Assembly (NCBI GenBank): GCA_963711565.1
Contig: CAVQEQ010000003.1
Span: forward strand, 576,001-640,000
Direction of reading: 5' to 3'
From: an uncultured delta proteobacterium
Lineage (GTDB): Bacteria > Desulfobacterota > Binatia > Binatales > Binataceae
Length of the DNA: 64,000 bases
Below the pieces are notes generated by a model. The model did not search any database. It was not told the DNA's origin and worked only from the letters and a program-made list of their open reading frames with translations. Below are positions 1-64,000 of the stretch, piece by piece. The position numbers were made by a program, and so were the translations under genes. Numbering within the stretch: the stretch's first letter is position 1; each line of letters starts with the position of its first letter.

Positions 1-173
1 CATCGTCTGTCAGAGTTCCCGCACAGCGCCCACTATGACGGGACACTTGCCGCGGTATCGATTCGTCCTTCACCGAATCTGTGGGTACTCGAGATTCAGA
101 TTCGACATCCGACGAAACCTATTGGCGGATTTTTCGAGGACCTGCTGCTCGAAGACAAAGATTATCTTTGAAA

Positions 174-210
174 CAGCGACGCTCCTGAAGATTCCCCAGG
201 AGCGTCGCTG
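174..210 (-). terminator. Probable intrinsic terminator downstream of the ALDH
   Basis: Perfect 14-bp inverted repeat CAGCGACGCTCCTG/CAGGAGCGTCGCTG about 20 bp past the stop at 232, with a short U-run on the minus strand. Confidence 0.7.
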
Positions 211-231
211 CTGAGTATTCGGTCGCGTGAG

Positions 232-1743
232 CTACAGCTTCACATATGCCGACTTGATTTGAGTGAACAGGTCGATCGCGTATTTGCCGTTCTCGCGGCC
301 GAAACCCGATTGCTTGTATCCGCCGAACGGCATCGAAGTGTCCGCGAGTCCGTAGCAATTGACCCACACCGTGCCGGCCTTGAGCGCCCGCGCAACCTTG
401 ATTGCGCGGCTGATGTCTTTGGTCCACACGGCGGCGGCGAGACCGTAGGTGGTATCGTTGCCCTGGAGGACCGCGTCGGTCTCGTCCTTGAAAGGAATCG
501 CGGCGGCCACGGGACCGAAGATCTCCTCGCGGGCGATCCGCATGCTGTTGTTCACGTCCGCGAACAGCGTCGGTTTGACGAAGTAGCCCTTGCCCTCGAT
601 AGCTTCGCCGCCGATCGTCGCGCGCGCGCCCTCCTTGCGTCCGAGTGCGAGGTAACCTTTCACGCGGTCGAACTGCTCCTTGGAAACCAGGGGGCCCAGT
701 CTCGTCTTCGGATCGAGTCCGTCGCCTACCGTCATCCGTTCGGCGGCCTTGCCGAATTGATCGAGAAAGTTGTCGTACATTTCCTGCTGCACGAAAATCC
801 TGGTGCCGGCGACGCAGACCTGTCCCGAATTGAAGAAGACCCCGCTCATCGCATTGGGAATTGCCTGGCTGAGATCGGCGTCGGGGAAAATGATATTGGG
901 CGACTTGCCGCCCAGCTCGAGCGAGACCCGCTTCAGATTGCTGGTCGAGGCAGCCAGGATCATTTTGCCGACCTCGGTCGATCCTGTGAAGCTGACCTTG
1001 TCGATATCCGGATGCTCGGAAATCGCGCTGCCCGCGCCGGGACCGAAGCCCGTCACGATATTGACGACGCCGTCAGGGATTCCGGCTTCCTGAATCAGCT
1101 CGCCGAGCCGAAGCGCGGTCAGAGGAGTCTGCTCGGCCGGTTTCAGGATCACTGTGTTGCCGCAGGCGAGCGCGGGGGCGATTTTCTGCGCGGCCATCAT
1201 CAAGGGGAAATTCCACGGCGTTATCAGACCGCAGACGCCGACCGGCTCGCGCAGCGTGAAGTTGAACGTTGAAGGATCGGAAGGATTTGTGTCGCCGTAA
1301 ATCTTGGTCAACCATCCCGCGAAATACCGGAAGATTCCGGCCGAGCCGTTAATGTCGATAGCCCGCGCCTGCGACAGGGGCTTGCCGTTGTCGAGCGTCT
1401 CGAGTTCCGCGAGTTCGTCCCCGTTTTGTTCGATCAGCTCCGCTATCTTGAGCAAGTAGCGGGTGCGCTGATGCGGCGTGATGGACGACCACTTGCCCTC
1501 CTCAAATGCTTTTCGCGCCGCCTTGACGGCCTCGTCAACGTCGGCCTTGTCGCCTTCCGCAATCAGCGCAAGGACTTGCTCATTCGCGGGATTGATCGTC
1601 TCGAAGGTCTTGCCCGATTTCGAGGGGACCCATTTCCCGCCTATCAGCAGTTTTTTCGGAGAACTGCTCAGAAATCCGATTGCGGCGCTGGACTTGGCTC
1701 CACGCGCTGCGCTTTCGACCGATGGTGTCGTTGCTGCACTCAT
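232..1743 (-). CDS. NAD(P)-dependent aldehyde dehydrogenase (paralog 1)
   Basis: 503 aa; PWNFP, FTGSTEVG, LELGGKSP (catalytic Glu), GQVC (catalytic Cys), EEIFGP; RBS GGAGG upstream. Confidence 0.97.
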   Translation of the reverse strand: MSAATTPSVESAARGAKSSAAIGFLSSSPKKLLIGGKWVPSKSGKTFETINPANEQVLALIAEGDKADVDEAVKAARKAFEEGKWSSITPHQRTRYLLKIAELIEQNGDELAELETLDNGKPLSQARAIDINGSAGIFRYFAGWLTKIYGDTNPSDPSTFNFTLREPVGVCGLITPWNFPLMMAAQKIAPALACGNTVILKPAEQTPLTALRLGELIQEAGIPDGVVNIVTGFGPGAGSAISEHPDIDKVSFTGSTEVGKMILAASTSNLKRVSLELGGKSPNIIFPDADLSQAIPNAMSGVFFNSGQVCVAGTRIFVQQEMYDNFLDQFGKAAERMTVGDGLDPKTRLGPLVSKEQFDRVKGYLALGRKEGARATIGGEAIEGKGYFVKPTLFADVNNSMRIAREEIFGPVAAAIPFKDETDAVLQGNDTTYGLAAAVWTKDISRAIKVARALKAGTVWVNCYGLADTSMPFGGYKQSGFGRENGKYAIDLFTQIKSAYVKL

Positions 1744-1769
1744 ATCTTTACCTCCATAAATCTCTCGAA

Positions 1770-2636
1770 TCAGAATGGAATGCGCGCGGTCAGAACTACG
1801 TTGTGGTTATAGGTGCGATGCATCGTCACCGCGACCTGCTCGCCGGCGCCGAACGTCAACCCGACCCGGTCATGAATCGGGATGCGCCCGATCACCATCC
1901 CCGGCGTCAGATAGAGCGTGCTGTGACCGGTGTCGGCGCCGTACGATTGCCAGGTGTAGTTGGTCTCGAACTCCGGCCAGAAATATTTGAAGAGCCGATA
2001 CTGAAACGTAGTATTCCACGCCAGCGGCATCCCGAGCCGGTCCAGGCCGCCGCTCGGAAACGCGACTCCCACGGTGGACTGCACATCAAAATCGCCGAAA
2101 CCCTTGCCGGCCGCGAGCGTCGGCGTGAAGATCCCGTGGCCGTTGCCGTTGACGTTCGATCCGGTCGGCACGCTGAATCCCATGAAGGCGGTCACGATGT
2201 AGTTGCCGTTCTCTTCGTTAGCAGAGAGCAGCCGGTATTTGATCAGAAACGGCCAGTCGGCGAAGCCGTCGGTGTTGCGCGGGATGTTGCGCTTCAGGAA
2301 CCCCGGTATCCCGACTATGACTTCCGTATTTTGAAACGGGATAAGCTCGATTCCCTTGCCGGCGCCGAAGTTGTCGGTCGCGACCCCGTCGCGCATCGAC
2401 TCGAAGAACTGGTCGTAGCGCACTTCTTCTTCGAGCCGCGGCGTGACCGTCACCAGCGGAGTAATCCAGTGCGGTTGCTCGCTCTGGATTTGAGTGACAC
2501 GCGGGAACCAGTTTGTGAAGTAGTCCTCGATTGCGGTCCCGAAGTCCGAGACGCTCTGTGCGCGGCACGGCGCCGCGGCGAAAAGAATAACCACAGTCAT
2601 ACTCAACCCAATGGCTCGTAGATGTCTCGTCACCAT
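1770..2636 (-). CDS. Putative outer-membrane beta-barrel channel (transporter-like)
   Basis: 288 aa; signal peptide, amphipathic aromatic-rich beta strands, C-terminal Phe (ARIPF); RBS GGAGG. Confidence 0.65.
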   Translation of the reverse strand: MVTRHLRAIGLSMTVVILFAAAPCRAQSVSDFGTAIEDYFTNWFPRVTQIQSEQPHWITPLVTVTPRLEEEVRYDQFFESMRDGVATDNFGAGKGIELIPFQNTEVIVGIPGFLKRNIPRNTDGFADWPFLIKYRLLSANEENGNYIVTAFMGFSVPTGSNVNGNGHGIFTPTLAAGKGFGDFDVQSTVGVAFPSGGLDRLGMPLAWNTTFQYRLFKYFWPEFETNYTWQSYGADTGHSTLYLTPGMVIGRIPIHDRVGLTFGAGEQVAVTMHRTYNHNVVLTARIPF

Positions 2637-2694
2637 TCGTCCTCCAGAAAAAGCGTGCGTTGCTTTCCGACGATCCCGCCACGCCTGTCCGCCG

Positions 2695-4200
2695 TTAGAG
2701 CTTCACGTACACGGACTTGATTTGCGTATAGAGATCGAGTGAATGAACCCCCAATTCGCGGCCGAACCCTGATTGCTTGTATCCGCCGAACGGCGAGATC
2801 GGATCAGAGCCGCCGTAGGTATTGATCCAGACCGTACCCGCCTTCAATGCGCGCGCGACCTTAAGCGCGCGACTGACGTCGCGGGTCCATACGGCAGCCG
2901 CGAGACCGTAGGTGGTATCGTTGCCCTGCAGGATCGCATCGTTCTCGTCTTTGAACGCGATAGCGGCGCCGACCGGGCCGAAGATCTCCTCCCGGGCTAT
3001 GCGCATCTGATTGTGAACTCCGGCGAAGATCGTCGGCCTCACGAAATAGCCGGCGCCGGGGACTGCTTCGCCGCCGGTGGCTACCTTCGCGCCTTCACCT
3101 TTCCCAATTTCCAGATAGCTCTTGACCCGATCGAACTGTTCCCTCGAGACGACCGGGCCGAGCCGGGTCTTCTCGTCAAGCGGATCGCCCACGGTCATCT
3201 TTTCGCTCTGCTCGATCAGCCGTTCGACGAATTCGTCATAGACCGGTTGCTCGATAAAGATTCGCGTCCCCGCTGTGCAGACCTGGCCGGAGTTGAAGAA
3301 CACGCCCCGGGTCGCGGACTGAACGGCGGCCTCGAGATCGGAATCGCGAAAAATAATGTTCGGCGACTTGCCGCCAAGCTCGAGCGACACGCGCTTGAGA
3401 TTTCCCGCCGACGCCTGAAGAATCAGCTTGCCCACTTCGGTCGAGCCCGTGAATGCGACCTTGTCTACGTCGGGATGTTCCGCGATTGAGCTGCCGGCGC
3501 CCGGTCCAAAGCCGGTTATGATGTTAACGACGCCGTCAGGGACGCCCGCTTCCTGGATCAACTCGCCGAGCCGGATTGCGCTGAGCGGCGTCTGCTCCGC
3601 GGGCTTAAGCACGATCGTATTGCCACAGGCCAACGCCGGCGCGACCTTCCATGAGGCCATCGAGAGCGGAAAGTTCCAGGGAATTATTTGTCCGCAAACC
3701 CCAACCGGTTCGCGGATCGTGTAGTTGAACGTCGATGGGTCGGACGGGTTCGTCTCCCCATAGATTTTCGTAGGCCATCCCGCGTAGTAGCGAAAAGTTC
3801 TGGCGGCGCCGGGAATATCAGCCAGCTTGGCGATCGCCAGCGGTTTGCCATTGTCGAGCGATTCAAGTTCGGCGAGCTGGTCGGCGTTCTGCTCGATGAG
3901 GTCGGCGATTTTGTACAAGTAGCGCGAACGCTGATGGGGCGTGATCGAAGACCACTTGCTCTCGTCGAAGGCCCTGCGCGCAGATGTTACCGCCGCGTCA
4001 ACGTCCGCCTTGTCGCCTTCCGCAATCAGGGCCAAGATCTCTTCGTTGGCGGGATTGATTGACTCGAAAGTCTTGCCCGATTTGGCCGCGACCCACTGGC
4101 CGTTAATCAGCAGCTTCTTGGGCGAGTCCCTGAGAAAATTAATCGTCGCCCGCGTTTTTATTCCCGCTACGGCTCTTTCAAGCGATGGAACCGCTGCCAT
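2695..4200 (-). CDS. NAD(P)-dependent aldehyde dehydrogenase (paralog 2)
   Basis: 501 aa; same ALDH motifs (PWNFP, FTGST, ELGGKSP, GQVCTAG, EEIFGP). Confidence 0.97.
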   Translation of the reverse strand: MAAVPSLERAVAGIKTRATINFLRDSPKKLLINGQWVAAKSGKTFESINPANEEILALIAEGDKADVDAAVTSARRAFDESKWSSITPHQRSRYLYKIADLIEQNADQLAELESLDNGKPLAIAKLADIPGAARTFRYYAGWPTKIYGETNPSDPSTFNYTIREPVGVCGQIIPWNFPLSMASWKVAPALACGNTIVLKPAEQTPLSAIRLGELIQEAGVPDGVVNIITGFGPGAGSSIAEHPDVDKVAFTGSTEVGKLILQASAGNLKRVSLELGGKSPNIIFRDSDLEAAVQSATRGVFFNSGQVCTAGTRIFIEQPVYDEFVERLIEQSEKMTVGDPLDEKTRLGPVVSREQFDRVKSYLEIGKGEGAKVATGGEAVPGAGYFVRPTIFAGVHNQMRIAREEIFGPVGAAIAFKDENDAILQGNDTTYGLAAAVWTRDVSRALKVARALKAGTVWINTYGGSDPISPFGGYKQSGFGRELGVHSLDLYTQIKSVYVKL

Positions 4201-4338
4201 TATCCCGGACCCCCTTTATCCTGATAGTCGGCGGCCTCTTCGCTGACAGGGAGAACCTGTGCGATGAATGTGGTACAAATCGCGCGCGGCGCCATGGACG
4301 AGATAAAATGCCTTCTCATAGCTACTGATTGCATGCCA

Positions 4339-4357
4339 TGTTAAGAGCGGATTGACA
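4339..4357. promoter_or_regulatory. Candidate operator palindrome TGTTAA-N7-TTGACA
   Basis: One-mismatch inverted repeat immediately upstream of the regulator ATG (4364), in the divergent ALDH/regulator gap. Confidence 0.4.
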
Positions 4358-4363
4358 AGTATT

Positions 4364-5482
4364 ATGGCATTGATTGGCAACGCCATTGAGCGCGCGCGAA
4401 CCGAGCGGAACCTCACGCAGACCGAGCTCGCCCGCCGCGCGGGAATCTCGCGGCAGGCGCTGGGCGCGATCGAATCGGGCGCTTACCATCCGGGCGTGGC
4501 TATCGCGATCCGCCTCGCGCACGAACTCGACGCCACCGTGGAAGCTCTATTCGGCGAACCCGACGCCGAGACCTCAACTCTCGTCGAGGCGCGATGGTTC
4601 GACGACGCTCGACGCCCTGCCCCCGCCCAGACTCGCGTTGCGCTCGCGCGTGTCGGCGGGAAAGTCGTGGCCGTCGCACAACCTGTCGCCCATCTCACGC
4701 TGGCGACCGCGGCCGGCGTAGTGCAACGCGCCCGGCGGCATCGCGTCAACGTCTGCACCTTTCGACTGCCCAACGAAATCGACTCGACGCTGTTGATGTC
4801 GGGATGCGACCCTGCCGTTACGATCCTCGTTGACTGGCTCGCGCGACGCCGCTCCCACGTTCACGCGGTCGCGATTCCGTGCTCGAGCCGGGCAGCGCTG
4901 CGGGCCGTCGTCGATGGCCGCGCGCACGTCGCCGGCGTGCATCTTCGTGATCAGAGGAGCGGCGAGTACAACCTCGCGCCAATCCGCCGCACCCTGGGTG
5001 ACCGGCACTCCGTGGTCGTGAACTTTGCGCGGTGGGAATTGGGCCTTGCGACGGCGCCCGGCAATCCGCTGGCAATCGATGGGTTCGCCGACCTGCAGAG
5101 ACCGGGCTTAAGAATTGTGAACCGAGAAGACGGATCCGGGGCACGCTCGGCGCTCGACCAGGCGCTGCGCGAACTCGGTATTAAGCCGGAGCGCGTCGCC
5201 GGGCATCACTTCGAAGTCGGCGGTCATCTCGAAGTTGCGGCCGCGATCGCGACCGGGCAGGCTGACGCCGGAGTCACTATCCGGCTCGGTGCCGACGCCT
5301 ACGGATTGCATTTTATTCCGCATCGCGACGAGCGCTACGACCTCGTGTTCATGGAGCACGAGGCCGAGTCGATGCCGATCAAGGCGATGCTCGACGCTCT
5401 GAACTCGCGGCGCTTTGCACGCGAGATCAGCCAGCTATGCGGCTACGACACCGCGCAGATGGGACAAGTTATCCACTCTTGA
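4364..5482 (+). CDS. XRE-type HTH transcriptional regulator with C-terminal PBP-like (molybdate/tungstate-binding type) domain
   Basis: N-terminal LTQTELARRAGISRQALGAIESG HTH; C-terminal GCDPA, AGVHL, VNREDGSGAR, HLEVAAAI, ERYDL typical of PBP_like; ATG 4364 preferred over TTG 4352. Confidence 0.85.
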   Translation: MALIGNAIERARTERNLTQTELARRAGISRQALGAIESGAYHPGVAIAIRLAHELDATVEALFGEPDAETSTLVEARWFDDARRPAPAQTRVALARVGGKVVAVAQPVAHLTLATAAGVVQRARRHRVNVCTFRLPNEIDSTLLMSGCDPAVTILVDWLARRRSHVHAVAIPCSSRAALRAVVDGRAHVAGVHLRDQRSGEYNLAPIRRTLGDRHSVVVNFARWELGLATAPGNPLAIDGFADLQRPGLRIVNREDGSGARSALDQALRELGIKPERVAGHHFEVGGHLEVAAAIATGQADAGVTIRLGADAYGLHFIPHRDERYDLVFMEHEAESMPIKAMLDALNSRRFAREISQLCGYDTAQMGQVIHS

Positions 5483-5560
5483 TCCGTTCTGTTCCCCTCG
5501 CCTGAAAAGAGATCCCTTCTGTTCCCCTCTCCTGAAGGGAGAGGGGTTAGGGGAGAGGTT
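5481..5560. repeat. REP-like palindromic element with a 30-bp tandem partial duplication
   Basis: gatccgttctgttcccctcgcctgaaaaga / gatcccttctgttcccctctcctgaaggga in tandem; hairpin CCCCTCTCC-N5-GGAGAGGGG followed by TTAGGG. Confidence 0.65.
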
Positions 5561-5755
5561 CCAGCGTAAGAATTCGCGCGCTCGTAACATTCGACTCATC
5601 ATGTCGTAACGACGCCTCTCTAGTTTGCCCGTGCCGCGGAGGGAGGACGCCGATTTCGTGCACTCAACAGTCGTTGGCGTCTTAGCACGCTCTCGCTGAG
5701 AACGTTTCGCCCGCGAGAGTTTTCGCATCGTGGATAGGAGAGTCCAGGGAGGACA

Positions 5756-7441
5756 ATGATGAGACGAACGATACGAATGGTCGCGCTATCGATGTTGGGC
5801 GCGGTGCTGATGCTCAGCGCCGTCGCGATGACACCAAGGCTTGCGGGGATCGCAGAGGCACAGTCGATCATGCTGTACAGCGATCCCGCCACCGGGCAGG
5901 TGTACACCAAGCGATGCAAGCGCTGCGTCAGGCTCGGCGAGTATGTCCCGGCCGGCTCGACCGAAGAGATCGAGCGCAAGGTCGAGATAAAGACCCAGCA
6001 GCAGCTCGATCAGGAGCGCGCTGCCATGCAGGCTGAGGAAGCGCAGCGGCAGGCGCAACAGCAGCAGTGGAACGCCGAGATGGCCAAGGAGGTCTCGACG
6101 ATTCAGCCGTGGGCTACGGAGTTCGGCGATCGCTGGTATAAGAAGATCTCGGTCGGCACCCTGGTCTATGCATACTACGGGTTCTGGTCGCACACCGGGT
6201 TTGGTCCGCAGTTCATGGACGCCAACATGCAATGGCCCGGCCCTGGCAACAACTCCTTCAACGAATTCGCGATCAACCGGACCTACCTGGACTTCAAGTT
6301 CACGCCGATCGACAACGTCTCGATGCGGATCACGCCCGACATGTACGCGATGGTTAACACCGGGACTACCTGCACCGCGACCTCGCCGACAAAGTGCACA
6401 GCGAGCAGCGGCGACAAGGTCGGCACCAACACCGGATGGGCCCAGACGGACGATGGGAACCTTGGTCTGCGTCTGAAATACGCCTATCTCGACTACAACA
6501 CTTTCTTTCAAAAGGTGTTGAAGATCGCTGCGATGCACGACGATAAGTTCACCTTCGGCCAGCAGCAGAATCCGCTCGTCGATTGGGAAGAAAATCTGTG
6601 GGGCTTCCGTTATACCGCGCTGACCCCGTGGAACTATCTGAGCTTGAGCTCGGCACAGGTCGGCGCCGCGATGAAGGGACCGATCAAATTTAACGAGACC
6701 CAGTACGCTGACTACGATTTCGGCGTCTACGACGACGCCAGCTACCACGCCCTCGAGCAGAGCGCCTACAAGCAGGTGATGGGCCGCGTAACGGTCAATC
6801 CATTCGGCGCCACCTCACGTTACGACAGCCTTGGTCTCACCGGCTTCTATGACTACGGCTACTCGCAGAAGTGCACGCCTGACGAGAATGAACTGACCGG
6901 CAACAACGGCACCTGCGGACATCTCGCGCGCGCTGCGGGGTTAGTACACTACACGGCCGAACACTGGGGTGTAATCGGCGAGTGGGATTACGGCCACAAT
7001 GCTTTCAGCAGTTCCAACCTGTACTCGGGCAGCGGTCCGGCAGATGCAATCGGTATCGCCACCACGGGCCCCAGCAGCTTTACCGCCTGGAACAAGATGG
7101 TCGGCGGAATTCTGAACTCTCAAGCGGTGCAGGAGGGCGCAGACTTGCTGGGGCACTACGATATCCCGCATACCCCGTTCACGCTCTTCGGCCTGCTCCA
7201 GTGGTTCCAGCCTAACACACGCATCCAGAAGGACCCCCTCGACTTCACGCGCTACGATCTGGGCGTGCAATGGCTGATCAACCGGTATCTGCGCGTGTCG
7301 TTCGACTCGCAGGCCATCCAGTACTACCACAGCCAGTTCACGTTCGAGGGCGGGCAATTGGGCAAGAAGTCGGTGGATGTTCCGTTTGCCGTGCCCCGCG
7401 ACACGCACGCATTCTTCCTGCACCTGGAATTCAGATACTAG
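5756..7441 (+). CDS. Outer-membrane porin-like protein with N-terminal coiled coil
   Basis: Signal peptide, Gln/Glu-rich coiled coil, beta-barrel body (LKYAYLDY, FTFGQ), C-terminal LEFRY; RBS GGAGG. Confidence 0.7.
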   Translation: MMRRTIRMVALSMLGAVLMLSAVAMTPRLAGIAEAQSIMLYSDPATGQVYTKRCKRCVRLGEYVPAGSTEEIERKVEIKTQQQLDQERAAMQAEEAQRQAQQQQWNAEMAKEVSTIQPWATEFGDRWYKKISVGTLVYAYYGFWSHTGFGPQFMDANMQWPGPGNNSFNEFAINRTYLDFKFTPIDNVSMRITPDMYAMVNTGTTCTATSPTKCTASSGDKVGTNTGWAQTDDGNLGLRLKYAYLDYNTFFQKVLKIAAMHDDKFTFGQQQNPLVDWEENLWGFRYTALTPWNYLSLSSAQVGAAMKGPIKFNETQYADYDFGVYDDASYHALEQSAYKQVMGRVTVNPFGATSRYDSLGLTGFYDYGYSQKCTPDENELTGNNGTCGHLARAAGLVHYTAEHWGVIGEWDYGHNAFSSSNLYSGSGPADAIGIATTGPSSFTAWNKMVGGILNSQAVQEGADLLGHYDIPHTPFTLFGLLQWFQPNTRIQKDPLDFTRYDLGVQWLINRYLRVSFDSQAIQYYHSQFTFEGGQLGKKSVDVPFAVPRDTHAFFLHLEFRY

Positions 7442-7456
7442 CTACGAATCGGTACC

Positions 7457-7499
7457 GCCGGCGCGAGCATGCAAAATGCTCGCGCCGGCTTTTGTTTTT
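7457..7499 (+). terminator. Intrinsic terminator
   Basis: GCCGGCGCGAGCAT-gcaaa-ATGCTCGCGCCGGC followed by TTTTGTTTTT. Confidence 0.9.
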
Positions 7500-7526
7500 G
7501 GCGGTCTGCTGATCAATCCCGGAGAA

Positions 7527-7829
7527 TCAATAATCCGTATCGACCCGCTTCAAGGCTTGAGCGAGCTCGTCGGGCGAAACCTGCTCGCCCGCTGAGATCC
7601 TCGCTATCAGTTGCCGGTCTTGCTTCTCCTGAACGTAGTAGTCTTGCTCGGTCACAGGCTCTTGCGTCCAGAACTTCGCCTTAAATTCGTCCATTTGCTC
7701 ATGTCTCTGGAGCTGGTGGACGATCGTCGCGCTGTCCGGATTTGGAGCGCTCGATTGAGCGAGTGCGACGGCAGGAACGGCGAGACCAACGGCGAAGGCG
7801 ATGATTCCCAAACACCTGGAGTTCATCAT
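7527..7829 (-). CDS. Small secreted hypothetical protein
   Basis: 100 aa; signal peptide ending ALA-Q; RBS GGAGG; AT-rich upstream region. Confidence 0.7.
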   Translation of the reverse strand: MMNSRCLGIIAFAVGLAVPAVALAQSSAPNPDSATIVHQLQRHEQMDEFKAKFWTQEPVTEQDYYVQEKQDRQLIARISAGEQVSPDELAQALKRVDTDY

Positions 7830-8002
7830 GTCACACCTCCGTAATAATCTATTAACATTTTATTAATATACGGTCCCCTCGTCAAGATAAATCGGCTTTC
7901 GCCGAGCCGATCGTGTCTGGTCGAGATGAAGCGTGCTTTTGCGACAGTCGATCTGCCGCTCCGAATTGGGCGGACCGAAAATGAAGGCTAAGGTCTTAGC
8001 CG

Positions 8003-8977
8003 TCACACTTGGGAGACCGTATAGGCCACCTGGCTGCCGTCGAAGTATGGCTTGTAGTAGGTCGATCCAAATACGTAGTAAGTCATGTCGTTGAACGTGG
8101 TCGCGTAGGCGCCGTTCGGCAGAGTATAGACGTTAGCTCCTATCGGTGGACTTACAATCTGATAGCCGGATCCATTTTGCTGATAGAAGGTCCCATTCGA
8201 ATAGAAGAAGGTGACGCCGTAGGCGTAGGTCGTCGCCGCACCCGGCGGCAAATAAGGAACCGTCGCACCTATAGGAGGTGCAACCACGGCATATTGACCG
8301 CCGCTCGGCGCTACGAAGTTACCGTTGGAATAGTAGTAAGGAGTCCCGTTATTGATGATAGTCGTCGATGATGCCGGCGGCTGCGCCATGCTCGAACCTA
8401 TCATCATACCTGCGGCCAGACCTCCTACGGCACCGAGCGCAGCGGCGCCGGCAACGTCACCCGAACTATATCCCCCTCCGCCGCAGCAGTAAGGATTGCC
8501 GCCGCCTCCGTAATAATTGTTGGAGTTGTTTTGGTTCACGGTGTCGATCGTGTTGTCGTTCTCCGTGTTCATCTTTTTTTCGGTCTTTTCATTGTTCTGC
8601 TGAAGGGTATTAACTTCGTTGTACTGGGCCTGCTTTTGCGCCGTCTGATTCGCGTTGTAGGTGTTGTAGTCCGCCTGCTTGGTCGATGAGGAAGTGTTCT
8701 GCCATGTGCTCGAAGAATGGTTCTCTGACTGGCCGCCCGAGGAATAGTTATCGGAGTGGCTGAAGTTGCCACCGCCAAAACCGTCGCCGCCATGACCGCC
8801 CCATCCGCCGCCTCCTCCGCCGCCACGTCCGCCAAATCCGCCACCGCCACGACCGCCATAGCCGCCGCCACTCCATCTGGCCAAGGCTGGCGGAGCAGTC
8901 AGCAAGGCAACTCCGGCTATCGCGACGGCCATTTGAAGCGCGCGCCTGCCGCCAGTCGAAGGATTTGATTTTTTCAT
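8003..8977 (-). CDS. Secreted Gly-rich/Asn-rich protein with Tyr/Pro-rich C-terminal repeats (DUF6515-like)
   Basis: ATG 8977 with GGAGGAG RBS; signal peptide; RGGGG tract; repeated YYxxGxFY...YxVVxPPIGA units. Confidence 0.7.
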   Translation of the reverse strand: MKKSNPSTGGRRALQMAVAIAGVALLTAPPALARWSGGGYGGRGGGGFGGRGGGGGGGWGGHGGDGFGGGNFSHSDNYSSGGQSENHSSSTWQNTSSSTKQADYNTYNANQTAQKQAQYNEVNTLQQNNEKTEKKMNTENDNTIDTVNQNNSNNYYGGGGNPYCCGGGGYSSGDVAGAAALGAVGGLAAGMMIGSSMAQPPASSTTIINNGTPYYYSNGNFVAPSGGQYAVVAPPIGATVPYLPPGAATTYAYGVTFFYSNGTFYQQNGSGYQIVSPPIGANVYTLPNGAYATTFNDMTYYVFGSTYYKPYFDGSQVAYTVSQV

Positions 8978-9110
8978 GGCCTGGTCTCCTCCATGCTCAA
9001 CGCTCCCAGTCCTAACGCTTGATCGATTACCGGGCAAGATGCCCGAATGATATTGTCCTTTGGTACAATACGAGGTGCGAAATAGGCCGCGACCCGCACT
9101 CAGGAAGCGC

Positions 9111-9497
9111 TCAGCGCGTGAGGCGGCGCCGAGACGAAGCGAGAAACAACCGCATCGGCAACACCTCGCGCGTCACCGGATTCACCATCAGGCCTAGACT
9201 CTCCAGGGTCAGCGCTCCGAGCAGAGGAGTGACGTTCAGCGGGCCGAATACGACCTTCGAGGTCCCGCGCCGCCCGCCGAGTTCGAAGAACGCCTCGCCA
9301 ACGTCGTAAGCGCGATGCGTCCCGTCGGCGAGCGTGAACTCTTCGCGATCAAGCTTCTCGAGCGCGAGCTTCTTGGCTATCGACCCCGGTAGAACGCTAT
9401 AGAGTGCGCCGGTATCGATCAGAAACTCGATCTCGACAGTCTGCCCACGCGGCCGGCGCGGGTTTGAGACTTTGGCGTTCGTTAATGTTATTCCCAT
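9111..9497 (-). CDS. Clan AA (retropepsin-like) aspartic protease
   Basis: 128 aa; FLIDTGA catalytic motif, TLADG flap, LLGALTLESLGL. Confidence 0.85.
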   Translation of the reverse strand: MGITLTNAKVSNPRRPRGQTVEIEFLIDTGALYSVLPGSIAKKLALEKLDREEFTLADGTHRAYDVGEAFFELGGRRGTSKVVFGPLNVTPLLGALTLESLGLMVNPVTREVLPMRLFLASSRRRLTR

Positions 9498-9516
9498 TCC
9501 GTCTTCGCACTGTCTT

Positions 9517-9592
<76 letters not shown>

Positions 9593-9624
9593 ACCGTCGA
9601 AGCACGTTTGCGTAGCAGGATGTT

Positions 9625-9701
9625 TGGGGTGAGTGAAGGGATTTGAACCCTCGACCGCCGGAGCCACAATCCGATGCTCTGCCAACTGAGCTACACTCAC
9701 C
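9625..9701 (-). tRNA. tRNA-His(GTG)
   Basis: G-1 followed by GTGAGTGTAGCTCAG; anticodon loop TTGTGGC; GTTCAAA T-loop; CCA. Confidence 0.96.
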
Positions 9702-9759
9702 ACCTCGATTACTCAATCCATTCAGCGCCTCGTGCCGGAGAATTCTGAAAAGGCCTCCT

Positions 9760-9836
<77 letters not shown>

Positions 9837-9839
9837 GTA

Positions 9840-9913
9840 TCGGGGCGAGCCGATTTGAACGGCCGACCCCCTGCTCCCAAGGCAGGTGCGCTACCAAGCT
9901 GCGCTACGCCCCG
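9840..9913 (-). tRNA. tRNA-Pro(TGG), CCA not encoded
   Basis: CGGGGCGTAGCGCAG; anticodon arm CCTGC-CTTGGGA-GCAGG; ends CCCCGA, then a 3-nt spacer to tRNA-Arg. Confidence 0.95.
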
Positions 9914-10306
9914 AGCCTTTAGGAAGTAACACACCGGCGATCTGCTCTCAACCAAGGATCTCTCGCGCATCGATTTTGTTCATCGACGTTTTCATGCAAC
10001 CGAGCACCGCGTGCGCGAGATCGTTGTGGATAACCGCATCGTCGATCCCGTGCGCAAAGTTCTGCGGCGCGTTCGATGCGTTCGGGCGCGTTCCGCGCAA
10101 TGCGCCAGTGCAGTCCACTCGACGCAATCCCCCGGATGCATCCCTCGAATAGTGAACGTTCCGGATCGCATGCAGCACAGCGGTCGCAACTTGCAAAACT
10201 CGCGATTTTCGCGGGAAAGTGGCCTAATTCGGTACTTCCAGCCATACTGCGTCGCAGAAAGAGAAAAAATCTCAGCTCACTGTCCATAATTCTTCTAGAC
10301 TTTTCC

Positions 10307-10323
10307 GAGGCACAATCTTTGCT
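10307..10323 (+). promoter_or_regulatory. Sigma54 (-24/-12) promoter
   Basis: GAGGCACAATCTTTGCT: GG-N10-GC with GGCAC and TTGCT, close to the TGGCAC-N5-TTGCW consensus. Confidence 0.7.
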
Positions 10324-10333
10324 TTCCTCTATT

Positions 10334-10451
10334 GTTGCGCTGACAATCTCCTCCCCCGAGACCCAGCGCGTGTCCCCAAGCAAAGGCCGGGCTACTTGAA
10401 CCGTCGGCTCCCCACCACGGTCCCCACTTGTAGCCCGGCCGTTCTTTTTTT
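10334..10451 (+). ncRNA. Candidate sigma54-dependent C-rich small RNA 1
   Basis: Predicted +1 at G10334; hairpin GCGCTG/CAGCGC with inner TCTC/GAGA and CTCCCCC loop; TGTCCCC linker; 11-bp stem GGCCGGGCTAC/GTAGCCCGGCC followed by a T7 run; no credible plus-strand gene upstream. Confidence 0.6.
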
Positions 10452-10551
10452 CCAAATACAAATTACGATCGCGTTTCTCTCCCCCGCATTTTTGCTTCAC
10501 GATTTCTGTTATTCTATCCGGCATTCGGACGCCGTCCGGCAGGGGGTTTGT

Positions 10552-11232
10552 ATCGTTCGCCTGAGCGGAAATTTTCGCGCATCGATCGTCGCGATATTCG
10601 CAGCCGCGGTTTCCGTTGCGCTCGGCGGATGCTGGATGGCAGCGGCTCAGTTCGCGCCGATCGCCGCTAACATAGGCGAGCAGGTCGGCGGCGACGCGCT
10701 CGAGCTGACTGCCGGTGTTGAAGCCTCCACGCACGCGCAACAGAACGCAGAAAAGAAGGAAGAAGACGCGCGTCAAAGTGCGATGACCAGCGGCGACACC
10801 TGCAATCAACTCGAAGTCGAAGTGCCCGATGTGATCGAGTTGCGCCGCGGAGCCGCCGGCGCGCCCGAATATCGCGAGCTCGAGATCGGCGATTCGCTCG
10901 ACCAGCGGCAATGGCTCCCGCTCGCGGACAGTGAAACGACGCCCGACGGATGGCGCCCCGCGGTTAATTTTCTGCAGATGGATTTCTCGCCGCCGCTCGG
11001 CGCGGTGGTCCCTGAAACGGCGAGCACTTATTTGGCCTACACGCCCTCGAAGGTCATCACCGCCGCCGACGGCGATCGCCTCACTGCGATGAGCACGAAC
11101 TTCGGCCCACCGGTCGGCACCTTTACCTGGAAGGGAACCTACTACCATTACGTGGTGACCAGCACGCTGCCATGCTTTCCGCCTCCGCCCGAGCGTCTCG
11201 CACAGGATGTCAGCGCCCGTTCGGGCTTCTAA
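10552..11232 (+). CDS. Hypothetical lipoprotein (start uncertain)
   Basis: Hydrophobic segment with lipobox LGGC followed by a globular domain; the ORF-finder start at 10396 lies inside the sRNA terminator; no ATG/GTG/TTG after the AGGGGG RBS-like motif at 10541. Confidence 0.6.
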   Translation: MVRLSGNFRASIVAIFAAAVSVALGGCWMAAAQFAPIAANIGEQVGGDALELTAGVEASTHAQQNAEKKEEDARQSAMTSGDTCNQLEVEVPDVIELRRGAAGAPEYRELEIGDSLDQRQWLPLADSETTPDGWRPAVNFLQMDFSPPLGAVVPETASTYLAYTPSKVITAADGDRLTAMSTNFGPPVGTFTWKGTYYHYVVTSTLPCFPPPPERLAQDVSARSGF

Positions 11233-11262
11233 ATCATTTTCGCGTATCGCCGGCGACGAGTA

Positions 11263-13080
11263 TCAGCCGTTCTCGCGCGCATAGCGTCGCGCCGCGAGCG
11301 CTCCGAACGCGAGCCGCGACCTCGCGCGCTGGAGGATGAAACTGCGGACCGCGCGGCGCGTCTCGTTGGTGCTGGCGCAAATTTGGGAACATCCCACATC
11401 GATCAGCGCGCCCGCCTGCTCAATCGCCGCCGCCCCGCCCACCGCAATCGTCACGCGACTCGAGATCGCCCGGATCAACGTCACCAGTTCAATCGTCGCC
11501 TCGATACATTCGCCGTTCACGCACGAAATGAAAACGAAGTCGGGTGTGAACCGTTTGACCAGCTCGCAAATCTCCACCGCTGATTTATTCTCGCCGGCAA
11601 AGCTTGCGACCACGCCGTCCTTGCGCACCAACTCGAGCAACATCAGCAGGCTCAGGAGGTTCGCGTCGCCGGGCGCCATCACGCCCAGTACTCGCACGCT
11701 CGGAGAAATCCGCGCGTTGGTGAATCTGCTGGACAGCTCCCCGATGAGTTGATGCGTCGTATCGAGAATGAGCCGCTCGTGTTCTTCGCTGATATGGTTC
11801 CCCGCGCGCTCCTCGTTCGTCAGCGCCAGCGCCGGCTGAATCACGTCCTCGAAGGTTCGTTCGAGCCCGTTCTCGTCGCAGTAGCGGATCGCAACCTGCC
11901 TGGCCCCGTCGGGATTGAGTTCGAGCAGCATGCGGTAGAAGTCATGGTAGTCGTCGAGCACCCGATCCGCGCCGAGCAGGATCGCGAGAAATCCCAGCGG
12001 GGGAATGTAGTCGCCCGCCACCTTCAGGCAAGCGGTCAAGGGTGTCGACAGCAGCAGTCCGGGTATTCCCCACAGCCACGACCAGTACATCGCGGATACC
12101 AGCAGCGCCACTGGCGAGACGTCAACTCCGCGGCCAATTATGAATGGCTCGGCCAACTGCGCCGCAACCTGATCGAGCACGATGAAGGCGCCGAGTATCT
12201 CGAGCGACCTGCTCCAGCCGGGAAACAACGCGAAGGCGACCAGCGCCGGCATCACCGCCGAGCTCATCGCGCCGACGTACGGAATGAATCGCAACAGGAA
12301 CGCGATCAGGCCCCACAGCGCGGCGCTCGGCAGGCCCAGGTACCACGCTACGATTCCGGTGGCGACTCCGTAGCCGAGATTGATCAGCGAAAATAGCAGC
12401 AGGTAATGGCCGACGTTGTAACTCGCAGTTTCCATCGCCTCCGCCGAGATCGGGACCCTCCCGCGCGCCGCCAGCCGCACAAATCGATCGCGCAAATCTT
12501 TTCTGCTGTAGAGCAGAAAAAACAGCAGCACGATAATCAGCAGCGTATTGACGATCGCATCGACGATCGGCGCCACCGGCTTCAGACTGTCGCTCAGCGG
12601 CGCGGCAACCGGAATCGCCATCACTTCGCGCGGTTTATGCTGCGGTTGATTCGCACCTTCCACCCGCTGCTGAACCTCGCTGACCGCCTCCTTGACGTGC
12701 TGGAGCCACGGCGGCGTGGTCTTTTCCAGCGTCGCCAGTTTGTTCCCGATATTGTCCGAGTACTCCGATACCTGGTCCGCGACTTCGGTCAATTCGATCG
12801 TCAGAAAGTACCCCATCGCCGAGATGAAGCCGATCACCAGCAGCACTACGATTGCGGCGCTGATCAAGCGGCCGCAGTAATGCTCCAGGCGCGACGCGAT
12901 CGGACTGAAAACCACGCTCATGATCAGCGCGCTCGCGAGCGGTAGCAGCACCGGCTTGCCGAAGTACAGCGCTCCGGTGCCGATGATCAGCGCGCAAACA
13001 GTTCCGGCGACCCGCAGCAGCGCGAAGCGGTCGCCACTTTCGTAGTAAGGTTGCTCCGTTTCTTTTTCGATCTCCGCCAA
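11263..13080 (-). CDS. AI-2E family transporter with C-terminal B12-binding-like domain
   Basis: LRFIPYVG, EPFIIG, WSWLWGIPGLLLSTPLT AI-2E motifs; C-terminal helical cap plus Rossmann-like domain (PDFVFISC, VGGAA); TTG start with GGGGGG RBS. Confidence 0.85.
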   Translation of the reverse strand: MAEIEKETEQPYYESGDRFALLRVAGTVCALIIGTGALYFGKPVLLPLASALIMSVVFSPIASRLEHYCGRLISAAIVVLLVIGFISAMGYFLTIELTEVADQVSEYSDNIGNKLATLEKTTPPWLQHVKEAVSEVQQRVEGANQPQHKPREVMAIPVAAPLSDSLKPVAPIVDAIVNTLLIIVLLFFLLYSRKDLRDRFVRLAARGRVPISAEAMETASYNVGHYLLLFSLINLGYGVATGIVAWYLGLPSAALWGLIAFLLRFIPYVGAMSSAVMPALVAFALFPGWSRSLEILGAFIVLDQVAAQLAEPFIIGRGVDVSPVALLVSAMYWSWLWGIPGLLLSTPLTACLKVAGDYIPPLGFLAILLGADRVLDDYHDFYRMLLELNPDGARQVAIRYCDENGLERTFEDVIQPALALTNEERAGNHISEEHERLILDTTHQLIGELSSRFTNARISPSVRVLGVMAPGDANLLSLLMLLELVRKDGVVASFAGENKSAVEICELVKRFTPDFVFISCVNGECIEATIELVTLIRAISSRVTIAVGGAAAIEQAGALIDVGCSQICASTNETRRAVRSFILQRARSRLAFGALAARRYARENG

Positions 13081-13129
13081 ATGAATCCACCCCCCTGACG
13101 GCTATTAGGCTCGCGCCACCACCCTCCGG

Positions 13130-13146
13130 TGCAATACCTGTTCCGC
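13130..13146 (-). promoter_or_regulatory. Probable sigma54 promoter for the AI-2E gene
   Basis: Minus strand GCGGAACAGGTATTGCA: GG-N10-GC with TTGCA, about 50 bp upstream of the start. Confidence 0.5.
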
Positions 13147-13304
13147 GCCGCAACCATGCCGATCGCATACGATGCGCGCGGCGCTTGTCGGTCGATTCCT
13201 GAATCTGTGAAGTTTTTTCCGGGTTATTCTTTGATCTGAAATCGCGCGGCAGCAAAACAGATAGAGGATGCCTCTCTTCCTCGCTTTCTTTCGCCTCTCG
13301 ATTT

Positions 13305-13321
13305 CTGGCACATCGATTGCT
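13305..13321 (+). promoter_or_regulatory. Sigma54 (-24/-12) promoter
   Basis: CTGGCACATCGATTGCT, essentially consensus TGGCAC-N5-TTGCW. Confidence 0.8.
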
Positions 13322-13331
13322 ACCCTACGTC

Positions 13332-13420
13332 CCGATAGCTCGGAGGGTGCGTCGGAGTCGCAACCGCATCATCCCCACTCAACCCGTCCCCCCGACGACT
13401 CCGGCGCAACCCCCTCCGAT
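13332..13420 (+). ncRNA. Candidate sigma54-dependent C-rich RNA 2 (sRNA or structured leader of ku)
   Basis: Long stem 13340-13360 pairing with 13396-13419, enclosing a 35-nt C-rich loop with ATCCCCAC and GTCCCCCC; begins at the predicted +1; 3' end undefined. Confidence 0.5.
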
Positions 13421-13697
13421 TAAAAATGGAAGCCGCATCGGACCCGGTTTTCCAAAGATTTTCTGGAGACCGGCCTTCCTCGCAAAAAGCCGTGTTTTAT
13501 CTATACATTTCGTCGATTTTCAGGTGACTCGACCGCTCTTTCACGCTACGGTTGTTGGGATATCGCCACTGCCCCTACTGGATTTCGCTCGCCGCGAAAT
13601 ATAAGAAGGCAGGTCCGGGGAAGCTGATAGCCAGCCGCCACCGGCGAACGCGATCACGATAGGAGTCGCGCTGAGAGCGCGCGGGAGGTTTCAAGTC

Positions 13698-14579
13698 ATG
13701 CCGGCTCGTTCGATATCTACTGCCAGTCTGACCTTCGGACTCGTCTCGATTCCGGTGCGCCTGTTCCCGGCCACGAGTTCCAAGTCCGTCGCCTTCCATC
13801 TGCTCCACGCGAAAGACATGACTCGCATCCAGCAGAAGGTTTATTGCCCTAAGGAAGAAAAGATCATCGATCGCAGCGAGCTGGTGCGCGGCTACGAAGT
13901 CGAGAAGGATCGCTACGTCACGTTCACCGACGAGGAACTCAAGAAGCTCGAAGCGCAGGCCGATCGCGCCGTCGAGATAACCGAGTTCATTCCCGCCTCG
14001 GAAGTCGATCCCGTCTATTTCGAGAACTCATACCTGCTCGGATGCGAGCCGACTTCCGCCAAGGCCTACCATCTCCTGCAGGAAGCGATGACCAAGGCCG
14101 ACAAGGTCGGCGTCGCGAAATACACGATGCGCGGAAAGGAACGGCTGGTGCTGATTCGTCCCTACGACGGCGGCCTGATGCTGCATACGATGTACTACAA
14201 CGATGAGATCCGCTCGTTCGGCGAAATCGATCACGGCGCCGACGCGCCAGTCAAGGAATCGGAACTCGGACTGGCGCAGCGCCTGCTCGATGATCTGACC
14301 GAGAAGAAATTCAAGCCGGACGAATTCAAAGACAACTACCGTGAACGCGTCATCGAGGCGGCCGAGCAGAAACTCGCGGGCCACGAATTGACCGAGCCCG
14401 CCCCCGAAGCCCGCCAGGGCAAAGTGATCGACCTGATGAGCGCGCTCAAGGAATCTTTGAAAAAGCGTGGCGTCACGGTCAACGAAGATCGCGAAGAAGC
14501 CCCGGCTACAGCCGAAGGCGAGCAACGCAAGGTCGCCGCGGGATCGCGCCGACCGTCACGCTCGCGCCGCGCCCGCTAG
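13698..14579 (+). CDS. ku: Ku DNA end-binding protein (NHEJ)
   Basis: SLTFGLVSIPVRL, LVRGYEVEK, VDPVYFENSY, VIDLMSALKESL; basic C-terminal tail. Confidence 0.97.
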   Translation: MPARSISTASLTFGLVSIPVRLFPATSSKSVAFHLLHAKDMTRIQQKVYCPKEEKIIDRSELVRGYEVEKDRYVTFTDEELKKLEAQADRAVEITEFIPASEVDPVYFENSYLLGCEPTSAKAYHLLQEAMTKADKVGVAKYTMRGKERLVLIRPYDGGLMLHTMYYNDEIRSFGEIDHGADAPVKESELGLAQRLLDDLTEKKFKPDEFKDNYRERVIEAAEQKLAGHELTEPAPEARQGKVIDLMSALKESLKKRGVTVNEDREEAPATAEGEQRKVAAGSRRPSRSRRAR

Positions 14580-14605
14580 CTGCGGAAGGACCGCCTTTTT
14601 CCGAT

Positions 14606-14640
14606 CCCCTTCCACCAGGGGAAGGGGTTTCGGTTAGGTT
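14606..14640. repeat. REP-like palindrome between ku and ligD
   Basis: CCCCTTCC-N6-GGAAGGGG followed by TTTCGGTTAGGTT, same architecture as the copies at 5524 and 48512-48767. Confidence 0.5.
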
Positions 14641-14673
14641 GCGGGAAGCCTTCTTCCCGCTCCACAACGAACA

Positions 14674-17334
14674 ATGTCGCTGACCAAGTACCGACAAAAG
14701 CGCAGCGCCGCGCGCACTCCCGAACCATTCGGACGCGAAGTCCCAACCTCCCCATCCACCACCAGCGGCTCCTTCGTCGTCCAGAAGCACGCCGCGCGCC
14801 GCCTCCACTACGATTTTCGACTAGAGATGGAAGGCGTCCTGCGCTCGTGGGCCGTCCCGAAAGGCCCCTCGATGAATCCCGCCGATAAGCATCTCGCCGT
14901 CGCCGTCGAGGATCATCCGCTCGAGTACGGCGACTTCGAAGGCGTGATTCCGTCCGGCAACTACGGCGCGGGCTCTGTCATCGTATGGGATCGCGGCGTT
15001 TACGACGTCATCGATCCTCCCGGCGATGCCGCAGACGCGGTCCGCAAGGGCAAAATCGACATCAACCTGCACGGCTTCAAGCTCAACGGCGCGTTCACGC
15101 TCGTCCGCACCGGCGGGCGCCACAATGCCGACCCCAAGGACGCAAAGAACTGGCTGCTCATCAAGAAGCGCGATCAATACGCCACCACCGAAAACGTTTT
15201 CGACGCCCATCCGCGCTCCGTCCTGTCCGGCTTAACGATCGAGGAACTCGCCAACGCGCCTGCCGCCGAGCGCAAACTCGCCGACAATCTCGCGCGCAGG
15301 CATCTCCCCGAACTCGGCACGAAGCTCAAGCATACGGACTTCCCGCTGACCCTCGCCAAGACCGTTGACGATTCTTTTGACAACGACAAGTGGCTATTCG
15401 AAATCAAGTACGACGGCGTCCGCGTACTGGCTATTCGCGAGGGCGAGAATACTCACTTGTACGCGCGCAGCGGCACCGACATTACTAATCGATATCCCGA
15501 GGTCGTGCTCGCGCTGAATTCGATCGCGCTCGACCGCTTTGTCCTCGACGGCGAGATAGTCGCCCTGGACGAACGCGGCCGCCCGAGCTTCCAGCTCCTG
15601 CAAAGAAGAATGCACGTCAACAACGCTTATCAGATCGCTCGCCTGAGCCTCGCCGTCCCCGCCAGCTACTACGTGTTCGATCTGCTCGGCTTCGATCGTT
15701 TCGATACGCGTACCTTGCCGCTCGAGGAGCGCAAGCGTCTCCTGAGCGAACTGGTCCACAACGAAGGCCCAGTCCGCTACTGCGACCATGTGATCGGGCG
15801 CGGCAAGGATTTCTACGCCGCCATCTCGGAGCACGACCTCGAAGGCGTCGTCGCCAAGTTGCGCGACGCGCCTTATCGCGGCACGCGCACCGGCGATTGG
15901 CTGAAAATCAAACGCCCGCTGACCCTCCCCTTCGTCATCGGCGGCTACAGCGACCCCGACGGCACGCGAACCCATTTCGGCGCGTTGCTGCTCGGTCAAT
16001 ACGAACCGGACGGCGCGCTGCGCTACACCGACAAGGTCGGCACCGGCTTCAATCAGGACAAGCTGCGCAAGATCCATGCGATGCTCGTGGAGCGCGCGCA
16101 AGCGTCGTCGCCGTTCCGCAAACCTGGCCTCGGAGAACCCTTTCCTGAAAAAAGCGCGCATTTCGTGCGGCCAGAGCTGGTTTGCAACGTTCGCTTCACC
16201 GAATGGACCGACAGCGGCGGTATCCGCCAGCCGAGTTTTTTGGGCTTGGCCGAGGACACTGATCCTCGCGACTGCATCTATGCCGGTCCCGCCGCTCAGC
16301 CGGACACGGACAATAATGCAAGCGATGCCACAATACCCGATTTTGACCAAAACGGAGGCGGTGAAGTGAAAGGACGCAAAGGCCGCGACAAGAGTGCGAC
16401 GCCCTCGGCGCCCGAGCCGATAGCGTCAATCACCAATCCCGAGAAAATCTTCTGGCCCAAAGACGGCTACACCAAGGGCGACCTGGTCGCATACTACCGC
16501 GCGATTTCGAAATGGATGCTGCCGTACCTGAAGGACCGGCCAGTCATGCTTACCCGTTTTCCAGACGGCATCGAGGGCAAGATGTTCTATCAAAAGGACG
16601 CGCCCGCTTTTGTGCCGCATTGGATTCGCACCGAGAAAATTTATTCCGAGGACTCGCAGCGCGAAATTTCGTACTTCGTCCTGGACAGCGAAGAGGCGCT
16701 CGCCTATGTGGCGAATCTCGCCGCCATCACGATTCACATGTGGTCGTCGCGCATCCCGCACCTCGAGCGTCCCGACTGGCTCCTGTTCGACATCGATCCC
16801 AAAGGCAGCACGACGCGCCATGCGGTCGAAGTCGCGCGCGAAGTGGCTAATGTCCTGCGCGAGGTCGGGCTCGAACCTTGTCTGAAGACCTCGGGGCAAA
16901 TGGGCATTCACGTAGTAGTGGGTCTGGCGCCGAAATATACTTACGATCAAGCGAAGATGTTCTCGGAGTTGGTATCACAAGTAGTAGTCAAGCGGGTGCC
17001 GAAAATCGCCACGATCAATCGCAATCCGCGCTCGCGCAACGGCCGCGTATATATCGACTACCTGCAACTCGGCCACGGCAAGACCATCGCGGCGCCGTTC
17101 TCGGTCCGCCCGATGCCGGGCGCGCCCGTCTCCGCACCGATGACGTGGAAGGAACTCAAGCCGTCACTCGATCCGGGAATCTACAACATCAAGACGATGC
17201 CGCCACGGATATCCCGCATGAAGCGCGACCCATTCCTCGACGCAATCGAAAAGCATGCCGGCCTGGAGAGCGCGCTGCCGAATCTGGAGACCCTCCTGGC
17301 CCGCTTCGAGAGCCGTCCCGCGGCCACATCCTGA
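14674..17334 (+). CDS. ligD: DNA ligase D (phosphoesterase-ligase-polymerase)
   Basis: FVVQKHAARRLHYDFRLE (PE), EIKYDG and EGVVAK (LIG), RFPDG, FDIDP, KTSG, YIDYLQ (POL). Confidence 0.97.
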   Translation: MSLTKYRQKRSAARTPEPFGREVPTSPSTTSGSFVVQKHAARRLHYDFRLEMEGVLRSWAVPKGPSMNPADKHLAVAVEDHPLEYGDFEGVIPSGNYGAGSVIVWDRGVYDVIDPPGDAADAVRKGKIDINLHGFKLNGAFTLVRTGGRHNADPKDAKNWLLIKKRDQYATTENVFDAHPRSVLSGLTIEELANAPAAERKLADNLARRHLPELGTKLKHTDFPLTLAKTVDDSFDNDKWLFEIKYDGVRVLAIREGENTHLYARSGTDITNRYPEVVLALNSIALDRFVLDGEIVALDERGRPSFQLLQRRMHVNNAYQIARLSLAVPASYYVFDLLGFDRFDTRTLPLEERKRLLSELVHNEGPVRYCDHVIGRGKDFYAAISEHDLEGVVAKLRDAPYRGTRTGDWLKIKRPLTLPFVIGGYSDPDGTRTHFGALLLGQYEPDGALRYTDKVGTGFNQDKLRKIHAMLVERAQASSPFRKPGLGEPFPEKSAHFVRPELVCNVRFTEWTDSGGIRQPSFLGLAEDTDPRDCIYAGPAAQPDTDNNASDATIPDFDQNGGGEVKGRKGRDKSATPSAPEPIASITNPEKIFWPKDGYTKGDLVAYYRAISKWMLPYLKDRPVMLTRFPDGIEGKMFYQKDAPAFVPHWIRTEKIYSEDSQREISYFVLDSEEALAYVANLAAITIHMWSSRIPHLERPDWLLFDIDPKGSTTRHAVEVAREVANVLREVGLEPCLKTSGQMGIHVVVGLAPKYTYDQAKMFSELVSQVVVKRVPKIATINRNPRSRNGRVYIDYLQLGHGKTIAAPFSVRPMPGAPVSAPMTWKELKPSLDPGIYNIKTMPPRISRMKRDPFLDAIEKHAGLESALPNLETLLARFESRPAATS

Positions 17335-17349
17335 GCGGACAATCGCAAG

Positions 17350-17562
17350 CTACTGAATGACTGGCTTGTCGTGTACTTGTAGCTTGCGCAGACTCTCATC
17401 GATGGCATAGGCAAGTTCGCCATAGGCGGAGGGCTCGAGCCGAAGCGTCAGGCATCCGATAGTTAGATGAACGATACCGCAGTCGCAGGCATCGATCTTG
17501 AAGGTTCCGCATTCGGCGAGCCTATGTCTCTCACATCCTTCCATAGGAGTACTCACAATCAC
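17350..17562 (-). CDS. Small Cys/His-rich putative metal-binding protein
   Basis: GTGA overlap with the receptor stop (alternative ATG 17544); C-x7-C-x7-CxCGxxH motif. Confidence 0.65.
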   Translation of the reverse strand: MIVSTPMEGCERHRLAECGTFKIDACDCGIVHLTIGCLTLRLEPSAYGELAYAIDESLRKLQVHDKPVIQ

Positions 17563-19964
17563 TTGCTCAACGCGGGCAGTGGAATCGTCAAAGTGTCATA
17601 GACAGTTATTCTCGGACCATAGGCGGCCTGGAAGATTCCGATACCCTCGGCCGGCCGAATCAGGTTGGTGCGATCGAAAATGTTAAGGAGTGTGATTCTA
17701 TTCGTCACCTCACCGATCGATGGCACTTGGAAGCCCCGCTGCACCGCAAGGTTTACCTGCACCACGTGCGGCAGCGATTCCAAATCGGCAAAGCCTCCCC
17801 TCAGACCGCTGCTGTAGATAACGTCGGAGCTGAACTCCCACGGCTTCCATCGATAGGTGATCCCGCCCGCGGCGCCGTAGAGCGGCTGATGGTCGAGCAC
17901 GATGTAGTGACGGTTTATGTAGCCGAGCTCATCGGGATCGAAGTTGAATTGTCCGGTCGCCACACCTTTCTGCATATTTCTACCGATAGTTGTGCTGGCA
18001 TGGGCCGAGAGGTGTTCGCCGTTGTAAGTTATCGCGGTTTCGGTGCCCCAGATGTAACCGTGCTTGTAGTTGAAGGGCGCGAAAATCGGCACGCTGCCAA
18101 ACTGCCCGGTATCCAGGTAGTGCTTGTTGTATTCGTAGAAAGCATCTTCCGAAACCGTGATGCCTTTCATCAGTTGATGAACTACACCCGCATCCCACTC
18201 GTAGTCGTCTTCAGTCTCAGGGTTGACACTTCCCGTTCCAGCGAATCCTGTCGTGCCGGCAAACGCGGCGGGAGCGCCCGGCGAAATTCCCTGGAAGCTC
18301 GGCACTTCCATATAGCGGGCAAAACCGGCGTGAAGGGTGGTGTCAGGCCGCGGCAAATAGACGAAATTGATATTGGGGTCGATCTGATTGTTGTAGGTAT
18401 AGCCGCTCAACCGATCCCATCGAACGCCGAAGCTGGCGCGCAGCTTCTCGGTGAGCTGCCATGTATCTTCCAGATAGATGCCGGACAGCAGGTTGATCTT
18501 GTTGGAATTGTTGATCACGCGCACCGGAGTCAGATGAGCGGGCGGCGGCGGTGTCGGAAGTGCGAACACCAGGGAGTTATCGTCGGACTCCACCCCGTAT
18601 TCGCCGAGATAGCCGCCCGCGCCGAGCGTGTGGTCGCCAAACTTATAAGTGACGTCGCCTTGCAGAGTATTATCGAAGTCGCTGTGAAAGGCGGTCGAGG
18701 CGACGCCCTGATAAATAAGTTCACCTACGTTGTCCGGCGTGTAGGTCTGCGAGATATAGTGAGTCGCATAGGCGAGCTGGTAGGTAAGTCCCGGCGCCGG
18801 CGCTCCATTCAGTGCAAGAATTCCCATGTAGTCACGAAAGTTGAGATAGGAATTGATATCGGCCGAGGGATAGTTACCGGTACCCACCAGCCCGAACTCG
18901 GGAGGAAGGTTGGCCTGGTTGGGGAGTTCGTTGTTGCTGGCGGATACAGACGTAATGAGACTCAGCTTGGTAGTTGGGTTCAAAGCATAGGTAAAAGAAC
19001 CAAAACCCTGACCCTGAATCGTAGAGTTATGGATAGCATCGGGCGCCGGCGTGGCGGAGCTAAAGGCGCTGTTGCTCATGCTATAAAGCCCGTTGACGTA
19101 GTAGCTGAACTTGCCGTCGCATCCGCCGTACTGAAAGCTCGGCTGGACGGTATCGCGCTGCCCGCCATACATGCCGGCACTGCCGCCTGGCTGTTCGCAT
19201 CCGTCCTTGGTTTCAATGCTCACCACTCCGCCTTGGGCGTAGCTGTAGCGCGCCGGCAGGATGCCATCGAGCAGACTCATCTGCTTGATGAACATCGGAT
19301 TGATCATCGAGATGAACGGTGGATTGGTATTGATGTCGAGCGGAACCGTAACGCCGTTGATCTCATACTGAAACTGGGGGCCTTCAAAGTTGCGGATGTG
19401 GATTTGCTGATTTTGATCGATCGCGACGCCCGGCATCTGGGCCAACACGTCGGTGATGTTGGTATTCTCGCCCTGCGGCAGATTGGAAATGTCCTGCGCC
19501 GTCATCGTGAACTTGTTCGAGCCCGTCGTCGAGACGCTATTCTGAGCGCGAATCAGACTGGCCTGCACCGGAACCTTCAACGCGGTCTCAGCGCCAAGCG
19601 CCAGTGAGATCGGCCCTGCAGTGCTGCGCGGAAAGTCGACAATCTTGTTTGCCGACTTGAAACCGGGCTTCGACGCTTCGAGCGAATAGATGCCGGGTTT
19701 TGCGGGAGCGATTTTGAAGTGTCCGGCCTGATCGGTGGATGCGTGCGCGATCGCGGCGCCATTGCTATCGAGCAATTCAAGCTTCACCTGCGCCAGCGAC
19801 CGGCCGAGCGTGTCGGTGACGGTACCGGAAATCGGTTGAGCGGCCGCTGAACAAACAGACGCGACGCCCAGCACCAGCGATATTGTGGACGCAAGCGCGA
19901 TAACCATCCAACGGGCTTTCGTGCCGGCGCTGGGTCTAGGGAATTCCGTGAACGATTGACTCAT
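17559..19964 (-). CDS. TonB-dependent receptor with N-terminal carboxypeptidase-regulatory-like domain
   Basis: ISGTVTDTLG...TDQAGHF N-domain; LAQMPGV, IHIRN plug; GVRWD, NIFD barrel motifs. Confidence 0.9.
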   Translation of the reverse strand: MSQSFTEFPRPSAGTKARWMVIALASTISLVLGVASVCSAAAQPISGTVTDTLGRSLAQVKLELLDSNGAAIAHASTDQAGHFKIAPAKPGIYSLEASKPGFKSANKIVDFPRSTAGPISLALGAETALKVPVQASLIRAQNSVSTTGSNKFTMTAQDISNLPQGENTNITDVLAQMPGVAIDQNQQIHIRNFEGPQFQYEINGVTVPLDINTNPPFISMINPMFIKQMSLLDGILPARYSYAQGGVVSIETKDGCEQPGGSAGMYGGQRDTVQPSFQYGGCDGKFSYYVNGLYSMSNSAFSSATPAPDAIHNSTIQGQGFGSFTYALNPTTKLSLITSVSASNNELPNQANLPPEFGLVGTGNYPSADINSYLNFRDYMGILALNGAPAPGLTYQLAYATHYISQTYTPDNVGELIYQGVASTAFHSDFDNTLQGDVTYKFGDHTLGAGGYLGEYGVESDDNSLVFALPTPPPPAHLTPVRVINNSNKINLLSGIYLEDTWQLTEKLRASFGVRWDRLSGYTYNNQIDPNINFVYLPRPDTTLHAGFARYMEVPSFQGISPGAPAAFAGTTGFAGTGSVNPETEDDYEWDAGVVHQLMKGITVSEDAFYEYNKHYLDTGQFGSVPIFAPFNYKHGYIWGTETAITYNGEHLSAHASTTIGRNMQKGVATGQFNFDPDELGYINRHYIVLDHQPLYGAAGGITYRWKPWEFSSDVIYSSGLRGGFADLESLPHVVQVNLAVQRGFQVPSIGEVTNRITLLNIFDRTNLIRPAEGIGIFQAAYGPRITVYDTLTIPLPALSK

Positions 19965-19980
19965 GCTTCCACCAAGCCGA

Positions 19981-19999
19981 ATTGAGAATGATTCTCAAT
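19981..19999. promoter_or_regulatory. Fur-family box
   Basis: Perfect 9-1-9 palindrome ATTGAGAAT-G-ATTCTCAAT, 16 bp upstream of the TonB receptor start. Confidence 0.85.
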
Positions 20000-20087
20000 A
20001 TCTAGATTGCCGGAGATTGTCAACCGTCCGCTCCAGTCGCCGCAAGCGGACTCGAGGGTGCTACGAAGTCAGCTCAGAACGTGAGAG

Positions 20088-20468
20088 TCACTGATTGGAC
20101 TTGGGAGCGGTCACTTCGGTAAACGCGCGGATCGCTTCGATCGCGGTCGGCACGCCGCTGTACTGCGAGACGTGGACGATCAGTTCCTTGATTTCTTCGG
20201 GCGGGATGCCGAGGTTCAGCGCTCCGCGCATGTGAAGCCGCAGCTCGGGCCCGCGCCCGAGCGCCATCAGCGCGGTCATCGTGATCAGCGAACGCAATTT
20301 GACTGGCAGGCCGGGGCGATTCCAAATCGTGCCAAACAGTTGTTCGTTCAGAAAGGTGGCGAAGCCTTCGTCGAAATTTCGAAGAAATTTGTCGCCGTCC
20401 TGCGCGGCCTTCTCGCCCCACAACTTCGTGCGCAACTCCATTCCTTTTTTTGCTGAATCGTCAGACAT
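20088..20468 (-). CDS. Carboxymuconolactone decarboxylase family protein
   Basis: FGTIWNRPGL..RSLIT, ELRLHMRGALNLG, YSGVP. Confidence 0.9.
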   Translation of the reverse strand: MSDDSAKKGMELRTKLWGEKAAQDGDKFLRNFDEGFATFLNEQLFGTIWNRPGLPVKLRSLITMTALMALGRGPELRLHMRGALNLGIPPEEIKELIVHVSQYSGVPTAIEAIRAFTEVTAPKSNQ

Positions 20469-20498
20469 GAGAACACCTCCGCGGTGATGTTGTGACAG

Positions 20499-21278
20499 TT
20501 ATGCGTTGCGTATCATCAGGCCGCCGTCAACCGGGATGATCGCGCCGGTGATGTACGAAGCGGCGGGAAGGCAGAGGCTGAACGTGATGTGCGCGACTTC
20601 TTCCGGATAGCCGTATCGCTTAAGCGCGGTGCGGCGCTTGGCGAAGATCGTCTTGTGCTCTTCGGGTATCGCGTCGGTCAGCGCGGTGCGAATCGGTCCG
20701 GGACAGATGCAGTTGACTGTAATTCCTTCGGGGCCAAGATCGACCGCCAGCGCGCGCGTGAGTCCAATCACTCCCGTCTTCGCGACCGCGTACGGGCTGT
20801 CGCCGGGCGTCGCGCCGAGGCCCTCGGTCGATGCGATGTTGACGATTCGCGCGGCGTCGGACTTGCGCAGATGCACGAGCGCGGCGCGGACCATCCGCTG
20901 TTGCGCGGTCAGCAGTCCTCCGATCGTACGGTCCCAAATCTTGTCGTAGTCGTCGGCACCGAGGGGGGAGAAGCCGCCGAAGCCGGCGTTGTTGATCAGG
21001 ATGTCAAGGCGGCCGAAGCGCGCGGCGACCTCGCCGACGACGCGTTTGATCTCAGCGTGATCGAGAACGTCGAGGCGCCATCCGTGCGCGATGCCACCGG
21101 CGGCGGCGATTTCCTCGACGACCCGCGCCACGCCCGCTGCGTTGATGTCGGTGACCGCGACGAGCGCGCCTTCATCCGCAAACAAATGAGCGGTCGCGCG
21201 GCCCATCCCGCTGGCAGCGCCGGTAACGATCACGCCGCGCCCCTTCACCGAACGATCGAGTTTCTTCACTGGCTCCAC
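20499..21278 (-). CDS. SDR family oxidoreductase
   Basis: TGAASGMG, NNAG, YAVAK, VNCICPG. Confidence 0.95.
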   Translation of the reverse strand: MEPVKKLDRSVKGRGVIVTGAASGMGRATAHLFADEGALVAVTDINAAGVARVVEEIAAAGGIAHGWRLDVLDHAEIKRVVGEVAARFGRLDILINNAGFGGFSPLGADDYDKIWDRTIGGLLTAQQRMVRAALVHLRKSDAARIVNIASTEGLGATPGDSPYAVAKTGVIGLTRALAVDLGPEGITVNCICPGPIRTALTDAIPEEHKTIFAKRRTALKRYGYPEEVAHITFSLCLPAASYITGAIIPVDGGLMIRNA

Positions 21279-21373
21279 TTTATTTCTCCGTGTCTGACGA
21301 TTGTCGAGCTATCACACTCGATGTTAGTTGGGGTAGTGAAACGAGTGATCGTCACCACGAACGGAGAAATCTG

Positions 21374-22165
21374 ATGGAATTCGAACGCGTAAAACTCGAC
21401 ATCGAAGGTCCCGTCGGTATCGTAACGCTCAATCATCCCGAAGTCATGAATGCCGTCTCGGCCGAGATGCTCAGCGGGCTGATGAAGGCGCTCGATCACG
21501 TCGAGGATCCGAAGAACGGCGTGCGATGCGTGCTGATGACCGGCGCGGGCCGCGGCTTTTGTGCCGGCGCCAATTTGCAGCCGAGCGGCGGCGGTCCCAG
21601 CGGCTCGCGCGACGCCGGCTCCGTGCTCGAAACGCAATACCATCCATTCCTGCGACGCCTGCGCGAACTGCCGATTCCATTCGTGACCGCGGTGAACGGC
21701 GCTGCGGCCGGCGTCGGGATGAGCTTCGCGCTGATGGGCGACCTCGTGCTGTGCGCGCGATCGGCGTATTTCCTGCAAGCGTTCCGCCGTATCGGCCTGA
21801 TTCCCGATGGAGGTTCGACCTGGATTCTGCCGCGGCTCGTCGGCAAGGCGCGCGCGATGGAGCTTTCGCTGCTGGCAGAGAAATTGCCGGCCGACAAAGC
21901 GCTCGAATGGGGCCTCATCAACCGAGTCTTCGACGATGCGGAGCTGATTGCGAAAGCGAAAGAGATCGCGCGCGACCTTGCGAGTGGGCCGACGGTCGCA
22001 CTCAGCCTGATTCGGCGGCTCTACTGGGAAAGCGCCGACAATACCTATGAGGAACAGATCAACCTCGAGCGTCAGATGCAGCGCAAGGCCGGCAACACAG
22101 CGGACTTCGCCGAAGGCGTGCGCGCGTTCCTCGAGAAGCGTCCCGCGAAGTTCAAAGGTGAATGA
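21374..22165 (+). CDS. Enoyl-CoA hydratase/isomerase (PaaG-like)
   Basis: FCAGANL, AVNGAAAGVG, IGLIPDGG, EGVRAFLEKR; RBS GGAG. Confidence 0.92.
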   Translation: MEFERVKLDIEGPVGIVTLNHPEVMNAVSAEMLSGLMKALDHVEDPKNGVRCVLMTGAGRGFCAGANLQPSGGGPSGSRDAGSVLETQYHPFLRRLRELPIPFVTAVNGAAAGVGMSFALMGDLVLCARSAYFLQAFRRIGLIPDGGSTWILPRLVGKARAMELSLLAEKLPADKALEWGLINRVFDDAELIAKAKEIARDLASGPTVALSLIRRLYWESADNTYEEQINLERQMQRKAGNTADFAEGVRAFLEKRPAKFKGE

Positions 22166-23199
22166 CCATGGCGAACACCGAAAAAGATCGCGACGCGTGG
22201 TTGGCGCAAGTCAGTGAGGATGCGCTCGAGCCGGAACTGCCGATTGTCGATCCGCATCATCACCTGTGGGACCATCCGGGCAGCCGCTACATGCTCGACG
22301 AGATTTTGCGCGATACCAATTCGGGGCATCGCGTGCTCGCGACGGTGTTCGTCGAGTGCATGTCGATGTATCGCGCCGACGGCCCGGAACCGATGCGGCC
22401 GGTCGGTGAGACGGAGTTCGTCAACGGCATCGCAGCGCAAAGCGCGAGCGGGCAATACGGCGAGACTCGCGTCGCGGCTGGAATCGTCGGCTTTGCGGAT
22501 CTGACGCTGGGCGACGCGGTAGTGCCCGTTCTCGAGGCGCATATCGCGGCGGCGCGGGCGCGTTTTCGCGGCATCCGGCACGCGGGCGGCTTCGACGCGA
22601 GTCCCGACGTGAGGAATTCGCACACCAATCCGCCGCCGGATTTGTACGAATCGAAGCGTTTTCGCGAAGGCTTCGGCAAGTTGAAGGGATTAAATCTCAG
22701 CTTCGAGGCGTGGCAGTACCATCCGCAGATGCCGGCGGTGACTGCGCTCGCGAAGGCGTTCCCGGATACGACGATCGTGCTCAATCACTTTGGCGGACCG
22801 CTGGGGATCGGTCCCTACGAGGGCCGCCGCGCGGAAATATTCGGCGAATGGAAGAAGAACCTCACGGAGCTCGCGCGATGCCCGAACGTCGTGGCCAAGC
22901 TCGGCGGAATCAACATGCCGGTGAATGGCTTCGGGTGGCATCGCAGGCCCACGCCGCCAACCTCTGAAGAACTCGTATCGGCGACGCGCGACTACTATCT
23001 GCACGCGATCGATCAGTTTGGTCCGCGGCGATGCATGTTCGAAAGTAACTTCCCGGTGGACCGGGTTTCATGCTCGTACGTCGTGCTGTGGAACGCCTTC
23101 AAGAAAATCGCGGCCGGGTTCAATCGGGAGGAAAAAGCGCAGCTATTCCATCGCACCGCGGCTGAGGTCTATCGGCTGAAACTGGCGAATCCAGCCTGA
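22162..23199 (+). CDS. Amidohydrolase_2 family protein
   Basis: DPHHHLW, RGIRH, NHFGG, FESNFPVD; ATGA overlap with the upstream gene. Confidence 0.9.
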   Translation: MTMANTEKDRDAWLAQVSEDALEPELPIVDPHHHLWDHPGSRYMLDEILRDTNSGHRVLATVFVECMSMYRADGPEPMRPVGETEFVNGIAAQSASGQYGETRVAAGIVGFADLTLGDAVVPVLEAHIAAARARFRGIRHAGGFDASPDVRNSHTNPPPDLYESKRFREGFGKLKGLNLSFEAWQYHPQMPAVTALAKAFPDTTIVLNHFGGPLGIGPYEGRRAEIFGEWKKNLTELARCPNVVAKLGGINMPVNGFGWHRRPTPPTSEELVSATRDYYLHAIDQFGPRRCMFESNFPVDRVSCSYVVLWNAFKKIAAGFNREEKAQLFHRTAAEVYRLKLANPA

Positions 23200-23306
23200 T
23201 CGCCCGTCGTAAAACTGCGTCGTTCGCTTCGATTGAACAATCTGTGCACCCGGTTGTCACGCCTTATTTGTGACAGCTCAGGCCGAGCAGACGAGGCAGG
23301 TGACTT

Positions 23307-23489
23307 ATGGCTACGACGCTTGCGCGGAAACGGGCGGCAGAGGTTAGTTCCGTTGGCTTTATCGATCGCGCGGGAAATTCGCGAAGGAAGACGGCGCTAT
23401 CCGGCCTTGTGGACGAGCTGGTGGTCGCGTTCTTCGTGGCGATGGCCGTCATGTGGGTCGTCACGACGATCGCCGGGATTTTTGGATAG
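23307..23489 (+). CDS. Small single-TM hypothetical protein
   Basis: 60 aa; GAGG/AGGTG upstream; basic N-terminus and C-terminal hydrophobic helix; fills an intergenic gap. Confidence 0.5.
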   Translation: MATTLARKRAAEVSSVGFIDRAGNSRRKTALSGLVDELVVAFFVAMAVMWVVTTIAGIFG

Positions 23490-23493
23490 ACGC

Positions 23494-24465
<972 letters not shown>

Positions 24466-24649
24466 GATGTCCTCGTCTACGTATTGAATAGCCGAATCGG
24501 CGCGGTGATCGGAAGCGCCGTTTTCTGTATTCACGGCGGGCGCCGACGAATGCGTGCGAATAGTACGATGCCAAGTTCTGTCGCTGAGAACGAGATGCTA
24601 AAATTGTAGCCTGGTTGTAGCGGGGATCGCGTCGTAAGAGGGAGGATTC

Positions 24650-27487
24650 GTGACGAGCGTTGGCGGCGGGGTACGGTCCGCATCTTCATACTCAGCTCTG
24701 CGTGCGGCCGTTGCGTCATTGGTCCTCACTGTCACGATTTTGGTCGCGGCGGGCGCGCATGCCCAGGTAAGCGCGGGCAACGCCAAGACCGGCAAGTTGG
24801 TGAGCAAGCTTGCCGTGACGCCGAAGCAACTGGACTTCAGCCGAATACATCTATCGAGCGGGACCGTAACAGAAGCCAAGTCCTTCACCATCGAGGACAC
24901 TGGCGGGGTTGCCCTCTCGGTAACCGTTGGAGCACCAAGCGGAAGCCAATTCTTCACGATATTGTCGGGACAGGGAACGGCGGTGATTCAGCCGCACGGC
25001 GCTTCAACCGTCACGGTGGAATTTGCGCCGCTCCACTCTTCGAAGAGTTTCACGGCAAGCATCGCGATCGACAGCGACGCGACCGCCGGCACCGCCAAGG
25101 ATAAAGTCAAGCTGACGGGATCCGCAAAAGGATCGCTACCGGCCACGCCCACCGCAACCGCGACTGCGACGCCGACCGCCTCGGCAACGCCCACGGCTAC
25201 TGCAACGCTCACGGCCACCGCCACTGGTACTGCAACAAGAACTGCCACGGCAACCGCAACGGCCACTTCGACCGCGACCCCTACCGCCACCGCGACTCAT
25301 ACTGCAACGCCAACGGCTACAGCTACTGCAACGCCGACGGCCACAGCCACCGCGACTGCAACGAGAACGGTCACTGCAACACCATCGGCCACCGCAACGA
25401 GAACTGCCACGGAAACCGCAACGGCCACTGCGACCGCCACTCTTACTGCAACGCGGACGGCCACGGCCACCGTCTCTGCTACGCCAACAGCCACTGCGAC
25501 CGCGACGCTTACAGCGACCGCTACCGCGACCTCAACGGCCACGGCAACACTCACGGTCACTGCGACGGCAACTGCAACCCTGACCGCAACGCCAACCGCG
25601 ACCGCGACTGTGACGGCAACGCCCACCGCTACCGCGACCTCAACGCCGACGACCACCGCAACTGCGACGGCAACGCCCACGGCGACAGTAACTGCGACAG
25701 CGAGCAGGACAGTGACCGCAACTGCGACGCCGACATCCGCCGCGACAACGACGGCGACTCGAACTGTAACGCCGACATCCACGGCGACCGCAACTCAGAC
25801 TGCAACCGCAACGTCAACCGCCAACGGCACGGCGACTCGAACCGCTACGGCGACTGCAACGCTTACTCCGACCGCAACGGCGACCCCGACTCTGACGGCG
25901 ACGGCCACATCAACCGCCGCCGCTACATCAACGGCGACTTCGACCTCCAGCGCGACGCCTACACCCGCCGTCCAGACCGACGTGCTGACCTATCACAACG
26001 ATATCGAGCGCACCGGCCAAAATCTGACCGAAAGCGTTCTGACGACCAGCAACATCAACAACGTCACCAACCCAACGCCTTCGTTCGGTCAGCTGTTCCA
26101 GGATTCGGTTGATGGACTGGTTGACGCGCAGCCGCTCATCAAGACGCAGGTGAGTATCCCGGGCCATGGCGTACACGACGTGCTCTACGTCGTCACCGAG
26201 AATGACAGCGTCTACGCGTTTGACGCCGACACGAGCGGGCCGCCTCTTTGGCAGGTATCGGTGGTCGGCACAGGTGAGACTCCCTCGGATCCGCGGGGAT
26301 GCAGCCAGGTGCCGAACCAAATCGGCATCACCTCGACGCCGGTTATCGATCCTTCGGCGGGCCCCAACGGCACCATTTACCTGGTGGCAATGTCCAAGAA
26401 CACGACGACCAGCGCCTACATCCAGCGCCTCCACGCGCTCGACATGACGACCGGCGCCGAAGAATTCGGCGGTCCAGCTACCGTCACGGCAACTTTTTCT
26501 CCCGGTCCCGCTTTCAGTCCGGGGCAGTACAAGGAACGCGCGGCATTGCTCCTGCTCAACGGCCAGATCATCACCACATGGGCATCGCATTGCGATGACA
26601 AGCCGTACAACGGCTGGATCATGGCCTACGATCAGAACACGCTGGCGCAGACTTCCGTTCTGGATATCACTCCCAGCGGCAGCGAAGGCGCGATTTGGCA
26701 GGCCGGAGGCGGACCGGCGGCTGACAGCTCGGGCAACATCTATCTGCTGGACGGCAACGGTACGTTCGACACGACTCTCACCGCGCAGGAATTCCCGAGC
26801 AAAGGAGATTTCGGCAACGGTTTCCTCAAACTGTCGAACTCGAGCGGATTACAGGTCACCGACTTCTTCGAGCCTTACGACACCGTCAACGAGTCGAACG
26901 AAGACGCTGATTTGGGCTCGGGCGCATCGATGGTGTTGCCCGACATGACCGACTCGACCGGCACGACCAAGTCTCTCGCGGTCGGCGCCGGCAAGGACGG
27001 CAACATCTACCTCGTCGATCGCACTAACATGGGCAAATGGAACTCCACGAGCAACAACAATCTAAACGCCTACCAGGTACTGACGGGAGCATTGGACAAC
27101 GGCGAATGGGCGGTGCCGGCGTATTTCAATTTCACTCTTTACTATGGCGGAGTGAGCGAACCACTTCAGGCGTTCGGGTTTACGCAGGCCAAGCTCGGAG
27201 CGATGCCGTCGTCGATCAGCAGCGAGACCTACGCCTACCCCGGGACGTCGCCGAGCATTTCGGCCAACGGCACGAGCAACGCAATCGTGTGGGCAATCGA
27301 GAATGGATCAAGCGGTGGAGTTCTGCACGCTTATGCGGCGACCAACCTGGCCACCGAATTGTACAACAGCAGCAAGGTGGCCGCGGACGGTTTCTCGGAC
27401 AACAAGTTCGTCACGCCGACTATCGCGAATGGCAAGGTGTACGTCGGTACGCCGAACAGCGTCGCGGTATTCGGGCTAAAGCCCTGA
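24650..27487 (+). CDS. Secreted protein: Ig-like domain, Thr/Ala-rich linker and PQQ-like beta-propeller
   Basis: Signal peptide; Ig-like N-domain; long TATATPT tract; DVLTYHND.RTGQN start and PTIANGKVYVG end; GTG start with GGAGG. Confidence 0.8.
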   Translation: MTSVGGGVRSASSYSALRAAVASLVLTVTILVAAGAHAQVSAGNAKTGKLVSKLAVTPKQLDFSRIHLSSGTVTEAKSFTIEDTGGVALSVTVGAPSGSQFFTILSGQGTAVIQPHGASTVTVEFAPLHSSKSFTASIAIDSDATAGTAKDKVKLTGSAKGSLPATPTATATATPTASATPTATATLTATATGTATRTATATATATSTATPTATATHTATPTATATATPTATATATATRTVTATPSATATRTATETATATATATLTATRTATATVSATPTATATATLTATATATSTATATLTVTATATATLTATPTATATVTATPTATATSTPTTTATATATPTATVTATASRTVTATATPTSAATTTATRTVTPTSTATATQTATATSTANGTATRTATATATLTPTATATPTLTATATSTAAATSTATSTSSATPTPAVQTDVLTYHNDIERTGQNLTESVLTTSNINNVTNPTPSFGQLFQDSVDGLVDAQPLIKTQVSIPGHGVHDVLYVVTENDSVYAFDADTSGPPLWQVSVVGTGETPSDPRGCSQVPNQIGITSTPVIDPSAGPNGTIYLVAMSKNTTTSAYIQRLHALDMTTGAEEFGGPATVTATFSPGPAFSPGQYKERAALLLLNGQIITTWASHCDDKPYNGWIMAYDQNTLAQTSVLDITPSGSEGAIWQAGGGPAADSSGNIYLLDGNGTFDTTLTAQEFPSKGDFGNGFLKLSNSSGLQVTDFFEPYDTVNESNEDADLGSGASMVLPDMTDSTGTTKSLAVGAGKDGNIYLVDRTNMGKWNSTSNNNLNAYQVLTGALDNGEWAVPAYFNFTLYYGGVSEPLQAFGFTQAKLGAMPSSISSETYAYPGTSPSISANGTSNAIVWAIENGSSGGVLHAYAATNLATELYNSSKVAADGFSDNKFVTPTIANGKVYVGTPNSVAVFGLKP
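25141..25966 (+). repeat. Low-complexity coding repeat (ACN GCN)n encoding a Thr/Ala/Pro stalk
   Basis: About 275 codons of TATAT[P/L/R/V]T with varied synonymous codons. Confidence 0.9.
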
Positions 27488-28249
27488 GCCGGTACCGCTC
27501 GGATTCTTCCGGTTGGCGGCGATGAACCGAAGCATCAGCGCCTGCAGCTCCGCGCCATGTGGTCCGAACAGAATCGCGGTGCCGTGCGCGCGGCCCGGGT
27601 AAACCTCGATCGATTTCGGCGCCACCGCCGATCGAAACAGGATTTCCGGCTGCCCTCCGACCAATGGATCGCCGGCCGACGTAACAAACAGTATCGGCGC
27701 GCGAACGTGGCGGATTGAATCGGTAACCACGAGTCCGCCAAAGCTGGTCGGCACCGAGATGCAAATGATTCCCGCCACGTCCTCGCGCGCGGCTACCAGG
27801 ATTGCGGCCTCGGCGCCGAGACTCGCGCCTGCGATGAAGATCTGCGAGACGCGCCGGCGCATGAACTGGTAGGCGGCCAACAGGTCGGTGCCGGCGAACT
27901 CGGTGCCTGAAGTCCCCTCCGATTCAGTGAATCCGCGAAAATCAAAAGTCAGCGCCTGATAGCCGTGCGCCGCGAGTACTTGCGCAAAATCGGTCCAGTC
28001 GGACTGATCGGCGGGATACATATGCGCCAGGATCACGCCGGTCGAGCCGGTCCCATAAAGATGGCCGCGTAGCAGCACGCCGTCGGAAGTCGTGAACGAG
28101 ACGTGCTCGCCGCCGAGATCCTGCGGCTTACGCCGCGAATTCGGCGCGAAGCATCCCGCGACTAGCGTGAAGACGATCGAAAGCGCAACTGCGCCGCTCC
28201 TTCGCCGCGCTTGTAAGGAGCCTGATCGCTGGTAGTAAGATGGGGCCAT
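27476..28249 (-). CDS. Alpha/beta hydrolase, probable lipoprotein (start uncertain)
   Basis: LVAGC lipobox, FDFRGF, GASLG nucleophile elbow, AHGT. Confidence 0.8.
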   Translation of the reverse strand: MAPSYYQRSGSLQARRRSGAVALSIVFTLVAGCFAPNSRRKPQDLGGEHVSFTTSDGVLLRGHLYGTGSTGVILAHMYPADQSDWTDFAQVLAAHGYQALTFDFRGFTESEGTSGTEFAGTDLLAAYQFMRRRVSQIFIAGASLGAEAAILVAAREDVAGIICISVPTSFGGLVVTDSIRHVRAPILFVTSAGDPLVGGQPEILFRSAVAPKSIEVYPGRAHGTAILFGPHGAELQALMLRFIAANRKNPSGTGSGL

Positions 28250-28262
28250 CGGAGGAAGCAAC

Positions 28263-28868
28263 ATGACAAAACTTCACGGAACTTCAAGATCACGCAGCGC
28301 CCGGTCTTTGTGGGCGCTCGAAGAGCTCGGCGTCAGCTACGAGCATCTTCCGATGCCGACTACCGACGCCAAGTCGCCCGCGCATCTCAAGCTCAATCCC
28401 AACGGCCACGTGCCCGTGCTCGAAGACGACGGCGCCGTGGTTTGGGAATCGATGGCGATCAATCTCTACCTGGCCGAAAAATACGGCAAGAATTCGCTGT
28501 GGCCGTCCGATCCCGCCGCGCGCGCCGAGATCTACAAGTGGAGTTTCTGGGCGATAACCGAAGTCGAGCCGCATCTCCTCACCTTGTTGCGCAACCGCGT
28601 GATGGCTCCGCCCGATCAGCGTGACGAGAAGGCCGCGCAGGCCGCCGTCGAAGCGTTGAAGGCGCCGATGAACGCGCTCGAGGAATCGCTCAAGGGCAAG
28701 GAATTTCTGCTCGGCAAGAACTTTACGATCGCGGATCTGAATGTAGCAGCGGTCATGAGTTGGATGCCGATGATGAAGCTGGACCTGTCGTCAACGCCGA
28801 ACGTTGCGGCATGGCTGCAGAAGTGTCTCGGACGCGAAGCGAATAAAAAAGTTCGCGGGCTGAAGTAA
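28263..28868 (+). CDS. Glutathione S-transferase family protein
   Basis: LNPNGHVPVL, WESMAINLYL, FTIADL. Confidence 0.93.
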   Translation: MTKLHGTSRSRSARSLWALEELGVSYEHLPMPTTDAKSPAHLKLNPNGHVPVLEDDGAVVWESMAINLYLAEKYGKNSLWPSDPAARAEIYKWSFWAITEVEPHLLTLLRNRVMAPPDQRDEKAAQAAVEALKAPMNALEESLKGKEFLLGKNFTIADLNVAAVMSWMPMMKLDLSSTPNVAAWLQKCLGREANKKVRGLK

Positions 28869-28898
28869 TCGGCAGCCGAAGGAAGTGAGGTAGCAATC

Positions 28899-30041
28899 AT
28901 GGGAGTGTTGTCAGGCTATCGCGTCATCGAGCTGGCCGGGATTGGCCCCGGACCAATGTGTGCGATGCTGCTGTCGGACATGGGCGCGGACGTGCTCCGA
29001 ATCGATCGCGCAGCGGACGCCGGTTTGGGCATCGCAATGGATCCGAAGTACAGCCTGCTGAATCGCGGCCGCCGCTCGGTCGCATTCGATCTCAAAAAGC
29101 CCGAAGCGATCGAGGCCGTCCTGAAGCTGGTCGCGAAAGCCGACGCGTTGATCGAAGGTTTCCGTCCCGGCGTAACCGAGCGGCTCGGTCTCGGCCCCGA
29201 CGATTGCCTCAAGCGCAACCCGCGTCTCATCTATGGGCGCATGACGGGATGGGGCCAGGAGGGTCCGCTCGCGCATGCGGCCGGCCACGACATCAACTAC
29301 ATCGCGCTGTCGGGCGCGCTGCACAGCTTCGGGCGCAAAGGCGATGCTCCGGTTCCTCCGCTCAACCTGGTCGGCGATTTCGGCGGCGGCGCGCTTTACC
29401 TGGCTCTGGGAGTCGTCGCGGGCCTGCTCGAGGCGCAGAAGTCCGGCAAGGGTCAGGTGGTCGATGCGGCGATGGTCGATGGGGCCGCGTCGTTGATGAC
29501 CGCGATCTACGGCATGCACGGCTCTGGGTTCTGGAACAACGAGCGCGGCGACAACATCCTCGACACGGGAGCTCACTACTACGAAGTTTACGAAACCAAG
29601 GACGGCAAGTACGTCGCGATCGGATCGATCGAGGCGAAGTTCTATGCCGAGTTGCTCGAGAAGTCAGGGCTGAAGAGCGAAGAGCTTCCGCATCAGCAGG
29701 ATCGCAAGTCGTGGCCCAGGATGAAGGAGCGGCTGAAGACGCTGTTCCGTACGAAGACGCGTGACGAGTGGTGCAAAATAATGGAGGGCAGCGATATTTG
29801 CTTCGCGCCCGTGCTCAACATGGATGAAGCGCCGAAGCATCCGCACAATAAGCATCGCGGAACTTTCATCGAGGAAGGCGGAGTGACGCAGCCGGGACCC
29901 GCGCCTCGATTCTCGCGCACGCCGAGTAAGATTCAGCGCCCACCCGCGCGGCCGGGCGAGCATACCGTGGAAGCTCTGCGCGACTGGGGCTTCGCCGACT
30001 CGGATTTGGAGACGCTCCGCAAATGCGGCGCGATCACCTAG
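28899..30041 (+). CDS. Family III CoA-transferase / alpha-methylacyl-CoA racemase
   Basis: ELAGIGPGP, EGFRPGV, GHDINY, DFGGG (AMACR-type). Confidence 0.92.
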   Translation: MGVLSGYRVIELAGIGPGPMCAMLLSDMGADVLRIDRAADAGLGIAMDPKYSLLNRGRRSVAFDLKKPEAIEAVLKLVAKADALIEGFRPGVTERLGLGPDDCLKRNPRLIYGRMTGWGQEGPLAHAAGHDINYIALSGALHSFGRKGDAPVPPLNLVGDFGGGALYLALGVVAGLLEAQKSGKGQVVDAAMVDGAASLMTAIYGMHGSGFWNNERGDNILDTGAHYYEVYETKDGKYVAIGSIEAKFYAELLEKSGLKSEELPHQQDRKSWPRMKERLKTLFRTKTRDEWCKIMEGSDICFAPVLNMDEAPKHPHNKHRGTFIEEGGVTQPGPAPRFSRTPSKIQRPPARPGEHTVEALRDWGFADSDLETLRKCGAIT

Positions 30042-30064
30042 GCGCTTAGTTCGTCGAACAGCGC

Positions 30065-30391
30065 CTACTTCAGAGCGGAAAATGAGGTCGGCATCAGGAT
30101 GCTGTTGGTGATCGAGGCGACTATCGGGCCTTCGACTTCGCTCTTCGCCCGCGCCTCGATCCATTCGGGATCGGCAGCGAATGCGGCGAACTTCTTGTCG
30201 CGATCGGCCAGCGATTCCCATTGCAGCATATAAACCAGGTCGGAATTCGACTCACCGATCGCCACCGTCCAGAATCCGACCTGCTTGATGCCGTGCTTCT
30301 CGAACAAGCGGCAGGTGAGAGTGTCGAAGCGCTTCACGATCGCGGGCAAGCGTCCCGGCACGCAGTGATAAACGCGCAGCTCATAAACCAT
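30065..30391 (-). CDS. NIPSNAP family protein
   Basis: YELRVY..PG, GFW, DPEW, PTSFS. Confidence 0.9.
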   Translation of the reverse strand: MVYELRVYHCVPGRLPAIVKRFDTLTCRLFEKHGIKQVGFWTVAIGESNSDLVYMLQWESLADRDKKFAAFAADPEWIEARAKSEVEGPIVASITNSILMPTSFSALK

Positions 30392-30512
30392 CTCGTCTCC
30401 TCCTCAGCAAAGCGATTGATTACTGGACTCTCAATGCTATTGCCAGAGACTCAAGGAAACAGCCACCTGGCGCGCTGGCGCAGGCGGGGCTCGCTCAACT
30501 ATAAAATCGGGC

Positions 30513-31445
30513 ATGCGCCGATTTGATCGAATGCTTACCCGCGTCGCGATTCTTGCCGCGATCGTTCTGGTTGTCGATGTGACGCTGCCGACCCGCCCCG
30601 CTGCTGCCGGCGAGGCCGTCGCGCACACCATCGACGTAAACGGCGTGAGCCGTAACTACCTGCTCTACGTGCCGCCCGGGCAGAGTGGGAAACGTCTGCC
30701 GGCGTTCATCATGATGCACGGCAGCGGGAGCACTGCCGCGATGCAGGAACGCTACTCGAACCTCGATGCGTTCGCTCAGGCACACGGGCTTGTCGTCATG
30801 TATCCGAATGGAATCGACAAACACTGGAACGACGGGCGTGTGATCGGGCACGAGTCGATGGCGGACGACATCGCGTTCATGAAGGCGATGCTGGCGGAGG
30901 TCACGGCCCAGGGATTGATCGATCCCAAGCGAGTCTATGCGGCAGGGATTTCCAACGGCGGCTTCATGGCGCAGCACATGGCGTGTGTGATGCCCGACGC
31001 GCTGGCTGGAATCGCCGTGGTAGCGGCGACGCAGCCGGTCGATGCGGCGTGCCCGTCGCCGCACCCGATGCCCGTGATCTTCTTTCATGGCACCGCCGAC
31101 AAATTCGTTCCATTCGATGGCGGCCCGATCGCTCCGCAACTCGGTAATCGCGGCACCGCTATGAGCAATGCGCAGGCAGTCGCGATTTGGCAAAAGCGCA
31201 ACGGCTGCGGCCCTGCGCAAAAGACGCAGTTGCCCGTGAAGGACGATCCGATGCAGGTAACGGTCGAATCCTATTCCTGCCCTGCCGGGCGCGGATTGGA
31301 AGACGTGATCGTACAGGGCGGCGGCCATACATGGCCCGGCGCCCATCAGGGATGGCTGGCGACCAGAATCCTTGGACCGGTGACCGACAACATAGACGCC
31401 AACGACACGATGTGGACCTTCTTCCAGTCACAAGCCCCGAAGTGA
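30513..31445 (+). CDS. Secreted esterase, PHB depolymerase/LpqC family
   Basis: Signal peptide, MHGSG, GISNGG, HGTAD, GGHTWPG. Confidence 0.88.
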   Translation: MRRFDRMLTRVAILAAIVLVVDVTLPTRPAAAGEAVAHTIDVNGVSRNYLLYVPPGQSGKRLPAFIMMHGSGSTAAMQERYSNLDAFAQAHGLVVMYPNGIDKHWNDGRVIGHESMADDIAFMKAMLAEVTAQGLIDPKRVYAAGISNGGFMAQHMACVMPDALAGIAVVAATQPVDAACPSPHPMPVIFFHGTADKFVPFDGGPIAPQLGNRGTAMSNAQAVAIWQKRNGCGPAQKTQLPVKDDPMQVTVESYSCPAGRGLEDVIVQGGGHTWPGAHQGWLATRILGPVTDNIDANDTMWTFFQSQAPK

Positions 31446-31470
31446 GCGATCACCGAGCCAGCGTGAAGGC

Positions 31471-32379
31471 CTATGCGCGACCTGTGAGGCGGGCGCGCTC
31501 GAGAACGCCTTCGAAAATTCGCACCGCCACGGCGTCCACCAGCATCCCGCCCGCTCCTGCGGCGCCTGCGCCGTCGCGCGTTGCCGCCTGGTAGGCTTCG
31601 GACATTTTGCGCGCGTTTTCGATTTCGTGCGGCGTCGGCGCGAACACGTCGTTGGCGATTTCGATCTGACTCGGATGTATCGCCCATTTGCCGACGGCGC
31701 CGAGCGTCGCCGCCCACGTCGCCTCGCGCCGGTAGCCATCGGGATCCCTGAAGTTGCCGAATGGCCCATCGATCGCGTCGATACCGTTGGCGCGGCACGC
31801 TGTGATCATCCGCACGCGCGCGTGATGCCACATGTCGCCGGGATACCGCAGCGCCGGATCGCTCGCGACGCCGAAGCGCATGCCCTGGCTCGCCGACAGA
31901 TCGCCGAAGCCGAGGATGAGCGCCTCGAGCCGCGGCGACGCCGCCGCAATTTCTTCGACGTGCGCAAGCGCGGCGCTCTCCTCGATCAGCGCCTCAATAC
32001 CGATTTTGTTTTTGAGATGGAGCTTGGTCTCGAGCTGCGTCAACAGCGTGTCGAAGAACCAGATGTCGCGCGGCGCCTTGGGCTTCGGCACGATTATAAC
32101 GTCGAGTTTGTCGCCCGCGCCCTCGACGACTTCGATCACGTCGTCATGCGCCCAGTGGGTGTCGGCGCCGTTGACGCGCACCGCGCGAATCTTCTTGCCC
32201 CAATCGAGATTGCGCAGCGCATCGACGGCGTTCTTGCGCGCCGCTTCCTTCTGCGCCGGCGCGACCGCGTCTTCGAGATCGAGAAACACCATGTCGGCCG
32301 CGGTTGCCATCGCCTTTTCGATCATCTTGGGACTCGAAGCCGGCGTCGAAAGTTCGGACCGTCTTAGTCGAAGCGTCAT
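31471..32379 (-). CDS. CitE/malyl-CoA lyase family CoA-ester lyase
   Basis: RRSELSTP, DLEDAV, VRVN, LIE, GDLSAS, GKWAIHPSQ. Confidence 0.92.
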   Translation of the reverse strand: MTLRLRRSELSTPASSPKMIEKAMATAADMVFLDLEDAVAPAQKEAARKNAVDALRNLDWGKKIRAVRVNGADTHWAHDDVIEVVEGAGDKLDVIIVPKPKAPRDIWFFDTLLTQLETKLHLKNKIGIEALIEESAALAHVEEIAAASPRLEALILGFGDLSASQGMRFGVASDPALRYPGDMWHHARVRMITACRANGIDAIDGPFGNFRDPDGYRREATWAATLGAVGKWAIHPSQIEIANDVFAPTPHEIENARKMSEAYQAATRDGAGAAGAGGMLVDAVAVRIFEGVLERARLTGRA

Positions 32380-33575
32380 GATTGCTCCTTGTGCGCGACT
32401 GATATTCCCGCGTCAGCGAGCACCTGCGCGGTATGCTCGCCCAGGCGCGGCGCGCGGGCGTAAATTCCCGACGGCGTACGCGTCAGCTTGATCGGACATC
32501 CCGCGAGCACGATCGGCGGATTGTCGCCGGGCTGCTCGACCTCGACCAGCATGTCGCGCGTCCGCGGGTGCGGGTCCTCGAAAATATCTTTGGCCGTGTT
32601 GACCGGACCCACCGGCACCTTGCCGCCGATCGCATCGACGATTTCGCGCGTGCTGTGTGCCGGCGTCCATTCGGTGAGAATGCCGCGCACGAACTCGGCG
32701 TTGGCGACCCGCTTGTGAACGTTGCGCGTGCGATTGTCGGTCGCAAGTTCAGGCCGGCCGATCGCGTCGCAAAGAATCTTCCAGTGATTTTCGCCAGGCG
32801 CCGCGATCGCGACGGCGCCGTCGCGCGTCGGAAAAATATCGAATGGACACAGCACCGGCGTCCCGTTGCCGCCCGGTTCGCGAATGATGCCGGCACCCGA
32901 GTAGCTGTAAACGATCATCTCGCACAGCGCGAGAATCGCGTCGTACATCGCCACGTCGAGGAACTGCCCCTGCCCAGTCCGCCGCGCCGCATGAACGGCA
33001 GCCACGACTCCCAGCGCGGCGAGCGTGCCGGGATAAATGTCGCCGACCGCGGGACCGGCTTTGTAGCCACCGCCGTCTTGCGGACCCGTGACCGCGACCA
33101 GCCCGCCCATGCTCTGCGCGACGATATCGAAAGCGGGCCAATCCGCGTACGGACTCGCGCCGGTGCGCGGATCGCCGAAGCCGCGAATCGCCGCATAAAC
33201 GAGCGCCGGTTTGATTACGCGCAACCGCTCGTAACTGATTCCCGCGCGATCCATCACGCCAGTCTTCGCGTTCTCGACGACCGCATCCGCCGTCTGCACC
33301 AGTCTGAAGAAACTCTCGCGGTCCGCGTCGGTCTTGATGTCGAGCACGACGCTGCGCTTGTTGCGATTGACGCTCGCGAAATATCCGCCGTAGTCGCATC
33401 CTTTTCGATCGGGCGGAAGCGGTCCCAGGCTGCGGCTCATGTCGCCCGCGGGCGGCTCGACCTTGATCACCTCGGCGCCAAGATCGGCCAGCAGCATCGT
33501 GCAATACGGACCGGCCAGCGCCTGCGTCAGATCGAGCACGCGAACGTCCGAAAGCGGTCCCGTGCGTGCCTTCAT
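32376..33575 (-). CDS. Family III (CaiB/BaiF) CoA-transferase
   Basis: DLTQALAGP, NRNKRS, AFDIVAQSMGG, catalytic-Asp region VGDIYPG; ATGA overlaps at both ends. Confidence 0.93.
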   Translation of the reverse strand: MKARTGPLSDVRVLDLTQALAGPYCTMLLADLGAEVIKVEPPAGDMSRSLGPLPPDRKGCDYGGYFASVNRNKRSVVLDIKTDADRESFFRLVQTADAVVENAKTGVMDRAGISYERLRVIKPALVYAAIRGFGDPRTGASPYADWPAFDIVAQSMGGLVAVTGPQDGGGYKAGPAVGDIYPGTLAALGVVAAVHAARRTGQGQFLDVAMYDAILALCEMIVYSYSGAGIIREPGGNGTPVLCPFDIFPTRDGAVAIAAPGENHWKILCDAIGRPELATDNRTRNVHKRVANAEFVRGILTEWTPAHSTREIVDAIGGKVPVGPVNTAKDIFEDPHPRTRDMLVEVEQPGDNPPIVLAGCPIKLTRTPSGIYARAPRLGEHTAQVLADAGISVAHKEQS

Positions 33576-34057
33576 CGACTGCCCCAATGCGACCGCCGCT
33601 TGATCAGCACGGTGCGCTCGCCTTCGAAGACGACCGTCCCATCATGCTTGGTGCCCCAATGTTTGAAGCGCACGATGCCGGCGTCATCGCGATCGGCATC
33701 GCGCTTCTCGATCACTTCGCTGTAGGCGTAAAGCGTGTCGCCATGGAATACCGGCGAGGTGAATCTGATTCCTGTAAGACCGAGTTCCGCAAGCGCATTT
33801 TCTCCGGTGTCCTGCGTTGCCAGCCCGATGCATACCGAGCCGGTGATAAGCCCGAAGACGAGGCGCTGGCCGAATTGCGTCGACCGCATGCGATGTTCGT
33901 TGTAGTGGCCGTCGGCGGTGTTCAGCACAAGCTTCGTGAGCATCTGGTTTTCGATCTCGCCGATGGTAGTGCCGCGCGCGTGACGCATCTTCGCGCCGAC
34001 TTCGAAGTCTTCAAAGTAATTCCCCGTGCCCGTCAGTTTCGAGATCGATGTACTCAC
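33572..34057 (-). CDS. MaoC-family (hot-dog) dehydratase
   Basis: YFEDFEVG, HYN, PVFHGDTL; GTG start overlapping the ACAD stop. Confidence 0.88.
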   Translation of the reverse strand: MSTSISKLTGTGNYFEDFEVGAKMRHARGTTIGEIENQMLTKLVLNTADGHYNEHRMRSTQFGQRLVFGLITGSVCIGLATQDTGENALAELGLTGIRFTSPVFHGDTLYAYSEVIEKRDADRDDAGIVRFKHWGTKHDGTVVFEGERTVLIKRRSHWGSR

Positions 34058-35229
34058 TTTCTTACCTTCGGCAGCAGGCGGTCGGAGATGATCCGCAACT
34101 GGATTTCGGAAGTGCCTTCGAAAATTTTTGTCAGACGCGCGTCGCGCCAGTAGCGCTCGAGCGGAAAGTCCTTGGTGTAGCCGTAGCCGCCGTGAATCTG
34201 CAGCGCCTGGCTGGTCACGCGCTCGGCCATCTCGGAGGCGAACAGCTTCGCCATCGAGGCCTCTTTGTCGCATCGCCGCTTGCTGTCAACTTCGGTGGCG
34301 ACGAAATACATAAGCTGGCGCGCGGCTTCTATCTCGGTCGCCATCTCGGCCAGCTTGAAACGAATCGCCTGGAACTCTCCAATCGGCTGTCCGAACGCGA
34401 CGCGCTTCTGCGCATATGCCAGCGAGTCTTCGAGGCCGCCGCGCGCAAGCCCGATCGCACGCGCCGCGGTGTGCACGCGCGCCACCTCGAGTCCGCTGAC
34501 CGCGCCGTAGAATCCCTTGCCCTCGCCGCGATCCTCGCGCTCGCGGCCGAGCAGCGCGTCGGCGGGCAACTTGAAGTTGTCGAAGTGCAGCTCCCACGTC
34601 TTCCAGCCGAAGTAACCTATCTTGCGAATCGGCGAGCCGGTCAGCCCCGGCGGAAATTTGCCTCGCTCCTTGAGGACTAGAAATTGACTGATGCCTTCAT
34701 GGCGACGGCGCGGATCGGACGGCTGCTTGGTGCGCGCCAGTACCGAGATGAAATCCGCACCGTCGGCAAAAGTGCACCAGGTCTTGGTGCCGTTGAGCAT
34801 CCAGCCGTCGCCGTCGCGCGTCGCCTTGCAGGAGACGTTGGCGAGATCGGAGCCCGCATCCGGCTCCGACAGCGCGGCCGCGCCCAGAAATTCTCCGCGC
34901 GCCATCCGAGGCAGATATTCGCGACGCTGCGCCGCCGTGAAGCCGCCGCCGAGTCCGTTACCGCGCGCGATGATGCTCGCGACGCTCATCCACGCGCGCG
35001 CAAGTTCCTCGGTGATCAGCGCATACTCGAACGCGCCCAAGCCAAGCCCGCCGTATTCCTCCGGGATGACGACGCCGAAGTAGCCCATCTCCGCGAGTTT
35101 GTCGCGGAGCGCCATCGGGATATCGCCCTGCTCGGGATCGAGCTTGTTCGCGATGGGCAGAACCTCGTTCATCGCGAACTCGCGCGCCGCATTCTGAATC
35201 ATCCGCCGCTCGTCGGTCATGTAACTCAC
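34054..35229 (-). CDS. Acyl-CoA dehydrogenase
   Basis: PEEYGGLG, ALSEPDAGSD, GTKTW, QIHGGYGY, IFEGTSEI. Confidence 0.95.
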   Translation of the reverse strand: MSYMTDERRMIQNAAREFAMNEVLPIANKLDPEQGDIPMALRDKLAEMGYFGVVIPEEYGGLGLGAFEYALITEELARAWMSVASIIARGNGLGGGFTAAQRREYLPRMARGEFLGAAALSEPDAGSDLANVSCKATRDGDGWMLNGTKTWCTFADGADFISVLARTKQPSDPRRRHEGISQFLVLKERGKFPPGLTGSPIRKIGYFGWKTWELHFDNFKLPADALLGREREDRGEGKGFYGAVSGLEVARVHTAARAIGLARGGLEDSLAYAQKRVAFGQPIGEFQAIRFKLAEMATEIEAARQLMYFVATEVDSKRRCDKEASMAKLFASEMAERVTSQALQIHGGYGYTKDFPLERYWRDARLTKIFEGTSEIQLRIISDRLLPKVRK

Positions 35230-35720
35230 AATGGCGCTCCTCTGCGTTTGGCGACGAGGTTGGTGCGCTCGTAGCTGATGACGAGTTCGTCGCGTTGATT
35301 GCGCGCCTCGGTGCGCCAGGTGACGATCCCGAAATTGCCGCGGCTGGCAGATTCGCGCGTCGAGACCACAGTACTGCGCGCCCTCAACGTATCGCCGGGA
35401 TAGACGGAACGATGAAATTCGAGCCCGTTGATGCCGAGAAACGGGCCGCCCGCCTCGCTCAAGTCCTCGACCGAGATGCCGACCACCGTGCACGCGACCA
35501 GCATCGGATTGACGACCACGTCGGGATGGCCGTGAGCGCGCGCGTACTCGGCGTTGAAGTAGAGCGGGCAGTGCGCGAGCGTCGCGGTGGTGAACAGCGA
35601 ATTGTCGCCGGCATTGATCGTGCGCCCCCAATGATGCTCGAAGACCTGGCCCTCGTGGAATTCCTCGAAGGAGTGGCCTTTGTGCACGAGCTTGAACTGA
35701 GTGAAATCGGGATCCGCCAT
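35226..35720 (-). CDS. MaoC-family (hot-dog) dehydratase
   Basis: FEEFHEGQ, HWGRT, PLYFN, VYPGDTL. Confidence 0.88.
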   Translation of the reverse strand: MADPDFTQFKLVHKGHSFEEFHEGQVFEHHWGRTINAGDNSLFTTATLAHCPLYFNAEYARAHGHPDVVVNPMLVACTVVGISVEDLSEAGGPFLGINGLEFHRSVYPGDTLRARSTVVSTRESASRGNFGIVTWRTEARNQRDELVISYERTNLVAKRRGAPL

Positions 35721-35823
35721 AAACCAGGCTCCTACTGTTCACAACTATTGCACGGACCCGCCGCTTCCAGAAAATGGTCGAATCGTGCAAGATGGCGCTG
35801 ACTCACAACCATCGGAGACTCAG

Positions 35824-36543
35824 ATGAAGACAGAGACAGTTGAATACAAGGACGCAGACGTAACCCTTCGCGGCTATCTCGCTTTCGACGACAAAAAGGC
35901 GGGCAAGCGCCCCGGAGTTCTCGTGATGCCGGAGGCGTTCGGACTCGGCGAGCATGCAAAGAAGCGCGCCGAACGGCTGGCGGAGCTTGGCTACGTCGCT
36001 TTCGCGGGCGACCCTTACGGCAACGGAGTCGAGGTCGCAAGCCTGCCGGAGGCAATGAGGCTTGCGACGCCGCTGTTTTCTGACCCATCGAAACTTCGCA
36101 AACGCGGACGTGCCGCGCTCGATCATCTCGCGTCAATTCCGCAGACCGACGCCGGACGGTTGGCAGCGATCGGATTCTGTATGGGTGGCACATTTTCGTT
36201 GGAGCTCGCTCGCGAGGGCGCACCGCTTAGGGGAATCGTCAGCTTTCACGGCGGCCTGCAGACGCAGCGACCAGCCGAAGCTGGAAAGGTCAAAGCGAAG
36301 ATTCTTGTTTGCACCGGCGCCGATGACACTTTGATTCCCGTCGAGCAGGTCAACGCCTTCGAGGCTGAGATGATCAAGGCCGGCGCGGACTGGCAGGTGA
36401 TCACCTACGGCGGCGCAAAGCACAGCTTCACGAATCCGAATTCGGACAGCATTGGGATGCCCGGCATCGGATATAACAAGCTGGTCGATGCGCGATCGTG
36501 GAAAGCTATGACCGACTTCTTCGAGGAAATATTTGCAGCCTAG
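35824..36543 (+). CDS. Dienelactone hydrolase family protein
   Basis: PEAFGL, GFCMGG, SFHG, HSFT. Confidence 0.92.
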   Translation: MKTETVEYKDADVTLRGYLAFDDKKAGKRPGVLVMPEAFGLGEHAKKRAERLAELGYVAFAGDPYGNGVEVASLPEAMRLATPLFSDPSKLRKRGRAALDHLASIPQTDAGRLAAIGFCMGGTFSLELAREGAPLRGIVSFHGGLQTQRPAEAGKVKAKILVCTGADDTLIPVEQVNAFEAEMIKAGADWQVITYGGAKHSFTNPNSDSIGMPGIGYNKLVDARSWKAMTDFFEEIFAA

Positions 36544-39500
36544 CTGCTAGAACTCTTCCTGGTGCGAGTCTTTGCAGGTATGGGCTTAGCCTTGTCGGCC
36601 GGCTCGGCGCGATTCCCAGCGGTCGCCAACGCCAGCATCATGATCAGAGTCATCAAAACGGCGCTGGCTGTGGACAAATAGTATGACCACCGACGGATAA
36701 AAGTAGGACGCAACTCGACTAAGACATTGTGCGTGCCGGCTGGAAGGTTGAAGGTGATCTCGCCGCTATTCGCAGCGGGAGATGTCGTAACCTTATGGTC
36801 GTCGACGAGCACCGTCCATCCGGGATAGTCGAAAACCGAGTCCTGCATCAGCGCGGGCCCGCTCGCATCGACCTTGAACGATTGGCTATTCGAGCTGACG
36901 CCGAGTTGAGACACTATCGGTGCGGATCGCACACCTTTGAGCAGGACGCTGTCGAATTTGGGACGGTAAAGCACAGTCCGTGGCTCGTACTCTTCACGAG
37001 TCGTCGTGTTTAACCCCTTCTGAGCGATTAGCTCAGCATTGTAGTAAGCTTCATCATAGGTCTGAATTCCCTTTGGTTGGGTGTGCGCGACATTGAGTAG
37101 AACTACGGCTGCGATCGCGACATATGTCAGCCGAGGGCCAATGCGATCGAAGACATAGAGCGCCAGCAACGGCATGAACAACGCCGGAACGCATAGAGTG
37201 CGCCACGGATAGGCCAGGTATTGAAGCGTATCGAAGTTCGCCCAAATAGACCACGACAGATCGGTAGCTAAGAGCGCAAAGACCATCGACACGGCGGCAA
37301 AGAGCATCGCGTCCAGCCGGCGGGTGCGGCTTGCCGCGCGCATCGCAACGACGAGACCGGCCACGGCCAAGGCTATGTGTACGAGCCCGAGTGAATACGA
37401 GATTCCGTTCGTAGGACCGCGCGACGCATAGCCGTATCCCCATGGCGACCAGAACAACTGGGATGGCGATATTATGTAGTTCGTCCAATTCAGAAAGCCG
37501 ATGCGCAGAAGATCGGTTTTGACAAACTCACGTTCAAGCAACGCGGGAAGCCAGAAGAAAGCACTAAGTGCCAGTCCGCCGACGAGCACGGAAGCGCCGG
37601 CCACGGCAGTTTTCAACCGATGGTCAGAGACGGCGGCGCGGACGGCCACCAACGCCGCGAATGCGGGAAACATCAGCAGCGCGATCGCGTTATGCGCCAG
37701 TGGCAGCATCGCGACCGCGAGCGCGCCGAGCACCACAGTGACTACCGTCGGGCGCTGAATAGCTGTGATCAACCCGAGCAACGCCACGGGAGCTACCGCA
37801 ATCGCAGCCGACTCGGCAAATCGACCACACACGTAGATATCGAGAGCCTGATAGGGGGCGAATAGCCATGCGGCCGCGGCGCCGATTGAGGCGATACGAG
37901 AAAAAGAGAGATTGCGACCGATCAGAAAGATTGCGATCGCGCCGAGAGCGAACAAAATCGCCAGTCCAAATTGAAGTGAATTCGCCCGCGACAAACCGGC
38001 CCTGAAGAAAGGCAACGCCATCGCGTAGATCAGCGGCGGTGCGAATTCGAATAACGGCTGACCGTGGCCCGCGCCAAGGTCCGGCGCCCATACCGGCGGG
38101 AATTGATGGTCGCCCAGAATTTTAGCGAATTCAGTCAGCCGCGGCGGGTACTCGAGCGAGTCGTGGCCATCGAGCAGGTTGCCGCTGAATAGCGCGCGCG
38201 TGAAGAGCAGGATCAAGACCGCAAGCGCGAGCGCTGTGCGGGTGCGGGGAGTATCCCAGGATGTCGCCAACTCGGCTAGTCGCGCGCTAATCCTGCGTTC
38301 CCTCGCAGCGTAGTTGGGCCTGCGCATAGCTGGCGCGATCAAACCGACCAGGATAAATCCGGCGAGCAACAATATCGGCTTGATCGCACCTGGATGGTAG
38401 CGCACTACGATCTGATGTTCGCCGGGAGTGACTGGTATCGCGCAGAAGTTGGGATAGACGCGAAAGATTGGCGCCGCCTTTCCGTCAACGGTGGCTTGCT
38501 GGCCGGGAAAGTAGGTGATCTTGAGCAGTGCATAGCACGGTCGTAGGACTGCCAGCCGCGCACTATAGGTCTCACCTTCCTTGCTTTCAGATATTACTTC
38601 GCCGCGCGAAGTCGAAAATCCTGGATCGAGCGGAGGCAGCGCTTGGAACATCTTCCATTCAGGCACTCCTTTGAGATCGCCACCTAATGCGACCACCGCG
38701 CCGGCTCGCACCGCAGGGTCGTTCATCCAATTCCAGTCGCGGTTAAGCACGGTAGTTAGTGGACCGTCATAACGCGCACCGATATCTACAAGGCCGAAAT
38801 AACCTTCGCTTGAGGCCTCGTAAACCGCGAGATTGCCGTGAACCGCGCGACGCTTGAAGTAAGAGGGCACCGCTTGGGTCGTGGGCGCCAGCACCGCCCG
38901 CATCGCGAACAGCCGGGCCTGGTAAGGATCGTGGTCATCGATCTCCGCCGTCACGTCTGAGCTCCACGACAAGCTGTGATAGAGAAAGCTGAGCTCATCG
39001 AACCCCGCCAGCGTGAGTAAGGAATACGGCTGCATCCTGGCGATTTGGAAATGAGAGGCCCAACCCCCCGTAGGACCGCACCACACGCGGCCCGGCCGCT
39101 CGCGCAGGATCGTGCCGATGTCGGCAAGCGACGCCTCCAGATCGCCGCCCTCGACCACAATTGCGGCGAGACTCTCGTCTCCCCATTGGTTGTTCAGCTT
39201 CAGGTAACTCGCGCGTTCGGTGAAAATCACGATCGCCATGGCGCCCAGAGCGATCGCCGTTACGAGCTTGGCTGCGTGGCCGGCCCGCCAGGCGGCCGCG
39301 ACTCCTTTGGCCAGCGCCCAGGCCGTCAGCAGCACCGCAAACATTTCGAATACCGACTCAAAGCGGCTGACGTGAAAGGTGCCGGGCAGTCCCAGCGCGA
39401 GCATGAAATATCCCCAGGTCGTGCGGCCGAAAAAAATCGCGAGCCACACCGCGGTGAGAACGAGCAGACGTCGCGGCATCGGCCTCTTCCAGCGATACAA

Positions 39501-40511
39501 TGCGAACAACGTTGACGCGGCCAGCGCCAACGTCATCACCGGTAACCGCCCCTCGTCGAAAAAGCGCCCCGACACCAAAGTGTCGAATATGTTTTTCGCC
39601 CCCCACGAATCGAACTTCCAAACGTCATCCCATCGGCAGCGGTTCGCCTCGCCGCTGGCTATCAGCATCGGAATGACGAACCATGCGAGCAGGATGAAGG
39701 CGGGAATCAGGATCGATGCGGCGCGAAGGATTCGTCGCGAGCGATCACCTTTCGGTCCGACCAGGGCTATGACGGCTACCGAGACGATCGCCGCGTAACC
39801 GAACACGACGTGCGAGAGTGCTGTGGCAGCAACCAGGCAAGCTGCCAAAATTCTCCGCCTACCCGTGTTGAGCGAGTAGTTGGCGAGTCCCAGGGCCGGC
39901 ATCAACAGGTTGTAAGACATCAGTTGCGTATATAGGCCGGATCCGCGTCTAACGTACGCACCGTACGACAACCCATAGCGGCTGAGATCGCCCACCTCGC
40001 TCACACCCAGGATAAGAATCGATGCGAATCCTGCGGCGATAGGTTCCAGCCCAAATAACCGCGCACCCAGATAGGTGGATGCCGGCAGCGCTACCATCAA
40101 GAGATAGTAAAGCACTGCGAATGACGCCGGCGCTGAGGCGAAATGACTCGTCAACGTCAGCAACAGTCCTGCTATCATATGCGGCAGGGGCTGATAGAAG
40201 TGCCATAGCGGATATCCTAGAGCCCATTGCGACACCCATGGGTCGAGAAATGAGTCGCCCGTGATCAGACTCTGCGCCAGGCGCTGCGACGCTGCTATGT
40301 GGAAGCTAAGGTCGTTGACCGGAACTCGCTCGATGCGAATTTCCGGCCATAGCAATACCGCATTTACGATAAGCGCGAGCCCTAGCAGTATGAGCCCGCC
40401 GGCTTCTGCCCAGAGCCTCGCGGGGTCAGGAATCCTCCACCAACCTACGACCGCGCGCGGCACCGCAGTTGGCGCTTCAACACGAGGTTTTGCTTTCGCT
40501 GCCGCCGGCAT
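36540..40511 (-). CDS. Large membrane protein with two fused GT-C-like (YfhO / PTPS-related membrane protein) modules
   Basis: Two multi-TM units, each with an early Asp motif (NDLSFH, GHDSLEY) and G.P...F.PL, and each ending in a YfhO-like soluble domain (YFPG..ATVDG; YPGWTVLVDD). Confidence 0.7.
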   Translation of the reverse strand: MPAAAKAKPRVEAPTAVPRAVVGWWRIPDPARLWAEAGGLILLGLALIVNAVLLWPEIRIERVPVNDLSFHIAASQRLAQSLITGDSFLDPWVSQWALGYPLWHFYQPLPHMIAGLLLTLTSHFASAPASFAVLYYLLMVALPASTYLGARLFGLEPIAAGFASILILGVSEVGDLSRYGLSYGAYVRRGSGLYTQLMSYNLLMPALGLANYSLNTGRRRILAACLVAATALSHVVFGYAAIVSVAVIALVGPKGDRSRRILRAASILIPAFILLAWFVIPMLIASGEANRCRWDDVWKFDSWGAKNIFDTLVSGRFFDEGRLPVMTLALAASTLFALYRWKRPMPRRLLVLTAVWLAIFFGRTTWGYFMLALGLPGTFHVSRFESVFEMFAVLLTAWALAKGVAAAWRAGHAAKLVTAIALGAMAIVIFTERASYLKLNNQWGDESLAAIVVEGGDLEASLADIGTILRERPGRVWCGPTGGWASHFQIARMQPYSLLTLAGFDELSFLYHSLSWSSDVTAEIDDHDPYQARLFAMRAVLAPTTQAVPSYFKRRAVHGNLAVYEASSEGYFGLVDIGARYDGPLTTVLNRDWNWMNDPAVRAGAVVALGGDLKGVPEWKMFQALPPLDPGFSTSRGEVISESKEGETYSARLAVLRPCYALLKITYFPGQQATVDGKAAPIFRVYPNFCAIPVTPGEHQIVVRYHPGAIKPILLLAGFILVGLIAPAMRRPNYAARERRISARLAELATSWDTPRTRTALALAVLILLFTRALFSGNLLDGHDSLEYPPRLTEFAKILGDHQFPPVWAPDLGAGHGQPLFEFAPPLIYAMALPFFRAGLSRANSLQFGLAILFALGAIAIFLIGRNLSFSRIASIGAAAAWLFAPYQALDIYVCGRFAESAAIAVAPVALLGLITAIQRPTVVTVVLGALAVAMLPLAHNAIALLMFPAFAALVAVRAAVSDHRLKTAVAGASVLVGGLALSAFFWLPALLEREFVKTDLLRIGFLNWTNYIISPSQLFWSPWGYGYASRGPTNGISYSLGLVHIALAVAGLVVAMRAASRTRRLDAMLFAAVSMVFALLATDLSWSIWANFDTLQYLAYPWRTLCVPALFMPLLALYVFDRIGPRLTYVAIAAVVLLNVAHTQPKGIQTYDEAYYNAELIAQKGLNTTTREEYEPRTVLYRPKFDSVLLKGVRSAPIVSQLGVSSNSQSFKVDASGPALMQDSVFDYPGWTVLVDDHKVTTSPAANSGEITFNLPAGTHNVLVELRPTFIRRWSYYLSTASAVLMTLIMMLALATAGNRAEPADKAKPIPAKTRTRKSSSS

Positions 40512-40545
40512 TCCTTCGCTAACTATATACGCGAAGATTTCGACC

Positions 40546-41508
40546 TTAAGGGATGAGCAGAACTCTTCCGACTGCCTGCCGGCTCTCGATGTAGGCGTGA
40601 GCTGCCGCGGCCTCCGACAGCGGGAAGGTTCGATCAATCACGACCTTCAACTCGCCGCGCGCGGCCTCGTCGATCAGGCGCTGGATCATGTTATGCGCGC
40701 GGTCGGTGCCGATCTCGGCACCCAGAAACACGCCCGTCAAAGAACGGTTGCCTGCCATGAGCGACGACACATCGATGGTCATAGCCTCGCGTCCCGCGGC
40801 CCCAACCATCGAGACACGACCGCGATAGGCGAGCGACAGCAGGCTCCCTTGCAGCGTGGCGCCACCTACAGGATCAACGACAAGGTCCACTCCCCGCTTG
40901 TTGGTTATCTTCATCACCGACTTTACGACGTCTTCGGTCTTGTAGTTGATGCCATGATCGAGGCCTAGCGGCTTCAGCCGGTCCAGCCGGTCATTGCTCG
41001 ACGCCGTCGCCAGGACTGTCGCGCCCGCGCGCTTGGCCAGTTGAATCGCCGCAACACCTACACCGCTCGCGCCCGCCTGCACCAGGACCGTCTCTCCTGC
41101 CTTCAGATGCCCGAACTCGAACAGGCAATCGTCGGCGGTGCCAAACGGCACAGGGATGGCCGCAGCCAGCTTGATATCGAATCCCTTCGGCACCGGCCAC
41201 GCATTGCGCGCAGGTACCGCACGTAACGCGGCATGCGATCCGGCGCCAAAGACTGTGGTGACCTTCTGACCCACTTTTAGGTCTGTCACCTCCGCCCCTA
41301 CCTGCACGATCTCGCCGCCCGCCTGATAGCCAACGACATGCGGCTTACTCAGCAAAGCTCCATGCCAGCGATTGAGTGTGTCGCCGCCCTCGATACTCAC
41401 AGCCTCGACGCGAATTACGACGCCCTTGGGATGGCACTCGGGATCCGGGACGTCCTCGTACTTAAGAACGTCCGGACCGCCGTTTTGATAATAGACCGCA
41501 GCCTTCAT
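40546..41508 (-). CDS. NADPH:quinone oxidoreductase (MDR family)
   Basis: GGPDVL, AGASGVG, D.VGG, GRVLLIP. Confidence 0.93.
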   Translation of the reverse strand: MKAAVYYQNGGPDVLKYEDVPDPECHPKGVVIRVEAVSIEGGDTLNRWHGALLSKPHVVGYQAGGEIVQVGAEVTDLKVGQKVTTVFGAGSHAALRAVPARNAWPVPKGFDIKLAAAIPVPFGTADDCLFEFGHLKAGETVLVQAGASGVGVAAIQLAKRAGATVLATASSNDRLDRLKPLGLDHGINYKTEDVVKSVMKITNKRGVDLVVDPVGGATLQGSLLSLAYRGRVSMVGAAGREAMTIDVSSLMAGNRSLTGVFLGAEIGTDRAHNMIQRLIDEAARGELKVVIDRTFPLSEAAAAHAYIESRQAVGRVLLIP

Positions 41509-41518
41509 CGCTCACTCC

Positions 41519-42730
41519 TCACTCGACGATAGCCGAGTAGATGATGTTCCTGAGTTGTCCGCGAAAGTTGAAGGTGGCCGACGGCATCAGCTGCGTCATG
41601 AAGATCACCACCAGGTCTTCCTTAGGATCCACCCAGAAGATAGTCGAGGCCGCGCCGCCCCAGTAATAGTCGCCGCCGCCGAGCGCGCCGGCTTCGACCT
41701 GTCCGAGTGTCATCGCGAAGCCTAGCCCGAAGCCGACGCCTTCGTAGGCGGTCTCCGAGAACGCGCCGACCGCCATCCCGCTTAGGTCTTTGCCGCCGGC
41801 CAGGTGATTAAGATGCATCAACTCGATCGTACGAGGTCCGAGAATGCGCACGCCGTCCAGCTCACCTCCGCGGCGCAGCATTTCGCAGAAGCGTAGGTAG
41901 TCGGCAGTCGTGCCGGTCAATCCCCCGCCGCCGGAAAAGAAGGTCGGCTGCTTGAGATAGTTGCTGCGCTCGGGATCGTCTATCAGTTTGAGAGACTTAT
42001 CGGCCTGCCGTTCATAGTTAGCCGCAAGGCGATCCGCCTTGCGCTGCGCCACCATGAAGGAAGTATCCTTCATGTCGAGCGGATCGAAAATCGTCTCCTG
42101 CAGATATTGGTCGAAGCGCTTTCCGGATATCACCTCGACCAGGTAGCCGCATACGTCGGTCGATAACGAATACATCCATCGCTCGCCGGGCTGATAGCGC
42201 AGCGGCACCTTCGCCAGCTTGTCCGCGAATCCGCCAAGTGTCTCGCCCGCGCCGCGCCCCACTCCCACCTCGCGATAGGCGCGATCAACCGGATGATTGG
42301 TGGCGCCATAGGTAAGTCCACCGGTGTGGCTAAGCACGTGACGCATAGACATCGGCCGGGCCGGGGCCGCGGTCTCCATGCTCGGGCCTTCGCCCGAGAC
42401 CCACACCTTGTGATCACGCCATGCGGGGATAAAACGCGACACCGGATCGTTGAGCTGGAAATGACCCTGCTCGAAGAGAGTCATCAACGCGACCGACGTG
42501 ATCGGCTTGGTCATTGAATAGAGCCGGAAGATCGTATCGTCGGTCACGGGCTTGCGCCGCTCGCGATCCATCAAGCCTTGCGATTTGAAATAAGCTACGT
42601 GCCCATGCCTCGCTACCAACGTCTGGCATCCGGCTATTTTGCCGGGCGCGATGTAGTTCTTGTCGAGGTGCTCGGTAATCCGATTGATTCGTTCGGGCGC
42701 GAATCCGGCCCGCTTGGGTGCCAGTTCCAT
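41519..42730 (-). CDS. Serine hydrolase, beta-lactamase/esterase family
   Basis: YSMTKP (SxxK), HTGGL, PGERWMYS, WGGAAST; start MELAPK with GGAGAGG RBS. Confidence 0.92.
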   Translation of the reverse strand: MELAPKRAGFAPERINRITEHLDKNYIAPGKIAGCQTLVARHGHVAYFKSQGLMDRERRKPVTDDTIFRLYSMTKPITSVALMTLFEQGHFQLNDPVSRFIPAWRDHKVWVSGEGPSMETAAPARPMSMRHVLSHTGGLTYGATNHPVDRAYREVGVGRGAGETLGGFADKLAKVPLRYQPGERWMYSLSTDVCGYLVEVISGKRFDQYLQETIFDPLDMKDTSFMVAQRKADRLAANYERQADKSLKLIDDPERSNYLKQPTFFSGGGGLTGTTADYLRFCEMLRRGGELDGVRILGPRTIELMHLNHLAGGKDLSGMAVGAFSETAYEGVGFGLGFAMTLGQVEAGALGGGDYYWGGAASTIFWVDPKEDLVVIFMTQLMPSATFNFRGQLRNIIYSAIVE

Positions 42731-42765
42731 CTGTCCTCTCCTCAGTGGCGTCGAGCAGTCATAGC

Positions 42766-44109
42766 CTAAAAGTAAATCGGATCCACATACAAGCCGCGAG
42801 TGGCGGCGCCCGGCGGCTCGGGGATTCCGAATGAAATCACCACGTACCGTTCCAACTCGCTCGCCAGTGCGCGCACGCGCTCGTATCCCGCGGAATCCTC
42901 GGACGTGAAGACCGACAGCCGGTCGAGCCCGCGATCGCGGAGCCATCCGCATTGCGCGCGAAGTAACGCTTCGAACTCGTGCTCCGCACCCGGCAAAAAT
43001 CCCCAGTCCAGCGCGAGACCGCGCCGCGATTCGATGCGATTCTCCTTCGACTCGATGATAAACCGCACCGTCTCTCCCGCCGGCCAGACGCCCACCACAG
43101 CGCGATCGGTCATCCGCAACCGTTCCCAGCAGTAATCTCGTGGAGAACGCTCGACGCGCGCGGTGAACGACGCGACCGTGTACGGCTGGTACATTTCGTC
43201 TGACTCGTGCGTAGCGTTGAGAATCTCGACGATTCGCGGCGCGTCGCGCGGCGTTGCAGGTCTTCCGATTTGCGGCCCCGCGAGCGACGCGCATGGAAGC
43301 TGCGCGCGAATCTGATGCGTGCTCCATCGCGGCGCACCCGCAAATCCTCGCAGCATCGCGGCATTGTCGACCGACGGATACGCTGTGCTCCCGTCCACCG
43401 ATCCTTCCGGGTACTTCTCGTCGAACACGCGGTTTATCGCGCCCCACAAACCCTTCTTCTGATGCTCGGGAAGAATCCGCAGATGCGCGAACGCGTGGAT
43501 GCGATAATCGCGCCCTCCGACGCGCACCGTGTGAAGCGCGGCCACGTTCACGCCTGCCGGCTTTCCATCCACGAAACCCAGCGCAACCAGGAAGTTGTCC
43601 ATCAGGCGGGTGAACGCGAAGTAGTCGTCGCCGCGCTCGATCGTCATCGTAGTGCCGTCGCCCAGTACGATCGGGCATCGCCGCTCGATGTCGGAGAGCA
43701 CGGCCGCGTCGGCGATCGTCGCCGCGCGCGATACCACTTCGAAATCGAGGATACGCTCGCGAGTGAGCAGGGTTATGCGATGCGGCTCGCTGTCCTCGAC
43801 CTCGCACGTCAGCAGAAATTTCTTGTCGCCCCCGGACGCCAGGGTGACCGCCACGTGGAAGTCGGACACCTGCTCAACCGACGCCACCCTGAAATCGCCG
43901 TAGCTCTGATTGCAGCGCTTCCATCCTCCCGTACTCACTTCGTGCGGGTAAGGAAATGGCGCGCGCACGACCATGTTCAGCGCGCATCCTGCGGCGAGCT
44001 CAGCCTCGGACGAGCCTTCGACGCCCGAGCTGACGCGCTCGAGATACCACGCGAGCTGGCGTCCCGCAGGACCGTCCGGAATTTCGGGAAATGTCTTCAC
44101 CGCGGCCAC
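42766..44109 (-). CDS. Hypothetical fusion: Cpe/LpqF-like N-domain plus tandem GNAT-like domains
   Basis: PDGPAGRQLAWYL N-terminal domain; RAATIADA and RPATPRDA GNAT starts; LRILPEHQKKGL acyl-CoA-binding motif A. Confidence 0.55.
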   Translation of the reverse strand: MAAVKTFPEIPDGPAGRQLAWYLERVSSGVEGSSEAELAAGCALNMVVRAPFPYPHEVSTGGWKRCNQSYGDFRVASVEQVSDFHVAVTLASGGDKKFLLTCEVEDSEPHRITLLTRERILDFEVVSRAATIADAAVLSDIERRCPIVLGDGTTMTIERGDDYFAFTRLMDNFLVALGFVDGKPAGVNVAALHTVRVGGRDYRIHAFAHLRILPEHQKKGLWGAINRVFDEKYPEGSVDGSTAYPSVDNAAMLRGFAGAPRWSTHQIRAQLPCASLAGPQIGRPATPRDAPRIVEILNATHESDEMYQPYTVASFTARVERSPRDYCWERLRMTDRAVVGVWPAGETVRFIIESKENRIESRRGLALDWGFLPGAEHEFEALLRAQCGWLRDRGLDRLSVFTSEDSAGYERVRALASELERYVVISFGIPEPPGAATRGLYVDPIYF

Positions 44110-44201
44110 GATGATGATCTAGTACGAATTCGCGCAATTGTCGCGCGCCGGTGGAAGAGTCCGGGCACGCAAACGGTTGGGATCGGCGAAGCTCGACGGC
44201 G

Positions 44202-45020
44202 TCAGATGTCGTATTCGGTCAGCAGAGCGCGTCTTAATTTTGCGAAGTGAACCACCCCTGCCAGGTATTGAAGCTTCTTGGTCGAGGAAAGTTGCGCGCC
44301 GAAGCTCAGGCCGAATCGACCTTCGAAGTATTTGAGCACCGTCGTGGAGACTGAATCGGGGAGTTCCGCGGAGGCGGATTTAGACTGCCTCCCTTGTTGC
44401 CCGGCTTCCAGGAAAATCTTTCGCGCGATTGCCTCGGGAAATACACCGAGGCTTACGAGAATGTCGGCTGCTAGTTCTTCAGGATCGTCGAGATGTTCTC
44501 GGTAGGCGGTGTAGCTCAACAACTGAGCATGCTGCTTGTGCGAATCAAAGAGCCGACCGACCAGGTGATGGCCCATTTCGTGAGAGAATGCCGCGCCGAT
44601 CGCCGCGGGATGATGCGCGGTGTTCACGCAGATCAGCGGCAACCGTGAACGACCCATTTCTCGCACGTAAAATCCCAACAAGGCGGATCCTTGCGGTCCA
44701 GTGAGCTTTGCCAGTTGGAACTGAACTCCCAAGTCCGACCAGTGACGCTTGAATTCGGCGGGCGAAACCAGTCTCACGTATTCATCATTCAAATGCGGCC
44801 AGACGGTACTCCTGGCTTCCGCAATGATTTCTCGAACCTCGGAGCGGCCCAGCGATCTTCTGAGAGGGAGCCCGTAGTCGTTTCGCGCGAGAGCGCGAAT
44901 TTCCGCGCCGGCGCTGCGCGAGGCTGACGACCAAGGGCGCGGACCGTCGCTCGAATTCATTATTTGCGCCGCCAATGCGTCGAAAATCGATGCGGTTTGA
45001 CTTGTAGCTTTGTTTGTCAA
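44202..45020 (-). CDS. ImmA/IrrE-family zinc metallopeptidase
   Basis: LGFY..., ICVN, FSHEMGH (HExxH) and EELAAD third-ligand motif; probable TTG start at 45020 after GGGAGAGGGGG. Confidence 0.7.
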   Translation of the reverse strand: MTNKATSQTASIFDALAAQIMNSSDGPRPWSSASRSAGAEIRALARNDYGLPLRRSLGRSEVREIIAEARSTVWPHLNDEYVRLVSPAEFKRHWSDLGVQFQLAKLTGPQGSALLGFYVREMGRSRLPLICVNTAHHPAAIGAAFSHEMGHHLVGRLFDSHKQHAQLLSYTAYREHLDDPEELAADILVSLGVFPEAIARKIFLEAGQQGRQSKSASAELPDSVSTTVLKYFEGRFGLSFGAQLSSTKKLQYLAGVVHFAKLRRALLTEYDI

Positions 45021-45388
45021 GAGTTCCCCCTCTCCCAAACCTGCCCTCGGGTCCAAAATGACGACAGACCACTCCAAAGGCAGCTAACGCAAGTCTACAT
45101 ATCACACCTTTAGCCGAAAGCAAAATCCAAAATTCGGGCGAAGTATCCATCTGCGGATTATTGACTATTTGTCATCAGATGGAGTTAAAACGTGACTGAT
45201 CGTCTGCTTTCCAATGATTGTACTGACAAACTTCGGACGACGAGAACGTCAGCATTTTGCTACGCGGTCTCGCCGTCCGATCGCTCGGGTCGTCCGAGCG
45301 AGGTCCCGCGGGCCACCGCGCACGGACTGACCACAGCCCGCCTCGCCACCTCACAATCGCTCATCTGAAAACAATAAGGAGACATCCA

Positions 45389-46066
45389 ATGGAAATGCGC
45401 CTCTTAACCACGGAGGGCGAACGACACGTTTTCGCCCAACGGCTCGCGGACGCGCGCGCTCGCCATGGCGCCAGCTACAGAGACGTAGGCCGCTCGCGGG
45501 CGAGAAATATGGTTCGCCTGGCCGCCGCGGATATCTACGGCTTGTTCGAGACCGAAGGTGACCACGCGGAACGCATGGCCGCCGGCGTCGCGCTTCACGA
45601 TCTCGCGGTCTATCCGCAAAGCTGTCCGCAGCCCGATCTCTCGGGCTATGCGCCTCAATCGGTGCTTGAGTGCAGTGACCATTGGTCGCTGTCGCGAGGC
45701 GCCGGCATGCGTGCGTGGCGCGGCATCGCGGTTCAGGTCGTTCGCCGAAACCCTAATGCGGTCCTCGTCTATCTGGCCGTCGGAACTCATGACGGATTCT
45801 ACACGGCGATGGGCTTCGTCAATGCGGGCGAGCCGGTCGAGTATCCGTATCTCGAGGAGCCCGGCCAGCGTCGGCCGTGGGTTCAGCCGAAGATCCTCGA
45901 AGGGGAAGCGCTGGCGAGACTGACTGCCAACGTGCACCGGTTGAAGATCGAAACTCCAGACAACTATCGAACTATCCGGTTCGACAACTGCGATCGGTTG
46001 AGACCCGCGGCGAATCGGTATCGGCCCGGAATCGGCGAAATGGCTGCCGCAGCCGCTCACGTCTGA
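45389..46066 (+). CDS. Putative GNAT-fold acyltransferase, N-acyl amino acid synthase (FeeM)/LuxI-like
   Basis: MEMRLLTTEGER start, VLECSD, HDGFYTAMGF...GEPVEYP; strong AAGGAG RBS. Confidence 0.5.
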   Translation: MEMRLLTTEGERHVFAQRLADARARHGASYRDVGRSRARNMVRLAAADIYGLFETEGDHAERMAAGVALHDLAVYPQSCPQPDLSGYAPQSVLECSDHWSLSRGAGMRAWRGIAVQVVRRNPNAVLVYLAVGTHDGFYTAMGFVNAGEPVEYPYLEEPGQRRPWVQPKILEGEALARLTANVHRLKIETPDNYRTIRFDNCDRLRPAANRYRPGIGEMAAAAAHV

Positions 46067-46158
46067 TTCCGCCCTTCGATGGATCCGTAGGATTGGTTAC
46101 AAACATTCTTTCCGAATCCGCGAAGACCATGCGGATTTGCTCAAACGAGGAAAAATCA

Positions 46159-47169
46159 ATGAACATCGATCTCACAAAAGATCGCGAGGCGCAGGAGCGT
46201 CGGTCGGACGCTTTTGATGGCGCTATTCCAGTCAAACTGACCAAGGAGGAGCTGCGCGAATTGTCGGCGCTGAGCCCGCTCAGAAGCACGCTTCATATTC
46301 TTGCCGAATGGACGCTGATAGTGGCTGCGATATTTCTCTGCCGACGACACTTCCGCATCGCTGCGTACCTGCTGACTGTCGCATTCATCGGAGCGCGGCA
46401 ACACGCGCTGCTCATCCTGATGCATGACGGCGTGCACTACCGGCTATTCCGTGACCGGCGGCTGAATGATTGGACCGCCGAGATCATCCTGGCATGGCCG
46501 AACCTGATATCGGCGCGCGCTTATCGCAAGAACCATTTCGCGCATCATCGTTATCTGAATACCGGCCAGGATCCCGACTGGGCCCGCCGCCAGGACGACG
46601 CGTCGTGGGTCTTTCCCATGCGCTTGCGGCGACTCGCGATGCTGATACTTCGCGACGCATCCGGCCTCGGCGCGATCTTCTATCTCATGCTGGTGAGAAC
46701 CCTTCTCTCGAAAGACACCGGCGGGAGCCGCGGCTTTCTGGCCGCTCGATACGGCTTCTACGCGGCGGTCGTCGCGATCTTCGCCTGGTTCGGCGCGCTC
46801 CACCTGCTCCTGATGTACTGGATCGTTCCGCTGTTCACCTGGCTGATCGTGATCTTCCGCGTGCGCAGCATCGCCGAACACTCCGCCATCGAAGGCCGCG
46901 CCAACGCATACGCGCAGACGCGATCCACGCGCGCATCCTTGCTCGAGCACATCTTCGTCGCGCCAAAGAACGTCAACTACCACATCGAGCATCACTTCTA
47001 CCCCAGCGTGCCGTTCTATCGGTTGCCGGAGCTTCATCGCGTGCTGATGTCGAAGTCGGACTTCAAGGATTCCGTTCACGTGACGCGCAGCTATCTTGGT
47101 GTGCTCCGCGAATGCGTTCGCAGCTCGCATCCGATTCTCACGCTGCGTCCGAGTCGCGCCCAAGCATGA
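46159..47169 (+). CDS. Membrane fatty-acid desaturase family protein
   Basis: His boxes HDGVH, HFAHH, EH and HIEHH, plus VPFYRLP; GAGG RBS. Confidence 0.92.
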   Translation: MNIDLTKDREAQERRSDAFDGAIPVKLTKEELRELSALSPLRSTLHILAEWTLIVAAIFLCRRHFRIAAYLLTVAFIGARQHALLILMHDGVHYRLFRDRRLNDWTAEIILAWPNLISARAYRKNHFAHHRYLNTGQDPDWARRQDDASWVFPMRLRRLAMLILRDASGLGAIFYLMLVRTLLSKDTGGSRGFLAARYGFYAAVVAIFAWFGALHLLLMYWIVPLFTWLIVIFRVRSIAEHSAIEGRANAYAQTRSTRASLLEHIFVAPKNVNYHIEHHFYPSVPFYRLPELHRVLMSKSDFKDSVHVTRSYLGVLRECVRSSHPILTLRPSRAQA

Positions 47170-47177
47170 ACGCAAAG

Positions 47178-47209
47178 GCGGCGGCGGACTGTAGAAGGTC
47201 CGCCGCCGC
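47178..47209. terminator. Hairpin/terminator between convergent genes
   Basis: 12-bp perfect stem GCGGCGGCGGAC/GTCCGCCGCCGC. Confidence 0.7.
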
Positions 47210-47241
47210 TGAATGACGACAACTGATTTTCTCGCGTCGAG

Positions 47242-48423
47242 CTAGGACGCGCGCGCCTCGGGAAATACGCGGAGAAAGTTTTCCGAGTAGAAGCGGTCGC
47301 GGATTTGTCCGGAATGATCTCCGAGCGACGCCTCGAAGCGGGCGATCGGATTGCGGCCGCCCTCGGTGTGCGGATAGTCGGTCGAGAACAAGTACAGGTC
47401 CGGGTTTGACTGATCGATCAGAGCGCCGACGTCCTCGAACACGAACGGCGTGAATGCCATCTGCTGCGTGAGCTGTTCCGACGGCTTGCGCGTGAAGCGC
47501 GAGAGGTTCGCATCCGTCTTGCTCCAGATCTTCACCGTCCAGTCCAGCCGCACGAGCATCGCCGGCACCCATCCGGCGCCCAGCTCGACGCATGCGCCGC
47601 GCAGTTTCGGGAACCGCTCGAATACGCCATCAATCAACATCATCGAAAGGAAAGTCTCCGGCCCCTGGTGCAGGACTGCCATGTCCTTGGTCCGAAGATT
47701 CTCGCCACCGCCCATCCAATCTTTGACCGGTGGCCGGCCGTTGTTTATCCACGCCTTATCGAGTTGCAGCGGCGAGCCGCCGACATGCATCACGAACGGC
47801 GTGTTCGATTCGACCAGCCTCGCCCAGAAGGGATCAAACTCGACGTGACCGGGAGAGCGGCCGCCGCACGCGTGATGCGGCACCCAAATGGCCCCGGCGC
47901 CACTCTTCAACGCGAACTCGAGTTCCTCGAGCGCGAATGCGGGATCGTCGAGCGGCGCGATGGCGACACCCATCAGACGCGAGTCGTGCGCGCAAAAGTC
48001 CGCCATGTGCCGGTTGTGGGCGCGCGCCGCTCCGTAGCGCAGCTTCGGCGGGATTTTCGAGCTCGGCGAAAACGGCATCGTGACACTGTGCGTCGCGAAC
48101 ACGAGCTGCTTCTTGAAGCCGAGCATGTCCATCGCCTTCGAGCGTTCGCGGCCGTCAAACGCGCCCAACGCCTGGATCTCTTTCGATCGTTCGATTAACT
48201 GATCGCCGAGTGCGATCATCTCGGCGACATGTTCCGCAGTATGCCGCCCCCCGCGCGCCATGATCTCGGCGACTTCTTCATCGGTGACGAGCGACGCGCT
48301 GTAGCTTACGGCCGGGATGTCCGCGCGCAGCTCCGGGTCGGCATACTTCTGCAGAAAATCCGGAAGCTCCATGATATGGCTGTCGGCGTCGTAAATCGGC
48401 CGATTGTTGGGTGCATAAGCCAT
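47242..48423 (-). CDS. Amidohydrolase_2 family protein
   Basis: DADSH, MHVGG, FERFPKL, STDYPHTEG. Confidence 0.9.
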   Translation of the reverse strand: MAYAPNNRPIYDADSHIMELPDFLQKYADPELRADIPAVSYSASLVTDEEVAEIMARGGRHTAEHVAEMIALGDQLIERSKEIQALGAFDGRERSKAMDMLGFKKQLVFATHSVTMPFSPSSKIPPKLRYGAARAHNRHMADFCAHDSRLMGVAIAPLDDPAFALEELEFALKSGAGAIWVPHHACGGRSPGHVEFDPFWARLVESNTPFVMHVGGSPLQLDKAWINNGRPPVKDWMGGGENLRTKDMAVLHQGPETFLSMMLIDGVFERFPKLRGACVELGAGWVPAMLVRLDWTVKIWSKTDANLSRFTRKPSEQLTQQMAFTPFVFEDVGALIDQSNPDLYLFSTDYPHTEGGRNPIARFEASLGDHSGQIRDRFYSENFLRVFPEARAS

Positions 48424-48511
48424 GACGGTTACCTCTGCTTGCCGCGTGCTCTTGCAGAATGCTCGAGGCCGATTAAAGCACCAACGTCAGCATCCGCTCA
48501 AGGAAGGCGAC

Positions 48512-48767
48512 TCCTAACCTCTCCTTGTCCCAGGAGAGGTCGGCGTAAGCCGCTTGAAAAGCGGCGTCGCCGGGTGAGGTGCAACGCAAGACACCGCACC
48601 AGCACCGACTCGTTTAACCACGATTGACAGACACTAAAAGCCCCCAGCAGCACCTTCTGGCGTGCTGCAAAAGGTCAGCGCGCTCACCGCGACGGCCAGC
48701 GTTGCACCTCACCCGTCGCTCACCTTCGGCTCGCGCCGACCTCCCCTCGGACAAGGGGAGGTTAGGA
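48512..48767. repeat. Inverted REP doublet (REPIN/MITE-like element)
   Basis: 34-bp outer inverted repeats (3 mismatches) and 17-bp perfect inner inverted repeats CGGGTGAGGTGCAACGC. Confidence 0.75.
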
Positions 48768-48865
48768 TCGGGCAGACCTGCAGGTTTCAAATCTAATCAG
48801 GTTCTCACCAGTTTGGACTCGCGCCAATGCTGGCGTTCTGATGACATAGTACCCCGGAGGCGCCA

Positions 48866-50062
48866 ATGGCTCAGGCAGATTTCTACTTCAACCCGTTCGA
48901 TCCTGAGTTCCGCGCGAATCCCTATCCGCATTTTCCCGCGCTGCTCGACGGTCCGCCGCGACAGCTCAAGCTGTTCATGCCAACGACGCTCATCGCCCGC
49001 TATGACGACGTCATTACCGTTCTGCATGACCACGAGCGCTTCACCGTTCGGCGGCCCGAAATTCCGTATCGCGAGCGGATCGATCCGTTTGGCGGCGCGC
49101 CGACGATTCTCACCGCGGACCCGCCGGTGCATTCACGTCTGCGAAGGCTGGTCAGCAAGGCATTCACGCCGCGGCGTGTGCGCGAACTCGAGCCGCGAGT
49201 GCGCGAGATAACGATCGACCTGCTGCGCGGCGCGGCCGACTCGGCCGAAGTGGAAGCGATGACGATGCTGGCGAATCCGCTGCCGGTGATTGTTATCGCG
49301 GAATTGTTGGGCGTCTCGGCCAGCGATCACGCGCAGTTCAAGCAATGGTCCAACGATATGATCAGCTCATTCGGCCAGGATATGGCGACCGGCCCGTCTC
49401 CCGCGGGCCTGGCGGCGAAAGATAATCTGCGCCGCTACCTGGCCGAGGCGATTAAGCAGCGCAGCGCGAATCCCGCCGACGATCTGATAAGCGCCCTGGT
49501 CACTGCGCGCGACGAGTCCGACGCGCTCAGCGAAAATGAGTTGCTCGCATTCGTCGTATTGCTGCTACTCGCTGGAAATGAAACGACTACCAATCTGATA
49601 GGCAACGGTCTGCTGGCGCTGTGCCGCAATCCCGAGCAGCAGCAACGACTTCGCGAGAACCACGAATTGATCCCGAACGCGATCGAGGAGATGCTGCGTT
49701 ACGATCCGCCGGTGCAGATGACAGTGCGGATGCCGACGGCGCCGACCAGCGTCGGCGGCACCGAGATTCCCGCCGGCAGCCTCGCTTTCATCCTGCTGGC
49801 GGCGGCGAATCGCGACCCCGCGCATTTCCCGAATCCGGAAAGCTTCGACGTCGCGCGCGATCCCAACGAGCACGTTTCATTTGGCGAAGGAATTCATTTC
49901 TGCCTCGGCGCGCCGCTGGCGCGGCTTGAAGGCGCAATCGCGATCGAATCGATGCTTGAGAAATTCCCGCGCCTGCAACTGGCGAACCCGCAGGACAAAC
50001 TGGAGTATCGCGGCTCGATGGCGCTGCGAGGCCTGAGCGAACTTCGCCTGTCGGGCCGCTAG
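48866..50062 (+). CDS. Cytochrome P450
   Basis: AGNETT I-helix, EEMLR (ExxR), FGEGIHFCLG heme motif. Confidence 0.97.
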   Translation: MAQADFYFNPFDPEFRANPYPHFPALLDGPPRQLKLFMPTTLIARYDDVITVLHDHERFTVRRPEIPYRERIDPFGGAPTILTADPPVHSRLRRLVSKAFTPRRVRELEPRVREITIDLLRGAADSAEVEAMTMLANPLPVIVIAELLGVSASDHAQFKQWSNDMISSFGQDMATGPSPAGLAAKDNLRRYLAEAIKQRSANPADDLISALVTARDESDALSENELLAFVVLLLLAGNETTTNLIGNGLLALCRNPEQQQRLRENHELIPNAIEEMLRYDPPVQMTVRMPTAPTSVGGTEIPAGSLAFILLAAANRDPAHFPNPESFDVARDPNEHVSFGEGIHFCLGAPLARLEGAIAIESMLEKFPRLQLANPQDKLEYRGSMALRGLSELRLSGR

Positions 50063-50120
50063 TCCGTGACCTTCTGACGCCGCTGCGATTTCGCTCATAT
50101 GTGCCTTTCATCCGTCGGCG

Positions 50121-51854
50121 ATGGCTGTTAGTAAAGCCCTGATGTCGAAGCCACGCCGGATTCAATTTTTCGCCGCCTATTCGCGCCCGACGGCCGTCGC
50201 GCTCGCATTCGCAGTCACATTGTTCCTCGCGACGCGTTCCGATGCGGACGCCGTGGCGCCCGACACTTCCGCGGCAGGTGTCCACGGGATGGTGGTGTCG
50301 GAAAGCGAGGATGCCGCGCGCGCCGGTGCCGAGATCCTCAAGCGCGGCGGCAACGCGATCGACGCGGCGCTGGCTACGGAGTTGGCGGTGGGCGTTACCA
50401 ATCCTGCGGCGTGCGGAATCGGCGGCGGCGGCTTCATGCTGATCTACATCGCGAAGACACATGCCTTCTACGCGCTCGACTATCGCGAGACCGCGCCGCT
50501 CCAGGCCCGTCCCGACATGTACATGCAGGCTGGCAAGCCGAACGAGGATTTGGCGCGCGACGGAGTTCTTGGGGTGGCAGTGCCGGGCGAGATCGCGGGC
50601 ATCGACGCGGCGCTCAGGCGCTTCGGCACGATGAAGTTTCAGCAGATCGCGGCGCAGGCCGAGAAATTAGCCGGCGACGGTTACCTCGCGAGTCCGCATC
50701 TGGCCGGCGAAATCGCACAGCTCGCGCCGAAACTCAAAAACGATCCCGGACTCAGCCAGGTATTTCTTAAACCCGACGGCTCGACGCCAAAGGCCGGCAA
50801 CTTGATCGTCGCAAAGAATCTCGCCGCGACGCTGAAGAGTCTGGGCGACGATCCGGTCACGAGTTTCTATCACGGCGAAGTCGCAGCCGCGCTCGTCGCG
50901 TTCATGAAGGCGCACGGCGGACTCATCAGCAGCATCGACCTCGCCAACTATCGTCCCGACTGGCGCGATCCGATTAGCCACCGCTACGAGGACTACGAAG
51001 TCTATGCGATGCCGCCGCCGTCGTCGGGCGGCGTGGTGCTCGAGATGCTCGGCGCGCTCGACTCGGGGCATCTCGCCGGACTCGGGGTCAACTCGCCGCC
51101 GTACCTCGCGCGCCTGATCGAAGTGATGCGCCAGGGTTTTATCGATCGCGAGCAATACGCCGATCCGGCGTTCGTCGGCGTGCAAATTCAGAAGCTCTTG
51201 ACGGACGAGAATATCCAGCAACTGCGCGAGCGCGCGCTGCATCCGAAGTCGGCGCCGTCGCCGGCGGCCGCGGCGCACGATCATGGCACTACGAATCTGC
51301 TGGTCGCGGACAAGGACGGCGATGTCGTCGCGATCACTACCACTATCAACACCGTGTTCGGCGCCAAGCTGAGCGTGCCCGCACTCGGCATCATCCTGAA
51401 CGACGAGATGGACGATTTCGCCGTCGCGCCGGGAGTACCGAATGCGTACCACCTCGAAGGCGAGCGCGCCAACGAAGTACGGGGCGGCAAGCGCCCGCTG
51501 TCGTCGATGACGCCGATAATCGTGACGAAGAACGGCGCGCCGGTGATGACGGCTGGCGGCTCCGGCGGCCCGACGATCATCAGCGGAGTGTTGCAGGTCG
51601 CGCTCAACATTCTCGCGTTCCATCTCGACGCAACCAGCGCCGTCGCAGAGCCGCGAATTCACGAGCAGGCCGCCCCGGACGTCGTGATCGTCGAAGAGGC
51701 GATGCCCGCGGCGACGCGCAGCGCGCTCGAGCAGATGGGCTACAAGCTCAAGGTCGTGCCGAATCTCGGCGCCGTCGGCGCGATCACGATTGCGCCGGGG
51801 AATTTCCGCGGCGCGGCCGATCCGCGCAAAGGCGGCGGCGCCGTCGGCTATTAG
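50121..51854 (+). CDS. ggt: Gamma-glutamyltransferase
   Basis: GGNAIDAA, DYRE.AP, HGTT catalytic Thr, NDEMDDF, PLSSMTP, GSGG. Confidence 0.93.
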   Translation: MAVSKALMSKPRRIQFFAAYSRPTAVALAFAVTLFLATRSDADAVAPDTSAAGVHGMVVSESEDAARAGAEILKRGGNAIDAALATELAVGVTNPAACGIGGGGFMLIYIAKTHAFYALDYRETAPLQARPDMYMQAGKPNEDLARDGVLGVAVPGEIAGIDAALRRFGTMKFQQIAAQAEKLAGDGYLASPHLAGEIAQLAPKLKNDPGLSQVFLKPDGSTPKAGNLIVAKNLAATLKSLGDDPVTSFYHGEVAAALVAFMKAHGGLISSIDLANYRPDWRDPISHRYEDYEVYAMPPPSSGGVVLEMLGALDSGHLAGLGVNSPPYLARLIEVMRQGFIDREQYADPAFVGVQIQKLLTDENIQQLRERALHPKSAPSPAAAAHDHGTTNLLVADKDGDVVAITTTINTVFGAKLSVPALGIILNDEMDDFAVAPGVPNAYHLEGERANEVRGGKRPLSSMTPIIVTKNGAPVMTAGGSGGPTIISGVLQVALNILAFHLDATSAVAEPRIHEQAAPDVVIVEEAMPAATRSALEQMGYKLKVVPNLGAVGAITIAPGNFRGAADPRKGGGAVGY

Positions 51855-51885
51855 CGATCGCACCGGCACGTTAGACTCAACTCTC

Positions 51886-53619
51886 GTGTCCGGGACCGCT
51901 CGCAACGAAATCGCTTCGCCGGCCTTCGCCGCGCCGCCGGCCGCAACCCCGCTTGCGTACGATGTCGCAGCGATCGTGGCGTTGTCGCTCGCAGTCTGCA
52001 TGTTTCATCTCGGATCATTCGGTCTGTGGGAGCCGGACGAGGCGCGCTACGCAGAGATTGCGCGCGAGATGCTGCAGAGCGGCAACATTCTCGTGCCGCA
52101 TCTCAACTACGTCGCCTACGTCGAGAAACCGCCGCTGCTCTACTGGCTGACCACGCTCTCCTTCTGGATATTCGGGGTCTCGGAATTTGCGGCGCGGCTG
52201 CCGGTCGCGCTGTCCGCAATCGCCGGGATACTCGCGACGTACTTGTTCGCGCTGCGCGCGTTCGGCCGCCGTCACGCGATACTCGCGGCCGCGATCCTCG
52301 CGACGACGCCGCTGTATGCGTTGATGGCGCAAGTGCTCACCACCGACATGACGCTCACCGCCCTCGTAACGATCGCGACCTTCGCGCTCTACTTGCATTG
52401 GCAGGAAGGTGGGCGCTGGTGCTGGATCGCATACGTGGCGATGGGGTTGGCGGTGATGACCAAAGGGCCGGTCGGTGCGGCGTTGCCGATTCTGTCGATG
52501 CTGATTTGGCTGGCGCTGAAGCGTGAACTGCGCGGCGCGGTCGCAAAATTCCGCACGATACCGGGCCTCCTGCTTACGACTCTGATTGCGGCGCCGTGGT
52601 TTGTGATGATGACGATGCGCGAACCGGGCTTCGCCGACTTCTACTTTATCGGCGAGCACATTCGACGCGCGTTCGAGACCGAGTACAGCCACAGCGAAGC
52701 GTTCTACTTTTATCTCCCGGTGCTCGCGATCGGTCTGCTGCCATGGACGTTGCTGGTGCCGCTCCTCACCTGGCGCGAAGCCGCGCGCAAGCCGGCGCGA
52801 AGTTTCTGCCTCGTCGCCGCGGGCGTGACGGTAATCGCATTCTCGTGCGCGAGCGCGAAGCTGATCCCGTATATCCTGCCCGCGGTCCCGCCGCTGGCTG
52901 TGCTGATCGCCGACGGGCTCGTGGCATGCGCGTGGCCGTCCGCAGAATCCCGTGCCGCGCGGCGACCGCCGGATTCCCGGATACTGGTCGAGAGCGGGCC
53001 GATGCTGGCGCTGTTGGGCATCGGCGTGATCGTCGCGGCGATAGCGGCGCCGCAATTTCGCACTCCGTACGTGATGGCGGCGCGGCCCGCGCTGTATGCG
53101 ATCGGCGCGATCCTGCTGGCGGGCGGCGTGGTCACGACGTTGATGTTCGTCGCGCGGCGCACCGCTGCGGGACTTGGGGCGATCGTAGTGACGCTCGCGC
53201 TCGCGTTGATTGCGGGCGGGTGGGCGCGACTCGAGACCGAGCCGATGCGTTCGTATGCAGCGCTCAGCCGCGCGATCGCCGAGAAGGCCCCCGACGCCGA
53301 TATCATCTGTTACCATCGCTACGTTCAGTCGCTACCGTTTTACAATCGCAAGCGCGTCGTGCTGCTCGGCGGCCGTACTGAACTCGATTTCGGATCGCAT
53401 CTCGATCCGGACGCGCGCGAATGGTTCATGAACAACGACGATCAGATGTTTCGGCGATGGGAGCAGCCGGGACCCGTCGTGATCGTGCTCGACGCCATAG
53501 ATCTCGCGCGAATGAGGGAGCGCTTCGGCGAGTTCGACGTGATCGCAGTCGAAGGAAAGAAGCGCGCAATTATCCGACGTGAACGAATCTCGCGCCGTGA
53601 GCCAATCACCCTCAACTGA
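51886..53619 (+). CDS. ArnT-like (GT-C) glycosyltransferase
   Basis: WEPDEARYAEIAREM, EKPPLLYW, MTKGPVG, KLIPYILP; start uncertain. Confidence 0.9.
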   Translation: MSGTARNEIASPAFAAPPAATPLAYDVAAIVALSLAVCMFHLGSFGLWEPDEARYAEIAREMLQSGNILVPHLNYVAYVEKPPLLYWLTTLSFWIFGVSEFAARLPVALSAIAGILATYLFALRAFGRRHAILAAAILATTPLYALMAQVLTTDMTLTALVTIATFALYLHWQEGGRWCWIAYVAMGLAVMTKGPVGAALPILSMLIWLALKRELRGAVAKFRTIPGLLLTTLIAAPWFVMMTMREPGFADFYFIGEHIRRAFETEYSHSEAFYFYLPVLAIGLLPWTLLVPLLTWREAARKPARSFCLVAAGVTVIAFSCASAKLIPYILPAVPPLAVLIADGLVACAWPSAESRAARRPPDSRILVESGPMLALLGIGVIVAAIAAPQFRTPYVMAARPALYAIGAILLAGGVVTTLMFVARRTAAGLGAIVVTLALALIAGGWARLETEPMRSYAALSRAIAEKAPDADIICYHRYVQSLPFYNRKRVVLLGGRTELDFGSHLDPDAREWFMNNDDQMFRRWEQPGPVVIVLDAIDLARMRERFGEFDVIAVEGKKRAIIRRERISRREPITLN

Positions 53620-54550
53620 ACAGGGCGCACCGGCGCATCCGTATCGCGCGTTTGCGATGCGCGCGGGATTGGGAGTGACGGTGATCGCCATCCTGTTGTG
53701 GCGTTACGATGCGCGGCCGATTTTTCGAATCCTCGGCCGCGAGCGTGCCGCCTATTTTGGCGCGGTCGTAGTGCTTTACGTCGCGGGGCAGGCGATGTGC
53801 GCGTATCGATGGCAACTGCTCGCCGCGCTGCTGAAAGTGCACGGGCGATATAGTGAGTTCCTCGCGTACACCTTCGTCGGGATGTTCACGAACCTGTTCG
53901 TGCCGGGATTGATCGGCGGCGATACGGCGCGATCGATCTATCTCGGACGACGCTACGGCAGAATGGGCGAGGCAATCGCGTCGGTGGTTGCCGATCGCGG
54001 CGTGGGATTGATCGGCTTGTTCTGGCTGGCGGCCTTTGCCGCGGTATTTCTAAATTTCGCGCCGATTCCATCGTCGGTCATCACGCCGACAATCGCGGTC
54101 GGTGCGATTACGTTCGCCGGATTTCTTGCGGCGCCGCTCGTCGCGCGGCTGATACATCTGATGCCGCGGCCTATCCGCCGCGCGGGCGGAATCGTCACGC
54201 CGTATCTGCATCATCCTGCGACGCTGATCCCGGCAATCGCGCTGTCGATCATGCTGCAGCTCATGTTGGCCGCGGGCCAGTACCTGCTAGCGGTGGGTCT
54301 AGGACTAACAGTACCGCTCTCGCTGTTTATTCTTTGCGTTCCTATCGCGAACGTGTTTGCTAGTCTGCCGGTGACGTTGAATGGCTTAGGAATTCGCGAA
54401 TCGGCCTACCTGGTGCTGTTCGGGATGGCGGGAATGCGAAAGGAGGACGCGATTGCACTGGGACTGTTGTGGTTTACGGCCACAATGTTGGGTGGGCTGA
54501 CGGGTGCGATCGCGTTCGTGACTACTCCCGCACCGATGTTGGAAGGGTAA
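53579..54550 (+). CDS. Lysylphosphatidylglycerol synthase TM-domain (flippase-like) protein
   Basis: RWQLL, PGLIGGD, DR, LPVTLNGLGIRE. Confidence 0.85.
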   Translation: MNESRAVSQSPSTEQGAPAHPYRAFAMRAGLGVTVIAILLWRYDARPIFRILGRERAAYFGAVVVLYVAGQAMCAYRWQLLAALLKVHGRYSEFLAYTFVGMFTNLFVPGLIGGDTARSIYLGRRYGRMGEAIASVVADRGVGLIGLFWLAAFAAVFLNFAPIPSSVITPTIAVGAITFAGFLAAPLVARLIHLMPRPIRRAGGIVTPYLHHPATLIPAIALSIMLQLMLAAGQYLLAVGLGLTVPLSLFILCVPIANVFASLPVTLNGLGIRESAYLVLFGMAGMRKEDAIALGLLWFTATMLGGLTGAIAFVTTPAPMLEG

Positions 54551-54560
54551 TCCGGCTTCT

Positions 54561-55559
54561 CTAATGCGTGGGAATTGGCGATAGGACTAAGTGGCCGGTA
54601 GCTAAGTCGTGTTCGACTTTGCGGGCGCGTTCAAGGGCGGATGCGGGGATGCGCGACTCCAGTTTGGGGTTGAAGACTACGCTAACCATCCCGTCCTGCA
54701 TTCCAAATTCCAGCATCCCGGTGTGAAAGGTTTTGTTTTTGACTTCGGTTGCTATTTTCAGGAAGGCTAGCGGCGTCGAGGTCACGGCGCTCGCCAGGAC
54801 AACGTCGGGGGCGACGGTGTTCTGGTTCGTGAATACGCCGAAGGCGTAGGCGTGGCCTTGCTCGGCGGCCAGGAAGACGCCGAGGCCGGCGGCGTCGGCA
54901 TTGTGGATGAGCACGTCGGCGCCTTGGCCGATCTGAGCCAGCGCGGCCTCCTTGGCCGCGCCGACATCGTCGAAATTGCCTGTATAGCTGATGAGAATGC
55001 GGCCTTTAGGATTCTCCGCGAGAAAGCCTCGCTTGAAGCCCTCGAAGAACAATTTGATCGAAGGTAGTTCTATTCCACCCACAGCGCCTACTACTCCTGT
55101 CTTCGAGACGCGTGCGGCGAGCACGCCTTCTACATAGGTCGCTTGATCGACATTGAAGGTGATAGACGCGACATTTGCGGACGACTCACTACCCGAGCTG
55201 ACGACGAAGTAGGTGTTGGGGAAACTGCGCGCGACTTCGAGCGCCGAATCGGTGTACTCGAAGCCGTGAGCAAAGATCAGATCGAAGCCGCGCGACGCGA
55301 AGTCGCGAAAGGCGTCGTCGAAGTCGGCGGGCGACTTGGTCTGCACCAAAGCGGTGTCGGCGCCGAGCCTGTCCTTGATAAGTTCGAGGCCTTCATAAGC
55401 GGCCGCGTTCCAGCCGGCGTCGCTTACAGGTCCGGGGGTGAGGAGCGCGACCTTGAAGGCATTGGATGCGGGCTTAGCCTCAGTCGAAGGATTGGACGTG
55501 CATGCTGCCAGGACACATACCTGTAGAAGGATGAAAGCTATGCTCAACAATTTCCGCAC
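54561..55559 (-). CDS. BMP-family ABC substrate-binding lipoprotein
   Basis: LAAC lipobox, GPVSDAGWN, AHGFEY, GADV. Confidence 0.9.
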   Translation of the reverse strand: MRKLLSIAFILLQVCVLAACTSNPSTEAKPASNAFKVALLTPGPVSDAGWNAAAYEGLELIKDRLGADTALVQTKSPADFDDAFRDFASRGFDLIFAHGFEYTDSALEVARSFPNTYFVVSSGSESSANVASITFNVDQATYVEGVLAARVSKTGVVGAVGGIELPSIKLFFEGFKRGFLAENPKGRILISYTGNFDDVGAAKEAALAQIGQGADVLIHNADAAGLGVFLAAEQGHAYAFGVFTNQNTVAPDVVLASAVTSTPLAFLKIATEVKNKTFHTGMLEFGMQDGMVSVVFNPKLESRIPASALERARKVEHDLATGHLVLSPIPTH

Positions 55560-55566
55560 TGGATAA

Positions 55567-56214
55567 CTATCCGAGATAAATCGTGCGATCCAGGACGCCG
55601 GCCTTATGAAAGGCCTGCTGGCGCTCGCAGCATTTGTTGCATTGCCCGCAGTGCTGACCGCCCTTCGGAGCCATGCAGGTCAGGGTCAACTCGAGTGGTA
55701 AGTCTTTGAACTCCTTGATTAGGTCCTCCTTGTGGAATCCACTAAGGGGCGCCTCGATGAGCACGTCGTGCCTTAGTCCCATGCTGAGGGCGCGGGCGAA
55801 GCTCGCAAAGAACTCGGGGGTGGCATCGGGAAAGGGATTGCTCCCCAGCGAGCCGATCGCGATGCGTGAAACGCCGTGCGTGCTGCCCCAGATAGCGGCC
55901 AGCGAAATGAGTAGAATGTTGCGGCCCGGCAGGTAGGTGTTCTCGTCGGGCTCGTCGGCGGCGGGAACGCGCGCGCCGGACACGCTCCAGTGGTCGCCGT
56001 ACAAGACGGCAATGGGAGCGGAGAGGACGGTTGTCGGCATCACGTGACGACTGTTGAGCGCGTCGAGGAAGGATTGCAGAAATTGAAGCTCGATTTCTTC
56101 CCATGCGAAACCGCATCGCACGTAGATGGGATACACTTGGGCATCGGTCGCCGACTTTGCGATCAGGACTGAGCTGTCCAGGCCACCGCTGGCCAGTACT
56201 GATATTTTTTCCAC
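55567..56214 (-). CDS. queC: QueC-family 7-cyano-7-deazaguanine synthase
   Basis: SGGLDS PP-loop, YLPGRN, FPDA, C-x8-CGQCNKC zinc site; GTG start. Confidence 0.8.
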   Translation of the reverse strand: MEKISVLASGGLDSSVLIAKSATDAQVYPIYVRCGFAWEEIELQFLQSFLDALNSRHVMPTTVLSAPIAVLYGDHWSVSGARVPAADEPDENTYLPGRNILLISLAAIWGSTHGVSRIAIGSLGSNPFPDATPEFFASFARALSMGLRHDVLIEAPLSGFHKEDLIKEFKDLPLELTLTCMAPKGGQHCGQCNKCCERQQAFHKAGVLDRTIYLG

Positions 56215-56340
56215 GCTGACTGTTTCTCCGTTCGCGCAAGAACGTAGCACCATTGAAAGAGGTGGGGCCACTGGATGGTAGAGACTCGACGCGTTACCTT
56301 CAACTATCAACTGACGCGCACCGCGTGAGAGGGAAATGAG

Positions 56341-57102
56341 ATGGCATCGCAAGGCTCCGCCTGGTACGTGGATTTTTTTCGCAGCGACTACCTCAATGTG
56401 TACGGCCACATGTTCACCGAAGAGCGCGCCGAAAAAGAGAGTGCCTTCGTTGCGAGCGCGCTCGGCTTGAAGGCGGGCGCGTCGGTGCTCGATCTGTGCT
56501 GCGGCCAGGGGCGGCATTCGATCCAACTGGCGAAACGCGGATTACGCGTAACAAGTCTCGATCTGAATGCGGGGTACCTGGAACTCGCGAAGCAGGCGGC
56601 CGCGACGGCCAAGGTCGAGATTGAGACGGTTGCAGCCGACATGCGCGAGCTACCGTCCGAGGACAAGTTCGACGCAATCGTGAATATGTATTCGTCATTC
56701 GGATACCTGGAGTCCGAGGCCGAAGATTTGAAGGTGCTCGAATCGGCGGCCAAGGCTCTGAAAGCGGGCGGACAGCTGCTGCTCGACATGCTGAATCGCG
56801 AGTGGGCGATCGACAATTATATTCAGAACGACTGGCATACGGGCGCAGATGGCACTTTGTACGTCGAGCGGCGCGACCTCGATCTCGCGACGAGCCGGAT
56901 GCATGTGCATTTTATCGTCGTGGATTCCAAAGGCGGGCGTCGAGAGTCGATTGGGCATAACATCCGGCTCTACACATTGACGGAGATGACGCGGCTGCTG
57001 GAGCGCGTTGGTATCCGCGTGACGTTGGTGGTCGGAGGATTTGACAGCGAGGATTATGGGATTGTTACGCGGCGAATGATAATCGTTGGGCGGAAAATCT
57101 AA
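56341..57102 (+). CDS. Class I SAM-dependent methyltransferase
   Basis: VLDLCCGQGRH, ADMR, SSFGY, LKAGG. Confidence 0.92.
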   Translation: MASQGSAWYVDFFRSDYLNVYGHMFTEERAEKESAFVASALGLKAGASVLDLCCGQGRHSIQLAKRGLRVTSLDLNAGYLELAKQAAATAKVEIETVAADMRELPSEDKFDAIVNMYSSFGYLESEAEDLKVLESAAKALKAGGQLLLDMLNREWAIDNYIQNDWHTGADGTLYVERRDLDLATSRMHVHFIVVDSKGGRRESIGHNIRLYTLTEMTRLLERVGIRVTLVVGGFDSEDYGIVTRRMIIVGRKI

Positions 57103-57307
57103 CCGCAAAGCCATTCCCACGCGCGGGACGGGGAAGCCGGTCGCGGACGGAAAAGCCCCGAAAATGCGCGGTTTTGTGGTTCGAGCGAACAGAGATCGTG
57201 GGGAAGCGGGTATTAGTATCCGCGTTCTTGCCTTCGGTGGTCGCGGTTTGTATAGTCGCTGACTAACCAATCGGACAGGGCTGGGGTATGCTTGAAAAAT
57301 GGATGTA

Positions 57308-58750
57308 ATGAAGACGCTTTTCCTGAATCCGCCGTCGTACGATGACTTTGACGGGGGTGCTGGTTCACGCTACCAGGCGACGCGCGAAGTCTGGTCGTTC
57401 TGGTATCCAACGTGGCTGGCTTATCCGGCGGGTATGATCCCCGGCGCGCGCCTGCTCGACGCGCCTCCCCACAATTACACCGTCGAGATGACGATCAACG
57501 AGGCGAAGAACTACGACCTGGTCGTGATTCACACCTCGACACCGTCGATCCGAATGGACACGCGCACGGCGGAAGCGATCAAGGCGGCGAATCCGAACGC
57601 GATCGTCGCGATGGTCGGAGGGCATCCGACGGCGCGGCCGGAGGAGACGCTGAAATTGTCGGCGGCGATCGATATCGCCGCGCGCAAGGAGTTCGACTAC
57701 TCGATGCTCGAAGTGGCGGAGGGGCGCGACTGGAGTACGATCGGCGGAATCAGCTGGCAGAAGAACGGCACGCAGCATCACAACCCGGATCGTCCGGCGC
57801 TGACTGACGAAGAGCTCGACAAGCTGCCGTTCGTGACCGAGGTCTATGAAAAAAATCTCGACTATCTGAAGTACAACAGTCCGTACTGTCAGTATCCGTA
57901 CGTGTCGATGTACACCGGGCGCGGATGTCCGGCGCGATGCACGTTCTGCCTGTGGCCACAGGTCACGCAGGGACATCGCTATCGCGTGCGAAGCCCGGAG
58001 AACGTGTTCGAGGAAGTGGCGGCGATGCGCTCGAAGTTCCCAAAGATGAAGGAACTGTTCTTCGACGACGACACCTTCACGGCGGACCCGGCGCGCGCGC
58101 GCAAAATCGCGCAGTTGCTGAAGCCGCTGGGGATCACGTGGTCGACGAACTCGCGCGCCAACGTCGATTACGAAACGCTGAAGATCATGAAGGAAGGCGG
58201 GCTGAGGCTGTTCGTGGTCGGCTATGAGTCGGGCAACGCGCAGATTTTGAAGAACATCAAGAAGGGCGTCGGTCTCGATCGGGCGCGGCGCTTCACCAAG
58301 GATTGCCACGAGCTCGGCATCCTGATTCACGGAACTTTTATCCTGGGGCTGCCGGGCGAGAACAAGGAGACGATCGAGGAATCGATCCGGTTCGCGCGCG
58401 AGATGGACTGCGAGACCATCCAGGTGTCGCTCGCGTCGCCGTACCCGGGCACCGAGCTGTTCGATTACGTGACCAAGAACGGATTCCTGGCGGTCGATCC
58501 GCTGCTCGACGAATCCGGCTACCAGAAGTGCACGATCACTTATCCCGGACTGAGCAACGACGAGATTTACGGCGCGGTCGAGCGCTTCTATCGCAGCTTC
58601 TACTTCCGGCCGAAGTACATCTTCAAATCGGTGAAGAAGATGATGACGTCGATGGAAGAGACCAAGCGGATGCTGAACGAGGGACGGCAGTTTCTTTCGA
58701 CGATGCGCCAGCGACGGCATCAGACGGCACAGCAGCAGGCGTCGGTCTGA
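57308..58750 (+). CDS. hpnJ: Hopanoid biosynthesis-associated radical SAM protein
   Basis: MKTLFLNPPS.DDFDGGAGSRYQATRE..SFWYP N-terminus; CPARCTFC. Confidence 0.9.
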   Translation: MKTLFLNPPSYDDFDGGAGSRYQATREVWSFWYPTWLAYPAGMIPGARLLDAPPHNYTVEMTINEAKNYDLVVIHTSTPSIRMDTRTAEAIKAANPNAIVAMVGGHPTARPEETLKLSAAIDIAARKEFDYSMLEVAEGRDWSTIGGISWQKNGTQHHNPDRPALTDEELDKLPFVTEVYEKNLDYLKYNSPYCQYPYVSMYTGRGCPARCTFCLWPQVTQGHRYRVRSPENVFEEVAAMRSKFPKMKELFFDDDTFTADPARARKIAQLLKPLGITWSTNSRANVDYETLKIMKEGGLRLFVVGYESGNAQILKNIKKGVGLDRARRFTKDCHELGILIHGTFILGLPGENKETIEESIRFAREMDCETIQVSLASPYPGTELFDYVTKNGFLAVDPLLDESGYQKCTITYPGLSNDEIYGAVERFYRSFYFRPKYIFKSVKKMMTSMEETKRMLNEGRQFLSTMRQRRHQTAQQQASV

Positions 58751-58850
58751 CGCGATTCCGGGCGCGAGCAAGAGGCAGGCGCGAGGTCCGCGGCAGAGTG
58801 TCTGTGGCGGCATGCGTTGCGCCGGGTAGGATCGCGACGCGAATCATTCA

Positions 58851-60008
58851 ATGACGATCTGGACGGTTTTACCGGCTGCGGCCGTGTGCGTGTCGATGTT
58901 CTACTACATCGCGGCGACGGTTGCTGCGATCAGGTTTGCCAGGCGCGGGACGACTCCCCTGCCCCCGATCCCCAAGGTCCCGCCGCGCGTTGCGGTGCTG
59001 AAGCCTTTGCACGGAAGCAGCAATTCGCTGGCGGCTAACCTAGTCAGCTTCCTGGAAATCGCGTACCCGCGGATCGACTTTTATTTCGGCGTCCATAACT
59101 ACGAGGATCCGGCCGCTGAAGTTCCGGTTGCTCTTCGCCAACGCTACCAGCACGCGGGCATCACGCTGCTGGTTGGCGAAGAGCCGGACTGCAGCAATCG
59201 CAAGATCGCGAAGCTGATCAGGATGGCGGATCGCGCGGAGAAGGCCGAGATTTTCGTGCTGAGCGACGCCGACGTATCAGTCGAGCGCGACTACCTTAGG
59301 CGGATTGTCGGCGAACTGATGTCGGACGAGAAAATCGGCATCGTGACGTGCGCATACCGGGCACGCCCGGGCGGCTCAATCGCGTCGCGGCTGGAGGCGC
59401 TTTACGTCAATACCGATTTTCTGCCGCAGATTCTGCTGGCGGAAATGATCGAGCCGATGCACTACGCACTCGGCGCTACGATCGCAATCAAGCGCAAGGT
59501 ACTCGAGGCCGCGGGCGGATTCCGCGCGGTCAAGAACATGCTCGCCGACGACTTCTACCTCGGCAACTTCACCAATGCGCAAGGCTACGAGATCAAACTG
59601 TCCGATTCTCTGGTTACGTTGACCTGCGAGGAAAAAAGTTTCGCCGAATTCTGGCATCATCAACTGCGCTGGGCGCGCACCTACCGTACGGTGCGCCCGA
59701 TCAGCATCGCGACCGTCATGATGCATGGTCCGTTCTGGGCGCTGATACTGCTGGCGATGACGCGCGGAAGCGCAGCGGCCCTTGCGACTTTGGTGCTGGT
59801 CGTGGCGGCGCGGCTCGCGATGTCGGCGGCGATAGTCGGCCGCGTGCTCAAGATGCCCGAGATGCTGAGCGAACTGTGGATGGTGCCTTTCAAGGATCTG
59901 ATTATGACCGGGGTCTGGTTTGCCAGCCTCTTCAGCAACAAAGTGAAGTGGGCGGGCCGCGAGTTCAAGGTGGTTCGCGGCGGCGCGATGCGCGAAGTGA
60001 AAGGCTGA
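58851..60008 (+). CDS. hpnI: Bacteriohopanetetrol glucosamine biosynthesis glycosyltransferase
   Basis: LKPLHG, N.K, SDAD, LADDF.LG, QLRWART; adjacent to hpnJ. Confidence 0.85.
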   Translation: MTIWTVLPAAAVCVSMFYYIAATVAAIRFARRGTTPLPPIPKVPPRVAVLKPLHGSSNSLAANLVSFLEIAYPRIDFYFGVHNYEDPAAEVPVALRQRYQHAGITLLVGEEPDCSNRKIAKLIRMADRAEKAEIFVLSDADVSVERDYLRRIVGELMSDEKIGIVTCAYRARPGGSIASRLEALYVNTDFLPQILLAEMIEPMHYALGATIAIKRKVLEAAGGFRAVKNMLADDFYLGNFTNAQGYEIKLSDSLVTLTCEEKSFAEFWHHQLRWARTYRTVRPISIATVMMHGPFWALILLAMTRGSAAALATLVLVVAARLAMSAAIVGRVLKMPEMLSELWMVPFKDLIMTGVWFASLFSNKVKWAGREFKVVRGGAMREVKG

Positions 60009-60013
60009 GCGCG

Positions 60014-60907
60014 GTGCTCACGTATCTGTCTCTTGCGGTTCTTGCCAGCGTGCTGATGGCGCTGGGCCTGTTGATGATGAAGAGCCGCTCGGCGGATCTG
60101 CCGATGGCGACCGGCGCGAATACGATCGGTGCGATCGTCGCATGGATTCGCGATCCTATTTGGATCGGCGGGCTCGGCGTGCAGACTGCAGGCTGGGCCT
60201 GCTACGTGATCGCCGTGTCGAGAGCGCCGGTGTCGATGGTGGCGGTGATGATGCAGGGTGGAATCGGGCTATTCGTAATCGCGTCGGTGGCAGTTCTGGG
60301 CGAGCGCGCGACCGCGCGCGAATGGGTCGGCATCGGCGCGATCATTTTCGGGATGCTGATGCTCACGCTGTCGCTTCAAGGCGGCGAGGCCGAAGTTGCG
60401 TTCGAGCCTGGAACGCTGCTGATGTTCACCGTGCTGCTGACGGCCGCTGGGTTGGCTCCCATGGCCCTCGCGCGGATGAACGCCAGCGGCGCCGCTGCCG
60501 CGATATTCTCCGGTGTCGCGTTCGGCCTCGGCGCATTGTTCACCAAAGCGATGACGCTCGAGTTCGGCGGCGATGCCGTTTTAGTGGCCCTGAGATTACT
60601 GTCGAATCCTTATGTGTACGGCATGCTCGTCGCCAACATCCTGGGGATTGTCATGCTGCAGAACTCGTTTCATTCGGCGCGCGCGATAATTGCGATGCCG
60701 TTGTCGGGGGCGCTGTCGAACATCGTGCCGATCATCGGCGGGATGATCGTGTTCGGGGAGCGACTTCCGGCCGGATCGGTCGCGGCCACGATGCGTGTCG
60801 GCGCATTCGCGTTGACAATCGCAGCAGGCGCTCTCCTTTCCGGATCGCGCGAGCAATTGCCGCGAGAGGCAGTTGTGGTCGGGCCGCTATCGAGAGTGAA
60901 AAGCTAG
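60014..60907 (+). CDS. DMT/EamA-like membrane transporter
   Basis: About 9-10 TM helices, APVSMV, LGER and FGERLP motifs; start uncertain (60005-60014). Confidence 0.7.
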   Translation: MLTYLSLAVLASVLMALGLLMMKSRSADLPMATGANTIGAIVAWIRDPIWIGGLGVQTAGWACYVIAVSRAPVSMVAVMMQGGIGLFVIASVAVLGERATAREWVGIGAIIFGMLMLTLSLQGGEAEVAFEPGTLLMFTVLLTAAGLAPMALARMNASGAAAAIFSGVAFGLGALFTKAMTLEFGGDAVLVALRLLSNPYVYGMLVANILGIVMLQNSFHSARAIIAMPLSGALSNIVPIIGGMIVFGERLPAGSVAATMRVGAFALTIAAGALLSGSREQLPREAVVVGPLSRVKS

Positions 60908-61746
60908 AAGTTCGCTTTTGGCACCGGCAGGCCGGGGACGTCGGCACGCCCGCGGAAAATCGTTCCCCTGCTATTTGGATCATCGGTGTTGTCGGCGGTC
61001 ACGACGTAGAGATCGCGCAGGTCGCGACCGCCGAAGACCAGGCTGGTCACCATCGTGGCCGGCAACTTGATTCGCTTGACCACGGTGGCGTCCTTCGCGA
61101 AGTGCACCACCTCGCCGACGCGGACTGCGGCAACCCATACGCCGCCTTGCGCATCGACGGCCAGCCCGTCGGGCATTCCCGCGGGCATTTTTGAGAAGAC
61201 GCGCCGGTCCTTGACGCCGCGCTCGTGCGTGACGTCGTAAACCCACACCGCGCCGGTACTGGAATCCGAATGATACAGATGCTTTCTGTCGGGGCTGAAG
61301 CCGAGACCGTTGCTGACCTCGATGCCGTCCCACAACTTCACCGGGCGACCAGGCGGATCGATGCGGAACAGGCTGCCCGGAATCGGCTTGTCGTTGCTCA
61401 GCGGATTGAAGTTGATGGTGCCGGTATAGACGCTGCCGTGATCGTCGGTCGTGAGATCGTTCATGCTGATCGGCTTGCCTTCCCATGCGGCGAACAGGTC
61501 GCGGCTCTTGCCGGTTTTCTCATCCCAGTGAATCAGGGCGCGGCCGGTGAGCACGAGCCCGCCGCGCTGGTTGAAGATCATCCCGCCGACACCCTTGCGT
61601 TTCGGAATCAGCGTTTCGACGTTGCCGCCGGGATTGCGGCGGTAGATGCCGCCGTTGGGAATGTCGCTGAAGTAGAGACGGCCGAGGTCGTCGACACGCG
61701 GCGCTTCGAGCAGGCCGTAGCCGCTCGCGAGCATCTCGAATTCCAT
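60904..61746 (-). CDS. SMP-30/gluconolactonase family protein
   Basis: LEAP, MND, SNGLGFSPD, PDGLAVD. Confidence 0.9.
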   Translation of the reverse strand: MEFEMLASGYGLLEAPRVDDLGRLYFSDIPNGGIYRRNPGGNVETLIPKRKGVGGMIFNQRGGLVLTGRALIHWDEKTGKSRDLFAAWEGKPISMNDLTTDDHGSVYTGTINFNPLSNDKPIPGSLFRIDPPGRPVKLWDGIEVSNGLGFSPDRKHLYHSDSSTGAVWVYDVTHERGVKDRRVFSKMPAGMPDGLAVDAQGGVWVAAVRVGEVVHFAKDATVVKRIKLPATMVTSLVFGGRDLRDLYVVTADNTDDPNSRGTIFRGRADVPGLPVPKANF

Positions 61747-61830
61747 CGCGGGGATCCTCCTCAGCCCGTTTACCACGCTTCGCGACGCACCGCGAGGCCA
61801 GGTGGTAAGTCGTCGCGGCAGTTCGCCCTC

Positions 61831-64000
61831 TCAGTCAGGAAGATCGACAGGAACCGGCTGGGTCAGGCGCGAGCGGTTCTGATCGTCGAGGCGCAGGCGA
61901 CGATGGCACAAATAGATCAGCACCGGTTGTAGAATTCGCGTCAGCATCATGATCGCCAGCGCGCCGCCGATTACGACGATCGCCAGCGGCTGCTGGGTTT
62001 GGGCGCCGATTCGAGTCGAAATCGCCGCGGGCAGCAGGCCGAGCGCATCGACCAGGTCGGTCATCATCGTGGCGCGAAGACGCCGGTCAGAGCCGGTGAT
62101 GATCGACTCGACGAATGGATTGCCCTCCTCCCAAAGCCTGCGGATGTAGAAGCTCAGCAGGATACCGTCCATGACGGCGATGCCAAAAATTGAGATGAAG
62201 CCAACGCCGGCCGAGACGCTGAAAGGCGTGCCAGTGATGATCAGCGCCAGGACTCCGCCCAGGCACGCGACCGGGATCTGGGCCATGATGATGAAGGTGT
62301 CGATGAGCGATTGAGTCGCGGCGTAGAGCACGCCTGCGATCAGCAACAGCGCGAACGGTACGACGATGGCGAAACGGCGATTGGCGGCCTGAAGTTCGCC
62401 GTACTCACCCGACCATTCCAGATGCACGCCATCGGGAAGGTGAACCTCCTGCGCAATTTTGCGCTTGGCATCGAAGATGGTGCTCTGCAGATCGCGATCG
62501 CGGACCGAGAACCGTACCGGCACGTAACGCTGCAGCGCTTCGCGGTAGATGAAGGACGCGCCCTCGGCGGTCTCGATGTTGGCGACCTGGTCGAGCGGAA
62601 CCTGGCCGCCGCCAGGAAGATTGACGCGGATTTGGCGCACCGCATCCAGGCTCTCGCGATACTCCGGCTTCCATCGCACGACCAGGTCGAAGCGCCGGTC
62701 GCCTTCGAGCACCTGGGTAACGGCCTGGCCGCCGATCGCCGCCTGCACGATCGCGCCGACATCGCCGACGTTGAGCCCGTAACGCGCGCAAGCGGTCCGG
62801 TCCGGGGTGATTTGCAGATTGGGCTGACCCATCGAGCGCAGCACTACTTCATCGACGACGCCGGGAACCCCGCTCAGGGTTTCTCTGATATCGTTGGCGA
62901 TTCGTTCATCAGTCGCCAGGTCGTCGCCGAAAACCTTGATCGCGTTTTCTCCGGCCTTTACGCCCGAGATCGCTTCGTCGATGTTGTCTTCGATGTTTTG
63001 CGAATAGCTGAAGCTGACACCGGGAAATTTCCGGGTAAGTTTGTCGTCGATCTGCGTGACCAGTTTCGGTTTGGTCATGCCGGCCGGCCACTGATCATCC
63101 GGCTTTAGATCGACCGAGAACTCGATGTTGAAAAAGCCGGCGGTCTCGGTGCCGTCGTCGGGGCGGCCGAGCTGCGAGACGACAGTGGTGACCTCGGGGA
63201 AGCTCTTGAAGACAGCGCGCATCTGATTGCAGAGCCGGGCGCCGTGCTCGAGCGAAATCGTCAACGGCATCGTCGCGTGCGCCCAGATATTTCCTTCCTC
63301 GAGCTTGGGCAGAAACTGGCCGCCCAGCAGCGGGAACAGCGACAGCACGCCCGCCACCAGCAGAACAATCATGGCCAGCGTGAGCCGCGGCCAGTTCAGG
63401 ATCCGCTCGAACATCCCGTGGTAGAAGGCGGCGATCCCCGTCCAGATGGGGTTGCGAATCGCGCGCATCCCGCGGGCGAAGAAATACGAAGACAGCACCG
63501 GCGACAAGGTCACCGCCAGCAGAATCGCGGTCCCCAGCGCAAACGCGTAGGTGTGCGACATCGGCGAAAAGATCGCGCCCTCGACCCCCCGCATCGTGAA
63601 CAGCGGCAGGAACGCGATCACGAAAATCAGCGTCGAGAAGAACATCGGGCCGCCAACTTCCTGCGCGGCCGCCAGGATGCGAAGCCGGTAACTCTCGTGC
63701 GAGCGCTCGGGCGCGGTCAGATGCCGTTCGATATTTTCCATCACGATGACGGTGGTATCGATGATGATGCCGAAGTCGATCGCGCCCAGCGAAATAAGAT
63801 TGGCCGGCGTATTGGTCAAGTGCATCAGCGCGAACGCCCCGCACAGCGCCAGCGGGATGTTGATTGCGGCGATAATTGCGGCCCGCAGGTTGCCGAGAAA
63901 GAAAAGCAGCACCAGGAAGACCAGCACCATCCCGACGGTTAGATTTTCGAGCACCGTGTGCAGCGTGGTCTCGACCAGGGTGGTGCGGTCGTAGTAGGGC
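61831..64000 (-). CDS. CusA/CzcA-family heavy-metal RND efflux transporter (5' part outside the window)
   Basis: NLISLGAIDFG, EGAIFSPM, GRPDDGT, GFISIFGIAVMDG, QQPLAIVVIGG; frame open to the window edge. Confidence 0.93.
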   Translation of the reverse strand, partial: PYYDRTTLVETTLHTVLENLTVGMVLVFLVLLFFLGNLRAAIIAAINIPLALCGAFALMHLTNTPANLISLGAIDFGIIIDTTVIVMENIERHLTAPERSHESYRLRILAAAQEVGGPMFFSTLIFVIAFLPLFTMRGVEGAIFSPMSHTYAFALGTAILLAVTLSPVLSSYFFARGMRAIRNPIWTGIAAFYHGMFERILNWPRLTLAMIVLLVAGVLSLFPLLGGQFLPKLEEGNIWAHATMPLTISLEHGARLCNQMRAVFKSFPEVTTVVSQLGRPDDGTETAGFFNIEFSVDLKPDDQWPAGMTKPKLVTQIDDKLTRKFPGVSFSYSQNIEDNIDEAISGVKAGENAIKVFGDDLATDERIANDIRETLSGVPGVVDEVVLRSMGQPNLQITPDRTACARYGLNVGDVGAIVQAAIGGQAVTQVLEGDRRFDLVVRWKPEYRESLDAVRQIRVNLPGGGQVPLDQVANIETAEGASFIYREALQRYVPVRFSVRDRDLQSTIFDAKRKIAQEVHLPDGVHLEWSGEYGELQAANRRFAIVVPFALLLIAGVLYAATQSLIDTFIIMAQIPVACLGGVLALIITGTPFSVSAGVGFISIFGIAVMDGILLSFYIRRLWEEGNPFVESIITGSDRRLRATMMTDLVDALGLLPAAISTRIGAQTQQPLAIVVIGGALAIMMLTRILQPVLIYLCHRRLRLDDQNRSRLTQPVPVDLPD

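Follow-up and report, generated by a model that had tools for sequence, protein, structure and literature searches.

A putative sigma-54-dependent small RNA with C-rich candidate seeds in Candidatus Binatus and other Binataceae

Results

A predicted RNA element divergent from a tRNA operon

The window analysed here is a stretch of 64,000 nucleotides from the genome assembly of an uncultured delta proteobacterium of the Binataceae (G000; 4.84 Mb in 4 contigs, 94.9% complete). Near its beginning a tRNA Pro-Arg-His-Lys operon (9517 to 9914) lies on the minus strand, followed on the plus strand by a short element that had been proposed, from the letters of the window, to be a self-contained small RNA (sRNA) gene. 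The tRNA operon is divergent from the element and is its sole conserved neighbour: the same four tRNAs are found upstream, in divergent orientation, in 24 of 28 loci across genera. As the original prediction stated, the tRNA Lys-His-Arg-Pro cluster on the minus strand leaves no credible upstream plus-strand gene that would explain the terminator at the end of the element.

The element is preceded by a -24/-12 promoter of the sigma-54 type, GGCACAATCTTTGC (10309 to 10322, plus strand). In this promoter (aGGCACaatctTTGCt) the GG is located at 10309-10310 and the GC at 10321-10322, giving GGCAC-N5-TTGC, which is close to the consensus TGGCAC-N5-TTGCW, and the conserved RNA body starts about 12 nt after it. 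The strict form GGCAC-N5-TTGCW occurs at only 19 sites on both strands of the 4.84-Mb genome. The transcript is predicted to comprise about 118 nt (10334 to 10451, plus strand), over the full length of which a covariance model matches with 142.4 bits. The predicted transcription start had been placed at G10334, exactly at the start of a hairpin; the hairpin is present, but it begins at 10337, 3 nt later.

In this first hairpin (10337 to 10369) GCGCUG at 10337-10342 pairs with CAGCGC at 10364-10369, six pairs of which two are compensatory, and an inner UCUC/GAGA stem leads to the loop CUCCCCC. The loop region, UCUCCUCCCCCGAGAC (10347-10362), is the putative seed A (loop A) and carries CCUCCCCC/AAUCUCCUCCCCCGAGAC. 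It is followed by an unpaired linker, GUGUCCCCAAGC (10370 to 10381), with the core GUCCCCAAGC; this linker is the putative seed B and the most invariant single-stranded element. The intrinsic terminator (10385 to 10451) consists of a GC-rich outer stem of 11 bp (10385-10395 with 10430-10440; compensatory changes in 3 of 11 pairs), within which an inner hairpin (10400-10421) is formed by ACCGU and ACGGU (10400-10404 with 10417-10421; compensatory changes in 5 of 5 pairs). The inner loop carries CUCCCCACC/CGGCUCCCCACC, another C-rich motif, GUCCCCAC, lies 3' of it at 10420-10427, and a U7 run at 10445-10451 ends the element. The two hairpins, the nested stems followed by U7, the single-stranded linker and the four UCCCC motifs had all been described in the original prediction, and direct reading finds every one of them in place.

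RNAfold returns the same structure for 10334-10451 as was read from the sequence, with a minimum free energy of -45.3 kcal/mol (z = -5.05) that none of 200 dinucleotide shuffles equalled. From the base composition of the genome, about 0.2 UCCCC motifs would be expected in 118 nt. A simple terminator scan of the window, which allows loops of up to 8 nt, did not detect the terminator of the element, whose loop exceeds this length. The only open frames are one of 9 codons and one that starts at 10396 and overlaps the terminator. A small-peptide reading was rejected as no frame is conserved, and the loops of homologues differ by indels of 1-4 nt. We also considered the motifs as codons for the neighbouring tRNAs (CCC-AAG, CCC-CAC, CCG-AGA), an idea that was dropped because conservation of the His and Arg motifs does not extend beyond the genus.

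A probable structured RNA family of the Binataceae

Of 36 further genomes from its genus, 33 contain the element at 78-93% identity according to BLAST, which found nothing convincing in 24 genomes of other families. Within its own genome the element is single-copy, BLAST returning only short matches at chance level. In the alignment of the genus, the conserved part sets in close to stem 1 and ends with the U-run; upstream, GGCAC and TTGC are invariant (in general form GG-N10-GC with an invariant TTGC), while the promoter spacer and flanks, the segment between -12 and +1 and the sequence beyond the U-run vary. Such a pattern is the footprint to be expected of a promoter, a transcript and a transcript end.

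A covariance model built on the RNA body alone (R1) matches in 112 of 151 Binataceae genomes and in 20 of 30 genera, or in 79 of 95 if only family genomes that are at least 90% complete are counted. There is one copy per genome, except for tandem copies in G088. Since the promoter boxes are not part of the model, they provide independent evidence: -24/-12 boxes stand at a fixed distance from 36 of 37 model matches, which supports the proposed sigma-54 promoter. A script found GGCA-N6-7-TGC 24-27 nt before the model start in 32 of the 37, four further matches have GGCGC or GGTAC-N5-TTGC when inspected by eye, and the sole match without a promoter is a weak middle copy in G088. A broader model (R2) matches in 14 of 17 family genomes; outside the family, it gave one weak match (29 bits, E = 0.005) in 133 genomes that represent 18 further families of the class. 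A scan for the exact pattern, covering 185,579 species with one genome apiece, yielded 83 loci. The 80 of them that were listed come from metagenome-assembled genomes titled Candidatus Binatus, Binataceae, Binatia or delta-/proteobacterium, with the exception of three short contigs that bear the labels Nitrospiraceae, Acidiferrales and Thermodesulfobacteriota. No Rfam family matches 10307-10451 at E values up to 10 (Rfam 15, 4227 models, searched over 9000-12000 of the window), the scan returning only the four tRNAs and noise, in agreement with the original reading, which recognised no known family.

Covariation was evaluated independently: 31 sequences representing 16 genera, none of them taken from unpublished genomes, were aligned with MAFFT, and the consensus predicted by RNAalifold has three helices with 22 pairs. 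In these columns 98.8% of cells pair, versus 30-47% in controls with slid partners. Compensatory double changes are seen in 10 of the 22 pairs, among them every one of the 5 in the inner hairpin, and none of 500 column shuffles reached any of five measures. Both homologues in relatives and covarying stems can be added to what had been read from a single genome. Among unpaired positions, conservation is highest in the C-runs. Three of them recur throughout the family: loop 1 has UCCCCC, the linker has GUCCCCAAGC and the inner loop has CCCCA(A/C)C. Conservation of the fourth, GUCCCCAC, is limited to the genus of the source genome (g1) and to nearby genera. Some unpublished genomes enter the counts: G018 and G023 contribute rows to alignment A1 and to model R1 and count towards the BLAST, R1 and genus-wide hxlR tallies, G103 is part of the comparison of hxlR orthologues described below, and G101, G130, G118 and G077 occur in tallies only. 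No conclusion depends on unpublished genomes alone.

In two soil metatranscriptome runs, copies from relatives occur as assembled contigs only and therefore carry no information on start, end or strand. One such contig runs from the promoter to beyond the terminator, and it may thus represent DNA or read-through.

Conserved sites upstream of the promoter

A predicted distal activator site, TCGCAACTTGCAA (10184 to 10196, plus strand), of the form TYGCA-N3-TGCRA, precedes the -24 box by about 125 bp. Of 35 loci, 20 have this motif exactly and 31 have it with no more than one mismatch, whereas composition-matched shuffles give 0.06 and 0.40 of 35, respectively. The motif is mostly positioned 149-154 nt upstream of the RNA start. 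Closer to the promoter, about 45-55 bp upstream of the -24 box, a half-conserved site, TCGCAGAAAGAGA, is accompanied by an A-tract (10252 to 10269, plus strand). Within g1 a block, GTCGCAGAAAGAGAAAAAA, is conserved at this proximal site and the A-tract belongs to this genus; other genera have related TYGCA-N3-YRMGAA sites 80-86 nt upstream of the RNA start. The proximal site is predicted to be a second activator site and/or a DNA bend. A far-upstream block, TGCAGTC...CGCAATCC...TGCATCC (10109 to 10142, plus strand), is conserved within the genus in an alignment of 25 g1 loci and may possibly contain further activator sites. The upstream sites cluster at about 150 and about 83 nt before the RNA start and so correspond in position to the activator sites of sigma-54-dependent genes, which are expected about 80-150 bp from the promoter; binding of an activator to them is predicted.

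The genome encodes one rpoN gene (a single Sigma54_DBD gene) and 17 genes with a full Sigma54_activat domain, that is, enhancer-binding proteins. None of the 17 is a LuxO equivalog by NCBIfam models, the best LuxO score being 364 bits against a cut-off of 800; the NtrC and AtoC models outscore the LuxO model for every one of the 17, and none reaches an equivalog-level NCBIfam match of any kind. No gene for an enhancer-binding protein lies beside the sRNA gene or beside the two other promoters that share the upstream site, nor does one occur at the four loci without the tRNA cluster. Of the 12 further TYGCA-N3-TGCRA sites in the genome, none is within 6 kb of such a gene, except for one site in a coding region. 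The Pfam model for Hfq found no match in this 94.9%-complete genome, and CsrA was not found in it either; both searches were positive in control genomes.

In the source genome TYGCA-N3-TGCRA occurs at 15 places, nine of them intergenic. Only three sigma-54-like promoters have the site 110-125 nt upstream, namely those of the sRNA, of a gene with a Pfam DUF1329 domain and of a pair of genes for hydrophobic peptides of about 58 codons; no sigma-54 box is found near the other intergenic sites. The DUF1329 gene is located 2.3 kb from hxlR, a gene for an HxlR-family regulator, the arrangement being hxlR <- / dsbA-like -> Zn-dehydrogenase -> [site + promoter] DUF1329 ->. Genus g43 has the DUF1329 orthologue immediately next to hxlR, in divergent orientation and again with TCGCATTGTGCGA and GGCA(G/A)-N5-TTGC.

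An hxlR leader with bipartite complementarity

Targets were sought among home-made gene calls (3312 open reading frames, with starts chosen partly by anti-Shine-Dalgarno pairing). An energy-based target search is unspecific in this GC-rich genome: loop A pairs at -18 kcal/mol or better with 596 start regions, the reversed loop A with 543 and loop A with 226 internal gene windows. Complements of the linker seed show no enrichment at gene starts genome-wide.

The top candidate is a 5' untranslated region (UTR), that of hxlR (Pfam HxlR; G000 C3:453006-453506, minus strand). For the first 52 nt of the sRNA, the hxlR start region ranks first of 3281, with -64.7 kcal/mol (mean -33.5, sd 6.3). Loop A forms 16 contiguous pairs with the leader (15 Watson-Crick and one G-U, -35 kcal/mol) at a site, hereafter site A, that covers GGGGGAGGAGA at -29 to -14 and lies over the Shine-Dalgarno sequence, the Shine-Dalgarno region reading CUCGGGGGAG(GAGA). 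The 13-nt Watson-Crick match at site A is the longest of 3281, and matches of at least 9 nt occur in 25 of 3281. A complement of the linker, UUGGGGA (site B), is located in a hairpin loop 25 nt upstream of site A, and the order of the two sites is that required by an antiparallel bipartite duplex. This leader site had already been one of the chance-level BLAST matches of the element within its own genome, with E = 0.72 by itself.

Orthologues of hxlR were defined by a conserved hxlR-HAD gene pair that is present in 21 of 21 cases. Among the 19 orthologues whose genomes have their own sRNA, site A of at least 9 nt is found in 10 and both sites are found in 11, versus a background of 35 in 3281, although the orthologues are related, so that these counts are not independent, and the Shine-Dalgarno sequence is G-rich in any case. 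The orthologues with both sites span genera g1, g37, g43, g44, g47 and g51. When g1 genomes were scored with the sRNA of G000, loop A being nearly invariant in the genus, 17 of 30 had at least 9 nt of site A and 22 of 30 had site B at its full 7 nt; in g1, covariation is also seen in the stem of the hairpin that surrounds site B. Loop and leader also differ in step between genera, the sRNA loop CUCUCCCCCGA of g51 fitting the UTR sequence UCGGGGGAGAG and the loop CCUCCCCCGAG of g1 and g47 fitting CUCGGGGGAGG, which amounts to a single event. Several observations speak against hxlR as a target. Site A is just 5-7 nt long in 12 of 30 g1 genomes despite the nearly invariant loop A, the g27 orthologue has neither site, yet the sRNA is present in that genome, and G026 and G029 keep both sites but the sRNA was not found there. 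Of two orthologues from genera without a detected sRNA, that of g45 lacks the sites and that of g46 has two GGGGA runs. Given the evidence on both sides, we are almost evenly divided over whether hxlR is a target of the sRNA and propose it tentatively.

An operon for a BBP2 porin and a DUF1646 protein was considered as a second target and rejected. In G000 the porin start region has a 17-nt match with one mismatch, and a 12-nt match follows the porin stop codon. The latter lies in the 3' UTR before a terminator and was not counted as a target. The orthologues show only an ordinary GGAGG Shine-Dalgarno sequence, including those of genus g32, in which the sRNA was not found.

Discussion

The conserved element at 10334-10451 is very probably a real sRNA gene. 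The analysis supports the sRNA interpretation given originally, and the two modes of action offered with it, pairing with ribosome-binding sites or titration of a protein, can be stated as conjectures on function. We propose that the element is a stand-alone gene for a trans-acting sRNA of about 118 nt in Candidatus Binatus and the Binataceae. An enhancer-binding protein bound at the upstream TYGCA-N3-TGCRA sites would allow sigma-54 RNA polymerase to transcribe the sRNA, and transcription would end at the intrinsic terminator of the gene itself. Since no hfq gene was found, the sRNA would be expected to act without Hfq. Loop A (CUCCUCCCCCGAG), the linker (GUCCCCAAG) and CCCCA in the loop of the inner hairpin (loop C) would pair with G-rich Shine-Dalgarno regions and block ribosome binding, and that the sRNA acts by base pairing at such sites seems probable to us. 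The hxlR mRNA is predicted to be one conserved direct target, on which the linker would engage the hairpin with the GGGG loop and loop A the Shine-Dalgarno sequence. Taken as a whole, a sigma-54-dependent, trans-acting sRNA that pairs through C-rich seeds and has hxlR as a target is the best explanation of the observations, and we hold it with moderate confidence.

It is conceivable that the element instead acts in cis, as a leader or attenuator for the gene that follows it. As this reading would have it, g1 loci invariably have a lipoprotein-like open reading frame (ending at 11232 in the window) in the same orientation, about 100 nt past the U-run. Outside g1, however, the downstream gene differs from genus to genus: the first gene identified by Pfam is convergent in 15 of 23 loci, and in the remaining 8 it comes from 8 different families. 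As the downstream gene is variable and often convergent, the element is not a leader. Moreover, no sequence is conserved past the U-run, and the fold shows a strong, constitutive terminator, for which no alternative anti-terminator pairing is conserved. Synteny has thus already largely refuted the leader reading, which we consider hardly credible.

Two other scenarios accept the sRNA and assign it a different mode of action. CsrB and RsmZ titrate CsrA through repeated GGA motifs, and by analogy the three to four UCCCCA repeats in the loops and linker might titrate a protein that binds C-tracts. The UCCCC(A) motifs are indeed repeated and unpaired, the invariance of the linker core GUCCCCAAGC and of the outer stem of the terminator goes far beyond what pairing by itself would demand, and the lack of enrichment of linker complements in the generic target search would be explained. 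However, CsrA, which was not found in the genome, binds GGA and not C-tracts, and we know of no candidate C-tract-binding protein. In addition, one mRNA leader does contain a conserved bipartite complement, and the known sRNAs with C-rich loops work by base pairing (PMC8216469), so that a protein sponge appears improbable to us. Alternatively, the sRNA could be a general mimic of the anti-Shine-Dalgarno sequence, or an RNA sponge, with many weak G-rich partners, and the match to hxlR would then be a mere by-product of a G-rich Shine-Dalgarno sequence. Loop A includes CCUCC, hundreds of start regions pair strongly with it, and in some genera porin start regions and 3' UTRs carry CUCGGGGGAG-like elements. 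GGGGA is also found at -22 to -2 of 182 of 3282 predicted starts, compared with 21-29 in control windows, an enrichment that is partly circular because the starts were chosen by anti-Shine-Dalgarno pairing. Yet such a mimic would not account for the hxlR leader being the single best of 3281, nor for its second site, which is located in a covarying hairpin loop and in the right order. We regard general mimicry as quite unlikely and continue to prefer an sRNA that pairs with specific G-rich leaders, hxlR perhaps among them.

Since the DUF1329 gene lies beside hxlR and has a promoter and upstream site of the same type as the sRNA gene, a shared activator would control both. One activator might therefore induce DUF1329 directly and, through the sRNA, lower the HxlR regulator encoded next door, and the arrangement of sites suggests such a circuit. 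In its fullest form the scheme would resemble that of the Qrr sRNAs while dispensing with LuxO and Hfq: an activator acting on LuxO-type sites, a C-rich sRNA clamping the hxlR mRNA and the co-activation of DUF1329. It is a doubtful proposal; should it be true, a feed-forward loop made of a protein and an RNA could be read from sequence across several genera of an uncultured phylum.

Among the matches listed in a literature search, no publication joins an sRNA with Binatota, Binatia, Binataceae or Binatus, and it appears that no regulatory RNA has been described so far for this widespread uncultured soil group. Most probably the element represents a new RNA family, of a kind already known: regulatory sRNAs that depend on an enhancer and have C-rich seeds. 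Its full regulatory anatomy can be read from sequence, comprising enhancer sites, a sigma-54 promoter, a covarying fold, seeds and a terminator. The prediction of its target is both specific and falsifiable, and a heterologous host would suffice to examine it without cultivation. With a complete anatomy and a specific target prediction in hand, it is ready for a new RNA family entry.

Stand-alone sRNA genes that are transcribed with sigma-54 and activated by enhancer-binding proteins are known from several lineages, for example Pxr in Myxococcus, CrcZ and NrsZ in Pseudomonas and GlmY in enterobacteria, of which CrcZ and GlmY are sponges or decoys. The Binataceae element differs from these in sequence, fold and predicted mode of action, and none of them was matched in the Rfam scan. 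Hairpins with C-rich loops are a feature of 6C RNA in Actinobacteria and of the CcsR (cuckoo) RNAs in Rhodobacter. The element shares the C-rich hairpin loops with both, but matches neither in Rfam at E <= 10, and promoters and taxa differ. RoxS and RsaE, two further C-rich sRNAs, are not known to depend on Hfq.

The closest parallel in gene architecture is provided by the Qrr sRNAs of Vibrio, which are also encoded by stand-alone genes of about 100-120 nt with a sigma-54 -24/-12 promoter and a terminator of their own. The LuxO consensus upstream of Vibrio qrr genes is TTGCA-N3-TGCAA (PMC3352281), and LuxO sites have been mapped by ChIP-seq (PMC10328515). These sites are of 13 bp and of 5-3-5 form, as are the TYGCA-N3-TGCRA sites of the Binataceae, some of which are exact TTGCAACTTGCAA. 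The tandem copies in G088 loosely recall the multiple qrr genes. Unlike Qrr, the element has no match to the Rfam Qrr family, no hfq was found and no activator reaches the LuxO level; the gene adjoins tRNA genes rather than luxO, its seeds are C-rich and its hosts belong to another phylum. As the 17 activators include no LuxO equivalog, the likeness to Qrr would be one of working and not of family membership.

In its seeds, the element is more akin to sRNAs of Firmicutes. RoxS and FsrA of Bacillus bind their targets, including a ribosome-binding site, via C-rich regions (PMC8216469). RoxS/RsaE, FsrA and CsfG share with the Binataceae element several motifs of the CCCC type that are exposed in hairpin loops and a linker, and for which pairing with G-rich or Shine-Dalgarno sequences has been proposed (PMC8216469). 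The element differs from these sRNAs of Firmicutes in having no Rfam match, a sigma-54 promoter in place of their sigma-A promoters and a distribution restricted to the Binataceae, and its fold departs from theirs in that its second C-loop hairpin is nested within the terminator stem. The Binataceae element indicates that a LuxO-type 5-3-5 enhancer architecture can be combined with the C-rich-loop logic of Firmicute sRNAs.

Flanks and copies of the sRNA gene

The sRNA gene (window 10334-10451, plus strand) is divergent from an operon of four tRNA genes, Pro(UGG)-Arg(UCU)-His(GUG)-Lys(CUU) (window 9517-9914), and this linkage is kept in 24 of 28 related loci, in most genera. On the other flank of the sRNA gene the neighbouring gene varies across the related loci. 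Between the tRNA-Pro gene and the upstream sites of the sRNA, the word TGTGGATAA occupies window 10027-10035 and reads TTATCCACA on the minus strand, a DnaA-box-like word by its consensus; in the upstream alignment it is kept in many genomes of the genus.

Downstream, an ORF on the plus strand (window 10396-11232) overlaps the sRNA terminator at 10396. It has no match in Pfam, and its C-terminal ~200 aa are conserved across the genus. The ORF includes a hydrophobic stretch with a lipobox-like LGGC at its end, and there is no ATG, GTG or TTG between position 10396, within the sRNA terminator, and this stretch.

In one genome of genus g52 (G088) the sRNA gene is present three times in tandem (locus L090, contig C24, 3001-3116, 3222-3341 and 3440-3555). 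The outer two copies have GGCAT-N5-TTGC promoters; the middle copy scores 39 bits with R2, the broader covariance model of the sRNA body, and has no recognisable promoter.

Elements upstream of other genes

A further sigma-54-like promoter, GGCACAGAGGTTGCT, is located in the source genome (G000) on the minus strand of contig C3 at 1050445 (locus L203), with TCGCATTCTGCGA lying 116 nt upstream of it. It precedes two tandem genes for hydrophobic peptides of ~58 aa, each with a GGAGGA Shine-Dalgarno sequence.

The upstream regions of the Binataceae OmpL-like (BBP2) porin genes have a box in common, GGTAYGAATCTTGWAAC (loci L246-L262), whose GG spacing is sigma-54-like, yet TTGA or TTGT stands where TTGC is expected. 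An element resembling CUCGGGGGAG is present in the porin 3' UTR, ahead of the terminator, in genera g43, g44 and g47 and in the source genome.

The leader of the hxlR-like gene (source genome, contig C3, 453006-453506, minus strand), a predicted target of the sRNA, has a conserved box: GTTTCAAAGTGCAACGATA occurs ~85-95 nt upstream of the start codon in all hxlR-like orthologues (loci L204-L225 and L276-L302), and twice in the leaders of genus g51. This box is probably the operator or promoter of the hxlR-like regulator itself.
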